A DNA stretch of 64,000 nucleotides, from the NCBI GenBank assembly GCA_963847445.1, contig CAWJZV010000008.1:112432-176431 (forward strand). The letters are read 5' to 3'. The DNA comes from an uncultured delta proteobacterium (GTDB taxonomy: Bacteria; Desulfobacterota; Binatia; UBA9968). Below the pieces are notes generated by a model. That model was not told the origin of the DNA, ran no database searches, and saw only the letters and a list, made by a program, of their open reading frames with translations. The position numbers were made by a program, and so were the translations under genes. Shown here in pieces: positions 1 to 64,000 of this stretch (the stretch's first letter is position 1; every line of letters begins with the position of its first letter).

Positions 1-423
1 GCTGCCGCGGATGACTTCGGGCATGCCGAACTTTGCCGTGTCGGAGCTGATGACGAGATCGTGACCGTTGATCATCGCCAGACCGCCGCCCAGGCACCAG
101 CCGCGCACTTTGGCGACGGTGACTTGCGGAAGTCTACGCATGATGTCGACGATCTCGGCGACGCCGCCGAAGCCGCGGGTGCGGCGCCGGTTGTCCTGGC
201 CGCGCATGTCGTAGAGATCGCGGCCCGAAGAGTAGGAGTCGCCGGCGCCGGCGGTGACGATGCAGCGAATTTTGTCGTTGTTCGCCAGCTCGCGCAGGGT
301 GGTCGCGATCTCGGCGAGCAGGGCGACGCTCAGGGCGTTTTTCTTTTCCGGCCGATTGAAGGTCAGCCAGGCGATGCCGATGTTTTCGTCGATGTTGGCG
401 GTGATTTGTTTCAGGTCGGACAT
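1..423 (-). CDS. Enoyl-CoA hydratase/isomerase family protein (3' end runs off window)
   Basis: Manual translation from ATG at 423: MSDLKQITANIDENIGIAWLTFNRPEKKNAL...SSGRDL...AKVRGWCLGGG...AKFGMPEV, crotonase motifs. Not in the ORF track. Confidence 0.9.
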   Translation of the reverse strand, partial: MSDLKQITANIDENIGIAWLTFNRPEKKNALSVALLAEIATTLRELANNDKIRCIVTAGAGDSYSSGRDLYDMRGQDNRRRTRGFGGVAEIVDIMRRLPQVTVAKVRGWCLGGGLAMINGHDLVISSDTAKFGMPEVIRGS

Positions 424-444
424 TTAACTTCTCCGTGGGTTTAG

Positions 445-571
445 TTTCGTTCAAATCGTTCAATAAGTTCAAGCCGTTCAAATCGTCGGTCGAATGCTAA
501 ACTGCCATTTCGAGATGAAGCCGAGAAATATTTTCGCATAGATCTCTCACTTCGTTCGAGATGACAGCATT
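445..571. repeat. Intergenic GTTCAA-nonamer run followed by a GTCAT...ATGAC-type palindromic element
   Basis: gttcaaatc-gttcaataa-gttcaagcc-gttcaaatc, then tgccatttcgag...tcgagatgacagcatt inverted arms. A related GTTCAA run lies at about 1635-1672. Confidence 0.65.
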
Positions 572-589
572 GGCAATGACGACTTTCTA

Positions 590-1598
590 TTAAGCGAACC
601 GGTAAAAATTTTTGGCGTTGCCGGCGAGGATTTTTTGCTTGGTCTGGTCCGAGATGTCTTTGCGTTTGACCACCTGGCTGACGCTGTGCGGCCACTCCAT
701 GTCCCAGTGGGGATAATCCGACGCGTACATCATGCACTCGTCGCCGAACTGTTCGATGACCAACGGCAGCGCCGACTCTTCGCCTTCGCAGGTGAAGTAG
801 CAGCGGTGGTCTTTGATGTACTCGCTGGGGAGCATTTTGAGCGGCTCCATCTCGGCTTTTCTAATCAAATATTTCTCGTCGAAGCGCTCCATCCAATAGG
901 GCAGAAAGCCGACGCCGGCTTCGAGAAAGCCGACTTTGAGCTTGGGGAAACGGTCGAGCACGCCGTTGGAGATGACTCGAGACCACCGACAGCATCTGTT
1001 CGAACGGGTGCGAAGTCATGTGCACGCCGATGTATTTATGAAAACGGGTGTTGCCGACGGCGACTTGGGCGGTGGCGTGAAAGCCGATGGGCACGCCAAG
1101 GTCCTGCGCCGCGGCGTAGATCGGGTCGAACTGCGGCTGGCCCAAGTCGAGGCCTTGCTGCACGTAGGTCGGCATCATGACGCCGACGGCGCCTTTCTCG
1201 GTGACGGCGCGGCGGACTTCTTTCGCCGCTTCAGCCACGACTTGCGGCGCGATCACGGCGGCGTACTTGACGCGACCGCCGCTTTGTTTGCAGAAATCGG
1301 CAGCCCAGTCGTTGTAGGCTTTGGCCAGTTCCACGGCGAGGTCGAGTTCGCGCACGAGTCCGATGGCCAGCGCGTTACTGGGATAGGCGACCGCGTCGCC
1401 GATCTTTTCGACGTCGAGGTCTTGGCAATACTCGGCCGGGTTGGCCGGCTTTCTGCCGGTGGTGTCATTCAAAAAAATGTCCCAACCGAAGGATGGAAAA
1501 TACGGCCCGCTGCGGATGCGAAACTTTTCCGGCAGGTATTGTTTATAAGCCGCGCCGTCCAAGTGATGGGCGTCGGCGTCGATGATGGTGAACTCCAC
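590..1598 (-). CDS. Amidohydrolase_2 family protein (ACMSD/LigW-like), one frameshift near 975
   Basis: IIDADAHH metal motif, AKAYNDW, PIGFHA in ORF 861-1658; LDRFPKLKVGFLEAG and ASDYPHWD in ORF 590-961; GGAGG RBS before GTG at 1598. Confidence 0.9.
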
Positions 1599-1687
1599 GG
1601 TCAAACCTCCAAGCAAAATGAGAAATGCCTTCGACGTTACGAGTTCGTTCAAGTTCAAACGTTCAAACTCAACCCGAAACGACTAAA

Positions 1688-3383
1688 CTAGTCTTGTAAC
1701 CCGTGGCGCTGGGCGAGCTTGAGAAAAACCGAGCCCACGACCACCGTGCCCATGGCGATGACTAGACTGAAGGCGGCGAGTTCGCCAACATGTCCGTTGT
1801 CCCATAGTTCCCAAATCGTTACCGCGACCACTTGTGAGCCCGGGGAATAAAGCAACAAAGCGATGGAAAGTTCTCTGAACGTGATCAGGAAAATATAGAT
1901 CCAGCCGGCGAGCAAGGCCGGCATGATCAGCGGCACGACCACATGGCGCACCATCTGGAACCAACTGGCGCCGCTGGCCATGGCGCCTTCTTCGAGTTCT
2001 TTGTGCAGGCTCAAAAGCGCGGAGTGGCTGAAGCGAATGCCATAGGGCAGATAGCGCGCGATGAAAGCGAGCACGAGTATCCAGATGGTGCCGTACACGG
2101 GAACCGGCAGCCAGAGGTACATTTTCAAGATCGCGATGCCCATGACGATGCCGGGAAAGACCAGGGGCAACATTGCCATCTGATCGAGCACCCAGCGCGC
2201 TTTGATCGAGGCGCGGACGACCAGCCAGGCGGCAAAGAAGGTGACGATGATGGCGATGGTCGCCGAGGTGACGCTTACGGTCAAACTATTCATCACCGAA
2301 CGGACGATGCTGCTGTCGGAGAAGGCGCTGCGATAGTTATTCAAACTGAGCAGTCGAGACCGCTTTCCACGACGGCGCTTGGGCGAAGGGCAAGAATGAC
2401 GACCATGTGATCGCCATGATCGGGAAAAATTGCAGCGCCGGCAAAACCAGCATGAGCAAGCCGCCCACCCAGCGCCACTTGCCCAGGTCGAAGCGGTGCG
2501 GCCGATAAGCTTTGCCGCTGATGGTGGTGAATTTATAAGTTTTGCTGGTGACGCGGTAGTAAGGAATGAGGCCGAGGCCGACCAGGCCGATGAGAATGAT
2601 GGAATACGCGCTGGCTTCGCCGTATTTAGGAATCAAGCCGCCTTTGATTTGCAAATAAATTTTCGTGGTAAAAACTTCGACGCCGGCGGGAATGCCGATC
2701 AGCGCGGGAATCTCGAAGGCCTCCAGTGAACGGATAAAAGTCAGAATCAACACCGCCAGGACGCTCGGCATGGCGAGCGGGAAGGTGACCTTTCTAAAAA
2801 CCTGCCAACCGGTGCTGCCGGCGGTGGTGGCGGCTTCTTCCAGGGAGGGGTCCATGGACCGAAACGGTGTCGACATCAACAAGAAGACGATGGGTATCCA
2901 AAGAAAGCTCTCGACCAAAATCATCCCTTGCATTGAAAAGATGTTGAGCAGGGGCCCGCCGGTAATCGGTGCGACGAACGAATTGAGGATACCGGCTTTA
3001 GGCCCAAGCAACATGATCCAGCCGACGACTTTGATGATTCCTGGAATGGCGAAGGAGACATAGGCGGTGATGTAGGCCACGGTGCGAAACGGCGCGTTGG
3101 AACGTTCGGCGAGCCAGGCGAGCAGGGTGCCGTAACAGATCGCGATGCCCGCGCTACCGATGGAAAATATCATCGAGTTGGTGAACAAGACTCCGACATC
3201 GCCGAGGGAGTCGACGATGTTGGCGAAATGCTGAATCGTGAAGCTGCCGGCCTGCAACCCTCGGTCGGTGACTAGACTCGTATGCAGGATGAAAAAGAAC
3301 GGCGGCAGCACCAAATAAGCCAGCGTCACGCCAGTGAGCAGAAACATGATCTGGGCTGGATTACGCATCATTAACGCAAACAT
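1688..3383 (-). CDS. ABC transporter permease (FbpB/AfuB-like, two TM modules), frameshift near 2340
   Basis: Two EAA-type loops (DPSLEEAATTAG; LHKELEEGAMASGA) in overlapping hydrophobic ORFs 2337-3383 and 1688-2344. Confidence 0.9.
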
Positions 3384-3511
3384 AAATTCACCCCTTTCAA
3401 ATCGGCAAGTCCGGTCTCCTGGCCACAGCCGCTCAGCAGTCCTTGGGCTGGGAGATATATATTACAATTCGACGGCGTAAGACAATTGGCGTCGGGAAAG
3501 TTAGGCGTAAA

Positions 3512-3592
3512 TAGTTAGGAGTGAGGAGGGAGGCCGGAGTCGGCCTTGAGCGACTGCGAACTGCTTACTTCTGACTACTCACTCCTCACCCT
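3512..3592. repeat. Heptamer-based palindrome (taggagtgaggag...ctactcactcctcac)
   Basis: Imperfect inverted repeat built from short units directly after the VOC stop codon. Confidence 0.5.
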
Positions 3593-3593
3593 C

Positions 3594-4790
3594 TTACGCC
3601 CAGGGGCCGATGTACGGTTCGCCGGTGTAGGTGTCGGATAGCGGTTCGAGGATGTCCGGCCAGTGGTTCGGATCGACTTTGCGGCGCAATTCTTGCGGCC
3701 GCGGTTTGCCGTCCCAGCCCACCTGCTCCATGGAGTAGTAAAGCTCGAGGCAATGGCCGTCGGGATCGAAGGCGTAGGCGGCGTAGTCGATGCCCGGATG
3801 AAGTTCCGGCGGGATGATATCGGTCTCGACGCGCACGCCGTGGCCGCGCAGGAACTGCACCGCGTCTTGCAGCTGCCGGTAATTGGCCAATTGCAGGCCG
3901 AAGGACAGGTTCGACGTGGTTTCGCTCAGGCCGAGCTTTTTGCGCCATGATTTGGGGAAAATTCCCAGCGAATGATGTTCGTTGTTGCAGCGCAGGAAGG
4001 CGCATCGTTCGCCCTGCCAGTCCACTTCTTCGGTCAAGGTAAATCCCAGCACTTCCATGTGCCAGCGTTTGAGTCTCTCATAATCGTCGACGAACAGTTT
4101 CACCGGACCGACGCGAGTGATCTTGAAGGGTTGCGGCAGCAGGACGCCGTCGACGTTGTACTTAAGCGGCATCGCGCTGACGTAACGGGCGCCGTCGAGG
4201 ACGGGGATGCCTTTGTTTATGTCCTCGGTGATGAGCTGGTAGTCCGGCAGCTGCGCTTCGCTGGGCGCGACCGCGGTGCCGTGGCGCATGGCGACTGGAC
4301 GGGCGTAACCGTTCCAGCTGATCTGCTCGATGCCATAATAGAGTTCGAAGATCTGTTCGTCCGGCGCCCAGACGTAGAGGTGAAATTGCGAACCGCCGCC
4401 ACCGGCACGCCCCTCGCGCATGACCTCGACGCCGATGTCATGAAAATATTTTGTCGCGCCGGCCATCTCGGCGACGCTTTGGACCTGCCAGGTGATTTGA
4501 TTGATGTCGTTTTCTTCCCGGAAATGTTTGGCGTTATCGCCGGCGTATTGGCGCTGGTTGAATTTCTTTTTCTCGAACAGGGCGAACGAGTGATGATCGC
4601 CGGCGTGGCGGCCGAAATAACCTGCGCCGGCGGGCTCAGTGATAAAGAAGCCAAGCAAGTCGAAATAGAAACGCCGGCTGGCTTCTAAGTCGGCGGCGTT
4701 GAAACCGAAGTGACCGAGGCGGAGAATCTTAAACGGCCGGTCGAGGGCGACGCCGCCGACGTTGTATTTTGCTCCATTGATTTTCGCCAT
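3594..4790 (-). CDS. VOC-superfamily protein, extradiol dioxygenase-like, internally duplicated
   Basis: RLGHFG, HHSFALF/HHSLGIF and two ELYYxxEQ motifs (FELYYGIEQ; LELYYSMEQ); DPDGH turn. Confidence 0.8.
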   Translation of the reverse strand: MAKINGAKYNVGGVALDRPFKILRLGHFGFNAADLEASRRFYFDLLGFFITEPAGAGYFGRHAGDHHSFALFEKKKFNQRQYAGDNAKHFREENDINQITWQVQSVAEMAGATKYFHDIGVEVMREGRAGGGGSQFHLYVWAPDEQIFELYYGIEQISWNGYARPVAMRHGTAVAPSEAQLPDYQLITEDINKGIPVLDGARYVSAMPLKYNVDGVLLPQPFKITRVGPVKLFVDDYERLKRWHMEVLGFTLTEEVDWQGERCAFLRCNNEHHSLGIFPKSWRKKLGLSETTSNLSFGLQLANYRQLQDAVQFLRGHGVRVETDIIPPELHPGIDYAAYAFDPDGHCLELYYSMEQVGWDGKPRPQELRRKVDPNHWPDILEPLSDTYTGEPYIGPWA

Positions 4791-5008
4791 AGGTCTTTCT
4801 CCTCTATGAGCATTCGGCAGTCAATGAGTGATTACTTTACCGGCGCGCTGACTATCGCTTCGGGAGTATATGCCGACGCACCGGATCGACGACCTCACAC
4901 CGTTGCGGCATCGAGATCGTGGCGCAGCCATAAGCTTTTATAGAAACTTGCCGGCCTGGCGTCAAACCCGACGAGTTGCCCAGGAAGCTTTCGCAGCCGG
5001 CTCCTCAG

Positions 5009-6781
5009 CTACGGCAGGCGCGCGAGATCGAGCAAAACGAGTCCATTGCGATTGAACACCGCCGCTTCTTGCTGCAGCGATGCGTTCATCAGATAGGCCT
5101 TATCTCGCACCGCTGCCAGTCGCGGGCCGATCCGCGAACGCCAGGGCGAGAAATATTCCGGCGGTCGTTTAGGATCGCTAAAGTGGTGCGTTTCGACCAA
5201 CAGGTGGGTGACGCCAAACTGGTCTCGTAGCCGCCGCAGCGGCGCGGCGTCGACACTGAAGTAGGCTTCGAAGACGGCGTCCATGCGCTGGCGCATGGTT
5301 TCGACGAATTCAAGGTGGAGCACTTGGTGCAGTTGCGCGGTTAAGAAGGCGTTGCGCCGAGCGGCATATTCGATGTTCTTGATTTCGCCGTAGGGCCAAC
5401 CGGCGACCAAGCTGTTTTTCGGCAGGGCAGCGATGGCTGCGAATAACGGCTGTGACGCCTTTGCCACCATGAAGCCTTTTTCAATCTCAACGTTGCCGCG
5501 CCCGCCGAAGGCGATGAGATAAACACCGATGATCGCCAGGAATGTGCAGTCGCGCAGTCTGCGGCGCTGTTTGGAATCTGCCGATGCGGCCGACAAGTAA
5601 ATATAGCGACCAAGGAAAGATCAAAGTCACGATAAACGGCAACGAGAACATCAAGTAGCGGGTCGGTATATAAAGATAGGGCGCGGCTAGCCAGGCGACG
5701 ACGTGCAGCAAAACGCAGACAATAAAAAATCCGAGCAAGCGGATTCCGGCGCCACGCTGATCGCTTTGCAAGACCCTGCGTAGACCCGCTGAGACGACGA
5801 CTAAAATAGCCAATGCCGCGGCAGCCAACGCGGCGAGCAGCGTCACGGGGTCCAGGTTCTTGTGCAGGTTGACCCAGGGTGCGATGGCATCGCCGTGGCT
5901 ATACAGAGGACCGAGATAGTACGACAGCGACTCTTGACCGAAAAGCGGATAGGGAAGCTGATCGTAGGGACGATAGTTCCCATCGGCCCCGGCTTCGGGA
6001 TAGTTGACGGTATCGGCGGCAACCAGACGCCGGCCATAGGCGCCATGACCCAGCAATAACGGCACGAGGCAGCTCACGGTGAGAAGCCCAGCCGCTGCCA
6101 AAGTCGCCAGCCGCCGCCGCAGCGACCAGCGGGTAACGCTACTCTGTTTTGCAAAAAGCGGCAGGATGAGCCAACCGCTAAGGCAAATGCCGGCGATGCT
6201 GGCAACGATCGGATAGAGTAACGCGCCGAGTATCGCCATTAGGCCAAGCAGCCGCGGGCGATCGCGCACCAGGGCGTAAAGAGTGATCGCGATCAAGGGA
6301 TAACCGTACATCCGCGGTGCCCCGCCGATGAATCCCAGGCCGATAAAAATCCATGCGCTGATAGTCAACGCCATGACCGCGAAACTGAGCGCGGCCCCGC
6401 CCAACAGCCATCCGATGCGCCCCATGACGGCGACAAAGAGGCCGTAGGCTGCGTACATCAAGACCAATTGAACGTCGCGCACGTCGGCAAACCGGGCGCC
6501 GAGCGCGAGCGAGGCTTTGTATAGCGGCGGGCAGATGGCGTTGAGAAAGTATTCTTTTATGTAGGTCGTCGGTACCGGGTCGTTGGCGTCGAACTTGAAA
6601 AAGGCCGGGATGTACTGCACAGCGTCGAACGGCACGAAGTAAGGATCGCGGGCGATTTTCCAATGGTGCTGGATGCCGGGGCCAAAGAGAAAACCCAGCG
6701 ACAAGAGGACGAGGAGTAATTTGCCGCAGGCAGGTATGTGCAATGGTGTTCCTCGGAAATGTCCAAAGCGAGTTGCGTCAA
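5009..6781 (-). CDS. Polytopic membrane protein, possibly a GT-C-like glycan-modifying protein; frameshifted
   Basis: Many TM segments, YIPTRY motif, soluble tail ending LRDQFGVTHLLVE; split over ORFs 5487-6743 and 5009-5596. Function is inference. Confidence 0.5.
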
Positions 6782-6996
6782 TGATTAGGTCATTCTCCGC
6801 TACCTAATTTTCATGGTCAAGCCGCCGCCAACGACTCACTCTAGCCAGCCGATGGCGAAGTTGCCTAAGATCGCGCAGCAAAATTGCTGGCGCTGTCGGA
6901 TGTCGCGGTTGCACGCGACAACGAACTTTGGGATATGATTGGGGGCTGTAAGCTAGGAGCCGACATCATAACCACGAGAAGGGAAGCTGCGAAATC

Positions 6997-8734
6997 ATGG
7001 CACAAGCAGGGAACAATAATTGGGATCTCGAAGCCGACGTCATCGTCATCGGCTCAGGCGCGGCGGGCTTGCCGGCGGCGATCAAAGCCGTTGACAATGG
7101 CGCATCGGTGATCGTGGTCGAGGCGAATTACGACGTCGGCGGCCACGCGATTCTCAGCGGCGGCCATATGGCCCTGGGCGGCGGCACCAGCGCGCAGAAG
7201 AAATATAATATTCCCGACTCGCCGGACACGGTGTTCTCCGATCTCACCGATTGGTCTATCGTTCAACCCAATGGCACGCCGGACTTTCGCTACAACGACC
7301 GGGCGGTGATGCGCGCCTTCGCCGATCACTGTGCCACGGCGTTCGAGTTTTTACTGGCCAATGGCGTCGAGTTCGCCGATAAGGCGCCGGACAATCAAGG
7401 CGCGTCAACCACCGGCAACTCGGCGCCGCGGGAAAATCATGCGATTTGGAGCAAAGGCGCGGGGCTGGAGAGCCCCAACGCGGCCAACGGCACCAGCGTG
7501 ATCCGGCCACTGGAGGCGAGCGCGCGGGCCAAGGGCGTCAAGTTTTTGCTCAATTACAAAATGACCAGCCTGATTCGCGAGCCGTCGTCAGAGAAAAATC
7601 CCGGCCACGTGATCGGCATCGACGCGCAGTACAACCCGCATATCATGCCGGGCGCGACCGCGCCGCTAAAGAGTTTTCGCTCCGAAGGCAACATCGACAG
7701 CAGCAAACCGACGATGAAATTGCGCGCGCACAAGGCCGTCATCGTCGCCACCGGCGGCAGCACCAGCGACGTAAATTTCCGCCGCATGTTCGATCCGCGC
7801 TTGACGCCGGAGTTTCAGGTTGGCGGCGAGCCGTACAGTTACCAAGACGCCAGCGGTGAACTCGCCGCCATGGCCGTCGGCGCTTCGCTGTGGGGGTTGG
7901 TCCATCAGGCGCTGGAGAACGGCGCGACCATGCGCTCCCAGCGCGCCCTGGCGACCAAATATAACTACACGACCTGGAAACTTGAGAGTCCGATCTTCCC
8001 GTTGGTGAAGTCAACGGGTTTCAACGTCAAAGACTGGCAGGATTTGATTCTCGTCAACCAAGTCGGCCAGCGGTTCTACGACGAGACCAAGGGCGATCCG
8101 CCGCACGGCAACCATGGACATGCAATATCCGGATTGCACGCCGAACGATTATCGCAACGCGGAAAACGTCAAGTACAATCCAACCCGATACAATTTTGTC
8201 AACGCGGCGTTGGCGATGAACGCATACTCCGAGCCGCCGGATTACTGTCCCGGGCCGCAGTGGGCGATCTTCGACGCCGACGCGGTGGAGCGCGAAGGCT
8301 GGAAGGTGGTGCCGCCCTACGTCGATCCCGATGGTTATTTTTTCTCCGGTAACACCCTCGGTGAACTCGCTGCCGCGATCAAGAATGAATATCAAGCCAA
8401 GCCGATGAGGGGGGAAGTTTTGCAAGCGACCGTCGAGCGTTACAACTCTTTCGTCGACGCGGGTGTCGATGCCGACTTCGGCAAGCCCGCGCCCAAGTAC
8501 AAAATCCAAAAGCCGCCGTTCTACGCCGCCTGGGGTACGGTGATCGTCCATGATACCCGCGCCGGTTTGCGCATCAACGCGCGCTGCCAAGTGGTCGACA
8601 TGAGCGGGCAAGTGATTCCCGGACTTTACTGCGCCGGTGAATCGGCCGGCGGTTTCAATCAGCATGGCATGGGCCGCTGCGTCACCCAGGGTTATATTTG
8701 CGGCAGCGACGCGGCGAAGCTGCCGCGACGTTAG
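6997..8734 (+). CDS. FAD-dependent oxidoreductase (fumarate reductase/3-ketosteroid dehydrogenase flavoprotein family), frameshift near 8110
   Basis: DVIVIGSGAAG Rossmann motif, AVIVATGG, C-terminal HDTRAGLRIN...IPGLYCAGE. Confidence 0.9.
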
Positions 8735-8740
8735 AAGATC

Positions 8741-8811
8741 GTTAGGGGTGAGGCGTCAGGGGTTAGGGGTTCCGGACGCCTCACCCTCACCCCTCACCCC
8801 TCACGATTCAC
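8741..8811. repeat. Heptamer tandem palindrome (ggggtga/tcacccc units)
   Basis: gttaggggtgaggcgtcaggggttagggg...gacgcctcaccctcacccctcacccctcacgattcac. Confidence 0.6.
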
Positions 8812-8865
8812 GGTTTCGTCGCGGAGTGAACACCTTCGGTCATGAAGTCGAAAATCGAAAGGAAG

Positions 8866-10887
8866 ATGAAGATGTCACGCAATCAAATTCGCCTGGAGTT
8901 CGAGAGCAAAACCAGTTTCGCCGGCGGCAAGTCGTTCGGCGCCGTCGGGCCCTATGAGCGGCTGCTCGGCATGGTCCATTTCGCCATCGATCCCGATGAA
9001 AAAGATCTGCCGTTTGTTTGCGATCTCGAATTCGCGCCGCGCAATGCTGACGGCTTGGTCGAGTTCAAAGCGGTGATCGATCTGGTCAAGCCGGTGGACA
9101 TGAGCAAAAGCAATGGCAAGTTGCTATTCGATTTTTCCAATCGCGGCGGGCGCGGCGCGTTCACGCGCTTGAACGACGGCGGCGGCGACTATACGAAAGA
9201 AAATTGCGCCGGCAACGGTTTTCTCAATCGCCAAGGTTACGCGGTGGTCACGGTGGGCTGGCAAGGCGATTTGGTTTATAGCGGCAGCAATGTCGTCGCA
9301 TTCGTGCCGGAAGCGCGCCAGAACGGCCAGCCATTGCGCGGCAAAGTGCGCCAGGAATTTATTTCCGACAGAAAGGGAGTCCTTTCGATGCCGGTCAGCG
9401 GCGCGGCCAACATTCAATGCTACCCGGTGCTCAATCGCGCCACCGCGACGCTCACCCTTCGGGAAAAAGAAGCCGACCCTCGGGTGGCGGTTCCGGCGAG
9501 CGAATGGGATTTAGCCAAGGCCAAGGAGGTCGACGGTAAGATCGAGCTCAAACCTTCGAACGTCGATCTTTACATCAAGGGTGGATTCAAGACCGGCTGG
9601 ATTTACGAATTGATCTACGACACCGAAGGCTCGCGCGTCATGGGGCTCGGCTTCCTCGGTCTGCGCGATGTGGTTTCTTTCTTACACCATGGCAGTAAAG
9701 ATGCCGCCGGTGTGGCCAATCCGCTCGCCGGCGCGATCGACAAGGTCTATGGTTACGGCGCATCGCTGGCCGGCCGGGTGGTGCGCGAGTTCGTATACGA
9801 AGGCTGGAATCGCGACGCCGAGGGGCGCAGAGTTTTCGACGCGGTGCAAACCCATACCGGCATCGGCCGTTTGTATTGCAACATGCGCTTCGCCCAGATC
9901 GGCCGCTATCCGCGCCAGCATGAAGAACATTCCTATCCGTCGGAGCGCTACCCATTTAACTTTGCGGCGATTCCCGACCCATTTACCGGCAAAACAGACG
10001 CGGTGCTCAAGCGTCCCGACAGCGATCCGTTGCTGGTTCACTGTCATACCTCAAGCGAGTATTGGGAACGGCATGGCTCGATGACCCACACCGATCCGCG
10101 CGACGGCAGCGACGCTGAGATTCCCGCCAACGTGCGCATGTACATGCTCGCGGGCTCGCCCCACGCGGCGATCGCCGCCGACAATCCCAAATGGGTCGGT
10201 CAACTGCCGCCGAGCAATTTTTCACCGCAGCCGTTCCTGCGCGCCTGTTTCGTTCTCATGGACCGCTGGGCGAGCGCCGGCGTGGCGCCGCCGCCCAACC
10301 GCGTGCCGCGACGTTCAGAGGGACAGTTGGTGTCGCCTAAAGAAGCGCTCAAGCGGTTTCCAAAAATCCCCGGCGTCAATCTGCCCGCCACGCCAAGCCG
10401 CTTGCCGCTATGGAACTACGGTCCCGACTTCGATGAGCGCGGCATCATGAGTATTTTCCCGCCTGAGGCGGTGCCGGGCAAAGAGTATCCGATCCAAGTA
10501 CCGCAGGTGGACGCCGACGGCAACGACTTGGGCGGCGTGCGCTACCCGGACATGCAGGCGCCGATCGCGACGTATATCGGCTGGGCGCTACGCAAAGCCG
10601 GCTTCGCCGAAGGCGAGCTGATGATGACCAACGGTTGTTTGAAGGCCTTTGCGCGCACCAAAGCCGAACGCGAAAAAATCGGCGATCCACGCTTGTCGAT
10701 CGCAGAGCGCTATCCGAGCCATCAGGCCTATGTCGACATCGTCAAACGCGCCGTCGATGAATTGGTCAAGGAAGGTTTCCTGCTGCCGGAAGACGGCGAA
10801 GACTACGTCGCAGCCGCCCAGCGGAAGAACCCGCTGGACCCGGCGGTGACGATCGAGCCGTTGGTGACGGCAGGCAGGGAGGATTAA
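8866..10887 (+). CDS. Alpha/beta hydrolase domain protein (Abhydrolase_10-like)
   Basis: FGAVGPYERL N-terminus, NRGG, GWQGD, GLGFLGLRD, nucleophile elbow GASLAGR, VPQVDADGN, DPRLSIAERY. Confidence 0.8.
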   Translation: MKMSRNQIRLEFESKTSFAGGKSFGAVGPYERLLGMVHFAIDPDEKDLPFVCDLEFAPRNADGLVEFKAVIDLVKPVDMSKSNGKLLFDFSNRGGRGAFTRLNDGGGDYTKENCAGNGFLNRQGYAVVTVGWQGDLVYSGSNVVAFVPEARQNGQPLRGKVRQEFISDRKGVLSMPVSGAANIQCYPVLNRATATLTLREKEADPRVAVPASEWDLAKAKEVDGKIELKPSNVDLYIKGGFKTGWIYELIYDTEGSRVMGLGFLGLRDVVSFLHHGSKDAAGVANPLAGAIDKVYGYGASLAGRVVREFVYEGWNRDAEGRRVFDAVQTHTGIGRLYCNMRFAQIGRYPRQHEEHSYPSERYPFNFAAIPDPFTGKTDAVLKRPDSDPLLVHCHTSSEYWERHGSMTHTDPRDGSDAEIPANVRMYMLAGSPHAAIAADNPKWVGQLPPSNFSPQPFLRACFVLMDRWASAGVAPPPNRVPRRSEGQLVSPKEALKRFPKIPGVNLPATPSRLPLWNYGPDFDERGIMSIFPPEAVPGKEYPIQVPQVDADGNDLGGVRYPDMQAPIATYIGWALRKAGFAEGELMMTNGCLKAFARTKAEREKIGDPRLSIAERYPSHQAYVDIVKRAVDELVKEGFLLPEDGEDYVAAAQRKNPLDPAVTIEPLVTAGRED

Positions 10888-11157
10888 AAGCAATGCGAAG
10901 AATCGTAGAACAATCTCCGTTAAACTCTGCAGAAGCATGACTTTGACCGGAGATCTGGACGAAGCCTTAGCCGAACTGCCCGAGGCGATCAATCGCAATG
11001 TGCTGGAGTTTATCCGGGGGCACTAGGCGACAGGGACGTGAAGTTTGTCATTCTGGCCGCATCGGTTGCATCTTGCTCGGGTTCAAAGCGTGATGAGCGA
11101 TCTCGTGCAGTTCGCTCGCCGGCAGATAACAGCGAGAGAAGAAAGAGGAGGCCATTT

Positions 11158-12222
11158 GTGATTACTCATGGAGCGGGCGTTAAAATAACCGCTTTGGGCG
11201 CGCTCTTAGTGTCCGCAGTGCTCTCAGCCGATCGCGGTTTCGCCCAAGCGTCATTTTATCAGGGGAAAACCATAACCGTCGTCGCCGGTACCGCGCCGGG
11301 AGGAATCGGCGATGGCCGAGTAAAGTCGCTGATTCCGTATCTGCGCAAATACATCCCGGGCAGTCCGGCGATCGTGGTCGAATACATGGACGGCGGCGGT
11401 GGTCGCCAGGTAGGCAACCATATGGCTCGCAACGCCCGGCCGGACGGGCTCACCATCGGCGCATTCAGCAGCAGCGTGATCTCACTGAATATTCTGCGCG
11501 AAAGCGGCGTGATGTACGACATCGATAAATTTTTCTACCTCGGCTCGCCGGAAAGCACCAGCCACCTGGTGTTCTATACCAGAAAGGAAGCGGGTCTGAG
11601 CAATTTGGAGAAACTCCGAGCCACATCAGGAGTCAGAGTCGGTGCTCGGCCGGTTGGGCACAGCGCCTACGTCGCGGCCCGTTTATTTGCCTATTATCTC
11701 GGTTTAAAAGACAGCAAGTTCATCCCGGGCTACGCGGCTCCGGAGCTAGACGTTGCCCTGCTGCGCGGCGAGGTCGATGCCAGAGCGAACACCTCGGCGT
11801 CGGTCTGGCAGCGCAATCCCGATTGGCTAGAAAAAGGTTTGATGGATTTTCACGCCGCGTTGGAGGTTCCCAAGGGAATCAAGCCTCCCCGCTTCGGCCA
11901 TATCCCTGAGATCGAGAGCTTCGCCAAATCTGAAAAAGAGATCAAGCTTCTCACCATGGCGCGAACCTTCAGACTGACGGGCTCGCCCTACGTCATGCCT
12001 CCGGGAACGCCTAAAGATCGCGTGGAGATTGTCCAAGAGGCGATGCGCAAGGCGCTTAAAGATGGCGATTTTCAGCGCGAATACCGTAAGATCGTCGGTG
12101 AGGACGCCGATCCCCTGATGCCCGAGGAATTGGCCAAGGCCATTCGCGACACCCCACGGGACGCTGAATTGATCGAGATGTTCAAAACCCTCTCGGGCCC
12201 CGCGCCGCTGCCGGCGCGCTAA
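11158..12222 (+). CDS. Tripartite tricarboxylate transporter substrate-binding protein (TctC/Bug)
   Basis: Signal peptide, FYQGKTITVV, PGSPAIVVEYMDGGGG, PDGLTIG, MPPGTPKDRV; GAGGAGG RBS before GTG 11158. Confidence 0.9.
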   Translation: MITHGAGVKITALGALLVSAVLSADRGFAQASFYQGKTITVVAGTAPGGIGDGRVKSLIPYLRKYIPGSPAIVVEYMDGGGGRQVGNHMARNARPDGLTIGAFSSSVISLNILRESGVMYDIDKFFYLGSPESTSHLVFYTRKEAGLSNLEKLRATSGVRVGARPVGHSAYVAARLFAYYLGLKDSKFIPGYAAPELDVALLRGEVDARANTSASVWQRNPDWLEKGLMDFHAALEVPKGIKPPRFGHIPEIESFAKSEKEIKLLTMARTFRLTGSPYVMPPGTPKDRVEIVQEAMRKALKDGDFQREYRKIVGEDADPLMPEELAKAIRDTPRDAELIEMFKTLSGPAPLPAR

Positions 12223-12544
12223 ACCCGCAAGTGAAGATTAGGAAGCAAATCTTTTTCCGCGAGCATATCGGCGCTTGGGCGCACGCTGGCGCCATTGAAA
12301 TTGATCTGATCCCTCGATGCTTGTCTCGCATTGGCTGGCACTTCGACTTGAGTCGGTATTCACATCCCAGCGGTTTCAAGTTGACATAACGCGAACCTAT
12401 CGAATACGGTTTGACCCACAGATGAGGATAGGTTGCCAGTCGGTTTTCTGAATTAGCTGCTCGCGAGTCTGAAACACCGGCTTGCATGGTCTGCGGCCCC
12501 GATTGCCGCTTGATCAGGAATTCACACCCCACGAGAGGTCGGTC

Positions 12545-15500
12545 ATGAAAAAGACAACGAAAGCCAAACGATCCACCGCTGCCACACGGAAGCCCGCAAC
12601 TCGCGCCGCCGCGGCCGTCGAGGTCGAACGACGAGTCTCGGCGCTCGACTGGAAGGAACTCGCGACCGGTTTGGGCGGCGCGACCCGCGGCACAGGCGGC
12701 ATATCAGAGAACGACCTGAGGGATTACTTCGGCGCCGAGGAATTCGAGCGGCTTCAGCAGCTCGCCGGATTCAGTCAGACCGTGCGGTCGCGCTCGGCGC
12801 CGCTCGGCAACGTGATCTTTCTCCACGGCATCACCGGCTCGGACCTGGGCGTTGCCGCCGGTTCGGGAGAGCCGGACGAAGTCTGGGTGAACTTTTTCCG
12901 CCTGATCAACGGCCGCATCGAACGCCTCAAGCTCGCCGCGGACGGCGCCAAGGAAGCGGACCGCACTTGGCGAGTCGTGCCGATGGGGGTGAATAAGCGC
13001 TACTACGCCCGCGCCGTGCTCGCCCTCGGCGGCCGCTGGAACGTCACGCCCTTCGCCTACGACTGGCGCAAAGACATCGACGACTCTTCGAACGAGCTCG
13101 CTAAGCTCATCCGCCGCGACTTTCAGGGCAAGCCCGTGCATCTCGTCGCCCACTCGATGGGCGGGCTGGTCTGCCGCAATTTTATCCGGCTGCACCAGGA
13201 TCTTTGGGAGGCCATGAAAGACCCTGGGCTCGTGCGCGGCGGGCGCCTGATCATGCTCGGCACACCGAACTACGGCTCGTTCGCCATCCCGCAGGTAATC
13301 ACCGGGCAGGACAAGATGATCAGCCTGCTCGCCACGCTCGACGTGAGGCACGATCTGGGCGAACTCCTCGAGGTTACCAACTCGTTCGTCGGCAGTTACA
13401 TGATGCTTCCGGCCCCGGCGAAGCTGACTCCCGCGCTCCAGAAGCTGTATCGCGGCGAAACCTGGGGTGAGAGCACAGGGCTGGTGTCGCAGCGCCACCT
13501 CGACCGCTCCTATCAGTTCCATCACGATCTCGAGGCTGCTGCGCCGACTATCGACCCGACGCGCATGATCTACGTCGCAGGATGCCGGCAGGCGACACTG
13601 TCCGGGTTGAAGATCGCCAGCCGCGGCGACTTCGATTACGAGTTGACCTACGCCGGCGACGGGCGGGTGCCGCACGACCTCGGCCTGCTGGAGAACGTGC
13701 CGACCTACTACGTCGACGAAGCGCATGGCGATCTTGCGCGCAACGAATCGGTCATCGCCGCCGTCGATGAGTTGCTCGAAAGAGGCCAGACGGCGACGCT
13801 CGGGACACAGGTGCTGCGCGCGGTGAAACGCGCGGCGCCGACGATGCGCGACTACCGTACACCTGAGGATAAGCAGCTTATCGAGGATCTCGGGCGGCTC
13901 GCGCGCAAGGCCGAGGCAACTCACCAGGCTGTTCGCGGCGCCGGTGCGCGCGCCGACGAGACCGAACGTGCCGCGCTGCGCGCCACCTTCACCGACGAAG
14001 AGGCGCGCTTCGCCGAAGACGCAATCGTCAAGGCTGCGCTCGGCGGCCGCGGCCGCCCGGCGCAGCAGATAGCGGTGCAACCGATGTCGCCGGCGGTGCG
14101 CGCTCAGATCAAGCCAATCAACGTCACCCTGCTCAAGGGCGACATCACCGAGGTCGAGGCACCGCTTGTCGTCGTCGGCCATTACAAGGGCGTGCCGCCG
14201 ACGCGCGCGGTCGGCGCCATCGACCATAAACTCGGCGGCTGGATCGAGCGTGCCGGGCGCCTGGGCATGATCGGCGGGAACCTCGGCGAGACGTTCTTCG
14301 TGCCGAACGTCGCCAATGCGTTAAAGGCCGGAGGCGCGGTCCTCGCAGGCATGGGCGAGTTCGGCAAGTTCACGCGTGATGACCTGGTGCTCCTCATGTC
14401 GAACGTGACCATAGGCGTATCGGCTCTCGGCCTGAAGGGCTACGCCAGCGTGCTGATCGGTTCCGGTGAAGGCAACCTCGACCGCGAGAGCGCGCTCAAG
14501 GCTTTTCTCGAGGGCGTCGCTGCCGGCGCCGAGCGCTTCGAGAAGGAGTCCGACGGCAGACTGGCGGCGTCTCGGTCGCTGACGATCGTCGAGAAGTACG
14601 ACGCCCCGTTCAAGAGCCTGGAAGAGCAGCTTCGGCGGCTGGCAGGACCCCAATCCTCAAGGGCGGGTAAAGAGCGGACAAGCGGCCGCAAGTCCGCGCG
14701 CCCGCAAGGCAAGGCGTCGCGCATCGACGAGGCGGAGGCGAACGCGCCGATCACGCTCACCGTCAAAAAGGGCGCGCGCTCGGCGGCCAAGCCGGCGCAG
14801 CGCGACAGAGCCGGGAAAAGGGCCGACGTTCCATCGAGCCTGGATGAAGTGCGGCTCACCGTCGAGCAGTTGAAGGAGGGCACGTTCCGCTTCTCGGCTC
14901 TCGCGGAGACGGCCGTCGTGCCGGTGCGCGAGGTCGAGATCAACGCGACATTCGCCAGGGGCGCCGCCGACCGGTTGATGAGCTCGACGACGCGCGACGA
15001 GCAGATCAAGTTCGGCGAGCTGCTCTACACCTACCTGGTGCCGGAAGACTTTCACCGGATGATCGATAGCGGCAAACCGCTCAAGCTCATCCTCGACCGC
15101 AGCACCGCCTCGTATCCTTGGGAGATGGCATGCTTCCGCAGCGCGCAGAATCCGAATCGCGTCTCGAGCCTCGGCGTCGACCTGCGCGTGACACGCCAGT
15201 TCCGCACGCTGCTTTCGAGCGCGCCGGGCATGAAGCCGGTGCTCAACCGCAACCTCAAGGTGCTGATCATCGCCGACCCTGCGCGGGAGCCGGACTACCA
15301 GCTACCGGGCGCGCGCCGCGAGGGACGCGAGGTGGCGAGCGTCTTCCGCAACTTCCCGGCGAAGCAGCACGGGATCTTTATCGAGGTCGATGAACATATC
15401 GGCCCCGATCAATGCGACCCGGTCGAGATCCTGGCGCTGCTGCTCTCCGGAGCATTCGATATCGTGCATTACGCCGGTCACGGCGGCTATGACAAGGACA

Positions 15501-15907
15501 ACCCGGCCGGAAGCGGCTGGATCTTCGGCAAGGACTGCGTCCTGTCCGCGCGGGAGATCTTCCGCGCGCGCAAGGTGCCGCGGCTGGTGTTCGCCAACGC
15601 CTGCTTCTCGGCAGTCACGACCCAGGGGCGGGCACTGTCCGCCGACGAGCAGTCGAAAGGGCTCGCAAGCATCGCTCAGGCGTTCTTCGAGCGTGGCGTG
15701 AGCAACTACATCGGCAGCGGCTGGCCGGTCAATGACGACCAGGCGACGACGCTCGCGCGAACGTTCTACGACGGCCTGCTGAAAGGAAAGCCAATCTGCG
15801 ACGCTCTCAAGGCGGGGCGCGCGGAGATCGGCGGCTACGGCGATACCTGGGGTGCGTACCAGCACTATGGCAATCCGAACGACGTCGTGATCAAGGCCGA
15901 CAAGTAG
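12545..15907 (+). CDS. Multidomain protein: LCAT/PGAP1-like lipase + M17-N/macro-like domain + C-terminal CHAT (caspase-HetF) protease
   Basis: Lipase: FLHGITGS, FAYDWR, AHSMGG, LGTPNYGS, GDGRVP, AHGDL. Middle: LKGDITEV...VVGHYKG...SVLIGSGEG. CHAT: YPWEM, LPGARRE, HYAGHG, FANACFS, WPVND, WGAYQHYGNP. Confidence 0.9.
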   Translation: MKKTTKAKRSTAATRKPATRAAAAVEVERRVSALDWKELATGLGGATRGTGGISENDLRDYFGAEEFERLQQLAGFSQTVRSRSAPLGNVIFLHGITGSDLGVAAGSGEPDEVWVNFFRLINGRIERLKLAADGAKEADRTWRVVPMGVNKRYYARAVLALGGRWNVTPFAYDWRKDIDDSSNELAKLIRRDFQGKPVHLVAHSMGGLVCRNFIRLHQDLWEAMKDPGLVRGGRLIMLGTPNYGSFAIPQVITGQDKMISLLATLDVRHDLGELLEVTNSFVGSYMMLPAPAKLTPALQKLYRGETWGESTGLVSQRHLDRSYQFHHDLEAAAPTIDPTRMIYVAGCRQATLSGLKIASRGDFDYELTYAGDGRVPHDLGLLENVPTYYVDEAHGDLARNESVIAAVDELLERGQTATLGTQVLRAVKRAAPTMRDYRTPEDKQLIEDLGRLARKAEATHQAVRGAGARADETERAALRATFTDEEARFAEDAIVKAALGGRGRPAQQIAVQPMSPAVRAQIKPINVTLLKGDITEVEAPLVVVGHYKGVPPTRAVGAIDHKLGGWIERAGRLGMIGGNLGETFFVPNVANALKAGGAVLAGMGEFGKFTRDDLVLLMSNVTIGVSALGLKGYASVLIGSGEGNLDRESALKAFLEGVAAGAERFEKESDGRLAASRSLTIVEKYDAPFKSLEEQLRRLAGPQSSRAGKERTSGRKSARPQGKASRIDEAEANAPITLTVKKGARSAAKPAQRDRAGKRADVPSSLDEVRLTVEQLKEGTFRFSALAETAVVPVREVEINATFARGAADRLMSSTTRDEQIKFGELLYTYLVPEDFHRMIDSGKPLKLILDRSTASYPWEMACFRSAQNPNRVSSLGVDLRVTRQFRTLLSSAPGMKPVLNRNLKVLIIADPAREPDYQLPGARREGREVASVFRNFPAKQHGIFIEVDEHIGPDQCDPVEILALLLSGAFDIVHYAGHGGYDKDNPAGSGWIFGKDCVLSAREIFRARKVPRLVFANACFSAVTTQGRALSADEQSKGLASIAQAFFERGVSNYIGSGWPVNDDQATTLARTFYDGLLKGKPICDALKAGRAEIGGYGDTWGAYQHYGNPNDVVIKADK

Positions 15908-16113
15908 CGCGACGGCAGGTTGTCTAGAGCGATTATTGATCACCAGCTGATGCGTGAGAAGTAGAGACTCTGCGGCGACGGCTGATACGCCACCTGTCAT
16001 TTTTCAGCATTTTTCAGGGTCAAGCTTTTCAATACAAGCCGTGCGCGTTGGCGCACGGGCCCGGGTGTGGGGCGCACCATATACGACCGCGTGATTTGCT
16101 ACTCAGCGTGCGA

Positions 16114-17017
16114 CTATTTGAATGCGCCAATCCCGGGTGTTTTAACTTCGAGTTTGGCGAGGGCACCGCGTGTCGTGAGATACAGGGTGCGAAAGTCCGG
16201 TCCGCCGAAAGCGAGGTTGCGAACTATCTCCGGCATCCGGAGGATGCCGATGACCTCACCCGATGGAGCGATAACCCAGATGCCGCCGGAGCCGACGCAA
16301 AACACTCGACCTTTGGTGTCGACCTTCATGCCGTCGGGAACGCCGGGAGCCGCCGAGGACATATCACAGAACACGCGGTTGTTGCTCAGGATCCCGTCCG
16401 GGGCCACGTCGAACGCGCGGATGCGCCGATGATTACAAACCTCGCCACGCTCGCGCCTCCTGGAAGCAGCGCTCGTCGAGCCGGCTAATCGCGACGTACA
16501 GCACCGACTCATCGGGAGAGAACGCCAGCCCATTGGGGTACTCACACTCGTCGGTGGCCAGGTGCACGTGGCCCGTCGGATCGATGCGAAATACGCCGGA
16601 AAATCCGATCTCGCGCAGCTCTGCTGGAAGGCGCAGCCCGGGGTCGGTGAAAAAGATGGTGCCGTCGGAGCGGCACACCACATCGTTCGGTTTATTGAAC
16701 CGTTTGCCTTGCCAGCGCTCGGCAATGGCCGTGACCGTGCCATCTGCCGCCATCCGGGTAATGCGCCGGTGATCGGCGCCTTCGCACATGATGAGACGGC
16801 CCTGGCGATCGAGCGTGCAGCCGTTGCCCTCGCCGGTATTTTCCCGCACTACGGTTATTGCACCGTTGGGGTCCCAGCGCAGCAGCCGGTTCCCCTCTAG
16901 ATCGACAAAGGTAACATAACCCTCGGCATGCCAGAGCGGCCCTTCGGCGCGGCCCCAGCCAGTGGCAAGCTGAGTCGGTTCTGTGGATGCGAATATGTCG
17001 GACAGGTTCTCAGCCAT
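16114..17017 (-). CDS. SMP-30/gluconolactonase family protein, frameshift near 16450
   Basis: AEGPLW, GNGCTLDRQGRL, FNKPNDVV, YPNGLAFSPDE, PDGMKVD, NLAFGG. Confidence 0.92.
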
Positions 17018-17107
17018 CGTACACCTCCTTGATTTCCATGAGCGGTAATGAACAGTGCGGACATCGCGAAGATGCTGCTTGTTCTCGCGTAGACGGACTT
17101 CGGGGCA

Positions 17108-17247
17108 CTACTTTTGCTCCAGGCAACAGCGAAAAATCGACAAACTTCTGCGGGTCGAGATCGGCAGGGATCCGCGCTGTGGCTCGCGCGCGGCAGCAAA
17201 AAGCTCATTGCCAGCAATAGGACGATCGATGGCAATTGTCGTTTCAT
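17108..17247 (-). pseudogene. Internally deleted solute-binding-protein remnant (signal peptide joined to C-terminal tail)
   Basis: AAGGAG RBS, MKRQLPSIVLLLAMSFLLPRASHSAD, then in a shifted frame ADLDPQKFVDFSLLP, which resembles the SsuA-like SBP tail KPEEFVDPSFV in this window. Confidence 0.5.
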
Positions 17248-17446
17248 GCTTTGACTCCTTCACACGATGGCTGTCCACTTATGATTGGTCAGGGATAGAA
17301 GTGTCCTCAGCCTGCGCTGGCGATCTTAATCAAGGGCGAGAGCGCCCGTCAAACTCGTGAGGCGCTTTTGCGCGCCAACCACATGGGCGATAAGCGTTCG
17401 ATGCCTTGTCGGCGAGCAACCGTGGTTTTGAATTTGGCGACAATTG

Positions 17447-17475
17447 TTGACAGCCAGCAACGCCGCTCTTAGAGT
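17447..17475 (+). promoter_or_regulatory. sigma70-type promoter
   Basis: TTGACA-N17-TAGAGT about 35 bp upstream of the ATG at 17510. Confidence 0.55.
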
Positions 17476-17509
17476 GGGCACCGGCTCCTATGCTGTGACT
17501 TTAGCTATA

Positions 17510-18635
17510 ATGACAAAGGCATTATTAACATTTCTCCTTACCCTCTCCATCAGCGGCAGCAGCTTTGCTGCGGATGCTAAGCCGTCGTGGCGCATCGAAT
17601 GGGACAAGACCGTGGCGGCAGCGGAGAAGGAGGGCACGGTTTCGATTTACATATTCGAAGCCGGGCCGCTCACCGAAGAAACCGTGCTTGCCTTCGAGCG
17701 CGCCTATCCGAAGATTAAAGTTAACCAATTGCGCGGCCGCGGCAACGATCTCGGTCCGCGCATCGTCGCCGAGCGGCGCGCCGGCAAATATCTGGTCGAT
17801 CTCTTCGCCGGTGGCAAAGGGACCGCGTTGGGCACCCTTTACGTCGGCAAACTGCTGGATCCAATCAAGCCGCTTTTGCTGCTTCCGGATGTCCTGGATG
17901 AAACCGAAATGGTGGCGCCGCGAACATAAATACGTCGATCCGGAGAATAAATATATTTTCGCTTACATCGGCAACGCCGGCGGTGTCGAGATCAATTACA
18001 ATTCTACTTCGGTCAACCCCAAGGAGTTTACATCCTATTGGGATCTGACCCAGCCCAAGTGGAAAGGCAAAATCGCCGCCACCGACCCGCGTTCCCGCGG
18101 CATGGACAACCCGGTGCTGTTTTTCTACTACCATGCCAAACTTGGACCCGAGTTCATTCGCAAACTTTACGGCGACATGGAAGTCGCGATCGCGCGCGAC
18201 TATCGGCAGCCGGTGGATTGGCTGGCATCTGGAAGGTACGCCCTCTGTATCCCCTGTGTTTCGGACGAAATGGACAAGGCGATGGATCAAGGTCTGCCGG
18301 TGGGGCAAATTCTCCGGCTTAAGGAAGGCGGCACCCTGAGTTCTTCCGGTGGGACGCTGACGTTGCTGCAAAATGCGCCCCATCCCAATGCGGCGAAAGT
18401 ATTCGTCAACTGGCTGTTGTCGCGGGAAGGACAAACCGTGGTGCAAAAAGGCCGCAAGGGGCGCACGCGCACCGCGTCCAATTCGCTGCGAATCGATATT
18501 GCCAAGAACGATCTGCCGGAAGAAGTTCAACGCCGAGAGGGCGTCGACTACTTCGATGCCGACGATGATAACTTCGCCGACCGCCGACCGGCGGACAAGT
18601 TGTTCAATGAAATTTTTGGCAAGACGAGTAAATAA
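17510..18635 (+). CDS. ABC substrate-binding protein (Fe3+/thiamine/polyamine cluster), frameshift near 17900
   Basis: Signal peptide, AAAEKEG, ERRAGKYLVD, PKWKGKI, APHPNAAKVFVNWLLSREGQ. Confidence 0.88.
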
Positions 18636-18659
18636 ACCGCGAGCGAAACTCGGAATAAC

Positions 18660-18769
18660 TCTCGCAAAGGCGCCAAGCTCGCAAAGTTCGGAACATTACG
18701 GTGAAAATAAATCGTAAGACTTTTTTATCCTCTCCGTGTGAACTTCGCGCCTTTGCGCCTTTGCGGGAG
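18660..18769. repeat. Nonamer palindromic element (CGCAAAGG family)
   Basis: tctcgcaaaggcgccaagctcgcaaagttc ... gaacttcgcgcctttgcgcctttgcgggaga inverted arms. Confidence 0.7.
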
Positions 18770-18808
18770 AAATATCCGATTCCGGTAAATTACATTTGGG
18801 AGAATGCC

Positions 18809-19816
18809 ATGACCAAGATCGTCGGGCGAAGTGGGTTACTCACATTGGTTCTCGCGCTGCTGGTGTTCCCATCGCAAGGCGTGGCGCAGGACAAGCCGCT
18901 GAAAAAAATCTATTGGGGCGTGTCGACATTGTCGCCGACCTTGTGGATCCCTTGGATCGCCAAGGAAGCGAAGATTTTTGACAAGAACGGCCTCGATGTC
19001 GAAGCAGTTTTGCTCAATGGCTCGGGGCGGACTTCGCAGGCCATGCTCTCGGGCAGTCTGTTCGCGGCGTCCGTCGCGCTGCCGCAGGTTATGTTAGCGG
19101 ACTTGACCGGCGCCGATCTGGTCAACGTCGCCCACGGCATCGGCGTGCAGGCGAGCCGTCTGATGGTGCGGCCGGAGATTCGCAAGGTCGAAGATCTCAA
19201 GGGCAAGCGCATTGGTATTTCAAGTTTGGGTTCCGCCGGTGATCTATTGTTCGGTTACGTGCTGCGCAAATATGGCATCGACACTACCCGCGATGTCATT
19301 TGGTTGGCCGTCGGCAACACCGCGGAGCGGCTGCAGGCATTGATGGCCGGTACGGTCGATGCGGCGGACATGACTTACCCCGCCGACGTTGAGGCGGAGC
19401 GCAAAGGCTTTCGCCCCTTGCTGGATGCGCGCAAAGAAATTGTCTATCCGACCGCATCGGTGGTGACGCGGCGTAAGACCATTCGCGAAGAGCGCGACAC
19501 GGTGATGCGCTTCGTGCGCTCGTTTGTCGAAGGCATCGCCTATCTCAAGCAGAACAAGGAATTCAGCAAAAAAGTCCTGACCAAATACATGCGCACGACC
19601 GATGCGGAATATCTCGAAGGTTCCTACAACATGTTCCGGGACGATTTTATTTCCGTGCCCTATCCGATCACCAAAAATCTCGAGGCGATCTATGAGATCG
19701 CGGCGTTTCGCCGCCCGGAGATTCGCACGCACAAACCCGAGGAGTTCGTCGACCCAAGCTTTGTCGCCGAGCTAGAGAAGAGCGGTTTCATCAAAAAGCT
19801 TTATGAGGGGAAGTAG
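18809..19816 (+). CDS. ABC substrate-binding protein, SsuA/THI5-like
   Basis: Signal peptide, FDKNGLDVE, DLKGKRIGISSLGS, KPEEFVDPSFVAELEKSGFI. Confidence 0.9.
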   Translation: MTKIVGRSGLLTLVLALLVFPSQGVAQDKPLKKIYWGVSTLSPTLWIPWIAKEAKIFDKNGLDVEAVLLNGSGRTSQAMLSGSLFAASVALPQVMLADLTGADLVNVAHGIGVQASRLMVRPEIRKVEDLKGKRIGISSLGSAGDLLFGYVLRKYGIDTTRDVIWLAVGNTAERLQALMAGTVDAADMTYPADVEAERKGFRPLLDARKEIVYPTASVVTRRKTIREERDTVMRFVRSFVEGIAYLKQNKEFSKKVLTKYMRTTDAEYLEGSYNMFRDDFISVPYPITKNLEAIYEIAAFRRPEIRTHKPEEFVDPSFVAELEKSGFIKKLYEGK

Positions 19817-19867
19817 GAGGGGAATGGCCGCATAGAACGCATAGAACGCAAAAGTTGGATAGGATCA

Positions 19868-20208
19868 TTCACCACGAAGTGTCCGTGAGCTTGCGCGCCT
19901 ATAGAGCATGAAAATGGTTGGCTTTCCCAGAACATGCCCCCTCCTCGATTCGGCGCACGCGGGAATCGGTTTGTTCTGCGCCGAATGCTGGATACCCACT
20001 TTCGCGGTATGACGGAACCCAGGTGCCCTTTCATTTTGAAGACCATCCCTACATGTAGTATGTAAGAGGACGAAGAGCACGAAGTTCGGAAGAAGATTTG
20101 AACCGCAAAGAGCGCAACAAAACGTAAGAGTAAATCCCAACGTAGGGCGCAGCATGCTGCGCCCTTTGTCAATTCGAACCTTCGTGTCCTTCGTGCCTTC
20201 GTGGTGAA
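19868..20208. mobile_element. Composite non-autonomous palindromic element with nested REP-like inserts
   Basis: Terminal inverted repeats TTCACCACGAAG (19868) and CTTCGTGGTGAA (ends 20208); internal cgcgggaatc...ctggatacccactttcgcggtatgac and GTAG-REP cgtagggcgcagcatgctgcgccct (20141-20165). Confidence 0.65.
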
Positions 20209-20252
20209 AAATCTGCTTCTATAACAGCCTACAAAAACTTCTAGGGTGCCAT

Positions 20253-21317
20253 TCAAGCGCCCTTGCGGCCGGTTTCCTTCAGTAGCTTGTCCCAGCGCTC
20301 GAGTTCTTTTTCGTATTTGTCCAGCGGCAGGTCGCGTTCGGGGCGCCATTTTTTGAAGCCGTAGTTTTTGGCGCCGTTGCCGTAGTGATATTTCTCTAGG
20401 ATGCCTTGGCCTTCGGGGCCGAGCAGGTAGTCGGCGAGCAGCAACGCGGCGTGGGGATGGGGCGGTTGCGCGGCGATGGCGACGCCGCCGACGTTGGTCG
20501 GCACCACATCCATGGCGACCCATTCCACCGGCGCGCCTTTTTGCTGGGCGACGATGACATGGTTGCGAAAGATCGCCGCGCCGGCGAGGATTTCGCCCGA
20601 TGCGATGAGATCGAGCAAGGCCGGCGGAATGATCGTGTGCAGGCTGATATCCTGGCCCTTCAATTTTTTCACCAGCTCCGGACCGTGGGTTTTTAGAATT
20701 CCTGCGATGGTTTTGTTACTGGTATCGTCGAGGGTGAGGCCCATTCTGCCCTTGAGAGCGGGATGGAGCAGTCCTTGGTAGTTTTTTGGCACGGCGTCTT
20801 TGGGCAGCAGGTTCTTGTTATAGCCGAAGCCGATGTAGGACTCGCGCGCGGTGCCCCAGAAGTATAGTCCGCGTTCGCCCTTGACCTTGGCGTCCTCGGG
20901 ATAGGAGGCAAAATAAGGCGAGTGATAAGGCCGTAGCAGAAAAGCCTCGCGCTGGAACATTAAGTTGGATTCGGTGGTTTCGATGGTGTCGACGATGGCC
21001 CGTTTGGCCTTGGCTTCCTCGACCATGCGGTTGGTGATCTCGCCGCCGTTGGTGCGGTAAGCTTCGATTTTGACGCCGGCATATTTTGTCTCGAAGGCCT
21101 TGATCATGGCCTTGTAGGAGTCGCCGGCGAGGGACGTGTACCAGGTCGCTTTCCCTTCGGTCTTCGCGCCGGCGTAGAGCATCGCTTCGCGGTCTTTGCC
21201 GTTGTAGGTGACCAGCTCGGAGGCGGTCTGCGGCTTGCGCGGCTGAGCGTCGAGTTCGCCGGGCAATAGCACCGAATCGAGCGCTAGGACTGATAGGACG
21301 AATAATAAGACAAGCAT
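20253..21317 (-). CDS. ABC substrate-binding protein (AfuA/FbpA-like), tandem paralog 3
   Basis: YAGAKTEGKATWYTSL, LLHPALKGRMG, APVEWV, PPHPHAALLLADYLL. Confidence 0.9.
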   Translation of the reverse strand: MLVLLFVLSVLALDSVLLPGELDAQPRKPQTASELVTYNGKDREAMLYAGAKTEGKATWYTSLAGDSYKAMIKAFETKYAGVKIEAYRTNGGEITNRMVEEAKAKRAIVDTIETTESNLMFQREAFLLRPYHSPYFASYPEDAKVKGERGLYFWGTARESYIGFGYNKNLLPKDAVPKNYQGLLHPALKGRMGLTLDDTSNKTIAGILKTHGPELVKKLKGQDISLHTIIPPALLDLIASGEILAGAAIFRNHVIVAQQKGAPVEWVAMDVVPTNVGGVAIAAQPPHPHAALLLADYLLGPEGQGILEKYHYGNGAKNYGFKKWRPERDLPLDKYEKELERWDKLLKETGRKGA

Positions 21318-21380
21318 CGTTGTGGTTCTCCTGCAAGACTCTTATCGTGCGCCGGCTCCGCTGACAAGCCGAGATTACTT

Positions 21381-22433
21381 CTATGCGCCGCGGCGGCTGA
21401 TCTCTTTCAGCAGCTTTTCCCAGCGCTCCAGCTCCTTTTCGTACTTGTCGGTAGTGATGCCATGGTCGGGGCGCCATTTGTTGAAACCGAGTTTCTTCGC
21501 CGCGCTGCCATATTCATATTTTTCCAAGACCGCTTGTCCTTCACTGCCGAGGAGATAATCGGCCAGCAGCAAAGCGCCGTGCGGGTGCGGTGGTTGCACG
21601 GCGATGGCGGCGCCGCCGACATTGGTCGGCACGATGTCCATGGGTACCCATTCTACCGGCGCGCCTTTGCTGATCGCGTTCAATGTGTGGTTGCGAAAGA
21701 TGCCGGGCGACGCCAGCACTTCACCGGAAGCGATCAATTCCAACAGCGCCGGCGGGATGATTGTATGCAGGGCGATTTCTTGCACCTTTAGTTTTTTGAC
21801 AAACTCTTGGCCCTTGGTGCGCAGCATGGCGCCGATGACTTTATAGGCGGGATCGCTGACCGACACGCCCATGCGGCCTTTGAGCTCTGGATGGAGCAGA
21901 CCGTCATAGTTTTTCGGCACGGCGCTTTTCGACAGGAGCTTCTTGTTGTAAGCAAAACCGATATAAGACTCCCGCGCGATGCCCCAGAAATATAATCCGC
22001 GCTCGCTTTTTTCCTTGGCGTCCTCCGGATAATTGGCGAAGTGCGGTGAGTGATAGGGACGCAAGAGAAAAGCGTCGCGCATGAACATCAAGTTGCCTTC
22101 GGTGGTTTCGACGGCATCGACGATGTAACGCTTGGCCTTCGACTCCTCCATCATGCGCACGGTCATGTCGGAGCCGGAGACGCGGTAGGCATCGAGCTTG
22201 ACACCGGGATACCTGGCTTCAAAGGCTTTGGCCATGCCTTTATACGAGTCGCCGGAAAGCGACGTGTACCAGGTGACTTTGCCTTCGCTCTTGGCGCCGG
22301 CGTAGAGCAGGGCTTCGCGGTCTTTGCCGTTGTAAGTGACGAGCTCGGAGATAGTCTGCGGCTTGCGTTGGGCGAGCAGGTCGTTGGCGAAGAGGATCGA
22401 TCCGACCGATAAGACGAATATTAGGAAGTGCAT
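21381..22433 (-). CDS. ABC substrate-binding protein (AfuA/FbpA-like), tandem paralog 2
   Basis: Closely similar to 20253-21317 (YAGAKSEGKVTWYTSL, PPHPHGALLLADYLL). Confidence 0.9.
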   Translation of the reverse strand: MHFLIFVLSVGSILFANDLLAQRKPQTISELVTYNGKDREALLYAGAKSEGKVTWYTSLSGDSYKGMAKAFEARYPGVKLDAYRVSGSDMTVRMMEESKAKRYIVDAVETTEGNLMFMRDAFLLRPYHSPHFANYPEDAKEKSERGLYFWGIARESYIGFAYNKKLLSKSAVPKNYDGLLHPELKGRMGVSVSDPAYKVIGAMLRTKGQEFVKKLKVQEIALHTIIPPALLELIASGEVLASPGIFRNHTLNAISKGAPVEWVPMDIVPTNVGGAAIAVQPPHPHGALLLADYLLGSEGQAVLEKYEYGSAAKKLGFNKWRPDHGITTDKYEKELERWEKLLKEISRRGA

Positions 22434-22455
22434 CGCGATAGGCTCCTTTGCTGCG

Positions 22456-22610
22456 TTAGTGTTGGCTGATTTCTCTAGCGAGTTTACCCCACTTTAAGCT
22501 GTCTTTCTCATAGTCTTCCGACGATCGACCTTGGTCTTGGTACCATCTTTTGAAGCCGTAGTCTGTTGCCGGTTGGCCGTAGTGAAACTTATCGAGAATC
22601 TTCGGCGCAT
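22456..22610 (-). pseudogene. C-terminal remnant of a fourth tandem SBP paralog
   Basis: KILDKFHYGQPATDYGFKRW...DYEKDSLKWGKLAREISQH matches the tails of the three flanking SBPs. Confidence 0.8.
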
Positions 22611-22676
22611 CGGCAAGCAGGATAGGAAGGATGGACCAAAACCAGAGAGTGCATCGCGGAAGTCTCCTCTGCTGCG

Positions 22677-23726
22677 TCAACGTTGAGTGATTTCCTTGGC
22701 GAGCTTTTCCCACTTCTCGCTATCTTTCTCAAATTGTTCGAGGGAGCGGCCGAAGCCGGGATGCCAACGTTTGAACGGCAGATTGCTGGACGGATGACCG
22801 TATTGAAACTTCTCCAAGACCTTGCGCGCTTCGGCGCCGAGCAGAAAGTCGACAAACAGCGTCGCGGCGTGCGGGTGCGGCGGCTGGGCGCTGAGGCTGA
22901 CGCATCCCGAGTTGGTCGGCACCAGCTCCATCGGCACCCAGCTCGCCGGCGAGCCGCGCTCGGCCGAGACCATGGCGTGATTTCTGTAAATATGAAACGA
23001 CGCGCCGAGCTCGCCTGACGCCATCAGATCCACCAGCGCGGCGCTGCTGACGGTGTAAATGCGAATCTGCTGCGCTTTGAGTTTTTTGACGAAGGCTTCG
23101 CCCTTAAGTTTAATCATGGCGCCGATCATGCGCGCTGAACTTTCATTGAGCGTGATGCCCAGTTTCCCTTTCAACTGCGGATGGAGCAGGCCATCGAAAC
23201 CTTTGGGCACAGCATCGGCAGGCACCTGATCCTTGCTAAAACCGAAGCCCATGTACGATTCGCGAAAGATCGTCCAGAAGGTTAGACCGGCATCGGCCTT
23301 CTCCTTGGCGTCGCTTGGGTAGGCGGCGAGCAGCGGCGAATTGTACGGCCGGGTGAGGCCGTAGGCCTTCGACACCATGGTGAAATCGTAGGTGGTTTCG
23401 AGCGCATCCATGGTCGGCCGGCGCGCCTTGGTTTCCTCCGACATGCGCGTGACCAGATCGCTGCCGCCGGCGCGAAACGCTTCGACGCGCACGCCCGGAT
23501 ATTTAGTTTCGAAGGCTCGCGCCAGCGTCTTGTACGAGTCGCCCGCCAGCGAGGTGTACCAGGTGATCACGCCTTCGCTCTTGGCGCCGGCATAGAGCAG
23601 CTGCTCGCGGTCCGCGCCCATGTAGGTGGAGATTTCCGACACGGTGGCGGGCTTGCGCGGCTGGGCGAAGAGTTGATTGGCGAAAAGCAGCGAAAAGACT
23701 ACTAGACCGGATATCGCATGCAACAT
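22677..23726 (-). CDS. ABC substrate-binding protein (AfuA/FbpA-like), tandem paralog 1
   Basis: AGGAG RBS then MLHAISG; YAGAKSEGVITWYTSL; PPHPHAATLFVDFLL. Confidence 0.9.
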   Translation of the reverse strand: MLHAISGLVVFSLLFANQLFAQPRKPATVSEISTYMGADREQLLYAGAKSEGVITWYTSLAGDSYKTLARAFETKYPGVRVEAFRAGGSDLVTRMSEETKARRPTMDALETTYDFTMVSKAYGLTRPYNSPLLAAYPSDAKEKADAGLTFWTIFRESYMGFGFSKDQVPADAVPKGFDGLLHPQLKGKLGITLNESSARMIGAMIKLKGEAFVKKLKAQQIRIYTVSSAALVDLMASGELGASFHIYRNHAMVSAERGSPASWVPMELVPTNSGCVSLSAQPPHPHAATLFVDFLLGAEARKVLEKFQYGHPSSNLPFKRWHPGFGRSLEQFEKDSEKWEKLAKEITQR

Positions 23727-23962
23727 GATGGTGATCTCCTGTGCCTTTGCTGGCCGGTGGGGCTGGCAACGCGTATCTCTTCCGCCCGGATAGCATGGCG
23801 CATCGAAGCGAGTCAATGCGCAGGCGATCCTTCTTCCCAAAAGGGGGCGATCACCAACTTACCCGAATGGGGCTTGTGAGAAGTTTTCGTAGTTGTTATC
23901 GCTCTGACCGGATTGAGGAGCAGGAACGGTTAAGAAAAACGACCAACTCGAGGAGGAGTTTT

Positions 23963-24520
23963 ATGAATAGGAAATTGGTTGCAGCGTTTGCGCTGGGGAT
24001 ATCACTCATCGTGAGTGGAACTGTTTTTGCGGACGACAAACGCAAGAAGGAAACTGTGCTTCATGCAAGCTTGCACGGCTTTCAGGAAGTTCCGTCAGTG
24101 TCGACGCCGGCACGCGGCGAGTTCCGTGCAAGAATCAACAAGGATGAATTGTCCATCGATTATGAGCTCACTTACGAGGGGCTACAGAACACGGTTACCC
24201 AAGCTCATATTCACTTTGGCCAGCGGGCCGTCAACGGCAGTATTGTTATCTGGCTATGCGGTACCGCGTCCAACCCTGGACCGGCTGGTACCCAGACTTG
24301 TCCTCAAACCGCGAAAGATCTCACCACCGTCAAGGGCACGATCACCGCGTCAAATGTGATAGCGTCGAGCCAGTTAAATCAAGAGATCCTGGCGGGAGAA
24401 CTGGCGGAAGTCATCGCGGCGCTGCGTGCCGGGGTTGCTTACGCAAATGTTCACTCGACACCAAACACGACCGGTGGTGAAATCCGCGGGCAGATCAACC
24501 AAGGACGTAAGGACGACTAA
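23963..24520 (+). CDS. Secreted CHRD-domain protein
   Basis: Signal peptide; LHGFQEVPSVST, QAHIHFG, AYANVHS, GGEIRGQ. Confidence 0.9.
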   Translation: MNRKLVAAFALGISLIVSGTVFADDKRKKETVLHASLHGFQEVPSVSTPARGEFRARINKDELSIDYELTYEGLQNTVTQAHIHFGQRAVNGSIVIWLCGTASNPGPAGTQTCPQTAKDLTTVKGTITASNVIASSQLNQEILAGELAEVIAALRAGVAYANVHSTPNTTGGEIRGQINQGRKDD

Positions 24521-24547
24521 CATCGTCCCAATGCTGGTCTTATCGAT

Positions 24548-24592
24548 AAAGCGGCGCTTCCACAAGTTGTCCGTGCAAGCGCCGCTTTTTTA
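24548..24592. terminator. Bidirectional intrinsic terminator
   Basis: aaagcggcgctt...aagcgccgctttttt between convergent genes. Confidence 0.7.
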
Positions 24593-24606
24593 TCGATTAA
24601 AGTTGT

Positions 24607-25693
24607 TTACTTGCTTCCTTGCTCCATGTACTGGCGCAGGAAGCTCAATAGCTCCGGCGCTACTTGCGCGGCACGTTGAAAGGTTTTCTCTCCCTGTTCG
24701 CCGACCTCGAAGCGCGGATAAAAGCGCATGACTTTCTGCGATTCGGCGATGAAATCGGCGTCTTTCGATAGCGCTGTGACCGCTTGCTCGCAGCGTCGTC
24801 ACCGCTTCCGGCGGCGAGTTGGGCGGCAGCATGATGGTGCGGGTCATGTTGGTGCTCGACATGTTCGCGGCTTTCAATGCGTCGTACTTGATGCCGCTCG
24901 GCAGCTTGCCAAAAACTTGCCGGTAATAATGGGTGAAGGGGAGCAGTTCCGGGACATCGGGACTGACGACGATTTCGCCGTCGAAGGAGACCAGATCGGT
25001 GTAATAGAGCGCTGTAACCATGCCGGTTTGCACCATCTGCGGTTCGACGGCGGAGCGGTAGCTCGGCAGCGTCTCGTCGTGGTAATGCGCTTCGCCGCGC
25101 TGCACCGCGAGCCTGGCGGTGGACGAGGAATTGTATCCAGTCACGTAATCATATTTCAGCCCAAGCAGATCGAAGGACAGCCGGAAACGCACGTCTTTGG
25201 AACTCGCTAAGCCCAACCCCGCCGCTCTGAAACGGTCGGCCTTGACGAAGTCCGCGGCCTTCTTAATGCCCGGCGCGAGATCGGAGCGAATATAAGAAAC
25301 CGTCACTCCCTGGACGCCGGAGATGAAGCCGAACTTGGCGAAGTCGACGCGCAGGCCCGGCTCTTTCAATTGATGATGAAACAAGGTGCCGGTGAGATAG
25401 CCGGCGGTAAGACCATCCGGTTTCGCCACCTCGCCGAGAAAATTCACCGCGGTCACGCCGCCGCCCCCGCCCATCGCCTGGATCGTCACCGCGGGATTGC
25501 CTGGAATATGCTTCGCTAAATGTTTGGCGATGACCCGCCCTTCGATATCGGTGGGGCCGCCGGCGGCGAAGTTGATGATGACGGTGAGTGTCTTGCCCTG
25601 ATAGAAAGGAACCTTCTCCGCGGCGCGCACCGGCGTGTAAACACCGAGAACCAAACCGAGGCAGAAAATCTGCAATAAATGTTTTCGTTTCAT
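24607..25693 (-). CDS. TctC/Bug family substrate-binding protein, frameshift near 24790
   Basis: FYQGKTLTVII, AGGPTDIEGR, KHIPGNP, KPDGLT; true tail reads AVTALSKDADFIAESQKV...YMEQGSK* in the other frame. Confidence 0.88.
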
Positions 25694-26007
25694 GGTGCTC
25701 TCCTTTTTGACGCTGGAAAGTTAGAAACAGAAATCCCTTTAAACCGCGCCGCCGCCACAGTGGTTGCAAAGGAACCTTTAGCATTAAACTCATCTGGCGC
25801 CAAATGCGCCGACAATAGCCCGCATGTCCGGCTAAATCAGCGACTTGGCCACCCGTGGAGACCGCGTCCGATTGCCGCAGCTTGCCAAAGTCACCAGCAA
25901 ATCTCCGGGCAAACTCCATAACTGTTCAACGCCACGGTCGATATTAGGTCTCAGGTCGGGAGTCGGCACAAGATAATTATCCGCCTTCGCCGCCCCGATG
26001 ATTTATA

Positions 26008-29000
26008 ATGACATGCTTAATGATGACTGCATCCTGGCTAACCCGCAGTGCCAACATAATCGTAACTATCTCGGGCTATTTCATTCTGGCGTGGCTAGTT
26101 AACTCATTAAACAGCGGATCGACTTCCGAGGCGGTGATTTGGCCGTCCGCCGGTCTGGCCCTTGCGGCATTGTTGGGTTTTGGTTATTCGGCGAGTGTTG
26201 GAGTTTTCCTCGGGTCCTTCGCGTTTAGCAGCTGGCTCGCCTGGCAAAACGATCAGCTCGCTTCCATAGCCAGTCAAGCTGGTATAGCGGCGATGGGTCG
26301 GGCGCTTGGAGCAACTTTGCAAGCGCTGATCGGCGCGCTGCTGGTGCGCCGTTTCATAATATTGCCGAATAATTTTGACCGCGAACTCGATATCGCGAAG
26401 TTTCTCGTCATCGCTGGGCCGTTGACGGGTCTGGTCAGCGCCAGTGGGTCCGTAACGCTGCAATGGATCACCGGCGCCGTTCCATCGAGCGAATATTTTT
26501 CAATCTGGCTTGCCTGGTGGGTGCGCGATCTGGTCGGCAGCCTGATGATAACGCCAATTTTGCTCTTGTTCCTGGGCGAACAGCGTCTTGTGAACTGGCG
26601 TCGCATCCTAACGGTTGGCGCGCCAGTAACTGTCCTGGCCGTGGTGGTGTGCGGCATCTTTATCTACGCGCGAGATTGGCAGAAAACCGAGAGCCAAATC
26701 GAACTTGGCAGGCAGGCGACCAGCGTCTCTGACTCTTTGCAGAATAGCTTGAGCAGCCAATTAGCGTTGCTCCAAACCATGGCCAGTTTTTATGCCAGCG
26801 CCGATGAAGTGAGCCGTCGGGAGTTCGCCAGCTTCGTGCGCACCTTAAGCAAAGACAATCGCGGGTTGCAGGCGATCGCATGGGTGCCGCGCGTGACCAA
26901 CGCGCAGCGCGCCGAGTATGAGCGCATGGCGCGCCAGGACGGCTATCCGGCGTTTGAACTCAAAGAGCGCAATTATTACGGCAAATTAATTCGCGCCGGC
27001 GTGCGCGCCGAATACTTTCCGGTTTATTTCGTCGAGCCTTACCAGGGAAACGAAGCGGTGATCGGTTTCGATCTAGGGTCGAGCCCGCCCCGTCTAGCGG
27101 CGCTGTCCTCGGCGCGAGACAACGGAGTGGCTACTGCCAGTGGCCGAGTCCAATTGATCCCAACACAGAGCGGCCAGTCTGGAGTCCTAGTTTTGCAACC
27201 TATCTACGGCGAAGGCCGGCCGCTAAGTATCGCGAACCAACGGCAGCAGAATCTGCGTGGCTTCGCTCTGGTGGTTTTAAATGTTGAAGACCTAGTTAAC
27301 AGTGCAATCGGTCATCTTGGGCTGACCCATATTGACCTGAAGATCTATGACGACAACGGCGTGGCCGGCGACCAACTGCTTTTCTCTTCGGCTCGAGGCG
27401 ACGAGGATGATCATTCGAATGACACCGGGTTACACTGGGTGACGACAGCTAAATTTGCCGGCCGCGACTGGCGCATCGCGATCTATCCATCGGCCTTGTC
27501 GCAACTTAAAAATGATTCTTGGCAAGCGTCAGCGGTGCTCATTTTCGGCACGGCGTTGACGACGATGTTGGGGGTGATTCTTCTGTGGACGACCGGACGG
27601 GCGGCCAGAGTCGAAGGCTTGGTGCATGAGCGGACCGCCGATCTGGCGCGGGAGATCACCCAGCGCAAAGCCACTGATGCGAAATTACGGAGCAGCGAAA
27701 CCCGCGTTCAAGCAGTGTTCGAAGCCGCGCCCAGCGGCATTTTTACCGTCGACGGTAGTGGCAATGTGGAATCGATCAATCCCGCCGGCGAAACGATTTT
27801 TGGATACCCTGCGGCGGCTCTGATCGGCAAGCCGGCGCGCTCGTTATTCTTCGGTCCGTACCAGCGTTTATTCGAAAGCCGCATCGGCATTTATGAAGAA
27901 TCAGGGGTGAGCGAAGTGCAGCACTCGGCGTGGGAATTGCAAGGTCAACGCTCGGACGGTTCAGTGTTTCCTCTAGAGCTGGCGCTGAGCGCGGCGCGCA
28001 TAGAAGATCAGGTAATCTCCATCGGTATCGTCCACGATATATTCGAACAGAAACGCGTCCATGCGGAGTTAGCGCAAGCTAAAGAGGCGGCTGAGAGCTC
28101 CAGTCGCGCCAAAAGCGAATTTCTCGCCAGCATGAGCCATGAAATCCGCACGCCAATGAACGCGATTATCGGCATGGCGGATTTGCTCAGAGAGACATCT
28201 CTTAACTCTGAACAAACGGATTACGTCAACACCTTCGCCAACGCAGGCGAAGCGCTGCTCAGCCTGATCAACGATATTTTAGATGTGTCAAAAATCGAAG
28301 CGGGGCAACTGGAGCTCGAACAGGTTCCCATTCAGCCTCGAACCCATGATCGAGAAGCCCTTCGCCATGCTCGCTGGGCGCGCCCATAAAAAGGGGCTGG
28401 AGATCGCCTACAAGATAGCCCCCGACGTTCCCCGTGGAATCGTCGGCGACGCCACGCGGCTGGGACAAATGATCATCAACTTGATGACCAACGGGATTAA
28501 ATTTACTGAAAAAGGCGAGGTTATTTTGACCGTCGCCGTCGACGCCGATAGCTCCCCGGAAAACTGTATCTTGCGCTTTTCCGTCAGCGATACTGGCATC
28601 GGTATTCCGGCGGAGAAGCTCGATATGATCTTCGAGCGCTTCACCCAAGTCGATTCGTCGACGACGCGCCGGTTTGGCGGCACCGGCCTCGGTTTGGCGA
28701 TCTGTAAACAACTAGCTGCGATGATGGGCGGGCGGATTTGGGTCGAAAGCACTCTCGGTCACGGCAGTAGGTTTAGTTTTACCGCCCGCTTCGCAGTGGC
28801 GGCTGAAGCAGACTTACCAGGGCTGCCGCGGCAAAATCTTAGCGGCCTCAAAGCCATGATCGTTGACGATAACCTGACCAATTTGATGATTGAGCAGCAG
28901 ATCCTGGTCTCGATGGGAATGCACGCCGGGGTGTGTGCCAGCGGTCGCGAGGGTTTAGCCGAGTTGCAGCGCGCCCATTTGCGCGGCGATCCCTACGATC

Positions 29001-29671
29001 TGGTTTTGCTCGACCGCGAAATGCCTGAGATGGATGGCTTTACGGTCGCGCAAAATATTTCCCGCGACCCGAGCCTGGCCGGCATCAAGATTGTCATGTA
29101 CGTCTCTTCTTTGGCAGCCGGCGACGTTAGCCGCATGCAAACCCTCGGCGTCGCGCGGGTGCTGATCAAGCCGGTGCGCCGGTCGATTTTGGCGGAAGCG
29201 ATCACCGCGGTATTCGGCGAGCGCGGCGGCGCGAAGGCGCTAGAAGGCGCGCCTACCGTGACATCCTTGGCGCCGGCGGAAGCGCGCGCGCTGCGCATTC
29301 TCGTCGTCGACGATACCTCGGATAACCGTAATCTGATCCGGGCCTATTTGAAAAAATCTCCCTACCTGATCGACATGGCGGAAAACGGCGCGATCGCCGT
29401 GCAAAAATTCACCGCAAGTCGCTACGATCTGGTTTTGATGGATATGCAGATGCCGGTGCTGGATGGCTACAGCGCCACCGCGGCAATTCGCGATTGGGAA
29501 AGAGAGCATGGGGTCGTGCCGACGCCGATCGTCGCGCTTACCGCCCACGCCCTCGCCGGCGATATGGAGAAGTCGCTTGAGGCCGGTTGCACGGCCCATG
29601 TGACCAAGCCGATTAAAAAACCCAAATTGATGGAAACCATCGCACAGTTCGCAGGGGGTAAGGAGTTATGA
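26008..29671 (+). CDS. Hybrid histidine kinase MASE1-CHASE-PAS-HisKA-HATPase-REC-REC, frameshift near 28320
   Basis: [10 protein letters not shown] (MASE1), [10 protein letters not shown]...GFDL (CHASE), [11 protein letters not shown] (PAS), [20 protein letters not shown] boxes, FGGTGLGL, receivers LLDREMP and LMDMQMP. Confidence 0.93.
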
Positions 29672-29982
29672 GTCACGCCGAAGCGATCCTCGTTCGCGTC
29701 GATATAGTTCTGGAGGATTTGGTTCCACAGTTTCTCAGCAACCGACTGGGCGACATTGAGTCGATCCGTTGCGCGACGGCCAGCGGCGACTACGAAACTG
29801 TCGGCGCCTTGGGCCATGGTATGAAAGGCGCCGGCGGCGGGTTTGGTTTCGACGACATTACCGTGATCGGCGCGGCTCTGGAGCAGGCGGCAAAACGACA
29901 GGATATCCCGGCGATCGCCGCCGAACTGGAAAAACTCGCCGATTATTTGGCGCGAGTCGAAGTAGTCTATGAAGAACTCTGA
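29668..29982 (+). CDS. Stand-alone Hpt phosphotransfer protein
   Basis: LGHGMKGAGGGFGF Hpt motif; overlaps the kinase stop codon. Confidence 0.88.
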   Translation: MSHAEAILVRVDIVLEDLVPQFLSNRLGDIESIRCATASGDYETVGALGHGMKGAGGGFGFDDITVIGAALEQAAKRQDIPAIAAELEKLADYLARVEVVYEEL

Positions 29983-30277
29983 TGCAACGCTGGTCCTGAA
30001 CGTCGATGACGACAAGGATAGTCGGAAGCTCATCGAGCGCTTCCTCGCTGGTGCCGGTTATTGTGTGTTGTCGGCGGACAGCGGTGCCAGCGCGCTTTCG
30101 CTTGTGAGCGAGGCGACGCCGGACTTGATCTTGCTCGACGTCATCATGCCGGGGATGGACGGCTACGCAGTTTGTGCCGAGTTACTGCAGCCGACGACGG
30201 CATCGATGCGATCATGCAGTTGGGCCGTAAACAGCAAGAGAGTCACTGATAGTCTAACTGGCGACAAGGGAGGATGA
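29969..30277 (+). pseudogene. Truncated response regulator (N-terminal two-thirds of a REC domain)
   Basis: VLNVDDD...PDLILLDVIMPGMDGYAVC; similarity is lost before the Thr/Lys elements. Confidence 0.7.
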
Positions 30278-31488
30278 TGATTACCATACAGGAAACATTC
30301 GACGCTGAGTTGCTGGCCAAGCGCAATACCTCTCTGCGCGAACTGGGCGCCGATCTGGACACTATTGAGGGTTTGATTCTCGCTTTGGCAGATCCCACCG
30401 TCGCCGTGGAGCGCGGACGTAGACTGGCCCGCATCGCCCACTCCATCAAAGGTATCGCCGGCAGGTATGGCCTCGATTTGATCTCGGTGGCGGTGCATCG
30501 AATGGAAGACGATATGGCGATCCAGGATCTCGTCGATGGCGAAAACGATAAATATGTCGAGCGCATGTTAAAGCACAAGGAGCGCTTGGTGAAATTGGTC
30601 GAGGCCTATTTCAATGATGACCAGCAGGTATTGGCCGACATGCAGCCAATCTTCGCCCGTGCCCCGGCTGCGCCGGCACTCGAGCCGGACGCTGCCGAGG
30701 CCGCGTCATGGTTCCGCGTGCTCCTGGTCGATTCCTCACGGGCGACGCTGAAGGTCTGCGTCGATGTGCTCAATGAACTAGGGGTAGAGGAAGTCGCCAC
30801 CGAGCAAGACGGCTACGAAGCCCTGGGCCGGCTGCTCAAAGAGCCGTTTGACGCCGTGATCACCGCGCTCCATGTGCCGACCATTGGTGGTCACTCGTTG
30901 ATGCCGGCACTAAGAACCATCCCCGGACCCAATCAGATGACGCCGGTGATCTTGCTGACCCCGTCGGCCGCGGACCTCGTTGCCAACGCGGTCCGGCCCG
31001 ACTACATCGTCGAAACAAATCTCAAAATGACGCAGCGCTTGAAAAGAATCCTGAGCGAATTGAAAGACGCTGCTAGGCTTGGCGCGCCACTGGTTTGGCC
31101 GAAGATTGATCGGGTGTTGAAGAAAATCGTCTTGGTCGACGATTCGCCGACGATTCATCAATTGCTTCGGATATCGTTCAAACGCTTTAAGCATATCCAG
31201 ATCGCCAGCTTAGAAGATCCGACGACGGCGGTGGCTTTTGTCCGTAACGAGCGGCCCGATTTAGTCTTGCTGGACTTAAACATGCCGAAGCTAAGCGGCA
31301 AGGACGTCATACGCGAGATCAAGATGAGCGCCGACCTGCAAGACATTCCGGTGGCGTTTCTAACCGCGGCTGACACTGCCGACGAGCGCGAAGAGTTGTT
31401 CGGCCTGGGCGCTTGGCAGGTTTTTAAGAAACCTTTTGTGCCGAAAACTTTCGCCGACGAATTGCTCCAAATCTATAAAGAAGCGTAG
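30274..31488 (+). CDS. Hpt-REC-REC phosphorelay protein
   Basis: IAHSIKGIAG (Hpt); REC1 VLLVDSS...DAVITALHVP lacks the phosphoacceptor Asp; REC2 VLVDDS...LLDLNMP...FLTA...KKPF. Confidence 0.85.
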   Translation: MMITIQETFDAELLAKRNTSLRELGADLDTIEGLILALADPTVAVERGRRLARIAHSIKGIAGRYGLDLISVAVHRMEDDMAIQDLVDGENDKYVERMLKHKERLVKLVEAYFNDDQQVLADMQPIFARAPAAPALEPDAAEAASWFRVLLVDSSRATLKVCVDVLNELGVEEVATEQDGYEALGRLLKEPFDAVITALHVPTIGGHSLMPALRTIPGPNQMTPVILLTPSAADLVANAVRPDYIVETNLKMTQRLKRILSELKDAARLGAPLVWPKIDRVLKKIVLVDDSPTIHQLLRISFKRFKHIQIASLEDPTTAVAFVRNERPDLVLLDLNMPKLSGKDVIREIKMSADLQDIPVAFLTAADTADEREELFGLGAWQVFKKPFVPKTFADELLQIYKEA

Positions 31489-31616
31489 CCGGTGCGGCGA
31501 ATGCCGCCCCGCCGACCCCCAAGGCGTAACACGATACGCGCTTGCGTCCGGGCTTCCTCTTTGGATTCGTTGCGTATTGCGCGGCTATCTCGGCGGTTCC
31601 GATTTACCGCGTTAGC

Positions 31617-32621
31617 TTACAAGCCGAAGATTTTGCGAAACTCGCGCGCGTGATCGTCCAGTCCTGAGTACACCTCTTTGGGTACCGCTTTCACCTTCAA
31701 TTTGCTTTGATCCATTTTCGCCGCCAGCGGTTTGACGTCGGTCCGAGCCGGGATGCGACGCATCTCGCGGATCATTTCCTGACCTTTACGCGAAGTCGCG
31801 AAGTTGATCAGCAGCTTGGCGGCATTGGGGCTGGTCGCCTTGGCGCTGAGCGCTATGCCGCTGATGGTCGCGACGATGGGATCGAAGCTTTCGATCCAAT
31901 CCACTGGCGCGCCGTCGCTCTTCATTCTTTCGATGCGGAAGTTATAGGCCCACGCCAAGGGCACTTCGCCGGCGCCGACCAGTTGTGCGGTTAAGCCGTG
32001 GCCGCGGCGCCAGAGCGGGTCTTGCTTGGCCAGCTGCTGCATGTACTTGACGGTCTTTTCCCGGCCCCACACCGTCAACAACGTGCCGAACCAGTCGTAG
32101 TCGGTGGAGTCCATGAGCATCTGCCCTTTCCATTTTGGCGCGAGCAGATCCTCATAACTTTTCGGCGCGTCTTTGGCGGCGAGCATCTTGGTGTTGTATG
32201 CGAGCACCAGATTATTGACGAACACGCCGGTCCAGTAGCCCTGGGGGTCTTTAAATTGATCCATAAAGAGATCGCGATCGGGCGCTAGATAGGGCGTGAT
32301 CATCTTGCGCTCGATCATCGTCGCGATCGAGCTCGTCGATAGGACATCGAATGCCCAGCGCCCGGCGCGGGTCTCGCTCAAGATGCGGTTTACCAGTTGT
32401 TCTTCGCCCAATCGAACCAGTTCCGGTTTGATGAATGGATGCTCTTTAACAAAGGCGTCGAGCAACGGCTTCGAGGTATCCACCGCCATCGAAGTGTACC
32501 AAGTGAGTTTGCCTTCTTTCCTGGCGCCGTCGATGAGGCTGGACTGGGATTGTGCGTCGAGGTTGGCGGCGAGCGAGAGACTGAGGCTTACCGCAGCGAC
32601 TAAAAGTAGGTAATATTTCAT
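31617..32621 (-). CDS. ABC substrate-binding protein (AfuA/FbpA-like)
   Basis: Signal peptide MKYYLLLV; GARKEGKLTWYTSM; PKWKG; PNAAKLLINF...KGQ. Confidence 0.9.
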   Translation of the reverse strand: MKYYLLLVAAVSLSLSLAANLDAQSQSSLIDGARKEGKLTWYTSMAVDTSKPLLDAFVKEHPFIKPELVRLGEEQLVNRILSETRAGRWAFDVLSTSSIATMIERKMITPYLAPDRDLFMDQFKDPQGYWTGVFVNNLVLAYNTKMLAAKDAPKSYEDLLAPKWKGQMLMDSTDYDWFGTLLTVWGREKTVKYMQQLAKQDPLWRRGHGLTAQLVGAGEVPLAWAYNFRIERMKSDGAPVDWIESFDPIVATISGIALSAKATSPNAAKLLINFATSRKGQEMIREMRRIPARTDVKPLAAKMDQSKLKVKAVPKEVYSGLDDHAREFRKIFGL

Positions 32622-32649
32622 GCTACTCCACTGGGCTGCTCCGGGTCGA

Positions 32650-32717
32650 GATGGACGATGGAGGACGGCTCGGATTGAAGCACGCGATCTTCTATCGTCC
32701 ATCCTCGATCCTCGACC
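32650..32717. repeat. Heptamer palindrome (gatggac/gatggag ... atcctcg units)
   Basis: gatggacgatggaggacgg...atcgtccatcctcgatcctcgacc. Confidence 0.55.
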
Positions 32718-32725
32718 CGTCAGTT

Positions 32726-33846
32726 CTACGCCCGCGGGTAAAACGCGTCGACCATCAAACGTTTATGATGACCGGGCGTGCCGAGATATTGATATAGCGT
32801 ATGAGCGAGGACGCTGTGCGCCATCATCGGGTGGCTGTAGTCCGTGCCCGGTCCGGCCCAGACCATGTGCGCGTAGTTGGTGCCATGATAGTAGCCGTCG
32901 CTGGCGGTGGCTTTGGCCTCATGCACACCGGCGCGGGCGTCCATGCCGGTTTCTAAGCGCCAGATCGCTTCATAGGTCGCCCAGCGCGCGGTGTCCAAGC
33001 AGATCGAGATATCGACGCAGTGATCTTGGACCCGTTGAAAGCGACCGATGGGTTGTCCGAAGACCACGCGGGTGCGGGTGTACTCGCAGGTGAAGTCAAA
33101 GACTTCCTGGGTGGCGCCGACTTGATAGGCCGACAAAATCGGCAGCGCTTTGTCGAGAGCTTTTTCCAGGGTCGCCCAACTGGCGCCGCTCGAGCCGAGC
33201 AGGTTGTCGGCGTGACGATGACATTGTTGAAACGCACTTCAAATACCGAGACGAAGAAGCCAATGTGCTGAGTCACGGTGACGCCGGGGCTCTTGGCGTC
33301 GACCAGCAGGAAGACCACTTTGCCTTCTTCACTGCGCGCGGCGCAGAGAAAACTCGTCGCGGCGTCGGCGTCGAAGACGAAACGCTTGGTGCCGTTCATC
33401 AAATAGCCGCTGGGGGTTTTGCTCAAGCGGGTTTCGACCGCTTCCGGTCCCCAGTAGGCGGACTGGTCGACGATCGCCGGTACGACGATGGTCTTGCCGC
33501 TGCACAACTCCGGCAGCAACGCTTTTCTTTGTGCGTCGGTGCAGGCTTCGAAAATCATCTGGGCGCTGAGTATGCCGGACGTGAACAGCGGACCCGGCAC
33601 CGGGCCGTGGCCCAACTGTTCGAAAACTACGGCGCAGTCCATCGGCGACAGGCCGGCGCCGCCCCATTCTTCCGGCAACATCATGCCCAACCAGCCGAGC
33701 TCGGCGGCTTTTTTTAAGATCTCTGGTCTAAACACTTGCTTGTTTTTGTACCACTGGGTCATCTGGTGCGCCGGCACTTCTGCCTTGACGAAATCCGCGG
33801 CAACTTTTTTCAACATCTCTTGGTCTTCGGTTAAACCTAAATCCAT
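32726..33846 (-). CDS. Acyl-CoA dehydrogenase family subunit (FadE27/28-like), frameshift near 33190
   Basis: MDLGLTEDQEML, LPEEWGGAG, NGTKRFV, RVVFGQPIGRFQRVQDH, AKATASD. Confidence 0.88.
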
Positions 33847-33872
33847 TTCTTTTCTCCTACGTTCAGAGCCCG

Positions 33873-33944
33873 TGGAACCTTATGGAACCTCTGGAACGAA
33901 ACAGCTCATGTATCAATCGTTCCAATGGTTCCGGATGTTCCAGT
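33873..33944. repeat. Nonamer palindrome (TGGAAC/GTTCCA units)
   Basis: tggaacctta-tggaacctc-tggaacg ... cgttccaatg-gttccggat-gttccag. Confidence 0.6.
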
Positions 33945-33968
33945 TGTTACCTGTTGCCCCATGGCCAA

Positions 33969-35184
33969 TTAATGCGTTTCCGGCGCGGTTTCTTTGGTCG
34001 GACGGCCGAGGCCGAGACGACGGGCGAAGATCAACCGGTCGGTGTCTAATGTGCCGCCGCCATGCAATTGGCCGGGGCCAGTGCGCACAGCGTACTCGAA
34101 GTCAATCACTTCGTGCACCGATAAATTCTGCACCAGGGCGTCGGCGCCCATGATCGCCTGCAAGGCGTTCGCCGTTGCGCAGGCGCAACATGCGTTGAAA
34201 ATAGCGCTGTTGGGGGCCGCCGTAGGGATGCGGCTTTTTGGCGAATCGGCACCAGTAGATCAATTGATTGAAGCGGCGCAGGGTGTTCAACTCGATGGTC
34301 ATGTCGGCGACCAGGTCGCGCACGCGTGGATCTTCGATGATTGGTTTGCCGTCGATGTGAGTATTGCGGCAGTACTCGACGACGCGTTCGATCAACGGGT
34401 CGACGGCGATGCGGCCGTCGCCGCCATGTTCCAATTCCAGATGGGTGGTCGCGACCCTCCAGCCGTTGTTCTCGCCGCCGACCAGGTAGTTCGCCGGCAC
34501 ACGCACGTTGTCGAAGAACACCGCGTTCTTGATGCCCATCATCAAGTTCATATGTTGAATCGTGATGCCCGGCAGGTTGGCCGGGATATGCAGCCAGGCG
34601 AGGTTTTCGTGGCGTTTGCCCTGGGAGTTCGTGCACACCAATGTCCAGAGAAAATCCGGCGGCAGATGATGGCCGACCATGACTTTCTGGCCGTTGACGA
34701 CGTAGTGATCGCCGTCGCGGATCGCTTTGGTCTGACAATTGGCGATGTCGCTGCCGCCGTGCGGCTCGGTGAGCACCTGCCAGACGCAGATCTGCGCCTT
34801 GGTGATGGCCGGCAAGAATTCCGCCTTTTGTTCTTCCGTGCCCCAGCGGATCAACACCGGCGCGACGATGCGCGCCAAGGTGTAGAACGTGTGCGAGAGA
34901 TTAAGCCCGTATTTGAACAGCTCGGTTTCCAGCACCATCTGATGATCGACGGTGAGTTCGGCGCCGCCGTATTGTTCGGGAAAAAGCGGGAATAACCAGC
35001 CCTTGGCGCCGAGCTTTTCGGCCAGGCCGCGGCGGAACTGGTACTCGTCGGCATCCTCGCGCGTCGACCAGGAAGCCGACCAACGCAGATGCTCGTTGCC
35101 TTTGAACTGCTCGGCGAGCCAGGCGCCGACTTCTTTGCGAAACTCCACTACGTGGGGTGGATCTGCACTGACATTAAAGTCCAT
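33969..35184 (-). CDS. Acyl-CoA dehydrogenase family subunit (FadE26/29-like), frameshift near 34165
   Basis: PEQYGG, LTEPHGGSDIA, YVVNGQKV, VFFDNVRVP, GGENNGWRVA, HGGGTLDTDRLIFARRLGL. Confidence 0.9.
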
Positions 35185-35273
35185 GGTTCACTCCTTCATC
35201 GCCTGTGGTATGGAATTGGGCGTCTCGCTCTGGGGTTAATGTTGCACGCCAGGCGCTCGACTCCCGAAGAAAT

Positions 35274-36469
35274 TCAAATCACTCCACTTGCCTTAAAATC
35301 CTTAACAGCATTGCGGTCGTAACCCAACTTCGCCAATACTTCTTCGGTGTTTTCTCCAAGCAGCGGCGCGGCGCGAAAAAATTTTGGCGGCGTGCCCGAC
35401 ATATTGATCGGACTGCCGACCAGATTGCTCACGCCCATCTTCGGATGCTCGATTTGTCTGGGAATGCCCAGATGTTTGATCTGCGGATTGTCGAACACTT
35501 CCTGAATCGTGTTGATCGGCGCGTTGGGGATGCTATTAGCGTCGAGGCGCGGCAGCCAATAGTCGCGTCGTTTCCTAACCGAACGCTGCGCGCAGCATGG
35601 CGACGATCTCGTCATGGCGATCGCTGCGTTGCTTGCGCGTGGCGAAGCGCGGGTCGCCGACCCGCTCGTCGAGCTCGCCGGCTTTGAGCAGACCCTCCCA
35701 AGCTTCGTTGTGGCCGGACAAATGCACCATGAACGGTTTCTTATCACAATCGAGCAGGCTGTAAATTCGCCCCTTGGGAAAATTCTCCCGCGACACCGCT
35801 TCGCCGCCGTTCAAGTAATCCGAAACATGGGATTCGATGAAGGCGATGGCGACTTGCAAGAGCGAGACATCGATAAACTGACCAACCCCGGTTTTGGCCC
35901 GCGCCAAAAGCGCTGCCATGATGCCGTGAGCGGCGAAAATGCCGGCCGAGTCGTGAGCCGGAGGGAATCCGCGGCGACTTTCAGTCGTCGAGATCGGTGA
36001 CCAGGCTCATCATGCCGCTGAGCGCCTGGCCGATGGTGTCAAAGCCGGGTTTGTCTCGGTACGGGCCGCTCTGGCCGTAGCCGGAGATCGAGCAGTGGAT
36101 CGGTCCGGATTCAATTTCGCCAGTTCGTCGTAGTCGAGGCCCAGCTGCTGGCGCGTCGGCGGGCGAAAGTTTTCCAAAAAAATTATCCGCCGTGACGAGT
36201 AGCTTGGACAAAATCTCACGGGCTTTTTTGTCGCGCAGGTTGCAGCGTGACGCTCTTTTTATTACGATTGAGCGCGCGGAAACTCGGACCGTAGCCGTCG
36301 TATTTGGGATTGCGCCCGCGGTGGTATGACCGCCCTTGGGCAGCTCGACTTTGATCACTTCACAACCCAGGTCGCCGAGCAAGCTGCCGGCGTGGGCCCG
36401 GCCACATGGCCGCTGACATCGATACAAGTGAATCCTTCGAGAGCGCCGGAGATCATTTATTTTCGCCAA
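35274..36469 (-). CDS. Class III CoA-transferase (CaiB/BaiF), multiple frameshifts
   Basis: LLGDLGCEVIKVE, ENFRP, CSISGYGQSGPY..KPGFD, GQFIDVSL, APLLGENTEEVL spread over several frames. Confidence 0.88.
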
Positions 36470-36493
36470 TTCCTAACAGACGGGTTTTACTAT

Positions 36494-36812
36494 CGTCATT
36501 CCCGCGCACGCGGGAATCCAGGTTGTGTTTTGGGTCACGGGACTGAAACCCTACTATAACGGAGCCGCGCCGACCGACCCGAAATGACGAACGGATATCG
36601 TTTCACTTATCGCAATCAAAAATGGTTTTCCACCTCGGCTGGTGCAAAGGTTCAAACCCAAGGGAGCGTGGGCGTTCTAGCCCCCGTTTAACCAGAGCGG
36701 ACAGGAATGTCCGCGCTCGTCTTTAATTGTTACGACGGTAGTAGGCAGTTTGCAACTATGGCTATCGCGGAGTGCATCCTGAGCAACAGCCGAAGGGCTT
36801 CACCCATCCTAC
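36494..36812. repeat. Cluster of several REP-like palindromes
   Basis: gtcATTCCC-gcgcacgc-GGGAATccag...aaatgac; gcggacaggaatgtccgc hairpin; gggcttcacccatcctac (GTAG-type on the minus strand). Confidence 0.65.
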
Positions 36813-36916
36813 AGGACTTGCGATCTCGGCTTGACTGCGAGCCGCGCGCAGGGTTATAGCTGCCAAGTTCGGCGAATGGGCCGACAATACGTCAACGTTC
36901 GGAGGAGCAAAAATAG

Positions 36917-37323
36917 ATGAACTGGCAAGAAGCACTTCCCCTGTTGCAGGGAAATCATACTGGTGTCGCGGCGACTGTCACGGCGAAAGGCCGTGCACAG
37001 GCGACCATCGTCTCGACTGCGGTGCTGGACGGCAAGGTCAGCATCCGCGCGGCCGCGCACCGTCAAGGCTAAAAACATCGAACGGACGGGCCAGAGCGGC
37101 GATCACGGTCATCAAACTCGAAAACCGCCGTTACGTCACCGTCGAAGGGCCGGCGTCCATCGAACCGTGGCAAGACACCCCGGCGCACATCAAGCGGCTG
37201 AAAGACTTTTACGTTTCGATGGGACGAGCCAAGGGGACTGACGAGGAATTTGCCAAGCAGATGCGCGAGGAGCAGCGCAGCCTGATTCTAGTTACCCCCG
37301 AGCAGCTCTACGGCAGCCTTTGA
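36917..37323 (+). CDS. PPOX-class (pyridoxamine 5'-phosphate oxidase-like, putative F420/FMN-binding) protein, frameshifted
   Basis: GGAGGAG RBS; manual join gives MNWQEALPLLQGNHTGVAATVTAKGRAQATIV...VKAKNIER...RYVTVEGPA...QMREEQRSLILVTPEQLYGSL*; TTGACT-N18-TATAGC upstream. Confidence 0.75.
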
Positions 37324-37422
37324 TCGGGAACCTGGCGAATTTTCCTTTCGCGTCCGCAGGCGTCGGGACGGCAGGCTGGCTTCTACGGTCAAGCCAACCT
37401 GTCGCCGCGCGCAACTTGTGCG

Positions 37423-37575
37423 TCAGTCGCGCAATAGGTATTCGCCCGAAAACTTCACCTGATCACTTTCCGGCAGCGGATGGTAGCGCGCCGCTTGAAC
37501 GTCGCGGAACAGCCGTTCCAGACCGAAATCGCGATAGAAACCCGCCCCTCCGACGATTTCCATCGCCTTGGTACA
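37423..37575 (-). pseudogene. C-terminal remnant of an acyl-CoA dehydrogenase
   Basis: TKAMEIVGGAGFYRDFGLERLFRDVQAARYHPLPESDQVKFSGEYLLRD*; no upstream part. Confidence 0.8.
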
Positions 37576-37806
37576 GGATCGCTGATTAGCGCTTACTGTC
37601 CGGAAATATGGCGGCGCGCGTTCGGGTGTGGTGCCCGACTTGCACGCTGCGCTAGTTCAAATCAACCAGGCATTTCGCGATCGGGGTATGAACCACGCTC
37701 GCGACCAAAGTGGATGTTCAACCCCCTTTGGAAACCCCAGCAATTTTCGTGCCCGCAGCAAGCTGCGGGGAATGTTAGATTCAAAAAAACCGGAGGTGTT
37801 CCCGTG

Positions 37807-38436
37807 ATGACGCTCTATTTCAGTCCTGGCGCCTGTTCTTTGGCTTCGCATATCGGTCTCGAAGAAACCGGCGCGCCCTACGAGGCCAAGCCGATTCTTC
37901 TGGCCAAGGGACAGCAGCGCACCGAAAACTGTCTGAAGATCAACCCGCGCGGGTAAAGTCCCGGCGCTCAGCGTCGACGGCAAGATTCTGGTCGAGAACA
38001 CCGGGATACTCACTTATCTGGCGCGGCGATTTCCGGAAAAGAAGCTGCTGCCCGCCCCGATCCCGCCGAGGAGGGGCGTTGCATCGGCACCATGTGCTGG
38101 TTTTCGAGCGTGGTCCATCCGTCGTACCAGCGCTTCCATCGGCCCGAGCGTTTCGCCGACAGCGAGGTGGCGCATGCCGCGGTCAAGGAAAACGGCCGAA
38201 AGTCGTTCTGGGCCAATCTTCAAGAGATCGACTCGATGATCCAAGCAAACGGCTGGGTCATGGGCAAAGAGTTCACCGCCGTCGATGGCTACGCTCTGGT
38301 TTTTTACGGCTGGGGCGCGCGCAGCGGGTTTCCCATGAAGGACCTCGGTGCCTACACGGCATGGCGGGAGCGCATGATGCAGCGCCCGACGGTTCGGAAA
38401 AGTGTCGAGAGCGAGGAAAGCGTTTCGGCGTCATAG
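37807..38436 (+). CDS. Glutathione S-transferase (beta class), two frameshifts
   Basis: MTLYFSPGACSLASHIGLEE, INPRG/KVPAL, FTAVDGYAL, RMMQRPTV. Confidence 0.92.
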
Positions 38437-38607
38437 TTCGTCATCGAATACTCGCCGCTCGCTTGCGGGAAATAAATCGTTGCGGTGCGTCATCGCAGCG
38501 GAATACGCTCCCGGTTTGCACTTGAGATTGATTCTTATTGATGAGCCCGCTGATTTAGCTTTCATGCTCCCTCGTGGTGGCGCGGCTTGAAGGCGGCATT
38601 ACAACGT

Positions 38608-39072
38608 ATGTCCGAGCACTACGGTAAACATCCGCTCGCAACCGTGCCGGGAGTGTTTGCGCTTGCCCTATGGTCGGGTTACTCGCTTTACGCGGCGCTT
38701 TACTATCCCGATGTCCTTACCTCAATGCTCATTGCCGGTTGCTTCGGCTTGGCCGCCTGCTTGGCTGTGATTTTTAATTTCACCTATTGGCGTTCCACTG
38801 TGTTACTGGCTTCATCTGTTTATTTGGTGCTCTATGTGATCCGAATCGTGCGCATGACGGCGATAGCGAAAGACCTCTCGTTTCTGTCTGCGCTCTCCTT
38901 TTATTACAGCGCCTCGTGGCGCGTGGCTACGGGCGCGTTTGAAGAGAAAGGTTTGGTGGGTGGTTTGACACATGCCTTTTTAGAATTCGCAATGCCCGTG
39001 CTGGTGATCGCTCTTATCTCAGTTATTCTATCAACTTCGCGACGGAAGCTTGTCGTTTCGCGGACCGGCTGA
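38608..39072 (+). CDS. Hypothetical 4-TM membrane protein
   Basis: Four hydrophobic segments; lower GC than neighbours. Confidence 0.6.
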   Translation: MSEHYGKHPLATVPGVFALALWSGYSLYAALYYPDVLTSMLIAGCFGLAACLAVIFNFTYWRSTVLLASSVYLVLYVIRIVRMTAIAKDLSFLSALSFYYSASWRVATGAFEEKGLVGGLTHAFLEFAMPVLVIALISVILSTSRRKLVVSRTG

Positions 39073-39189
39073 TCCAGAGAACCGTGGCGAGAAAAAAGGC
39101 CGGTTAGATTTTCTGGCCATCACGAAACTTTTCTGCTTCTATAGAGACAGTGTCGCACCTCAGCATCGAAGGAAACAGGAGGAAACTAT

Positions 39190-39780
39190 ATGGCCAGGAT
39201 CAAAGGCGTAACGGAAAGTGACGCCAATGATGATGTGCGGCAGATTGTCGAAGAGCAGAAGAAACGTCACGGATTTGTCTCAAACGCTGCGCAGGTGTCC
39301 GCCGTAAGGCCGACAATTCAGAAGGGAGTTCAGGCGCTCGCCCGGGGAATTCAGGATTCAGGACTGATAGCGCAGGAGTTACGCAACCTGGTCTGCGTCA
39401 GGACTGCTCACATCAATGGCTGTCCTTATTGAATTGATAGTAACGCATCCGGGGCGATGCAAAACGGAGCGGCGGGGGAAAGGTCGAGGCGGCATTAGGG
39501 CGATTACAAGAGAAATCCATTGTTTTCCGTGCGCGAGCGGCTGGCGCTGGAGCTGGCCGAGCGAATGACCTACACGGGCAAACGGGTCTCGGATAAGTTT
39601 TTCAATCGTCTCAAGAAGCATTTTAGCGACGAGGAATTAGTCGAATTGGCGGCGGTGATCGCCCTCGAGAACTTTCGCAGCAAGTTCAACCCGGTCTTCG
39701 CCATCGAGGCGAACAATTTCTGCCCTCTGCCCGGAATCAAAGAAGCTGCCGCCGCCGCCACGCGGCGCTTCCGTGAGTGA
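39190..39780 (+). CDS. AhpD/carboxymuconolactone-decarboxylase-like selenoprotein (CxxU)
   Basis: HINGCPY-TGA-IDSN; ORFs 39190-39432 and 39520-39780 are in the same frame; C-terminal half has RERLALELAE, HFSDEELVEL, ALENFRSKFN. Confidence 0.85.
39433..39460 (+). promoter_or_regulatory. Candidate bacterial SECIS element
   Basis: 12 nt after the UGA: stem GCATC / loop CGGGGC / GATGC. Confidence 0.55.
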
Positions 39781-39922
39781 GACGATGCATTTTGCAAATT
39801 GAGACGAGCGATCTCATCGCCATTCGTTGGGCCGCGAAGAACTCGGCTCGCGGGCGAGAACGTTGATTTTCAACGATTGGAGCGTTCACTGACTCTTACG
39901 CCGTTCGACCAGGCAAAGCACC

Positions 39923-40438
39923 ATGTGGGAATATACCGGCCATAGGCGGCCGCCTTTCGCCGCAACACCGGAGTCCGGACAGGAGTCGGTGTGGGATTAT
40001 CCTCGGCCGCCCAAACTTGTTGCAGACCATCGGCGCATCGTCGTGCAATGCGGCGATCTGCCCATCGCCGACTCGCGTGAAACTTATCGCGTCCTGGAGA
40101 CTGCGGGACCGCCGACTTTCTACATTCCGCCCGGAGATGTGCATGCGGAGCTGCTGAAGCCGTTTCCCGGCACGTCGATTTGCGAATGGAAAGGCGCGGC
40201 GCAGTACTGGACATTGGCAACGTCGATAGCGCCGCGAGAAGCGATCGCCTGGAGTTATCCGCGGGCGCAAGCGCCATACGGCGCGATTGCCAATTACTTT
40301 TCCTTCTATCCCGGTCGCGTCGACTGTTGCGTCGATGGCGAGCGCGTGCGCCCGCAGCCAGGTTATTTCTATGGCGGTTGGATAACCAATGAAATTGTCG
40401 GTCCATGGAAAGGGGAGCCGGGGACGGAAGGATGGTAG
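39923..40438 (+). CDS. DUF427 family protein
   Basis: ESVWDYPRPP, VLETAGPPTFYIP, CEWKGAAQY, AWSYP, FYGGWIT. Confidence 0.9.
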   Translation: MWEYTGHRRPPFAATPESGQESVWDYPRPPKLVADHRRIVVQCGDLPIADSRETYRVLETAGPPTFYIPPGDVHAELLKPFPGTSICEWKGAAQYWTLATSIAPREAIAWSYPRAQAPYGAIANYFSFYPGRVDCCVDGERVRPQPGYFYGGWITNEIVGPWKGEPGTEGW

Positions 40439-40833
40439 CTGGCGATGTTCAGGGAAGAGGGCGCAGTTTCGTTTTTCTTCCTTGATAGCTCTTGCGACGG
40501 CAATCGCCGTGGTGCAGGTGCTCACAGCTGCCGAAGAGTTCGGTCATCCGATATGGCACCTCCCGCCAGGCTCCGGATCGGGTGAAGCTCCTACGCCAGG
40601 CTTATGCGAAAGGCGTGAAGGATCCAGAGCTGTTCGCTGAAGCGCAGTTCTCTTGTGGCGATGGATCCCGTCCGGGGGACGATCTCCTAGGAACTGGCGC
40701 GTCGGGTCGTGCAGCAACCGCGCGGTCATCGAACAGATCAAAGACGCCTGCGTTACGAACTAAGCCGGCTCGCAGACGGAGAGGCTTCGATGCAGAGCCT
40801 TAAAACCGTTCGCATCATTAAAGCGAGGGCAGA

Positions 40834-41562
40834 ATGGATCGTGTAAAAATCGGCTTTCTCGGCTCCACGGCGCCGTCGAGCCCGCATCTCGACAGCTTCC
40901 GCCCCTGCGTGCCACAGGACGTCGAGTTCACCTTCGTGCAGGAGGCGGACGCGGGGGATTCCCTTTGGGATGTCAAAGGCAAAACCGAGGGTTTGATTCG
41001 CCAGGCCAACGAGTTGATCGAGCGCCATGGTTGGGATGGCCTGGTGATCAGCGGCGGGCCCAAAGAAGTTCTCAATCCCGGCATGTGGGAACGCCTCTGC
41101 GTCGAGATCAAAGTGCCGGTGGCCACGGCGCTGCGCTCGTCGGCGCTCGCCCTCAGAGCGCTAGGCGCGGGGCGGATCTTGCTGATGACCCCGGTCGACG
41201 ACAAGCTCAAAGACCTTTACCGAGATTATCTTGCCGGGTTTGGTTTCGCCGCAGTCTATCCACCGCAGACCCTGCACAAGCACACCGACGCGCTCAAGCT
41301 CACGCCGCAGGAGGTCGCGCAAATGACGCGCCAAACATTCGCGGCGCACCCAGGGGTCGACGCGATTTATTTCCAAGGCGCCTTGCTCGATCCATTGCCG
41401 ATTTTGGACCAGCTCGAAACCGAGCTCCGGGTGCCGATAGTCGCCAGCAGCCTGGCGCGGATGTGGGATATCCTCTCTCAGCTCGGTCGCAGCTACAAAT
41501 TACCTGGTTACGGCACCCTGCTCGCCGACTGGCCGCCTTTGCCGCGCCTTGAAAAGGTGTGA
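40834..41562 (+). CDS. Maleate isomerase/arylmalonate decarboxylase (Asp/Glu racemase fold) homolog
   Basis: ALRALGAGRILLMTP, DAIYF, LETELRVPIVAS, PGYGTLL. Confidence 0.78.
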   Translation: MDRVKIGFLGSTAPSSPHLDSFRPCVPQDVEFTFVQEADAGDSLWDVKGKTEGLIRQANELIERHGWDGLVISGGPKEVLNPGMWERLCVEIKVPVATALRSSALALRALGAGRILLMTPVDDKLKDLYRDYLAGFGFAAVYPPQTLHKHTDALKLTPQEVAQMTRQTFAAHPGVDAIYFQGALLDPLPILDQLETELRVPIVASSLARMWDILSQLGRSYKLPGYGTLLADWPPLPRLEKV

Positions 41563-41619
41563 TGTTGGTAGTTACAAAACGTTGAGGGAGTAGACCCGAT
41601 TGGCCGGCCGCGAAACAAA

Positions 41620-41651
41620 AGGGGCATCCTGCCCTTCGGCAGGATGCCCCT
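41620..41651. terminator. Intrinsic terminator for the minus-strand SBP gene
   Basis: aggggcatcctgcc-cttc-ggcaggatgcccct perfect stem preceded by an A tract. Confidence 0.8.
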
Positions 41652-41676
41652 GAAATATTCTCAGAGAGAAATCTTG

Positions 41677-42702
41677 TTATTTGCTTTTGTACATCTTCTC
41701 GAAGAAACCCTCGTCGTCGAGTTTCTTGAGCCAAGTGGGGTCGACGATGCGCTCGGCTTTGATCGACGCGACCTTGGGATTTTGCTCGGCGACGTATTTG
41801 ATGACGGTTCGGGTGCCCTCGACGGTCGGATAGGGTTTGCGATCGAGTTCCTCCAAGGCTTCAACGTAAAAGTCCTCGGCGGCTTCGACATTGGACAAGC
41901 GCAGGTTCTTGGCGAGCACTTCCTTGACCGCTTGCTTGTTTTCCTTGTTGAAGACGTACGCATAGCCTTCCACCATGGCCCGAGTGAAGTTCTCGAACAG
42001 CTTCGGATTGGCCGCCATCTGATCCCGGCGCGACGCCAGCACGGTGTTTTGGTAAGGGATCTTCGCCTGATTCATGTTGAGCAACTGGTGATATCCTTTG
42101 CCAATCATGGTTTTGGTGGCAAGCCGCTGCAGCATGGCGGCATCGAGTGCTTTTTGCTCCAGAGCGGCCATGCGTTCGGGGTCGAGGCCGGTTTGCATGA
42201 TAATCACATTGTCGCGCTTGGCCTCGAGGCCGAGATGATCGAGCGCGATCAGGGCCGATACATGGGACGAGCCGCCGAAGCGCGCGGTGCCTAGTCGCTT
42301 GCCTCTGAGATCGGCCGCGGTCTTGATGTTGGTTTGAGTGATCAAGGCAAACGGAGAGGTATTGCTGACGCCGAGAAACATCGAGATATCGACGCCGTTG
42401 GCGATCAAGCTCAAAAGAGCGGCGGGCGCATTGGCGGCGACTTGGATTTCCCCGGCGGCCAACATCTGGCTCACTAGCGCGCCGCCCATGACGAAGATCA
42501 ATTGAACGTCGACGCCGTACTTGTCGAAGATCTTTTTGTCTCTGGCCACCCACAGCGGTGTGTTGTGCGGCGTCGCCGTGGACACCGCGACTTTGAGTTG
42601 CTGGGATTTCGATGTTTGGGCCAGGCTAGGAGCGGCGGTTGCGAGCGCCAAGAGCACGGCAACGAATCCGATCCGAAAAGATTTATAGGTCATATTTTTC
42701 AC
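41677..42702 (-). CDS. ABC substrate-binding protein, SsuA/THI5-like
   Basis: Signal peptide, FDKYGVDVQL, DLRGKRLGTARFGG, IVDPTWLKKLDDEGFF. Confidence 0.9.
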   Translation of the reverse strand: MKNMTYKSFRIGFVAVLLALATAAPSLAQTSKSQQLKVAVSTATPHNTPLWVARDKKIFDKYGVDVQLIFVMGGALVSQMLAAGEIQVAANAPAALLSLIANGVDISMFLGVSNTSPFALITQTNIKTAADLRGKRLGTARFGGSSHVSALIALDHLGLEAKRDNVIIMQTGLDPERMAALEQKALDAAMLQRLATKTMIGKGYHQLLNMNQAKIPYQNTVLASRRDQMAANPKLFENFTRAMVEGYAYVFNKENKQAVKEVLAKNLRLSNVEAAEDFYVEALEELDRKPYPTVEGTRTVIKYVAEQNPKVASIKAERIVDPTWLKKLDDEGFFEKMYKSK

Positions 42703-43028
42703 CTCCGGTTTTTGTGATATCCATCCGCGCTCTGAATCTCAATCGCTTCATCGCCAACAGTGTGGACAGAGGGCCAGATCATTTCTTATGACATGCGGCA
42801 GGGATGACTTATCCTATCGCCTCTCCTGCGACAAGGGGCCCATCCTGCCGCTCCGGTAATCTTTCATCGCCTGGCAATTCCAAATCCTTTGCCGCTAATC
42901 ACCTGTCCCTGTCCGGGGATGTCCATTACCCCGCTGGACTTCGTCTAGCCCTTGGTGCCCTAAAGCGTTACGTTGGATAAGAAGGTAAGGGAAGCTTAAC
43001 AGGTCAGGGAACAGGGAAGGAAGTCGAA

Positions 43029-43241
43029 ATGAATCCTGCCATATTCCGGTTTCTTATTGGGTTATTCCTTTCGTTCATGGGATGCACCGCCGAACCCGAC
43101 CGCATTCTCATGAAAGTACAGGGCGAGGATAATCGCTGCCATATGAAGATCGAGACCTATGGCGATCCGGCCATGCCGACCGAACGCGAGGTTGTCGATT
43201 ATTACGGGCCCTGTGATGAACGGCCTGGTCCCAGGCGTTAA
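43029..43241 (+). CDS. Small putative lipoprotein
   Basis: RBS, lipobox-like FMGC, two further Cys (CHMKI, YYGPCD). Confidence 0.6.
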   Translation: MNPAIFRFLIGLFLSFMGCTAEPDRILMKVQGEDNRCHMKIETYGDPAMPTEREVVDYYGPCDERPGPRR

Positions 43242-43414
43242 TCATGGCGGCGTCAAGTGATCATGTAGCGGAAGCCTGTAGCGTTCTGTTGAACGCCAAT
43301 CGCCACTTTCATCCCGTTAGCAGTCTGCATTGTTTACCTGGTTATTGTAAATCTCGTCCTGCTGGCCAGGATACCTCCCGTTTGCGCAGTTTTCGATTAT
43401 GCTTTGCTCGACGG

Positions 43415-43894
43415 GTGAGGAACTCCTGGCTAAGTTATTTGCTGTCGGCGGCGCTGACAATCTCCTGTAGTGCGCCAACGCCGATTCCGCCGCAGCATGC
43501 AGCAGCTGGCCTCGGCGGCACGTCCTGGCAGTTAGTCAGGTTTCAGGGCGGTAACGACATGCTGCTGACGCCCGACGACCCGGCGAAGTACACGATCGCC
43601 TTCGGCACCGACGGCAGCGTTAGCGCGCGCATCGACTGCAACCGTGGGCGCGGAACCTGGAAATCTTCGGGACCGAACCATCTCCAGTTTGGTCCGCTCG
43701 CGCTCACTCGCGCGACATGCCAGCCCGGCTCCCTCCATGATCGCATAGTCAAGGACTGGGAGTTTGTGCGGTCATACATTTGGCAAGGTAAACGTCTCTT
43801 TGTGGCGCTCATGGCCGATGGTGGCATTTACGAGTTCGAGCCGCTCGGCGGAGCGAATGCACGCCCGCCGGAGCCGGCAACGATAAGATCATAG
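43415..43894 (+). CDS. META/HslJ-domain lipoprotein
   Basis: TISC lipobox, LGGTSWQLV, DCNRGRG, FGPLALTRATC; start codon uncertain. Confidence 0.82.
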   Translation: MRNSWLSYLLSAALTISCSAPTPIPPQHAAAGLGGTSWQLVRFQGGNDMLLTPDDPAKYTIAFGTDGSVSARIDCNRGRGTWKSSGPNHLQFGPLALTRATCQPGSLHDRIVKDWEFVRSYIWQGKRLFVALMADGGIYEFEPLGGANARPPEPATIRS

Positions 43895-43945
43895 CGACGT
43901 TCTACAAGACACTACCGCTGACTTCTCATCCCGCCTCTCAGGGAG

Positions 43946-44272
43946 CTATGTCTGGCGCACTCGCCGCTCCGGGATGTTGTCTCGACGGGCGATAAGCATG
44001 AGCACCCCGAGCAAAACAAGTAGCGTCGGCAATAACACGAACCAGGTCACATGCCATCGATCATGGAGCGCCCAGGCGATACCACTGGCGATCAGAATCG
44101 GCCCAGTGACCACCGAGTTCTTGGTGATTCCATCCATAATCAAGATCGCGATGCCGCCCAGGACAAGCCCCGCGGCGATGATCCAATCGATGTCGGGAAA
44201 CAACCGGTAGTACCAAAGCAACCACGCGCTGCCGACGACAATCAGAGTAATGGGCAATCCGGCATCTCTCAT
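43946..44272 (-). CDS. Small 4-TM membrane protein
   Basis: GGAGG RBS before MRDAGLPITLI; four TM segments. Confidence 0.7.
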   Translation of the reverse strand: MRDAGLPITLIVVGSAWLLWYYRLFPDIDWIIAAGLVLGGIAILIMDGITKNSVVTGPILIASGIAWALHDRWHVTWFVLLPTLLVLLGVLMLIARRDNIPERRVRQT

Positions 44273-44646
44273 GAATCCTCCCAGCCAAACGTTTGACCCA
44301 GAGATCGCCGTGTCGTTAACCGGGCCGAGTGAAAAATACCGGAGTTCATAGGAATCTTCGCAACGGTCGAAACCTTTGCGGAGTTTATTAAAGAGTACGA
44401 ACGCCGTCAACCAGAGGAAAAACCTAGGAAAAACAGGGATACCGGGTTAGCACCATACGGTCGCAGTCGACCCCTTCGAAGCCGGTGGCCTTGACCCGCA
44501 CACCCTTCCTAAGCGCCGCGCTTGACGTTGAAACGAGCGACGGCGAGCAGTCCACTACCGGCTACGGCTAAGTTTGGACGTAGTTCGGTGAATGCGCGTG
44601 GCTCAATCCCATGTGCGCGAGTTGCCGCCCAGGTGCGCCGTGATTG

Positions 44647-45291
44647 TCAGGCCGCCGGAGGATCATCCATCTGCGGCACTGTGAAAAATAAATCGTCCAA
44701 TTGAGTGGGCTTATGTCGCGCAAGGAAGGTCAGGTAATTGGAAATGCGCGTTTCCTTATCCAACAACGATTGCACGAGCAGGGTTTGATCGCTGCTGCGG
44801 TTCGCATGGGTGAAGCTCTGCACGTAATCAGCGATATCAGGAAAGTATTGTAATTCAGTAGGTTTGGCGACAATGATTTTCAACCTCTCCAACAGTATCG
44901 CCATCGATTCGGTCGTGATCAGGCGCTTCCAGTCCCGCGGCGCGTTGCTGCCGATGTCCCGTCGTAACAACCGTGCAATCCCGCAATCGATACTGGATGG
45001 CAGACGGGGCTGCACATCGCTGACAATGGCAACCGGCTTAAGATTGCCGATACTCGGCGATTGCCGTTCGTTATCGGTCGCCAATCCACGTGTCGTTCGA
45101 TCGAGATTCACTTGTAGCGGCGCGCGCTGCGACGGCCGCGCCTGCTCGGCAAGATTACGGGAGAGTGCGTTGCGAAATTTGTCGAAACGATTGCCGATTA
45201 TGCGTGATTTCCAGCGCAGTAGCGGCTGGTAAACACCGAATAAATCACTGGTGTTTGGCATGATACCTTTAACATCGGCCGGTGCTTTCAT
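44647..45291 (-). CDS. Hypothetical protein, possibly the truncated N-terminus of a larger gene
   Basis: 214-aa ORF with lower GC, AAGGAAG upstream; no motif recognised. Confidence 0.5.
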   Translation of the reverse strand: MKAPADVKGIMPNTSDLFGVYQPLLRWKSRIIGNRFDKFRNALSRNLAEQARPSQRAPLQVNLDRTTRGLATDNERQSPSIGNLKPVAIVSDVQPRLPSSIDCGIARLLRRDIGSNAPRDWKRLITTESMAILLERLKIIVAKPTELQYFPDIADYVQSFTHANRSSDQTLLVQSLLDKETRISNYLTFLARHKPTQLDDLFFTVPQMDDPPAA

Positions 45292-45832
45292 GGAGTTCGC
45301 TTCCTTACCATAGGAAATAGGGAAATATTTCTGTGCTTAGGTTGTTTTTTGCTTAAGCAACGTCTGTTCCAGAGGTTTTTAGTTAGTGTAACCAGGTAAA
45401 AGGCCTTTCTTCGTTAAGTCCGCGTAAACTTTTGTTTACATTTGGTGTATCCGCTAGTTGCAAAGTCGGGGCGGGAAAGCAAGTTTATACGAAGATTCTT
45501 TCAATTCAACGTTGTTGGTCACCAGGTACGCAGGCGACGTAAGGGCTCATCGCGAACGGCCTCGGCGCCTACCCTGGGTTTCTCGAAAAGCGGGCCGAAG
45601 GGTGAGCCAGATATCACGCATGCTCAAATCGACATGAAGGAAAAATTTGTAGGAAAACTACAGACACTTATATGGCGACAGTTTATATCGACAGGTAAGT
45701 TGGCAGATTCCTGACAAACCCCAACCATCGCTCGATTTTTGAGCAGCCGGATATTCTACCTCCTGAGGCGGCCGCGGCGGTAGGCGGGTTCGTTGGTTTA
45801 GCGCGCTGCCGCCTAGCGCCAGGGGGCCTGTT

Positions 45833-46081
45833 TTACCTTTGGTTTATTGACTCGTTGGCTTTTCTCGATGCGATCTCATCCCGCTCCCGTTTTGAATACC
45901 AATCTTCTGTCCAGTTTTTTACTTCTTCTTGTTTATCGCCATATCTCTTCTGGATAACCCCTAAGAATTTATCGTAGTCACCCTCTGCTTCTAACAAATC
46001 GTCGTCGGTTAAGTCTGCCCATTTGCTCTTGAGCTCGCCTTTGAACTGTTTCCATTCGCCTTTAAACTGATTGCTATTCAT
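45833..46081 (-). CDS. csbD: CsbD family stress protein
   Basis: MNSNQFKGEWKQFKGELKSKWADLTDDDL...IQKRYG; AAGGAG RBS. Confidence 0.88.
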   Translation of the reverse strand: MNSNQFKGEWKQFKGELKSKWADLTDDDLLEAEGDYDKFLGVIQKRYGDKQEEVKNWTEDWYSKRERDEIASRKANESINQR

Positions 46082-46358
46082 ACAAGTCTCCTTTCCGTAA
46101 CGGGGATGTTGTAAAAGCACATATGAGACCAACAAAAAGTCGCTGACGATTCACCGGAAAACATTTCTGCGATGATAATTATGAGACAAAACACATGAAT
46201 ATGTCCCGTCAGTGGGACGAGCCGGGATATCGACGGGCAATTGCCAATATCTGACGGTGGGCCGCGGCATGGTGCCAATCCGCGTTGGCCTATTCAAGGC
46301 TATAAGCGTGTGGAGTTATGGAAAAGACAGTGAGGGTTATTATTCACGAACTCATGAT

Positions 46359-47363
46359 TCAATGCATGAGCGCCAACGCAACTGCTACACACGCGGTGAT
46401 CAACGCGGTGCCGGCTAGCGCCAGCGCCATGAAAATTGCGGTTCGCCAAAACGGCTCCATTGCGAGCGCGCTAACGGCATCGGTTGCTGCAATCCGGCTA
46501 TCGGCGAAAAGTGACTGCTGCATCACCGTCTTGGCCGCCAACACCTCATCCATAGCGGATTCGAAATCCTGCTGTTTTATGCGCTTACCCAAATCCGGGC
46601 CCGCTTCTGCGGCCGCCGAGGCCGCGGCCTTGAGAACCGCATTCTTGATATCGCCACCACTCACTGTATAGCGCTCGGCGAGCCGCCGGAAATCCACGTC
46701 GGGCGCCAAGGGAGTCTTCTTCGGGTGGATTTGCAGCTCCCAGATGCGTGCGCGTTCTTCCGGTCCTGGGATCTCAAACAGTATATGTGCGCGGATGCGG
46801 CGTTCGAAGGCGGAATCGAAGTTCGCTGCCAGATTGGTGGCGAAAATTACGATGCCATTGAACGCCTCCAACTCGCGCAGGAGAACGTTGACCGTGAGAT
46901 TGCTTTCCCGTTCATGCGGCAGTCCGGCGCCCGAGGAGCGGCGCATGGCGATGGCGTCGGCCTCGTCAAATAACAGGACGGCATTTTGCTCAGCCGCCGC
47001 GCGGAACGTCGCAACGATATTTTTTGGCGTCTCGCCGAACCACATCGACTCGGCCTCGGCATAGTTGACCACGAGCAGCTTCAGGCCAAGCTCATGGGCA
47101 ATCGCTTCGGCACAGATCGTCTTTCCCGTGCCGGGCTGTCCGGCGAAGTTAAACGCCAGTCCCCGTCCCGAAGTATGCCGTTCGCCCAGGCCCCAGCGGT
47201 CAAAAATCAAGTGGTGATGGCGCACCTGCGCCAGCGCCTGCTCCAAGGTACGGCGGGTTTGTGGCGCCAAAACAACATCGGCCAACGAACGCGCCGGGGT
47301 GACGGCTTCCACGACTCGGCGCGAACCGAGGCCCGTAAAGAAAGAAATCAGTGGACTAGCCAT
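46359..47363 (-). CDS. AAA+ ATPase with C-terminal TM anchor
   Basis: Walker A GQPGTGKT, Walker B LLFDEAD, SRH ATNLAANFDSAFERRI, hydrophobic tail. Confidence 0.9.
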   Translation of the reverse strand: MASPLISFFTGLGSRRVVEAVTPARSLADVVLAPQTRRTLEQALAQVRHHHLIFDRWGLGERHTSGRGLAFNFAGQPGTGKTICAEAIAHELGLKLLVVNYAEAESMWFGETPKNIVATFRAAAEQNAVLLFDEADAIAMRRSSGAGLPHERESNLTVNVLLRELEAFNGIVIFATNLAANFDSAFERRIRAHILFEIPGPEERARIWELQIHPKKTPLAPDVDFRRLAERYTVSGGDIKNAVLKAAASAAAEAGPDLGKRIKQQDFESAMDEVLAAKTVMQQSLFADSRIAATDAVSALAMEPFWRTAIFMALALAGTALITACVAVALALMH

Positions 47364-47564
47364 AACTGATTCTGGTCGATTTCTCTCTGTGAATCCAGAA
47401 TACCGAGGATAAAAATCTGACGGCTAAAAACTTGCGATGGCAGCCGGAGATTAATTCATTTTTTGCCTCTGTTTTTCGCGCCAGTTGGCTTTACCGCCCA
47501 TTCGGGCTGGAAAGCGTTGGAAAAGTGCAGTAAGCAGTAGACATTACAGCGGGGAGGTACCGAG

Positions 47565-48531
47565 ATGGCAAATTTGTCTTTAACCATGGCGCTTTCGCAC
47601 TACGACCGGCATGTGCCGTTGTTCGACGGCTCGGTGACGGCGGACAAAGTCGACTTGCGGGTGCTCGAAGTCGGCCAGTCGAATCCGCTCAAGCATGGCC
47701 AGGACCGCCATGAGCGCATGCTGCAAAAGGGCGAGTTCGACATCTGCGAGTTGTCGCTGTCGAATTATTTAGTCGCCAAGAGCCGCAACATGCCGTTCAC
47801 GGCGATCCCGGTATTTCCGCGGCGGCTGTTCAGTTTGTCGCAAATGTGGGTGAATGCAGATGCGGCAATCGCCTCGCCGCAGGATTTGATCGGCAAAAAA
47901 GTCGGGCTCAGCACCTTTCAAACCACCTTGTCTGTGTTGGCGCGGGGCGACTTGCAAACCGAGTATGGCGTTCCCTGGCGCGAGATCGAATGGTACATGT
48001 CCAAAGACGAAGCGGTGCCGCTTAAACCGCTCGAAGGCGTCAAAATGCAATTGCTACAAACCCGGCCAGAAGATGGGCGTCATGCTGGAGAAGGGCGAGA
48101 TCGATGCGATCATGATGCCCCATCCGCCCAAAGAAGCCTTGCGCGGCAATGGTAAAATTCGCCGTTTGTTCGCTGACCCGAAGGCCGAAGAGGCCAAGTA
48201 TTTTCACAAGAACGGTTATTTCCCAATCATGCATGTTGTGGCGTTCAAAGATCAGGTCTTAAAGCAGAATCCCTGGCTGGCTCAGTCAGTGACTACGGCG
48301 TTCGACAAGGCCAAGGCGGCGTGCATGGAATACTACGACGATCCCAACTGGTCGCGCTTCGTTTGGGGGCGCCATTTATTCGAGGAAGAAAGAAAAGTTT
48401 TTGGCGATGATCCCTGGCCGCATGGGATCGAGAAAAACCGCGCGAACCTGGAGCGGTTTATCGGTTACTCGCTTGATCAGGGGTTGATGGAAAAAAAACT
48501 GACAGTCGAAGAATTGTTTATTGAAAAGTAA
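47565..48531 (+). CDS. 4,5-dihydroxyphthalate decarboxylase-like (PhnD/SsuA fold), frameshift near 48060
   Basis: [50 protein letters not shown]. Confidence 0.85.
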
Positions 48532-48554
48532 CTGGCATAAACAGCGAGAAAACC

Positions 48555-48785
48555 ATGCCGCTGACGGTCAAGTGCCCAACTTGTCGCGACGAAACCACTT
48601 GGGAGAACAATCCGCACCGCCCGTTTTGTTCCAAGCGCTGCCAGACGATCGATCTGGGAGCCTGGATCGAGGAACGCTACAAGATCCCTGGCGATGACTT
48701 CGAGCTACTCCAGCGAGACGATGATGACGACGAGATGATGATGACGCGCGATAGGGTATTACTGGCAGAGCAGACTGCGTCGTAA
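48555..48785 (+). CDS. yacG: DNA gyrase inhibitor YacG
   Basis: CPTC...[15 protein letters not shown] zinc finger. Confidence 0.93.
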
Positions 48786-48900
48786 GGTCATTCTGAGCGG
48801 CAGGCGAAGAATCTCGCCTTGGTAAACGCTTGAAAATGCGAGATGCGTCGCTTCGCTCTGCGTGACATCCATAGGACTGCGCGCATTGTGACACAGTCTC
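48771..48900. mobile_element. MITE-like element with an internal GTCAT-family palindrome
   Basis: Imperfect terminal IR cagactgcgtcgtaa / ttgtgacacagtctc enclosing gtcattctgagcg...gaagaatctcgc...gcgagatg...cgtgac. Confidence 0.55.
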
Positions 48901-48977
48901 GAGAGCAGGGATAAGAGATACTACTTGGCGTTCTTTGCTCGTTGGCGCGATATGATAGATCAAGGGCCATTAACCTC

Positions 48978-49754
48978 ATGAGCATTCACCCCACGGCAGT
49001 GATCGATGCGAAAGCCGAGATCGATCCGTCGGTCGAGATCGGCCCCTACGTCGTGATCGACAGCGCGGTCAAGATCAAGCGCGGCACGCGGGTGATGGCC
49101 CATGCCTACCTTACCGGTTTGACCGAGATCGGCGAGGACAATGAGATTCACCCCGGCGCGGTAGTTGGCGCGGCGCCACAAGACCGAGCCTATAAGGGAC
49201 AAGCAACCTATCTGCGCATCGGCGACCGCAACATCATCCGCGAGTATGCGCAGATTCATCGCGGCACCGCCGCCGGTTCAGCGACGGTGCTGGGCAACGA
49301 TAACTTCTTAATGGCGACGTCTCACGTCGGCCATAACTGCGTGCTTGCCGACAACGTGATTCTCGCCAACGGCGCTTTATTGGGCGGCTATGTGGAAGTT
49401 GGCAAGAATGTTTTCATTTCCGGCAACTGTGTGGTGCACCAGTTTATCAAGATCGGCGACTATGCGTTGATGCGCGGGCTGAGCGGCACCAGCCGCGACG
49501 TGCCGCCGTTCGCGATCATCGACCGGCAGCATACCGTGCGCGGCGTGAATGTGGTCGGGCTCAAGCGCGCGGGATTCGACGAACAACGGATCCGGGCGAT
49601 CCGCCAGGCCTTTCGCACACTGTTTCGCAGCGGGCGAAACCTTGCCTTAGCCGTCAAAGAGGTAAAAGAGAGCGGCAGGGCCAACACCGATGTATTGGCC
49701 CTCTTGGAGTTTATTGACTCTTCGAAGCGCGGAGTTTGCTTCGGCGCGGATTAA
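48978..49754 (+). CDS. lpxA: Acyl-ACP--UDP-N-acetylglucosamine O-acyltransferase
   Basis: IHPTAVID hexapeptide repeats, PQD, IREYAQIHRGT, SHVGHNC, VHQF, NVVGLKRAG. Confidence 0.93.
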   Translation: MSIHPTAVIDAKAEIDPSVEIGPYVVIDSAVKIKRGTRVMAHAYLTGLTEIGEDNEIHPGAVVGAAPQDRAYKGQATYLRIGDRNIIREYAQIHRGTAAGSATVLGNDNFLMATSHVGHNCVLADNVILANGALLGGYVEVGKNVFISGNCVVHQFIKIGDYALMRGLSGTSRDVPPFAIIDRQHTVRGVNVVGLKRAGFDEQRIRAIRQAFRTLFRSGRNLALAVKEVKESGRANTDVLALLEFIDSSKRGVCFGAD

Positions 49755-50149
49755 GGGCGCTGTGCCGCCGGTGCGGCGGCAATGGTCTCGGGCTCCGGCG
49801 CATCTGGACCGGCTCCGACGAAATAGATCGGCTCCGTGCCCTTCAAGTGGTTCGGGGTCACCACGTAGTTGCCGCGCACCGAAGGATAGATGATGTTGTT
49901 GGCAACATCCGCTCTCCCGCCGGTCAGCACATAACCAAGGCCGCCAGTGAGCAATCCCAATCCCGCGTAGGTCACCTTCGCCGGGATGTAAAACACGCTG
50001 GCGAGAGCCGCGCCAATACCCCAGCCTAACTCCTCTGCCACCGGTTCAGCAGGTTGACTGTTCGTCCCCGCCGTCTGGGCGTACAATGGAGCCGACATTA
50101 GGGTCACCAAAGAAGCCAGGGCAATGCCCTTGAGCATTTGTGATTTCAT
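49751..50149 (-). CDS. Exported/membrane hypothetical protein
   Basis: Signal peptide MKSQMLKGIALA..., YIPAKVTYA, GNYVVTPNHL. Confidence 0.7.
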   Translation of the reverse strand: MKSQMLKGIALASLVTLMSAPLYAQTAGTNSQPAEPVAEELGWGIGAALASVFYIPAKVTYAGLGLLTGGLGYVLTGGRADVANNIIYPSVRGNYVVTPNHLKGTEPIYFVGAGPDAPEPETIAAAPAAQRP

Positions 50150-50155
50150 GTTCCG

Positions 50156-50184
50156 ACAATATCGCAAGGTTGTGTTACTGTCAA
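50156..50184 (-). promoter_or_regulatory. sigma70 promoter implying a leaderless transcript
   Basis: TTGACA-N17-TATTGT ending 6 bp before the ATG at 50149. Confidence 0.55.
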
Positions 50185-50360
50185 TAAACTTATTCTAAAA
50201 AATTTTCAATTTAGTGTGTCTATTTAGGATTTGCTCCCTTCAATTGGGTTCCATCTTGTAATCGGCTCGAATTCTTCCATTGGTAGCGGATAACGAATTC
50301 TAATAGATGAAACATCATTATTCATTTGTAGAAAGTCGTCCGGGAATTCACCGTCTAGGC

Positions 50361-53300
50361 TCAAGATTGGCCGACAAAGTAGCGCTCGTAGCAGGTGCGG
50401 ATCCGTTCGCGGCGCAGTTGGTAGTCACGCAACAGCTTTTGCCCGGAGTGTCCCGCACGCTTTGAACTGGCATTCTTCGGCTTGCTGTAACCGAGTGCCT
50501 GGGCGATGCCGTCGAGCCTGCCGGGCTCGGCATCGAAGGCGTCAATCGATTGGTCGCGTTCGAGGCGCAACCGGTGATCGAGCTGGCGCAAGAAAAGATA
50601 GCCGTCGGCGAGCAGCCGGTACTCCTGCGGCTTCAAGATCTTCGCGGCAGCGAGCGCTTTCAGCGCGGCCAGTGTTTCGCGCTGCCGCAAACCGGCCAGG
50701 CGATGACCATGGGCGAGTTGCAGCATTTGCGTTAGGAACTCGATGTCGACCAGCCCGCCGCGGCCCTTCTTGAGATTGAATCTAGATTCATCTTCGCCGG
50801 CGAGCTCGCGCTCCATGCGCATGCGCAAATGATGAATCTCGCCGACGCCTTCCTGGGTGAGGCCAGCGACATAGGCGCATTGTTCGATGACGTGCTCGAC
50901 CGCTCTGCCGAGGGCGGCGTCGCCGGCGATGAAGCGGGTTTTGATCAAGGCTTGGCGCTCCCATAGTTGCGCGGTACTTTTGTGATACTCGCGATAGGCG
51001 TCAAGGGAACAGACCACCGGGCCGGCCTTACCGGACGGGCGCAGCTGCATGTCGATCTTGTAGGCGATACCTTCCTCGGTGGGCGCCGACAGGTAGGTCG
51101 GCAAGCGCTGGCCAATGCGCACGTAGAATTCATGGGCCGGTAATCGACCCTGGCTACCGCCACGGGTTTGCGCGTCATCCGCCGCGTCGTAGATGAAGAC
51201 CAGATCCAAATCGGAATTGTAATCGATCTCCCGCGCGCCGATCTTGCCGCCGCCAATGACGGCGAAATGACCGTTGGCAACGGCGCCGAATTTTTCGCTT
51301 AACTCTGCCAAGGCGAGATCGAGGGCTGCCTGTAAGCAGGCCTCGGCGAGATCGGAGAGTTGCCGCAGCACGGTTAAGAATTCGCTTGAGCCGCCGAGAT
51401 CGTGCAGGCCGATGCGGATGAATTCTTCATTCTTATAACGGCGCAGCACATTGAGCTTGCCTTCAATGTCGTCGGCTGCGTCCAGGTTGTGGCGCAGTTC
51501 GGCGAGCATGGCGTCTTTCGATTTGTCGATGCGCGTCAGATCGACACGAATCAAGGTGTCGATGAGCTCTGGACGGTTGAGAAACAGATCGGTGAGAAAC
51601 TGGCTATCGGCGAACAAAGTGATCAACAGCCGCATGGTTTCGGGCTTCTCCGCTAACAGCGTCAGAAAGCCGGTGCGCCCGCCGATGCGGTGGCTGAAAT
51701 TGGCGAGATTGAACAACGCTTGATCGGGCGCGCCGGACTTGGCGATCTCGGCGATCAACGCCGGGCCCAGGCTGCGCATGACTTTCAAGCGTTTCGGGCT
51801 TGGCGGCGAATAGATTTCGCCGTCGCGCACGTCGAGCAGATTTTCATAGGCCTTCGCCGGATCGGTAAAGCCGACGCCGGCCAATTGCTTGGTGATCGAC
51901 CGCCTGATTGTCGAGATCGTTCCAGATCGCCCCCTCGGCACCGGCGCCTTCGCTTTCGATCTCTTTTTGCGCGCTATAAAACAGCCGATCGAAGATGTTG
52001 CGCACGCTGTTGGTATAGCGGTGGTGATCGCGCCAGAACAGTTCCCGTTCGCCGAGCTTGCCTTTGCGTGTGTAGCCCAGGCGCCGCGCGTAGGCTTGCT
52101 CTTCGTCCTTGCCCTCGGGTATCGAGTGGACATGGCCTTCCTGGACGATTTGCACTTTATGCTCGGCTTGGCGAAGAAAACGGTAGGCTGCGGTAAGCTT
52201 GTCGCGCTCTTCATTGGAAATAAATTTCCGTTTGGCGAGTTCGGCAAGCGTCGGCAGGGTGCTCGGCCCGCGCAAACTCGGTTCGTAGCCGCCGTTGACC
52301 AGCTGCAGCGCCTGGGTGAAAAATTCAACCTCGCGGATACCGCCGTAGCCGAGCTTCAAATTGCGCGCTTTGTCGTCGCCGGTGAGCAGTTCATTCTCGA
52401 TGCGTTCCTTCATGTGGCGCAGCTCGTCGACGGTGGTGTAGTCGAGGTAGCGGCGGTAGATAAACGGCTCGAGTCCTTTTAAGAAGTCGCTGCCCAGTTC
52501 GATTGCGCCGGCCACCGGCCGGGCTTTGATCATCGCCGCCCGTTCCCAGCACTGCCCCCAAGACTCATAATAAAGCATCGCCGAGTCGACCGATTGCACC
52601 AACGGGCCGTTGGCGCCCAACGGACGAAGCCGTAAATCGATGCGAAAGACGAAACCGTCTTCGGTAATATCGCCCATGGCGTGAATGATCTTCTGGCCGA
52701 TGGCGCTGAAAAACTCCCGCGGCCCGACTGTGCCTTTGCTGCCGCCGCTGCTTTCCCCTTCGTCGTTCTCATAGAGAAAGATCACGTCGACATCGGAGCT
52801 GAAGTTAAGCTCGCCGCCGCCCAGTTTGCCCATGCCGAGGACGACGAAGCGATTGGCTTTGGCCGATCCCGGCAAATTGAGTTGGCCGAAATCTTTTTCA
52901 ACTTCCGCCCGGCAGAAACGGTAGGCCGCATCCAGCGAAGCATCGGCCAGCGCGGTCAATTCGCGCACCGTCTCTTCCATCGTCACCGACGGCATCAGAT
53001 CGCGCGCGCCGATGCGCAGGTACTCGCGCTGCTTGTGCCGGCGCAGGGCGGCGCAGAACTCGTCGAATGAAGAGGAGTCCTTAATCGTCGCCTCGAGTTC
53101 TTTGGCATGTTCGGAGACTGACTTCTGTTTCGTCTTGATCTGGCGGGTGAAGAGTACCGGCCAGTGATTACCCTGGCGGATGAGCACGTCGCTCAAAAGG
53201 CGCTGCTGCCGACAAGCGGAAATCAGCGGTGGTCGATCGTCTCCGGGAATTTTGTCGATCGTTTTTGCGCCGGCGCCATCGAGTAGATCGAAGAAGATTG

Positions 53301-53410
53301 GTTTCCGCGAAACGCGGCGAGGGCTCAACTTGATTACCCGTTGGATTGTCTTCCTTTGCGGGACGAAGAAATGTATTTGCCGAGGCTGCGCACGATTCTA
53401 CACTAGTCAT
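50361..53410 (-). CDS. glnE: Glutamine synthetase adenylyltransferase, several frameshifts
   Basis: Two NT domains: LGMGKLGGGELNFSSDVD...RIDLRLRP and GGGKIGAREIDYNSDLD...KIDMQLRP; NLKLGYGGIREVEF and NLKKGRGGLVDIEF. Start uncertain. Confidence 0.93.
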
Positions 53411-54084
53411 CGGTGTCGTAACCTTCAAGGCCCTTCAGATTGTACGGTGTCGAGACAGGCATTCAAAAAAAGGCGACATTCCCATCTTCCATGGAAACCC
53501 CGTGTAAGATACTAGAAATCATCCTGATAGAGCAGCGCAGGCACGAACGCCGCGATTTTCGATTTGCGTCGCGGCGAAAATTCACAATGCCCCGATTTTC
53601 AGAATTTCAGCTTTCAGTGAAATCGGCAGGCCGGTAAGGTCAAATCACTTGCGCTGCTTGAATCCAGAGACGGCAGAAACGCAGGTCGGCCCCTAGATTG
53701 ATGATGTCTCACGCGAAAACGGTCCAGCACTACTATGTGCGGACTTATTCACGGGCGAATTTCATTCGCGCAGAGCGAGCAAATTGCGTGAATATCACGG
53801 GCTACAACACGTATCGACCAGAGGCTGTCGATTCGTCGCGTCAACTGAAACTTCAGACTGACCGGTTCCAGCTTGCACTCGGGCCTGAACTTCGGGCTGA
53901 GATTCGGCAAAGGGTACGGCTCCGGTCAATCACTCGTCACGCCGTCTCTTTCAGCGATTCTAAAATCTCTTTCGATTGCCGCACATTCGTTCTGGATTGC
54001 GGACTGGCGTCGATGCCATGAGCTTCTTCAAAAGCCGATGGATAACCGATGATCGTTAACTCCAGGCGTGAGAAACTCGACTCG

Positions 54085-54414
54085 ACTTCTCATGCGTTGG
54101 GCGACAGCGCCGCGATCAATTTGAGTAGGCGACGCAACTGCACGCCAACAACATACTGTCGTTGACCGACAAGAACAATGCCGGCATGTTCTCTACCTTC
54201 GGAAAGGAAATCAGCGTGGAGACGGCAGAAATCGCTCGACATTGTAACTGTACAAGATCCAGGCCCGTATCAGTCGCGTGTTCCAAGTCTTCCTTATCGT
54301 TGCGCTCAATCATGCCATCGTCGAGAGCGCTAACCACGTCTATATTCCGCGCGCGGAATCCCTGGAGTAGAGCACGACTGATCGAAGCTTGCGAGGTGAG
54401 AGCCGGATCTTCAT
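54085..54414 (-). pseudogene. DUF5615 PIN-like toxin, decayed
   Basis: Across frames: MKIRL...RALLQGFRARNIDVVSA...ILYSYNV.DFCRLH...EHAGIVL...QLRRLLKLI. Confidence 0.75.
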
Positions 54415-54670
54415 GAGCTGCTATCAGCAGCTCCCTCACGTTTTGTCTCTAACCTTTGCAGCGCGGCTTCTTCAGCAGCGAGGTCGGTTTCAACTGATCC
54501 CGGTTAGCAGGTCGTAGGCAGAACCGCGTACACTTGAGCTAAACTGACATGGCCGCTGATCGGCGATTTCCTCCGGGTTATATCCGAGCTTATACCACTC
54601 CACGATCCGTCGAACAGTCACACCGGTATCCGGGATTCTGGCCTGCTCCCCACGCCTTCCGGGAGCAGAC
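54411..54670 (-). pseudogene. DUF433 antitoxin, decayed
   Basis: RIPDTGVTVRRIVEWYKLGYNPEEIAD...HVSLAQVYA...ANRDQ; its stop overlaps the toxin start (ATGA). Confidence 0.8.
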
Positions 54671-54674
54671 GATA

Positions 54675-54723
54675 AGGTAGATCCGCTAGGTTGGTAGGCT
54701 TCGACCAAGCGCCTGACGATCAT
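54675..54723 (-). pseudogene. N-terminal scrap of a minimal nucleotidyltransferase (MNT) antitoxin
   Basis: IVRRLVEAYQP(E)RIYL, cut off before the GS motif. Confidence 0.55.
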
Positions 54724-55141
54724 CGGCCAATTTAGGACCAGTCGATTCTCGCATTATCCATTTCTAGCCCTCTTCGTTAGGATATAGACGCTTGAGACCG
54801 TTCGCCAAGACGAAGTGCGAGCCGATTTGTACACCTGCGAAAGGAGCCGCATCATTTTTACCATACCAGCCTGGGATTGAATTTGCACCAACGAAGGTTT
54901 TGATCCGCGACGCCGGCATATCCAAGAGCTCGAACGTCCAAACATTTAGTCGGGTAACCTTTTGACTACCCACGAGGTAACCGATCGGTTACCATCTGAA
55001 GCACGCCTCTAATCGACTCGTGCCAAAGTCGTCGAAGAATTTCGTCTGCTAAATTCGCCATGGTAGTTTGAACAGGCGCCACCTGATCCGCACTGGCATG
55101 GTAGCTGCACTGTAAGGGAGGACAAGCACAGAGAAAACCAC

Positions 55142-55694
55142 AAATCCGAAATCCGAAGCACAAATTCAAATGATCCAAACAGAAAGCACTAAATCCGAAA
55201 CTCGAAAGCGGCCCCGCGGACCGAAACAAATTCAAAGGACCATAACTGAAAGCACGAAATTCGAAATCCGACACAAATTCGAATGTTCAAAAAAACACTA
55301 AATTCAAAACAACTTCAATTGGGATTCGGTGTTTTGAGATTTTCTTCGGTTTTGAGTTTATTTGGCTGCCAGTTTGTTTCGGATTTCGAGATTCGGATTT
55401 CGGATTTATGTTTTGGTGTGGTTGACACCGAAGTTCATGGTCGACTAGGCTCTCGAACCAGGGCTGACGATCATAAGGAATTCGGATAACTCACCGCGGA
55501 GGCGCTATGGCGCAAAGGGTTCAAGGGGCAAATCCGAAGCACGAAATCCGAAATCCGAAACAAATTCAAATGACTGAAACAAATGCGCAAAACGTTCAAA
55601 ACAGGAGTCGGCGAATTCGAGTTTTGGATTTTCCGGCTTTGAGATTTAGTTGGCCCCGTTTGTTTCGAATTTCGATATTCGGATTTCGGATTTT
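55142..55694. repeat. Two tandem AAATCCG-heptamer palindromic elements
   Basis: A-rich left arms (aaatccgaa...aaacaaattcaaa) and T-rich right arms (tttgtttcg...ttcggatttcggattt) at about 55142-55407 and 55530-55693. Confidence 0.8.
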
Positions 55695-55736
55695 CTTTCA
55701 GCGAAGTTGATAGCGAACTTCATAGTCGACTAGGCT
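55422..55736 (+). promoter_or_regulatory. Duplicated sigma70-like promoter
   Basis: TTGACA-N18-TAGGCT at 55422-55451 and TTGATA-N18-TAGGCT at 55707-55736, 285 bp apart with near-identical spacers. Confidence 0.55.
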
Positions 55737-55828
55737 CTCAGCCCACACATGACGATGCAGCGGTTCGATCGCAGGTCATGTCGTGTTAGTCGGTGAAAGT
55801 ACTTCAGTTAGGACTCAGGAGATCCCAG

Positions 55829-55945
55829 ATGGCCCGAGTTGGGGTTACCAAGAAGAAGCCCCGCGCTACCGCGCTGAGCCGGGTTAAAGACAAGCTGCGC
55901 CGTGTCACCGAGCAGCTTGAGTCGCGCGAGCGAAGTGAGATTTCC
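55829..55945 (+). pseudogene. Remnant N-terminal leader of a GAF-sensor gene
   Basis: AGGAG RBS; MARVGVTKKKPR...DKLRRVTEQLESRE-RSEI, a basic leader plus coiled coil like the one at 57374. Confidence 0.45.
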
Positions 55946-56025
55946 GATGTTGCCAAAGAGGAGCCCGCTGCCCAAAAAGTCTCAGCCGGATCCAAGCTTG
56001 TGACGGCTCATTTAAGGAGATCGCT

Positions 56026-57291
56026 GTGAACGAAAAGATCGATACAGTCATCATCGGCGCTGGCCATGCCGGCCTGACTATGAGTTATTATCTCAGTCAA
56101 CGGGGCCTCGAACATGTGATTGTCGAGCGCGGACGGGTGGGCGAGCGCTGGATCAGCGAACGCTGGGACTCGTTCCATTTTCAATTTCCCAACTCGACCA
56201 TCGAGCTGCCCGGCCATAAATATCAAACCGACGATCCCGACGGCTTTGTGCCGGGCCGGGAAGTCGTTCGCTTTATTCAAGAATACGCCGATTACATAAA
56301 AGCCCCGGTGAGATGCGGTGTCGACGTCGGCGCGTTAGAGAACTGGCGTCAACTTCCGAGCGCTATTTGCTGCGCACGAACGCGGGCGCCATTGAAGCCC
56401 GCAATGTGGTCATTGCCACCGGACAGCGCGAAACGGGTGTCATTCCACCGTTCAGTTCCGATGTGCCGAACGACATCCGCCAGCTGCATTCGAGCGCATA
56501 CCGCAATGCCGGTGAATTGCCGTCCGGCGCCGTTCTGATCGTGGGAAGCGGCGCCTCGGGCTTTCAAATCGCCGAAGATTTGCATCAATACGGCAGACAA
56601 GTCTACCTCTGCGTCGGTCGCCATCGGCCCCTCGCGCGACGCTATCGCCGTCGCGACTACGCTTGGTGGGCGATGGAGATGGGCATGTTTGAGCGACGAC
56701 GCGCGGAAGTCACCGTCGACTTCTGCGCCGGGACCGTTGTTAACCGGCGTCAATGGCGGCTACCAAGCCGACGTGCGGGCGTTGGCTTCGAAGGGAATCG
56801 TTTTGCTGGGACGGTTAAAAGCCGTCACGGGAGCTAGGCTCGCTTTGGCTCCCGACTTGGAAGAGAACCTCGCCAAAGGAGAGGAGTGGCTCGCCAATTA
56901 CAAGAAATCGGTGGACGACTACATCGCAAAAAATAAATTGAATATTCCGGAAGAAAGCCCGCCAGCAAACTTATCCCCAATCCAAAACGGTAGCGCATCA
57001 GCGCCGATTCTTGAGCTGGATCTCAGAGCCGCGGGAATTACTTCGATCATCTGGGCAACGGGATTCGGCAACGACTACGGTTGGTTAAAACTCCCGGTTC
57101 TCGACGAGCGCAGAGAACCTGTGCACGAGCGTGGTGTCACACAGTTACCGGGCATCTATTTTCTCGGTTTGCGCTGGCTGTACAAACAGAAATCAGGTTT
57201 TCTATCTTTTGGCGGCCCGGCGGAAGATGCGGCCTATTTGGCGGAGCAGATCGCAGCGAGACACAACGGAAGTCCGAGTCGGTCTTTTTGA
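56026..57291 (+). CDS. Flavin-containing monooxygenase-like (class B) oxidoreductase, two frameshifts
   Basis: VIIGAGHAG, WISERWDS, VVIATG, QLHSSAYRN, VGSGASG, IIWATGF, GIYFLGL. Confidence 0.9.
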
Positions 57292-57373
57292 ATTCTTCGG
57301 ATTCGGCAGGTTGCGGAGCGACGAAAATCAACTCCCAATGAAAAAGTTCGGAGCAAATCTCCGGCGGGATGTT

Positions 57374-60300
57374 ATGGCGAGCAAAAAAGGCTCTAAGAGC
57401 GACAGAGTAAAACCGCCCCGAAATGCGGCGAAAAACTCCCCGGTTGAAAATGCAGCAAACGATGGCGGAGCTGCGCCGCCAGCTCGCCGAGTCAGCCAAA
57501 GAGGCGCAGGCTTGCAGGCGTCAGCTCGCCGAAGCGCTGGAACATCAGACGGCCACTTCCGAAGTTCTCGGTATCATCAGCCGGTCACCGACGGACGTGC
57601 AGCCGGTGCTTGATGCTATCGTCGACAGTGCCGCCAGGGTGTGCGGGATCGATGACGTGGTACTGCGACTCGTTGAAGGAAACGCGATGGTTCCGCGGGC
57701 TCATTTTGGGTCCATACCCGTCGGCCGCGTTGAGTCAGTATCGATGAGCTACATTACCGTTGGATGCGCGAGCATGGTACGCACCACGTTCCCGATGTCC
57801 GCGCGCAGAAGGATTTCTCCCTAGGCTTTCGCGGCGTTTGGCGCACTTACTTGGGCGTTCCGCTCCGTCAGCAGGGGGAGCTTATTGGAGCCCTGTACGC
57901 ACGTCGCACCGACGTTTGCCCCTTCACCCCGGCGCAGATCAAGCTACTTGAAACCTTCGCTGACCAAGCAGTGATCGCCATCGAGAACGCGCGACTGTTC
58001 CAAGAACTCACCGAGGCGTTGGAGCAGCAGACTGCTACGAGTGAAATCCTGGGCGTCATCGCCAGCTCGCCGACGGAAATCCAGCCGGTGCTGGACGTAG
58101 TTGCAGAAAACGCCGCGCGGCTGTGCGACGCCAATGATGCACTGATCTATCGTGTCGATGGTGACACCCTTCAGCAAGTGGCGGTATACGGGCTAATACC
58201 ATTCGGGCAAAGGCCGCTACCCTTCACGCGAGGTACGCCCACTGGCCGGGCGGTCATCGACCGCCAAACCATTCACCTGCATGACCTTACGACCGAGCTT
58301 GAAACAGAGTTCCCGGACGCGAAGACCTTACAGCAAGTTTCAGGGACTCGAACTTTTCTTGCGACGCCGTTGCTGCGAGAGGGCATTCCAGTCGGAGCAA
58401 TTGTACTTCGCCGACAAGAAGTCCGTCCTTTTACCGACGGTCATATCGCTCTCCTCAAGACCTTCGCCGACCAGGCCGTGATCGCCATCGAGAACGTGCG
58501 GCTGTTCCAAGAACTCACGGAATCGCTGGAGCAGCAGACGGCGACGAGTGAAATCTTGGGCGTCATCGCCAGCTCGCCGACGGATATTCAGCCGGTGCTG
58601 GACACTGTGATCGCGAATGCCGTGAAATTATCCGGCGCGACGAAGGGACACATTCGTCGACTGGAAAATGGCTTTCTCCATGTAGTCGCGCATTGTAACG
58701 AAACCCCCGAACAGATCGAGCACCTGCGCGCTAATCCGATTCCTCTCACGCGGGCCGTTTCGATTCTTGAAAATCGAGTCGTGCACCGCGACGACCTTCA
58801 AGAACGAAATCGTATGCTTGGTATAGACCCGTTCTTAGGAGCACGCACGCAATTGGGTGTGCCTTTGCAGCGTGAGGGAATAGCAATTGGCAATATCATG
58901 ATTTGGCGGGATGTCGTCGAGCCATTTACCGACCGGCAAATCGATCTGGTCAAAACCTTCGCCGACCAAGCGGTCATCGCCATCGAGAACGTGCGGCTGT
59001 TCAATGAACTGCAGCAGCGCAACCGGATCTCACTGAAGCGCTGGAGCAGCAGACGGCGACGAGCGAGATTCTGGGTGTTATTGCCAGTTCGCCGACCGAT
59101 CTGACACCCGTCCTAGAAACCGTGGCGAGGAACGCGGCGCGGCTTTGTGAAGCGAAGAGCGCACAGGTGTATCGCACCGATGGCGATTTGCTGCGGCTTG
59201 CCGCGAACTACGGGGAACTGCACGCGGGAGAGACCAGGCCGATTGGCCGAGGCACAGTGAGCGGCCGCGCAGTTGTCGAGCGCAAAACCATTCACACCGA
59301 CGAACGCATCCAATATGCAGTGGAGTTCCCCGACAGTAAGAGCGCTAGCGGCGAAACGCGTCTGTCGACGCCGTTGCTGCGCGAAGGTGTTGCCATCGGC
59401 GTAATCGGCATTCGCCGCACCGAACTGCGGCCATTCACCGAAAGCCAAATCAAGCTCCTCGAAACCTTTGCTGAGCAGGCCGTGATCGCCATCGAGAATG
59501 TGCGGCTGTTCAACGAACTCAAGGAGTCGCTGGAGCAGCAGACGGCGACGAGTGAAATCTTGGGCGTCATCGCCAGCTCGCCGACGGATATTCAGCCGGT
59601 GCTGGACACGGTTGCGAAAACGCCGCGAAAGTGTGTGGCGCCAGCGATGCAGTCGATCTGGCTGCGTCGAAGGAGACATGTTCTGCGTACAGCGGCCCAT
59701 GTACGGACCCGTGCCGCATCGCTTGCGGAGTGAATTCGACCACTCGATCGCCAATCGCCCGGCGGGTCGAGCGATGCTCGACCGGGCAGCGATCCACGTT
59801 CCACGACCTGCGGTGCCGTGGTGCAAACGAATTTCCCGACGTCTGCGACACCTATCAGCGAGCCGGGCGCTCGGACAGGCTCTAGCACGTGCCGCTGCTT
59901 CGCGAAGGTGTCGCTATCGGCGTGATCACTATTCGCCGGTTGGAAGTTCGTCCTTTCACCGACAAGCAAATCGCGCTTCTCAAAACCTTCGCCGACCAAG
60001 CGGTCATCGCCATCGAAAACGTGCGCTTGTTCAAGGAACTCGGCGAGCGCAACGCGGAATTGCGCGAGGCGCTGGAGCATCAGACGGCGACGGCCGAGGT
60101 GCTCGGCATCATCAGCCGCTCGCCGACGGACGTGCAGCCGGTGCTCGACGCCATCGTCGAGAGCGCCGCGCGGGTTTGCGGGATCGATGACGTGGTGCTG
60201 CGACTCCGCGAGGGGAACACTTTGGTTTCGCGGGCTCATTTTGGTCCCATACCCGATCGCCCGCGTCGAGATCAGTATTGATGAGCCACAGTTTCGCTGG

Positions 60301-63300
60301 ATGCGCGAGCATGGCACGCTCCACATTCCCGACGTCCGCGCGCAGAACGATTTCCCAACGGTGGGTTCCGTCAGCGGCTGGCGCACCTTCTTAGCCGTTC
60401 CTCTTCGTCAGCAGGGGGAACTCATTGGAGCACTGATCGCACGTCGCACCGAGGTGCGCCCCTTCACCCCGGCGCAGATCAAACTGCTCGAAACCTTCGC
60501 CGACCAGGCGGTGATCGCCATCGAGAACGTGCGGCTGTTCCAAGAACTCAAGGAATCGTTGGAGCAGCAGACGGCGACGAGTGAAATCTTGGGCGTCATC
60601 GCCAGCTCGCCGACGGATATCCAGCCGGTGCTGGATACTGTGGCTGAAAATGCCGCGCGACTTTGCGACGCGACGATGCGTCAGATTTGTCGCGTTGACG
60701 GAGACGGCTTCGAGCGGGTCGCGCACTCATGGACCAATGCCGGTCGTCGGCTGATGAAGACCGTCGATCTATCACCGCGGCATTCCATGCGGGCCGAGCG
60801 ATCATCGACCGGCAAACGATTCATGTTCATGACTGTCGCTGCAGACGCTCGAAGCGGAATTTCCGGACAGCTGAGGTCTTCGCCAAGCGCGACGGCTACT
60901 CGCACCGTGCTTGGCGACGCCGTTGCTGCGTGAAGGTGACTGCGATCGGCGTCATCGTAATTCGCCGCACGGAGGTCCGCCCTTTCACCGACAAGCAGAT
61001 CGCGCTGCTCAAAACCTTCGCCGATCAAGCGGTGATCGCCATCGAGAACGTGCGGCTGTTCAAGGAACTCGGCGAGCGCAACGCGGAATTGCGCGAGGCG
61101 CTGGAGCATCAGACGGCGACGGCCGAGGTGCTCGGCATCATCAGCCGCTCGCCGACCGACGTGCAGCCGGTCCTCGACGCCATCGTCGAGAGCGCCGCGC
61201 GGGTTTGCGGGATCGATGACGTGGTGCTGCGACTCCACGAGGGGAACACTATGGTTTCGCGGGCTCATTTTGGTCCCATACCCATCGGCCGCGTCGAGAT
61301 CAGTATCGATGAGCCACAGTTTCGCTGGATGCGCGAGCATGGCACGCTTCACATTCCCGACGTCCGCGACGCAGAACGATTTCCCAACGTTGGGTTCCGG
61401 CGGCGGCTCGCGCACCTTCTTGGTCGTTCCCCTTCGTCAGCAAGGGGAACTCATTGGAGCACTGATCGCACGTCGCATCGAGGTGCGCCCCTTCACCCCG
61501 GCGCAGATCAAGCTGCTCGAAACCTTCGCCGACCAGGCGGTGATCGCCATCGAGAACGTGCGGCTGTTCCAAGAGCTCAACGAGTCGTTGGAGCAGCAGA
61601 CGGCGACGAGTGAAATCTTGGGCGTCATCGCCAGCTCGCCGACGGATATCCAGCCGGTGCTGGATACCGTTGCCGAGAATGCCGCGCGAGTTATGTGAAG
61701 CGAACGATGCGCTGATTCTATCGTGTCGACGGCGATCGCTTCGAGGCGAGCGGCATCGTACGGACCGCTTCCATGGGAGCCGATCGGCGGAATTGGCCAA
61801 GTACTGAGTCGCGGCATCGTTGCGGGCCGAGCTGTTGTCGACCGGCAGACGATTCATGTTCACGATCTTGGCGGCAGCAGATTCGAAGCGAATTTCCGGA
61901 CGCAAGCCGAGCGATTCACGTATGGGTGATTCGCACGGTGCTCGCTACTCCACTGCTGCGCGAGGGTGTTCCGATCGGAGCAATCATATTCGCCGAACCG
62001 AAGTTCGCCCGTTTACCGACAAACAGATCAGAGCTGCTCAAAACCTTCGCCGACCAGGCGGTGATCGCCATCGAGAACGTGCGCTTGTTCAAAGAACTCG
62101 GCGAGCGCAACGCGGAGTTGCGCGAGGCGCTGGAGCATCAGACGGCGACGGCCGAGGTGCTCGGCATCATCAGCCGCTCGCCGACCGACGTGCAGCCGGT
62201 GCTCGACGCCATCGTCGAGAGCGCGGCGCGGGTTTGCGGGATCGATGACGTGGTGCTGCGACTCCGCGAGGGGAACGCTATGGTTGCGCGGGCTCATTTC
62301 GGTCCCATAGCCGATCTGGCCGCGTCGAGATCAGTATTGATGAGCCACAGTTTCGCTGGATGCGCGAGCATGGCACGCTCCACATTCCCGACGTCCGCGC
62401 GCAGAACGATTTCCCAACGTTGGGTTCCGCCAGCGGCTTGCGCACCTTCTTGGCCGTTCCCCTTCGTCAGCAGGGAGAACTCATTGGAACACTGATCGCA
62501 CGTCGCACCGAGGTGCGCCCCTTCACCCCGGCGCAGATCAAGCTGCTTGAAACCTTCGCCGACCAGGCGGTGATCGCCATCGAGAACGTGCGGCTGTTCC
62601 AAGAACTCAACGAGAGTCGTTGGAGCAGCAGACGGCGACGAGTGAAATCTTGGGCGTCATCGCCAGCTCGCCGACGGATATTCAGCCGGTGCTGGATGTC
62701 GTGGCTGAAAATGCGGCGCGTTTGTGCGACGCGAACGATGCGCAGCATTCGGCGCGTCGACGGCGAACTGCTGCGCACTGTGGCTCATTATGGGACCGAT
62801 GCCCATGACCGCGGGTCGGAGCTGACCGATCGACTCGCGAGCTCAGTCGTCGGCCGAGCAATGGTCGACCGACAGACCATTCACATTCACGACATGTCAG
62901 CCGAAGTCGCGAGCCGAATTTCCGGACTGCGCAGGCTACGGCGAACGGCTGGGCGTTCGCACCGTGCTTGCCACGCCGTTGCTGCGCGAAGGCAGTCGCG
63001 ATCGGAGCGATTCACATTCGCCGAACGGAGGTCCGTCCCTTCACCGACAAGCAAATCGCGCTTGCTCAAAACCTTTGCCGACCAGGCCGTCATCGCCATC
63101 GAGAACGTGCGGCTTGTTCAAGGAATTCGGCGAGCGCAACGCAGAATTGCGCGAGGCGCTGGAGCATCAGACGGCGACGGCCGAGGTGCTCGGCATCATC
63201 AGCCGCTCGCCGACGGACGTGCAGCCGGTGCTCGACGCCATCGTCGAGAGCGCGGCACGGGTTTGCGGGATCGATGACGTGGTGCTGCGACTCCGCGAGG

Positions 63301-64000
63301 GGAACGCTATGGTTCCGCGGGCTCATTTTGGTCCCATACCCATCGGCCGCGTCGAGATCAGTATTGATGAACCACAGTTTCGCTGGATGCGCGAGCATGG
63401 CACGCTCCACATTCCCGACGTCCGCGCGCAGAACGATTTCCCAACGTTGGGTTCCACCGGCGGCTTGCGCACCTTCTTGGCCGTTCCCCTTCGTCAGCAG
63501 GGGGAACTCATTGGAACACTGAACGCACGTCGCACCGAGGTGCGCCCCTTCACCCCGGCGCAGATCAAGCTGCTCGAAACCTTCGCCGACCAGGCGGTGA
63601 TCGCCATCGAGAACGTGCGGCTGTTCCAAGAACTCAAGGAGTCGCTGGAGCAGCAGACTGCGACGAGTGAGATCCTGGGCGTGATCGCCAGCTCGCCGAC
63701 GGATATTCAGCCGGTGCTCGACGCCATCGCCGAGAGCGCGGCTCGGGTGTGCGGGTCCGACGACGCGACGATTCGCCTGCTCGATGGGGATGAGACGTTC
63801 CTGGCGGCGCACTTCGGATCGATACCTCCCAGCGCGCCGAGGCGGCGGAGCTTGCAATGGCGCTTGGTTGGCAATGAGGCTTTGCTCCAGCGCAGGACAA
63901 TTCACATTCCAGACGTTCAGGCGGAAGCAGAGAGATTTCCGGACAGCTCATACATGGGGCGCGGTATTCGAACCTTGCTCGTCACGCCGCTGCTTCGCGA
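57374..64000 (+). CDS. Giant poly-GAF sensor protein (at least 13 GAF domains; many frameshifts; runs off window)
   Basis: Recurrent linker LL(E/K)[19 protein letters not shown](Q/H)QTAT(S/A)E(I/V)LG.I..SPTD(I/V)QPVLD near 57540, 58020, 58530, 59040, 59530, 60070, 60560, 61100, 61590, 62130, 62620, 63160 and 63645. Confidence 0.88.

Follow-up and report, generated by a model that had tools for sequence, protein, structure and literature searches.

The question raised by the gene at positions 12545..15907 (+ strand) of the window, the whole stretch of 64,000 nucleotides that was analysed, is what a single 1120-aa chain combining a lipase, a macro-fold domain and a CHAT protease might do, and whether it does so alone. 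Protease-gated death effectors are a recently established principle of bacterial immunity, and a preliminary description of this DNA had proposed a single-gene cell-death or defence system. The protein, hereafter P0001, is probably a latent self-destruct switch. A literature search that covered few subscription papers returned no description of an LCAT-macro-CHAT fusion, and the source data of Kaur 2020 and the neighbourhood-figure supplements of Evans 2025 may list such proteins.

Architecture of the fusion protein

The open reading frame runs from an ATG codon at 12545 to a TAG codon at 15907 with no internal stops, as had been described. An alternative TTG start at 12482 would lengthen the protein; relatives share the MKK start of the ATG form. 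From its N-terminus, P0001 comprises a pro-segment, an LCAT/LPLA2-type lipase, a helical linker, a macro-fold domain resembling the PepA N-terminal domain, and CHAT. Three Pfam families match above their cut-offs, LCAT (aa 166-289, E 3e-8), Peptidase_M17_N (aa 543-667, E 1.6e-7) and CHAT (aa 824-1094, E 2.5e-23), and with the fold comparisons given below they support all three domains that the preliminary description had placed in one chain. Likewise, the lipase triad and the CHAT dyad are complete: S204, D372, H394, H979 and C1020 show no variation across 95 close homologues, and are kept in 72-73 of the 73 sequences of a wider set, solo and paired alike. The basic N-terminus (10 K/R within aa 1-30) and low hydropathy (highest 19-residue value 1.5) suggest that P0001 has neither a signal peptide nor a transmembrane helix. 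The model contains the basic disordered linkers noted earlier, as four stretches of low pLDDT (aa 1-16, 510-521, 704-732 and 747-763). Raised GC content was also borne out, the gene (65.8%, GC3 0.84) lying in the top 0.5% of the 4452 script-called ORFs of the genome (58.6+/-2.9%, 0.70+/-0.07). Upstream lies a TctC-like gene (a weak Pfam match, E 0.055), and downstream an SMP-30/gluconolactonase gene in reverse orientation. No NCBIfam family matches P0001, and PADLOC, suggested earlier as a check, recognises the CHAT part (BovA, SAVED_CHAT) but leaves the rest of the protein unmatched and returns no whole-protein system.

The lipase domain (aa 86-417; 12800..13795, + strand) carries its triad at S204 (codon at 13154), D372 (13658) and H394 (13724), and the nucleophile elbow, Ser-Asp-His triad and LPLA2 fold of an LCAT/LPLA2-type alpha/beta-hydrolase are all present. 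Superposition of the model covers mature lysosomal phospholipase A2 in full (chain residues 3-379), with a Z of 29.2 over 308 residues and an rmsd of 2.9. By modelled fold and triad the domain is thus clearly LPLA2-type, and a predicted phospholipase/acyltransferase. Whole-domain similarity extends from LPLA2 to LCAT (PF02450; PDB 4x97, 6mvd) and Tle4 (4r1d), with Z scores of 29.2, 27.0 and 21.2, although sequence identity is just 17-22%. Unlike these enzymes, P0001 is predicted to be cytoplasmic, and its lipase is accompanied by a helical pro-segment and, towards the C-terminus, by macro and CHAT domains.

The CHAT protease (aa 765-1112; 14837..15880, + strand) belongs to its family by profile score (PF12770, 83.4 bits against a cut-off of 24) and by its invariant dyad, H979 (15479) and C1020 (15602), and has a separase/Csx29 fold (Z 20-24). 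A PDB sequence search with the CHAT profile gave 8tl0 as its sole match (E 0.002). A further residue, D1064 (15734), is kept in 80 of 82 sequences and lies 44 residues after C1020. In separase, the Asp2070 that binds the P1 arginine lies 41 residues after C2029, and from this spacing, together with the motif, D1064 is proposed to form a P1-Arg pocket.

In the case of the middle domain (aa 525-700; 14117..14644, + strand), the model (pLDDT 95.5) has the fold of the macro superfamily, with Z scores of 15-19 to many macro domains. The score is 19.3 to the N-terminal domain of the leucine aminopeptidase PepA (PF02789; PDB 1gyt) and 18.3 to the PARP14 macro domain and Af1521. The best matches in both sequence and structure are PepA N-domains, and Pfam M17_N matches 52 of 78 middle-domain sequences, as against one of 78 for Macro (PF01661; E 0.069). 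The domain keeps GDI (D533 in 46 of 82 sequences) and IGxGxGN (638-644), whereas VGHY (G in 82 of 82, H in 75, Y in 80) stands in place of NAAN, and GVxP in place of GGGG. It resembles PepA-N (PF02789) in fold and lies outside any aminopeptidase. Two ADPR-pocket motifs, GDI and the IGxGxGN loop, are present in it but absent from the PepA N-domain encoded by the genome, and two canonical macro motifs have been lost. The full pocket set of GDI, NAAN, glycine-rich loop 1 and loop 2 was not found on comparison with the genome's canonical macro domain, to which hhalign aligned the first 19 residues only. The ADP-ribose pocket is degenerate, and ADP-ribose sensing is unproven because the domain is PepA-N-like and has neither the NAAN nor the glycine-rich loop-1 motif. 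The macro-like fold envisaged earlier stands, and it lies closer to PepA N-domains than to macro domains that bind ADP-ribose.

Loss of an upstream metacaspase and mobility of the family

The nearest relatives of P0001 (80-89% identical) have a metacaspase of about 280 aa directly upstream, in all cases where the upstream sequence is known. In the window, a deletion scar at 12486..12505 marks the loss of about 1 kb (about 8943-9963 in the paired relative L043) that contained a 281-aa metacaspase gene (Peptidase_C14, P0122). The non-coding region at 12226..12485 (+ strand) is homologous to the region before the metacaspase in L043 and now directly precedes the fusion gene; it may hold a promoter, and no sigma-70 consensus or terminator was found upstream of the gene. 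An assembly artefact was rejected as the source of the missing caspase, since the identical junction occurs in L112 and is bridged by contigs of two runs from other studies (X6 and X11). The solo state of the window gene is therefore derived by deletion, and the claims that it sits alone and forms a single-gene system hold for the window but describe a locus that has lost a partner retained by its nearest relatives. An RNA-labelled run (X18) contained only diverged contigs.

The metacaspase is optional in the fusion family: of 84 evaluable loci, 27 have it upstream, and the other 57 are solo with intact catalytic sites. As a baseline for this linkage, 37 related genomes have 0-2 such metacaspase genes each. 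No P0122-like gene was detectable in 36 of 50 genomes with solo loci, and hence CHAT itself is likely the cutter. The fusion gene stayed under purifying selection after the loss, with a dN/dS of 0.15 between two solo copies (341 codons, dS 0.20), compared with 0.15-0.19 in paired lineages. The label of paired or solo changes at least 11 times on a FastTree tree, 7 of these changes being forced by well-supported branches. The idea that metacaspase and fusion have co-evolved over long periods was rejected, as their identities are uncorrelated in pairs below 60% (rho -0.04, 150 pairs). The genome encodes a second, 32%-identical metacaspase (C17:110383-111198) that might act in trans.

The family, with over 1000 homologues across many phyla, is patchy and horizontally mobile, a conclusion supported by its presence in just one of 30 further genomes from the genus, an empty site and a truncated relic in G022 (a deleted-form upstream region followed by only about 13 fusion-gene codons), and an 80%-identical homologue in a Bryobacterales genome. 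This runs counter to vertical inheritance, which had been named among the outcomes that would count against a defence role. The expected defence neighbourhood fared less evenly. In 6 of 50 genomes a SIR2_2 gene is found no further than about 2.5 kb away, where about 0.1 would be expected, but recognisable conflict genes adjoin a minority of homologue loci (about 22 of 79, with a baseline computed only for SIR2_2 and metacaspase). SIR2, TIR, SLOG, SLATT and TPR-S genes adjoin some homologues, including the 87-89% identical L110, L111 and L123, with TIR beside few (L067, L110 and L123). At 43 of the 79 genome loci the vicinity contains no metacaspase and no recognised conflict gene, and some lineages of the fusion reside among housekeeping genes, for instance of LpxA/LpxB type in Pyrinomonadaceae. 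A plasmid search at E<=1e-30 gave two records of about 29% identity, so the fusion is not notably plasmid-borne in that collection. A repeat finder run at the locus returned chance-like GC-rich repeats only, with no element ends.

Arginine motifs and a proposed mechanism of activation

The lipase is bordered on both sides by candidate cleavage sites. Before it lies a conserved helical pro-segment (aa 30-83; 12632..12793, + strand), a proposed propeptide with T-R48-G (codon at 12686) and V-R81-S-R83-S (codons 12785-12793), with R81 kept by all 95 close homologues. After it, the linker at 13796..14044 (+ strand) has R425-A and R429-A (13817 and 13829), long helices at aa 440-499, and V-R464-G (13934). 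Of 79 sequences, 75 have an R[GSA] motif within the 12 aa that precede the lipase (a mean of 50 in shuffles; none of 1000 shuffles as high), 71 have one within the 16 aa that follow it (36 in shuffles), and 56 have one in segment 456-484 (37 in shuffles), although these tests overstate significance because the pattern was set after the motifs of the preliminary description and the alignment were known, and because the sequences are related. Enrichment is weak before the macro domain (52 against 46; 74 of 1000 shuffles as high) and absent from the macro-CHAT linker (55 against 55), and density within the lipase core is at background (0.6 per 100 aa). The motifs coincide with the edges of the LPLA2-equivalent fold, and the earlier suggestion of Arg motifs flanking the lipase is thereby upheld. 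Partner metacaspases likewise have TR[AG], LRG and MRG motifs, located after the catalytic Cys. A complex prediction of lipase, CHAT and pro-segment (aa 28-83) scored 0.40, against 0.27 for a control, a result that carries no weight in either direction.

By analogy, the best reading is that the fusion works like the published caspase-activated alpha/beta-hydrolase zymogen, with a different architecture. In Lysobacter capsici, LcCaspase was shown experimentally to cleave LcHydrolase at R-G to give a lethal enzyme (PMC12642450), and a caspase-alpha/beta-hydrolase pairing has been predicted in VMAP systems (PMC7159879). Both LcCaspase-LcHydrolase and P0001 join a caspase-family protease to a lipase-like alpha/beta-hydrolase with conserved Arg-Gly motifs in a proposed death effector, the protease in P0001 being the fused CHAT, with a C14 caspase upstream at 27 of 84 loci. 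Compared by description, P0001 differs in that its lipase is of LCAT/LPLA2 type and shares a chain with macro and CHAT, neither of which the main text of PMC12642450 mentions, and the C14 caspase is optional. LcHydrolase, of about 33 kDa, stands alone and has its cut sites within the fold, where a separate caspase acts; P0001 does not have two R-G sites inside a stand-alone hydrolase of about 300 aa, its R[GSA] motifs instead flanking a fused domain.

There is thus a somewhat better than even chance that P0001 is a cell-death or conflict effector whose latent lipase is freed by Arg-specific cleavage by its own CHAT, with the metacaspase as an optional amplifier. At rest, the pro-segment and post-lipase helices would hold back the LPLA2-like lipase, and CHAT would be off. 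CHAT would then be switched on by a trigger that is probably detected by the macro-fold domain or relayed by a separate sensor. It would cleave x-R-(G/S/A) motifs on the C-terminal side of Arg, near R48/R81-83, R425-429 and R464, and free a lipase sized like mature LPLA2. This enzyme would attack the host's own membrane lipids, resulting in growth arrest or death in a conflict that is probably anti-phage. The upstream metacaspase of many relatives may serve as an amplifier that was recruited repeatedly, or act further down the cascade as executioner, in the manner of SAVED-CHAT -> PCaspase; the window's lineage has dropped it and kept the fusion under selection. No sensor domain was identified in the short form, whereas longer paralogues carry TPR-S. 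Weighing against this zymogen reading are the placement of the motifs, which flank the fold where LcHydrolase is cut within it, the 43 of 79 loci with neither metacaspase nor conflict gene, and the restriction of PADLOC recognition to CHAT.

Alternative readings and related systems

A refinement of the zymogen reading, considered improbable, is that the macro fold binds an ADP-ribose-type signal made in cis or trans by SIR2 or TIR proteins and thereby turns on CHAT. Its similarity to PARP14 and Af1521 is what such gating would predict, as is the retention of GDI and IGxGxGN, absent from the genome's PepA N-domain; the homologues P0043, P0057 and P0074 are labelled O-acetyl-ADP-ribose deacetylase by JGI, SIR2, TIR, SLOG, SLATT or TPR-S genes accompany some loci, and His-ADPR/Macro and N7-cADPR/caspase precedents are described for Thoeris types II/IV. 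However, profile and best matches favour M17_N over Macro, NAAN and GGGG are replaced, D533 is kept in little over half of the sequences, and most loci have no NADase neighbour. The complete scheme, in which the macro fold detects infection through an ADP-ribose-type signal or another small molecule, CHAT cuts at Arg to free a membrane-destroying phospholipase, and a swappable metacaspase amplifies, is to the same degree doubtful.

Only slightly less credible is a mobile enzyme unlinked to phage, either a protease-gated lipid-remodelling enzyme or a factor for stress or developmental autolysis. The transport and metabolic flanks in the window, the many homologues amid housekeeping genes and the lack of any whole-protein PADLOC or NCBIfam family would fit, and bacterial metacaspases are tied to varied functions (PMC3501461), yet sporadic presence, the empty site and relic in G022, cross-phylum transfer, SIR2 enrichment and repeated partner swapping are typical of conflict genes. 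Very unlikely is a disarmed remnant, in which the fusion requires the metacaspase and the window's copy has been inactive and decaying since the deletion. The metacaspase in all 80-89% relatives of known upstream sequence, and the decay in G022, would be expected if this were so, but the dN/dS between solo copies, the recurrence of the solo junction in contigs of other studies and the intact catalytic sites of 57 of 84 loci point the other way, and the second metacaspase might serve in trans.

Among other systems, the SAVED-CHAT -> PCaspase pair of type III-B CRISPR (bioRxiv 10.1101/2023.06.23.546230; 8tl0) is described as a fusion of a ligand-type domain to CHAT beside a C14 caspase, an arrangement like that of the paired relatives. 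P0001 instead has a macro fold and a lipase, and the caspase is missing at most loci; Pfam finds no SAVED domain, PADLOC SAVED_CHAT covers aa 973-1090 only, and the scanned flanking genes, which are metabolic, include no CRISPR genes. The Canu caspase-nuclease (PMC12799240), as described, shares the logic of a caspase-gated pro-effector, with an MBL nuclease in place of the lipase. Thoeris types II/IV (10.64898/2025.12.03.692087) are described with macro- or caspase-based effectors, whereas the effector of P0001 would be a lipase and not a pore; no TIR gene was found among the scanned genes flanking P0001, nor is one present at most loci.

What the caspase-activated class of alpha/beta-hydrolases acts on is described as still unknown (PMC12642450), and the fusion family offers a clearly LPLA2-type lipase, by its modelled fold, with exact predicted cut sites. 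Natural solo and metacaspase-paired versions of 87% identity make self-activation and a two-step caspase cascade directly testable against one another, and if the macro-fold domain is the sensor, a ligand role would follow for a macro fold of PepA-N type. Uncharacterised DUF7379-LCAT-macro-CHAT-TPR-S proteins of the same genus share the lipase-macro-CHAT core with P0001, but are 1800-2000 aa long, with an additional N-terminal hydrolase-like region and a C-terminal TPR-S that P0001 lacks.

An unbroken lipase, macro-fold and CHAT fusion

The fusion gene (window 12545-15907, + strand) runs from an ATG at 12545 to a TAG at 15907 with zero internal stops, and encodes a 1120-aa protein, P0001, whose Pfam matches over the cut-off are LCAT, Peptidase_M17_N, and CHAT. 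In the AlphaFold2 model (mean pLDDT 84.8, pTM 0.54), residues 86-417 superpose on the entire mature lysosomal phospholipase A2 (LPLA2; Z 29.2, rmsd 2.9 over 308 residues). The C-terminal region of the model resembles separase and Csx29, with Z 20-24. Both catalytic sets, triad S204-D372-H394 and dyad H979-C1020, are unchanged in 95 of 95 close homologues, and are retained by 72-73 of 73 proteins of a wider set. With a GC content of 65.8%, relative to 57.4% for the genome, and a GC3 of 0.84, the gene ranks among the highest 0.5% of the genome's 4452 script-called ORFs. The preliminary description of a lipase triad and CHAT dyad in a GC-rich, unbroken ORF was accurate.

Several other genes appear to be interrupted. 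The SMP-30/gluconolactonase (16114-17017, -), flavoprotein (6997-8734, +), and ABC solute-binding (17444-18635, +) genes of the window are each seemingly broken across two overlapping frames, and the genome's canonical macro gene (contig C4, about 221400-221800) is likewise split. These split frames may represent assembly indels, making the unbroken 3.4-kb fusion ORF notable. A second copy of window 15951-17200, 92% identical, lies at a contig end (C29, 1-1263), and reflects either a duplication or strain mixture within the assembly.

The middle domain, modelled alone with a pLDDT of 95.5, is about equally similar in structure to PepA N-domains (Z 19.3 and 18.4) and to macro domains that bind ADPR (Z 18.3). 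Its sequence is nearer to PepA-N, with M17_N matched in 52 of 78 proteins and Macro in one of 78. The proposed resemblance to the macro-fold N-terminus of M17 peptidases holds. The domain retains GDI (the D in 46/82) and IGxGxGN (G/N positions in 72-81/82), both missing from the genome's PepA, and carries a strongly conserved VGHY-x-GV-x-P in place of the NAAN and GGGG of the genome's canonical macro protein. GDI, NAAN, GGGG, and IGxGxGN are established macro-domain motifs, checked here against the genome's own macro sequence only. The domain likely has a conserved pocket, with a putative ligand that is not necessarily ADP-ribose.

A metacaspase partner and its deletion

The commonest neighbour at homologue loci is a Peptidase_C14 metacaspase of ~280 aa, directly upstream on the same strand. 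It is found at 27 of 84 evaluable loci (20/71 genome and 7/13 metagenome loci), a count that takes in an incomplete gene lying at a distance of 2 kb (L053) as well as an amidase fusion (L042), and that excludes 16 of 100 loci, 11 with too little upstream DNA and five without the lipase part. The amidase-metacaspase fusion is the upstream partner at a Hymenobacter locus (L042, 6978-9785, +).

The window copy was described as a solo gene, and its flanks are indeed metabolic, but it was not originally solo. The alignment with a syntenic relative, L043, extends to 12485 and resumes at about 12506; the window lacks the roughly 1 kb of L043 that contains the metacaspase (P0122). The deletion is real, as the junction recurs in L112 (94% DNA identity) and contigs from two studies (sequencing runs X6 and X11) span it. 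The two solo copies show a pairwise dN/dS of 0.15 (dS 0.20, first 341 codons), similar to the 0.15-0.19 of pairs involving caspase-linked copies. A FastTree phylogeny of 82 proteins requires the caspase label to change at least 11 times, and partner-caspase identity does not follow fusion identity at depth; the caspase has therefore been repeatedly recruited and lost.

Metacaspase-type genes number 0-2 per genome in 37 related genomes. A search covering 50 of the 51 evaluable solo genome loci found no P0122-like gene at E<=1e-10 in 36 of the 50 genomes, all of them possibly incomplete. One such gene, with 32% identity to the lost partner, is present in the window's genome: a stand-alone 271-aa metacaspase (contig C17, 110383-111198, -), followed by a GH19-like gene, and a possible trans-acting partner of the fusion. 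About 6.5 kb away (C17, 100365-103886, +) are ORFs of 332 and 838 aa with a low GC3 (0.47-0.48), a candidate AAA ATPase and S8 peptidase defence pair of the IetAS type.

Distribution and neighbourhoods

One search returned 1139 homologues from 7999 scored candidates; the three Pfam domains are common to most full-length homologues among the matches listed, and ESM Atlas clusters confirm the architecture. A relative is encoded in 555 stretches of species-representative genomes, the best 79 of which fall in Acidobacteriota, Nitrospirota, Pseudomonadota, Verrucomicrobiota, Gemmatimonadota, Chloroflexota, Planctomycetota, Bacteroidota, and others. Of 30 further genomes from the genus, one (G003, 87%) has a full-length orthologue; the search of another 30 relatives gave none. 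Commoner in the searched relatives are longer DUF7379-LCAT-macro-CHAT-TPR-S paralogues, of 1859-2001 aa in several genus genomes (for instance, L017, 7774-13350, -, and L019, 6326-12328, -), whose TPR-S could be a sensor absent from the short form. A Bryobacterales genome carries an 80% identical copy (L044), and metagenome copies of 85-90% identity have unrelated neighbourhoods. In genome G022, about 960 bp with a different small ORF separates the two flanking genes, and the upstream region plus about 13 codons of the fusion gene remain elsewhere. Such gain and loss is like that of a mobile accessory gene.

Neighbourhoods were surveyed with Pfam, with follow-ups: the 369 genes lying up to three genes from the 79 genome hits were clustered, and 293 representatives were scanned. 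By our tally, a conflict-type gene (SIR2_2, nSTAND1, TIR, SLATT, TPR-S, NB-ARC, restriction-type nucleases, HEPN-MNT, FRG, patatin, or CHAT) lies within about 4 kb at 22 of 79 loci. For two of the 22 the assignment draws on BLAST clustering, entirely so at L034 and for the SIR2 gene at L081. With metacaspases included the count is 36; the remaining 43 loci, some of them short, have neither. SIR2_2 lies within about 2.5 kb of the fusion in 6 of 50 genomes, against an expectation of about 0.1, given that these genomes contain 80 SIR2_2 genes over about 240 Mb. TIR, TPR-S/SLOG, and TIR-nSTAND1 genes adjoin the close relatives L110, L111, and L123; at Nitrospira-related loci (L036, L037, L038, L053, and L067), the metacaspase-fusion pair is preceded by varying combinations of TPR-S, TIR, SLATT, or patatin genes. 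At L094, a ThsA-like SIR2-STALD gene is directly downstream of the fusion (13354-14817, +), and an nSTAND1 gene is upstream (7462-9039, -). The association with conflict systems is genuine but limited to a minority of loci. Three genomes of the genus (L021-L023) have a tandem of CHAT-DUF4384 and one or two TPR-CHAT-type genes.

Arginine motifs and proposed release of the lipase

The lipase, preceded by a conserved helical segment (residues 30-83), is flanked by the arginine motifs noted in the preliminary description, and these are enriched. Of 79 sequences, 75 have an R[G/S/A] in the 12 aa ahead of the first lipase strand (mean of 50 on shuffling; 0/1000 shuffles as high), 71 have one in the 16 aa past the lipase (shuffled 36), and 56 have one in segment 456-484 (shuffled 37). 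Enrichment is weak before the macro domain (52 versus 46) and not seen in the macro-CHAT linker (55 versus 55). The pattern was picked after viewing the data, and the sequences are kin. Partner caspases have the same motifs directly beyond the catalytic Cys. In the CHAT domain, D1064 is retained in 80 of 82 proteins at +44 from the catalytic Cys and aligns with an Asp of SAVED-CHAT; separase has its P1-Arg-binding Asp2070 (PMC10317155) at +41, taking C2029 from a structure entry title. By this spacing only, D1064 is proposed as a candidate S1 (P1-Arg) residue.

We lean somewhat towards a mechanism whereby a latent LPLA2-type lipase, bracketed by candidate Arg cut sites, would be freed by the protein's own CHAT domain, with the optional metacaspase serving as a putative amplifier or executioner; the role of the system would lie in conflict or cell death. 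There are precedents: cleavage of LcHydrolase, a Lysobacter capsici zymogen, by LcCaspase at R-G gives a lethal form (PMC12642450), in VMAP systems a caspase gene is invariably paired with an alpha/beta-hydrolase (PMC7159879), PCaspase is activated by SAVED-CHAT (bioRxiv 10.1101/2023.06.23.546230), and in Canu caspases switch on a pro-nuclease (PMC12799240).

That the trigger is an ADPR-type signal is rather unlikely; the fold is about as close to ADPR-binding macro domains as to PepA, and the NAAN and GGGG positions are replaced. A role outside defence, to be set beside the metabolic flanks of the window copy and the minority of conflict-linked loci, is unlikely. It is very improbable that the window copy, having lost its metacaspase, is a disarmed remnant, as solo copies are still under selection. 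Under the favoured lipase-release mechanism, P0001 works like known protease-gated effector modules, yet lies outside the LcHydrolase, SAVED-CHAT, and Thoeris families by the defining features of each. No paper on an LCAT-macro-CHAT fusion was found in the literature searched. The present analysis adds a metacaspase partner that is optional, the deletion of that partner in the window while selection on the fusion continued, a map of the Arg motifs on either side of the lipase, and the degenerate nature of the macro pocket.

Follow-up and report, generated by a model that had tools for sequence, protein, structure and literature searches.

The window analysed here (64,000 nucleotides from an uncultured delta proteobacterium) ends in the front part of one giant sensor gene, which comprises 13 GAF units arranged from position 57374 on in the order A, b, b, b, b, A, b, A, b, A, b, A, b. 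Taken together, the analyses described below make it probable that this is a giant GAF gene whose modules are swapped by homologous recombination and that the present state of its A and B units in the window is a consensus of mismatched reads. Base 64000 of the window is also the last base of contig C8 of the genome (G000), and the array is thus cut by the contig end. Both A and b units of the window scored above the Pfam cut-off (PF01590/PF13185), and judged from the kinase ends of its relatives the gene would code for a soluble histidine kinase. The features of the array region are as follows.

57374–57490, plus strand: gene start codon and basic, K/R-rich leader into a coiled coil; extra base at 57455
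57491–58000, plus strand: unit 1, diverged A-type GAF, ~81% to the consensus; one frame break
58001–59002, plus strand: units 2 and 3, b-type GAFs, in frame; Pfam match
58850–59430, plus strand: ~580-bp tract from the end of unit 3 through unit 4 up to its last helix, 99% to G014:C11
59003–59511, plus strand: unit 4, b-type GAF lacking one base after 59025
59512–60032, plus strand: unit 5, b-type GAF; at least 3 frameshifts
60033–60540, plus strand: unit 6, A-type GAF, consensus-like; entry linker longer by 7 residues; 1 frameshift
60541–61061, plus strand: unit 7, b-type GAF with 6 or more frameshifts and a linker 92% identical to the b consensus
61062–61569, plus strand: unit 8, A-type GAF, consensus-like; 1 frameshift
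61570–62090, plus strand: unit 9, b-type GAF; at least 6 frameshifts
62091–62599, plus strand: unit 10, A-type GAF, consensus-like; at least 1 frameshift
62600–63119, plus strand: unit 11, b-type GAF; at least 5 frameshifts
63120–63626, plus strand: unit 12, A-type GAF, in frame, PF01590; 96% to the consensus of 41 short-read-named copies
63627–64000, plus strand: unit 13, in-frame b-type GAF, truncated at the contig end

The A-start motif was found at 60071, 61100, 62129, and 63158, exactly 1029 bp apart, as the initial annotation had reported, but the periods do not correspond to 343 codons each: they consist of 508 + 521 or 509 + 520 bases with several frame breaks. The diverged A copy that had been said to open the gene (57491–58000) is indeed present and is ~80% identical to the other A copies of the window; it is followed by four b units (58001–60032) and then by strict A/b alternation up to the contig end. 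The leader of the gene also occurs in the database proteins P0110 and P0121–P0125, and 76 residues of unit 1 are identical to the 89-residue unit-1 core of P0122. A 3′ continuation with the kinase end of the window gene was sought on the other contigs of the assembly and none was found, and the exact unit count of the array could be wrong.

Several features upstream of the array deserve mention. A GlnE-like adenylyltransferase gene (50361–53328, minus strand; recognised by translation) is spread over at least two frames, which reflects the background indel errors of the assembly. The intergenic sequence at 55127–55756 holds short repeats, both direct and inverted, in two clusters separated by 286 bp; similar intergenic repeats adjoin genes coding for four-helix-bundle (TIGR02436) and PD-(D/E)XK proteins near other arrays. 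A 66-residue ORF (55829–56029, plus strand) begins with 35 residues of a free-standing GAF-kinase leader that has no GAF behind it (65% to residues 1–37 of P0021) and is possibly the remnant of a collapsed array. Between this ORF and the array lies a gene for an FAD-dependent oxidoreductase (56026–57291, plus strand; two frame breaks), which is found upstream of an array in G019 too. Among 30 same-genus genomes, G019 was the only one with the window's upstream locus in which gene and array occurred together, and its b units had no match to those of the window.

The A core is present in 15 copies in the G000 genome, which is 92% complete, and all of them reside in four long arrays on the contigs C8, C9 (two arrays), and C27. 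The other three large arrays each possess their own leader and a histidine kinase end (read from translations) with C-terminal HisKA and HATPase_c domains, so that the suggestion of the GAF units serving as a cassette reservoir for paralogous kinases is not supported; two of the three are followed by CheY-like and receiver-adenylate-cyclase (REC, REC-cyclase) genes. Like these sister arrays, relatives have the C-terminal output domain that the initial annotation expected beyond the window and end in HisKA-HATPase: the kinase H-box was detected in 74 of the 120 best long database matches. One of the proteins, P0054, combines 9 GAF domains with HisKA and HATPase, and no curated NCBIfam family covers its whole length. 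Homologues that have names are mostly labelled Candidatus Binatia. A-type DNA was detected in 23 of 61 genomes searched (own genome included), and the A subtype has a narrow distribution: it is present in 21 of 36 same-family genomes, whereas two further families of the order yielded 1 of 5 and 0 of 19.

In total, 40 regions were fetched from 16 relatives. Arrays of the GAF family contain 7–24 units; the longest array seen (L019, G029:C14) has 24 GAF units, including 9 A. Intact alternating arrays were found in related genomes, being in frame between all unit anchors tested in G006 (16 units), G017, G015, and G033 and nearly so in G012 (25 of 26), whereas only 9 of 42 units were in frame in G000 (merged double units left out). 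The intact 16-GAF array of G006 supports the earlier proposal of one giant receptor. The periods in intact relatives are variable (1005–1020).

The alternation of the two module classes is real and exceeds chance, in agreement with what had been described for the window alone. GAF units of the 120 best of 2,979 long database matches fell into two distinct classes, A and b; ranking by total score has enriched this selection in A. Compared with permutations that kept the composition of each protein, A-A neighbours were depleted in this set (11 vs. 104.5 expected) and AbA triplets enriched (211 vs. 69.5). The same was true for 48 genome arrays with 462 units (AA, 6 vs. 30.7 expected; AbA, 69 vs. 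21.5). The joins obey a linker rule as well: 344 of 362 b-to-A joins have a linker with 7 extra residues, 328 of 395 A-to-b joins have the short one (40 unparsed), and A was the last GAF in none of the 74 kinase-bearing proteins. Selection or type-specific crossover may keep A from adjoining another A or the kinase.

Comparisons of sequence support the view that GAF modules are exchanged singly, with breakpoints at or near the conserved inter-GAF helices. Intact b cores that are at least 95% identical had different neighbours in 37 of 50 comparisons, and at 90–95% identity this applied to 83 of 86. Intact A cores with at least 95% identity differed in their neighbour in 35 of 47 comparisons; the A modules are thus diverse and swapped too, so that the notion of A as a constant spacer is not supported. 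Of 78 database protein pairs sharing a module at 95% identity or more, 54 had only one module in common, the identity being lost in either direction no more than 135 residues from the core, whereas 18 shared several modules and 6 were unclassed. The one-module pairs involve 55 proteins and comprise 20 ENA-ENA, 13 JGI-JGI, and 21 mixed pairs. In arrays most of whose units are intact, exact matches across the junctions were short, with medians not above 20 nt and none longer than 70 nt. Wholesale short-read chimeras are therefore unlikely, and some chimeras may remain; some one-module tracts of short-read proteins could be such chimeric joins. Hence, from the earlier idea of shuffling by recombination at long, near-identical linker DNA, the swapping near inter-GAF helices is retained but not the long stretches of near-identical DNA.

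Within the window array, the tract at 58850–59430 is shared with an array of another species (G014:C11) that is orthologous to the C9 locus of G000 and so non-orthologous to the window array, and the orthologous flanks of G000 and G014 are only ~82% identical. This tract had no match in the other relatives (89 genomes, 8 candidates scored per genome). Unit 3 of the window is 88% identical to unit 6 of G014:C11. Proteins that share the leader of the window gene differ in their unit orders, and orthologous arrays of G000 and G003 have common ends and a different middle. At fourfold sites the b cores are saturated (0.29 vs. 0.28 expected), whereas the linkers (0.39–0.50) are unsaturated, as repeated exchange at linkers would produce. 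Homologous recombination in or near the conserved inter-GAF helices likely swaps single modules between arrays, strains, and species, and we infer that ordinary homologous recombination is the simplest driver of the swaps. A separate observation concerns two adjacent b modules at G000:C9:141939-142946, which are 88.6% identical and represent a recent tandem duplication; modules of this type recur at many different positions in 20 proteins or arrays.

The near-identity of the A copies has to be regarded differently. The four consensus-like A copies of the window are 94–96% identical to each other over the core, as the initial annotation had stated, but this near-identity is probably not biological: two A cores of the same intact protein are typically 60% identical (median) and never more than 76%, and none of 355 pairs reaches 85%. 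None of the 379 A units of the 120 best proteins was more than 83.5% identical to the window's copy. The four copies are, however, 95–96% identical to the consensus of 78 copies from 13 other genomes and equally close (95–96%) to a consensus built from 41 intact copies of short-read-named records, while these 41 copies themselves reach a median of 82% and a maximum of ~92%. For 131 A copies, closeness to the consensus fell as the share of intact units rose (rho −0.50; kin not independent). In loci that were classed as short-read or other by contig name and that overlap the earlier locus set, 144 of 145 units were in frame in short-read-named records vs. 150 of 317 in the others. Frameshifts do cluster in B, as had been noticed: at least 20 were counted in 2,083 bp of the b units 5, 7, 9, and 11 vs. 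3 in 2,032 bp of the A units 6, 8, 10, and 12, and all control units (29/29) had 0 frameshifts. This amounts to ~10 frameshifts per kb in b cores vs. ~0.7 elsewhere, a rough comparison since the latter figure (9 in 13.4 kb of 14 non-array genes, 5 rows inside arrays having been dropped) was obtained by a different method.

Near-identity of A and of the linkers was encountered almost only in frameshifted long contigs. Among the best 120 of 1,649 short matches, 42 fragments (counted by hand, including 3 of the window itself) were at least 90% identical; their contigs all measured at least 4.3 kb and none was from JGI. In five near-identical clusters, all 62 listed members were ENA fragments of 56–372 residues on contigs of at least 3.8 kb, and an exact 48-mer was found in the metagenome collection at 4 loci, all of them frameshifted arrays of one assembly. 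The b entry linkers (units 5, 7, 9, and 11) likewise had a column identity of 0.92–0.93 to the b consensus, compared to a maximum of 0.87 in 51 intact units, in a test whose free gaps may inflate the values for the cores. An nhmmer-based test of the same consensus-likeness ran the opposite way (broken units, 151 bits; intact units, 167 bits), probably because indels are penalised. In the C27 array one A is flanked by b modules 95.5% and 96.6% identical to those of G004; of the 30 sites defining the A allele common to three orthologous arrays, this copy has 13 in the derived and 15 in the consensus state. The erased sites show some clustering (runs z = −2.3), a pattern that could likewise stem from gene conversion. 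A simulated majority vote over 9–19 real alleles yielded sequences 95–97% identical to the consensus and 93–96% identical to each other, and a column-deviation test did not separate the window's A from near-consensus intact copies (6.9% vs. 6.2%, p = 1). Polishing consists of read remapping and recalling of the consensus (PMC6868369), and mismatched reads would have produced the consensus here; the literature found on polishing and repeats consisted of general papers only. Matches in public short-read contigs, which like the holes and summed depths of their coverage were not counted as evidence, comprised pieces of up to ~1.3 kb on the flanks and up to 520 nt on units 1–4 from strains ~98% identical, pieces listed on units 5–12 of at most 78 nt at 96% likeness, contigs from other samples covering 59044–59559 in the unit 4 region at 98%, and a contig of run X7 matching 63768–64000 in unit 13 with 1 difference; the cover of units 2–4 differed between public runs. 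We regard it as likely, with good confidence, that the near-identical A copies and their exact 1029-bp spacing are an assembly artefact in the form of a mixed-read consensus. This is likely rather than proven because a few intact A copies reach ~92%. Concerted evolution within genomes was considered too and rejected, as A modules across the arrays of one genome are hardly more similar (0.83) than between genomes (0.80) and form a star-shaped tree.

The main alternative is that the near-identity of A is real, duplication or gene conversion having recently re-seeded the lineage from a young, ancestral-like A, and that the repeats then caused polishing errors in B. Intact copies at 91.5–92% to the consensus exist (3 of the 41 from short-read-named records), and the best case against an artefact is an intact 14-unit array in such a record (L060) with two A copies at ~92% to the consensus and two near-duplicate b modules. 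Moreover, consensus-like A copies are shared by G000, G003, and G027, the presence of diverged A copies at array edges would be expected from concerted evolution no less than from an artefact, and near-identical arrays would be missed by short-read assemblies, which are biased against near-identical repeats. Conversion should, however, homogenise the copies to the allele of one lineage, whereas the window copies match a cross-genus consensus and few lineage-specific shared changes exist in the A core. Unique B cores would also place long reads properly, so that identical A units alone should not garble B; short-contig fragments with at least 90% identity were not found among the matches listed, and the exact 48-mer is confined to broken long contigs. 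Re-seeding is thus rather unlikely. Even less can be said for a concatenation by the assembler of many short paralogous GAF-kinase genes sharing A, which had been raised as a caveat. The contig end within the array, the heavy frameshifting, and the fact that no matched short-read contig spans a period would fit such an event, and the assembly is indeed damaged in the array. Yet the other A copies of G000 are located in three other long arrays and not in short genes, and relatives possess intact alternating arrays of 10–16 units, with nearly all units in frame in the short-read-named records. The B units of the window, which according to the caveat should map to separate short GAF-kinase genes, had no match above 75% in the sister arrays or in the arrays fetched from relatives. 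Concatenation is accordingly very improbable, and the damage in the window array looks like a mixed-read consensus.

Just as improbable is an involvement of a dedicated diversifier, such as a diversity-generating retroelement (DGR), an integron-like recombinase, or silent-cassette conversion, as driver of the variation. The star-shaped A tree, the focusing of variation on few codons, several of which are pocket positions, and the four-helix-bundle genes near some arrays would be compatible with such a system. The codon-focused variation suggested a DGR in particular, which was rejected because the reverse transcriptases (RTs) are of the group II type and adenine bias is lacking in the variation of A, the substitution rates from the consensus being similar for A, C, G, and T. 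The only PF00078 (RT) locus in the 92% complete genome matches a group II maturase best, as does an RT beside the array of a relative with a group II intron maturase; group II intron maturase genes are located at L001 (G000:C45:369-2004) and L029:231-1298, the second ~1 kb from a GAF kinase operon. No integrase or recombinase was detected in the 68 of 115 flank ORF clusters scanned (22 loci), 6 of 6 linkers folded no better than shuffled sequences when inspected for attC-like hairpins (z −0.2 to 0.7), and inverted repeats of at least 30 nt were absent from the array. In silent-cassette conversion of the vlsE or pilS type, partial cassettes without start or output feed one expressed locus. No template or silent A copy was found, as all 15 A-core copies of G000 are in arrays, and none of the four large G000 arrays is a silent cassette (besides these, small clusters of 1–2 units occur in C9, C30, and C42): all four have the leader and three the kinase end.

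AlphaFold modelled an intact A-b pair of G006 (pLDDT 87, pTM 0.62) as two full GAF folds on one 46-residue helix, with a short lid helix on A. The A module is thus predicted to be a complete, short-lidded GAF that is joined to the next GAF by this single helix. Its most variable codons include two alternating positions in the last strand, one of which aligns with the tyrosine of the DosS GTLY motif; by hand counting this residue is Tyr171 of the pocket (PMC4082495). Since some of the residues that vary most lie at positions predicted to belong to the pocket, A probably also senses and is less likely to be a mere spacer. The protein is presumably a parallel dimer, whose helical spine could sum small-molecule binding in many pockets and set the kinase activity, and the signal would pass to the CheY-like and receiver-adenylate-cyclase genes located 3′ of the sister arrays.

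Multi-GAF kinases of the array family are abundant in uncultured soil bacteria and unstudied. It is conceivable, albeit doubtful, that they form a population-scale combinatorial receptor library, in which a given array position would be occupied by different GAF modules in coexisting cells of one Binatia species; recombination of one module at a time would supply these modules from a pool common to the genus while the A/b grammar keeps them in register. The smeared consensus of the window would then be the footprint of live variation, because such a smear needs about 10 or more different alleles piled on each A. If the transfer of single modules to other arrays and species outpaces their divergence by 5%, this would constitute a natural plug-and-play sensor library, which would offer a route to study the gain of signal inputs and could supply biosensor design with modules. 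Together with the near-absence of A beside A and its absence before the kinase, the linker rule (7 additional residues into A, short out of it) is a testable statement on signal passage along the helical spine. A practical warning is that GAF arrays seem to be rewritten towards the family consensus in long-read metagenome assemblies; the result looks like gene conversion, and consensus fragments accumulate in protein databases.

The literature searched, which lay mostly outside subscription journals, yielded no description of GAF arrays in Binatia, of the A/b rule, or of GAF modules that alternate or are swapped. Among known structures, the tandem GAFs of CyaB2 (1ykd) and PDE2A/PDE5 (3ibj, 1mc0, 3lfv) came closest in fold to the predicted A-b pair (E 1e-16 to 1e-14). 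They resemble it in having GAFs joined by one long helix but differ from the arrays in their low identity (14–17%), in possessing two GAFs instead of many, and in their cyclase or phosphodiesterase output. NKFDE is the cyclic-nucleotide motif of cNMP-binding tandem GAFs, and it was absent from the A and b consensus on inspection. The best PDB sequence match was GAF-A of DosS/DevS (2w3d; E 3e-5), which extends over the last two strands and the helix. In the haem-binding GAF of DosS, the proximal His149 precedes the penultimate strand, whereas by hand counting the A consensus has no conserved His there; DosS/DevS also has two GAFs only and no modular array. The multi-GAF HisKA kinases of soil bacteria, annotated as "GAF domain-containing protein" in Ca. 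Binatia, share the linker, the kinase end, and the REC and REC-cyclase neighbours, but the A subtype is restricted to a narrow range of genomes.

Every part of the array is a known domain, and domain shuffling in expanded kinase families is established: paralogous kinases with reshuffled N-terminal sensor domains occur for example in Desulfovibrio (Alm, Huang and Arkin 2006, PMC1630713). The arrays are like these expansions in consisting of paralogous kinases with shuffled sensor parts. In the kinase expansions described in PMC1630713, domain types are shuffled between paralogs, whereas here one domain family is arranged in arrays of 7–24 units with two-class alternation, and modules that are still 95–100% identical have already changed neighbours, once across species.
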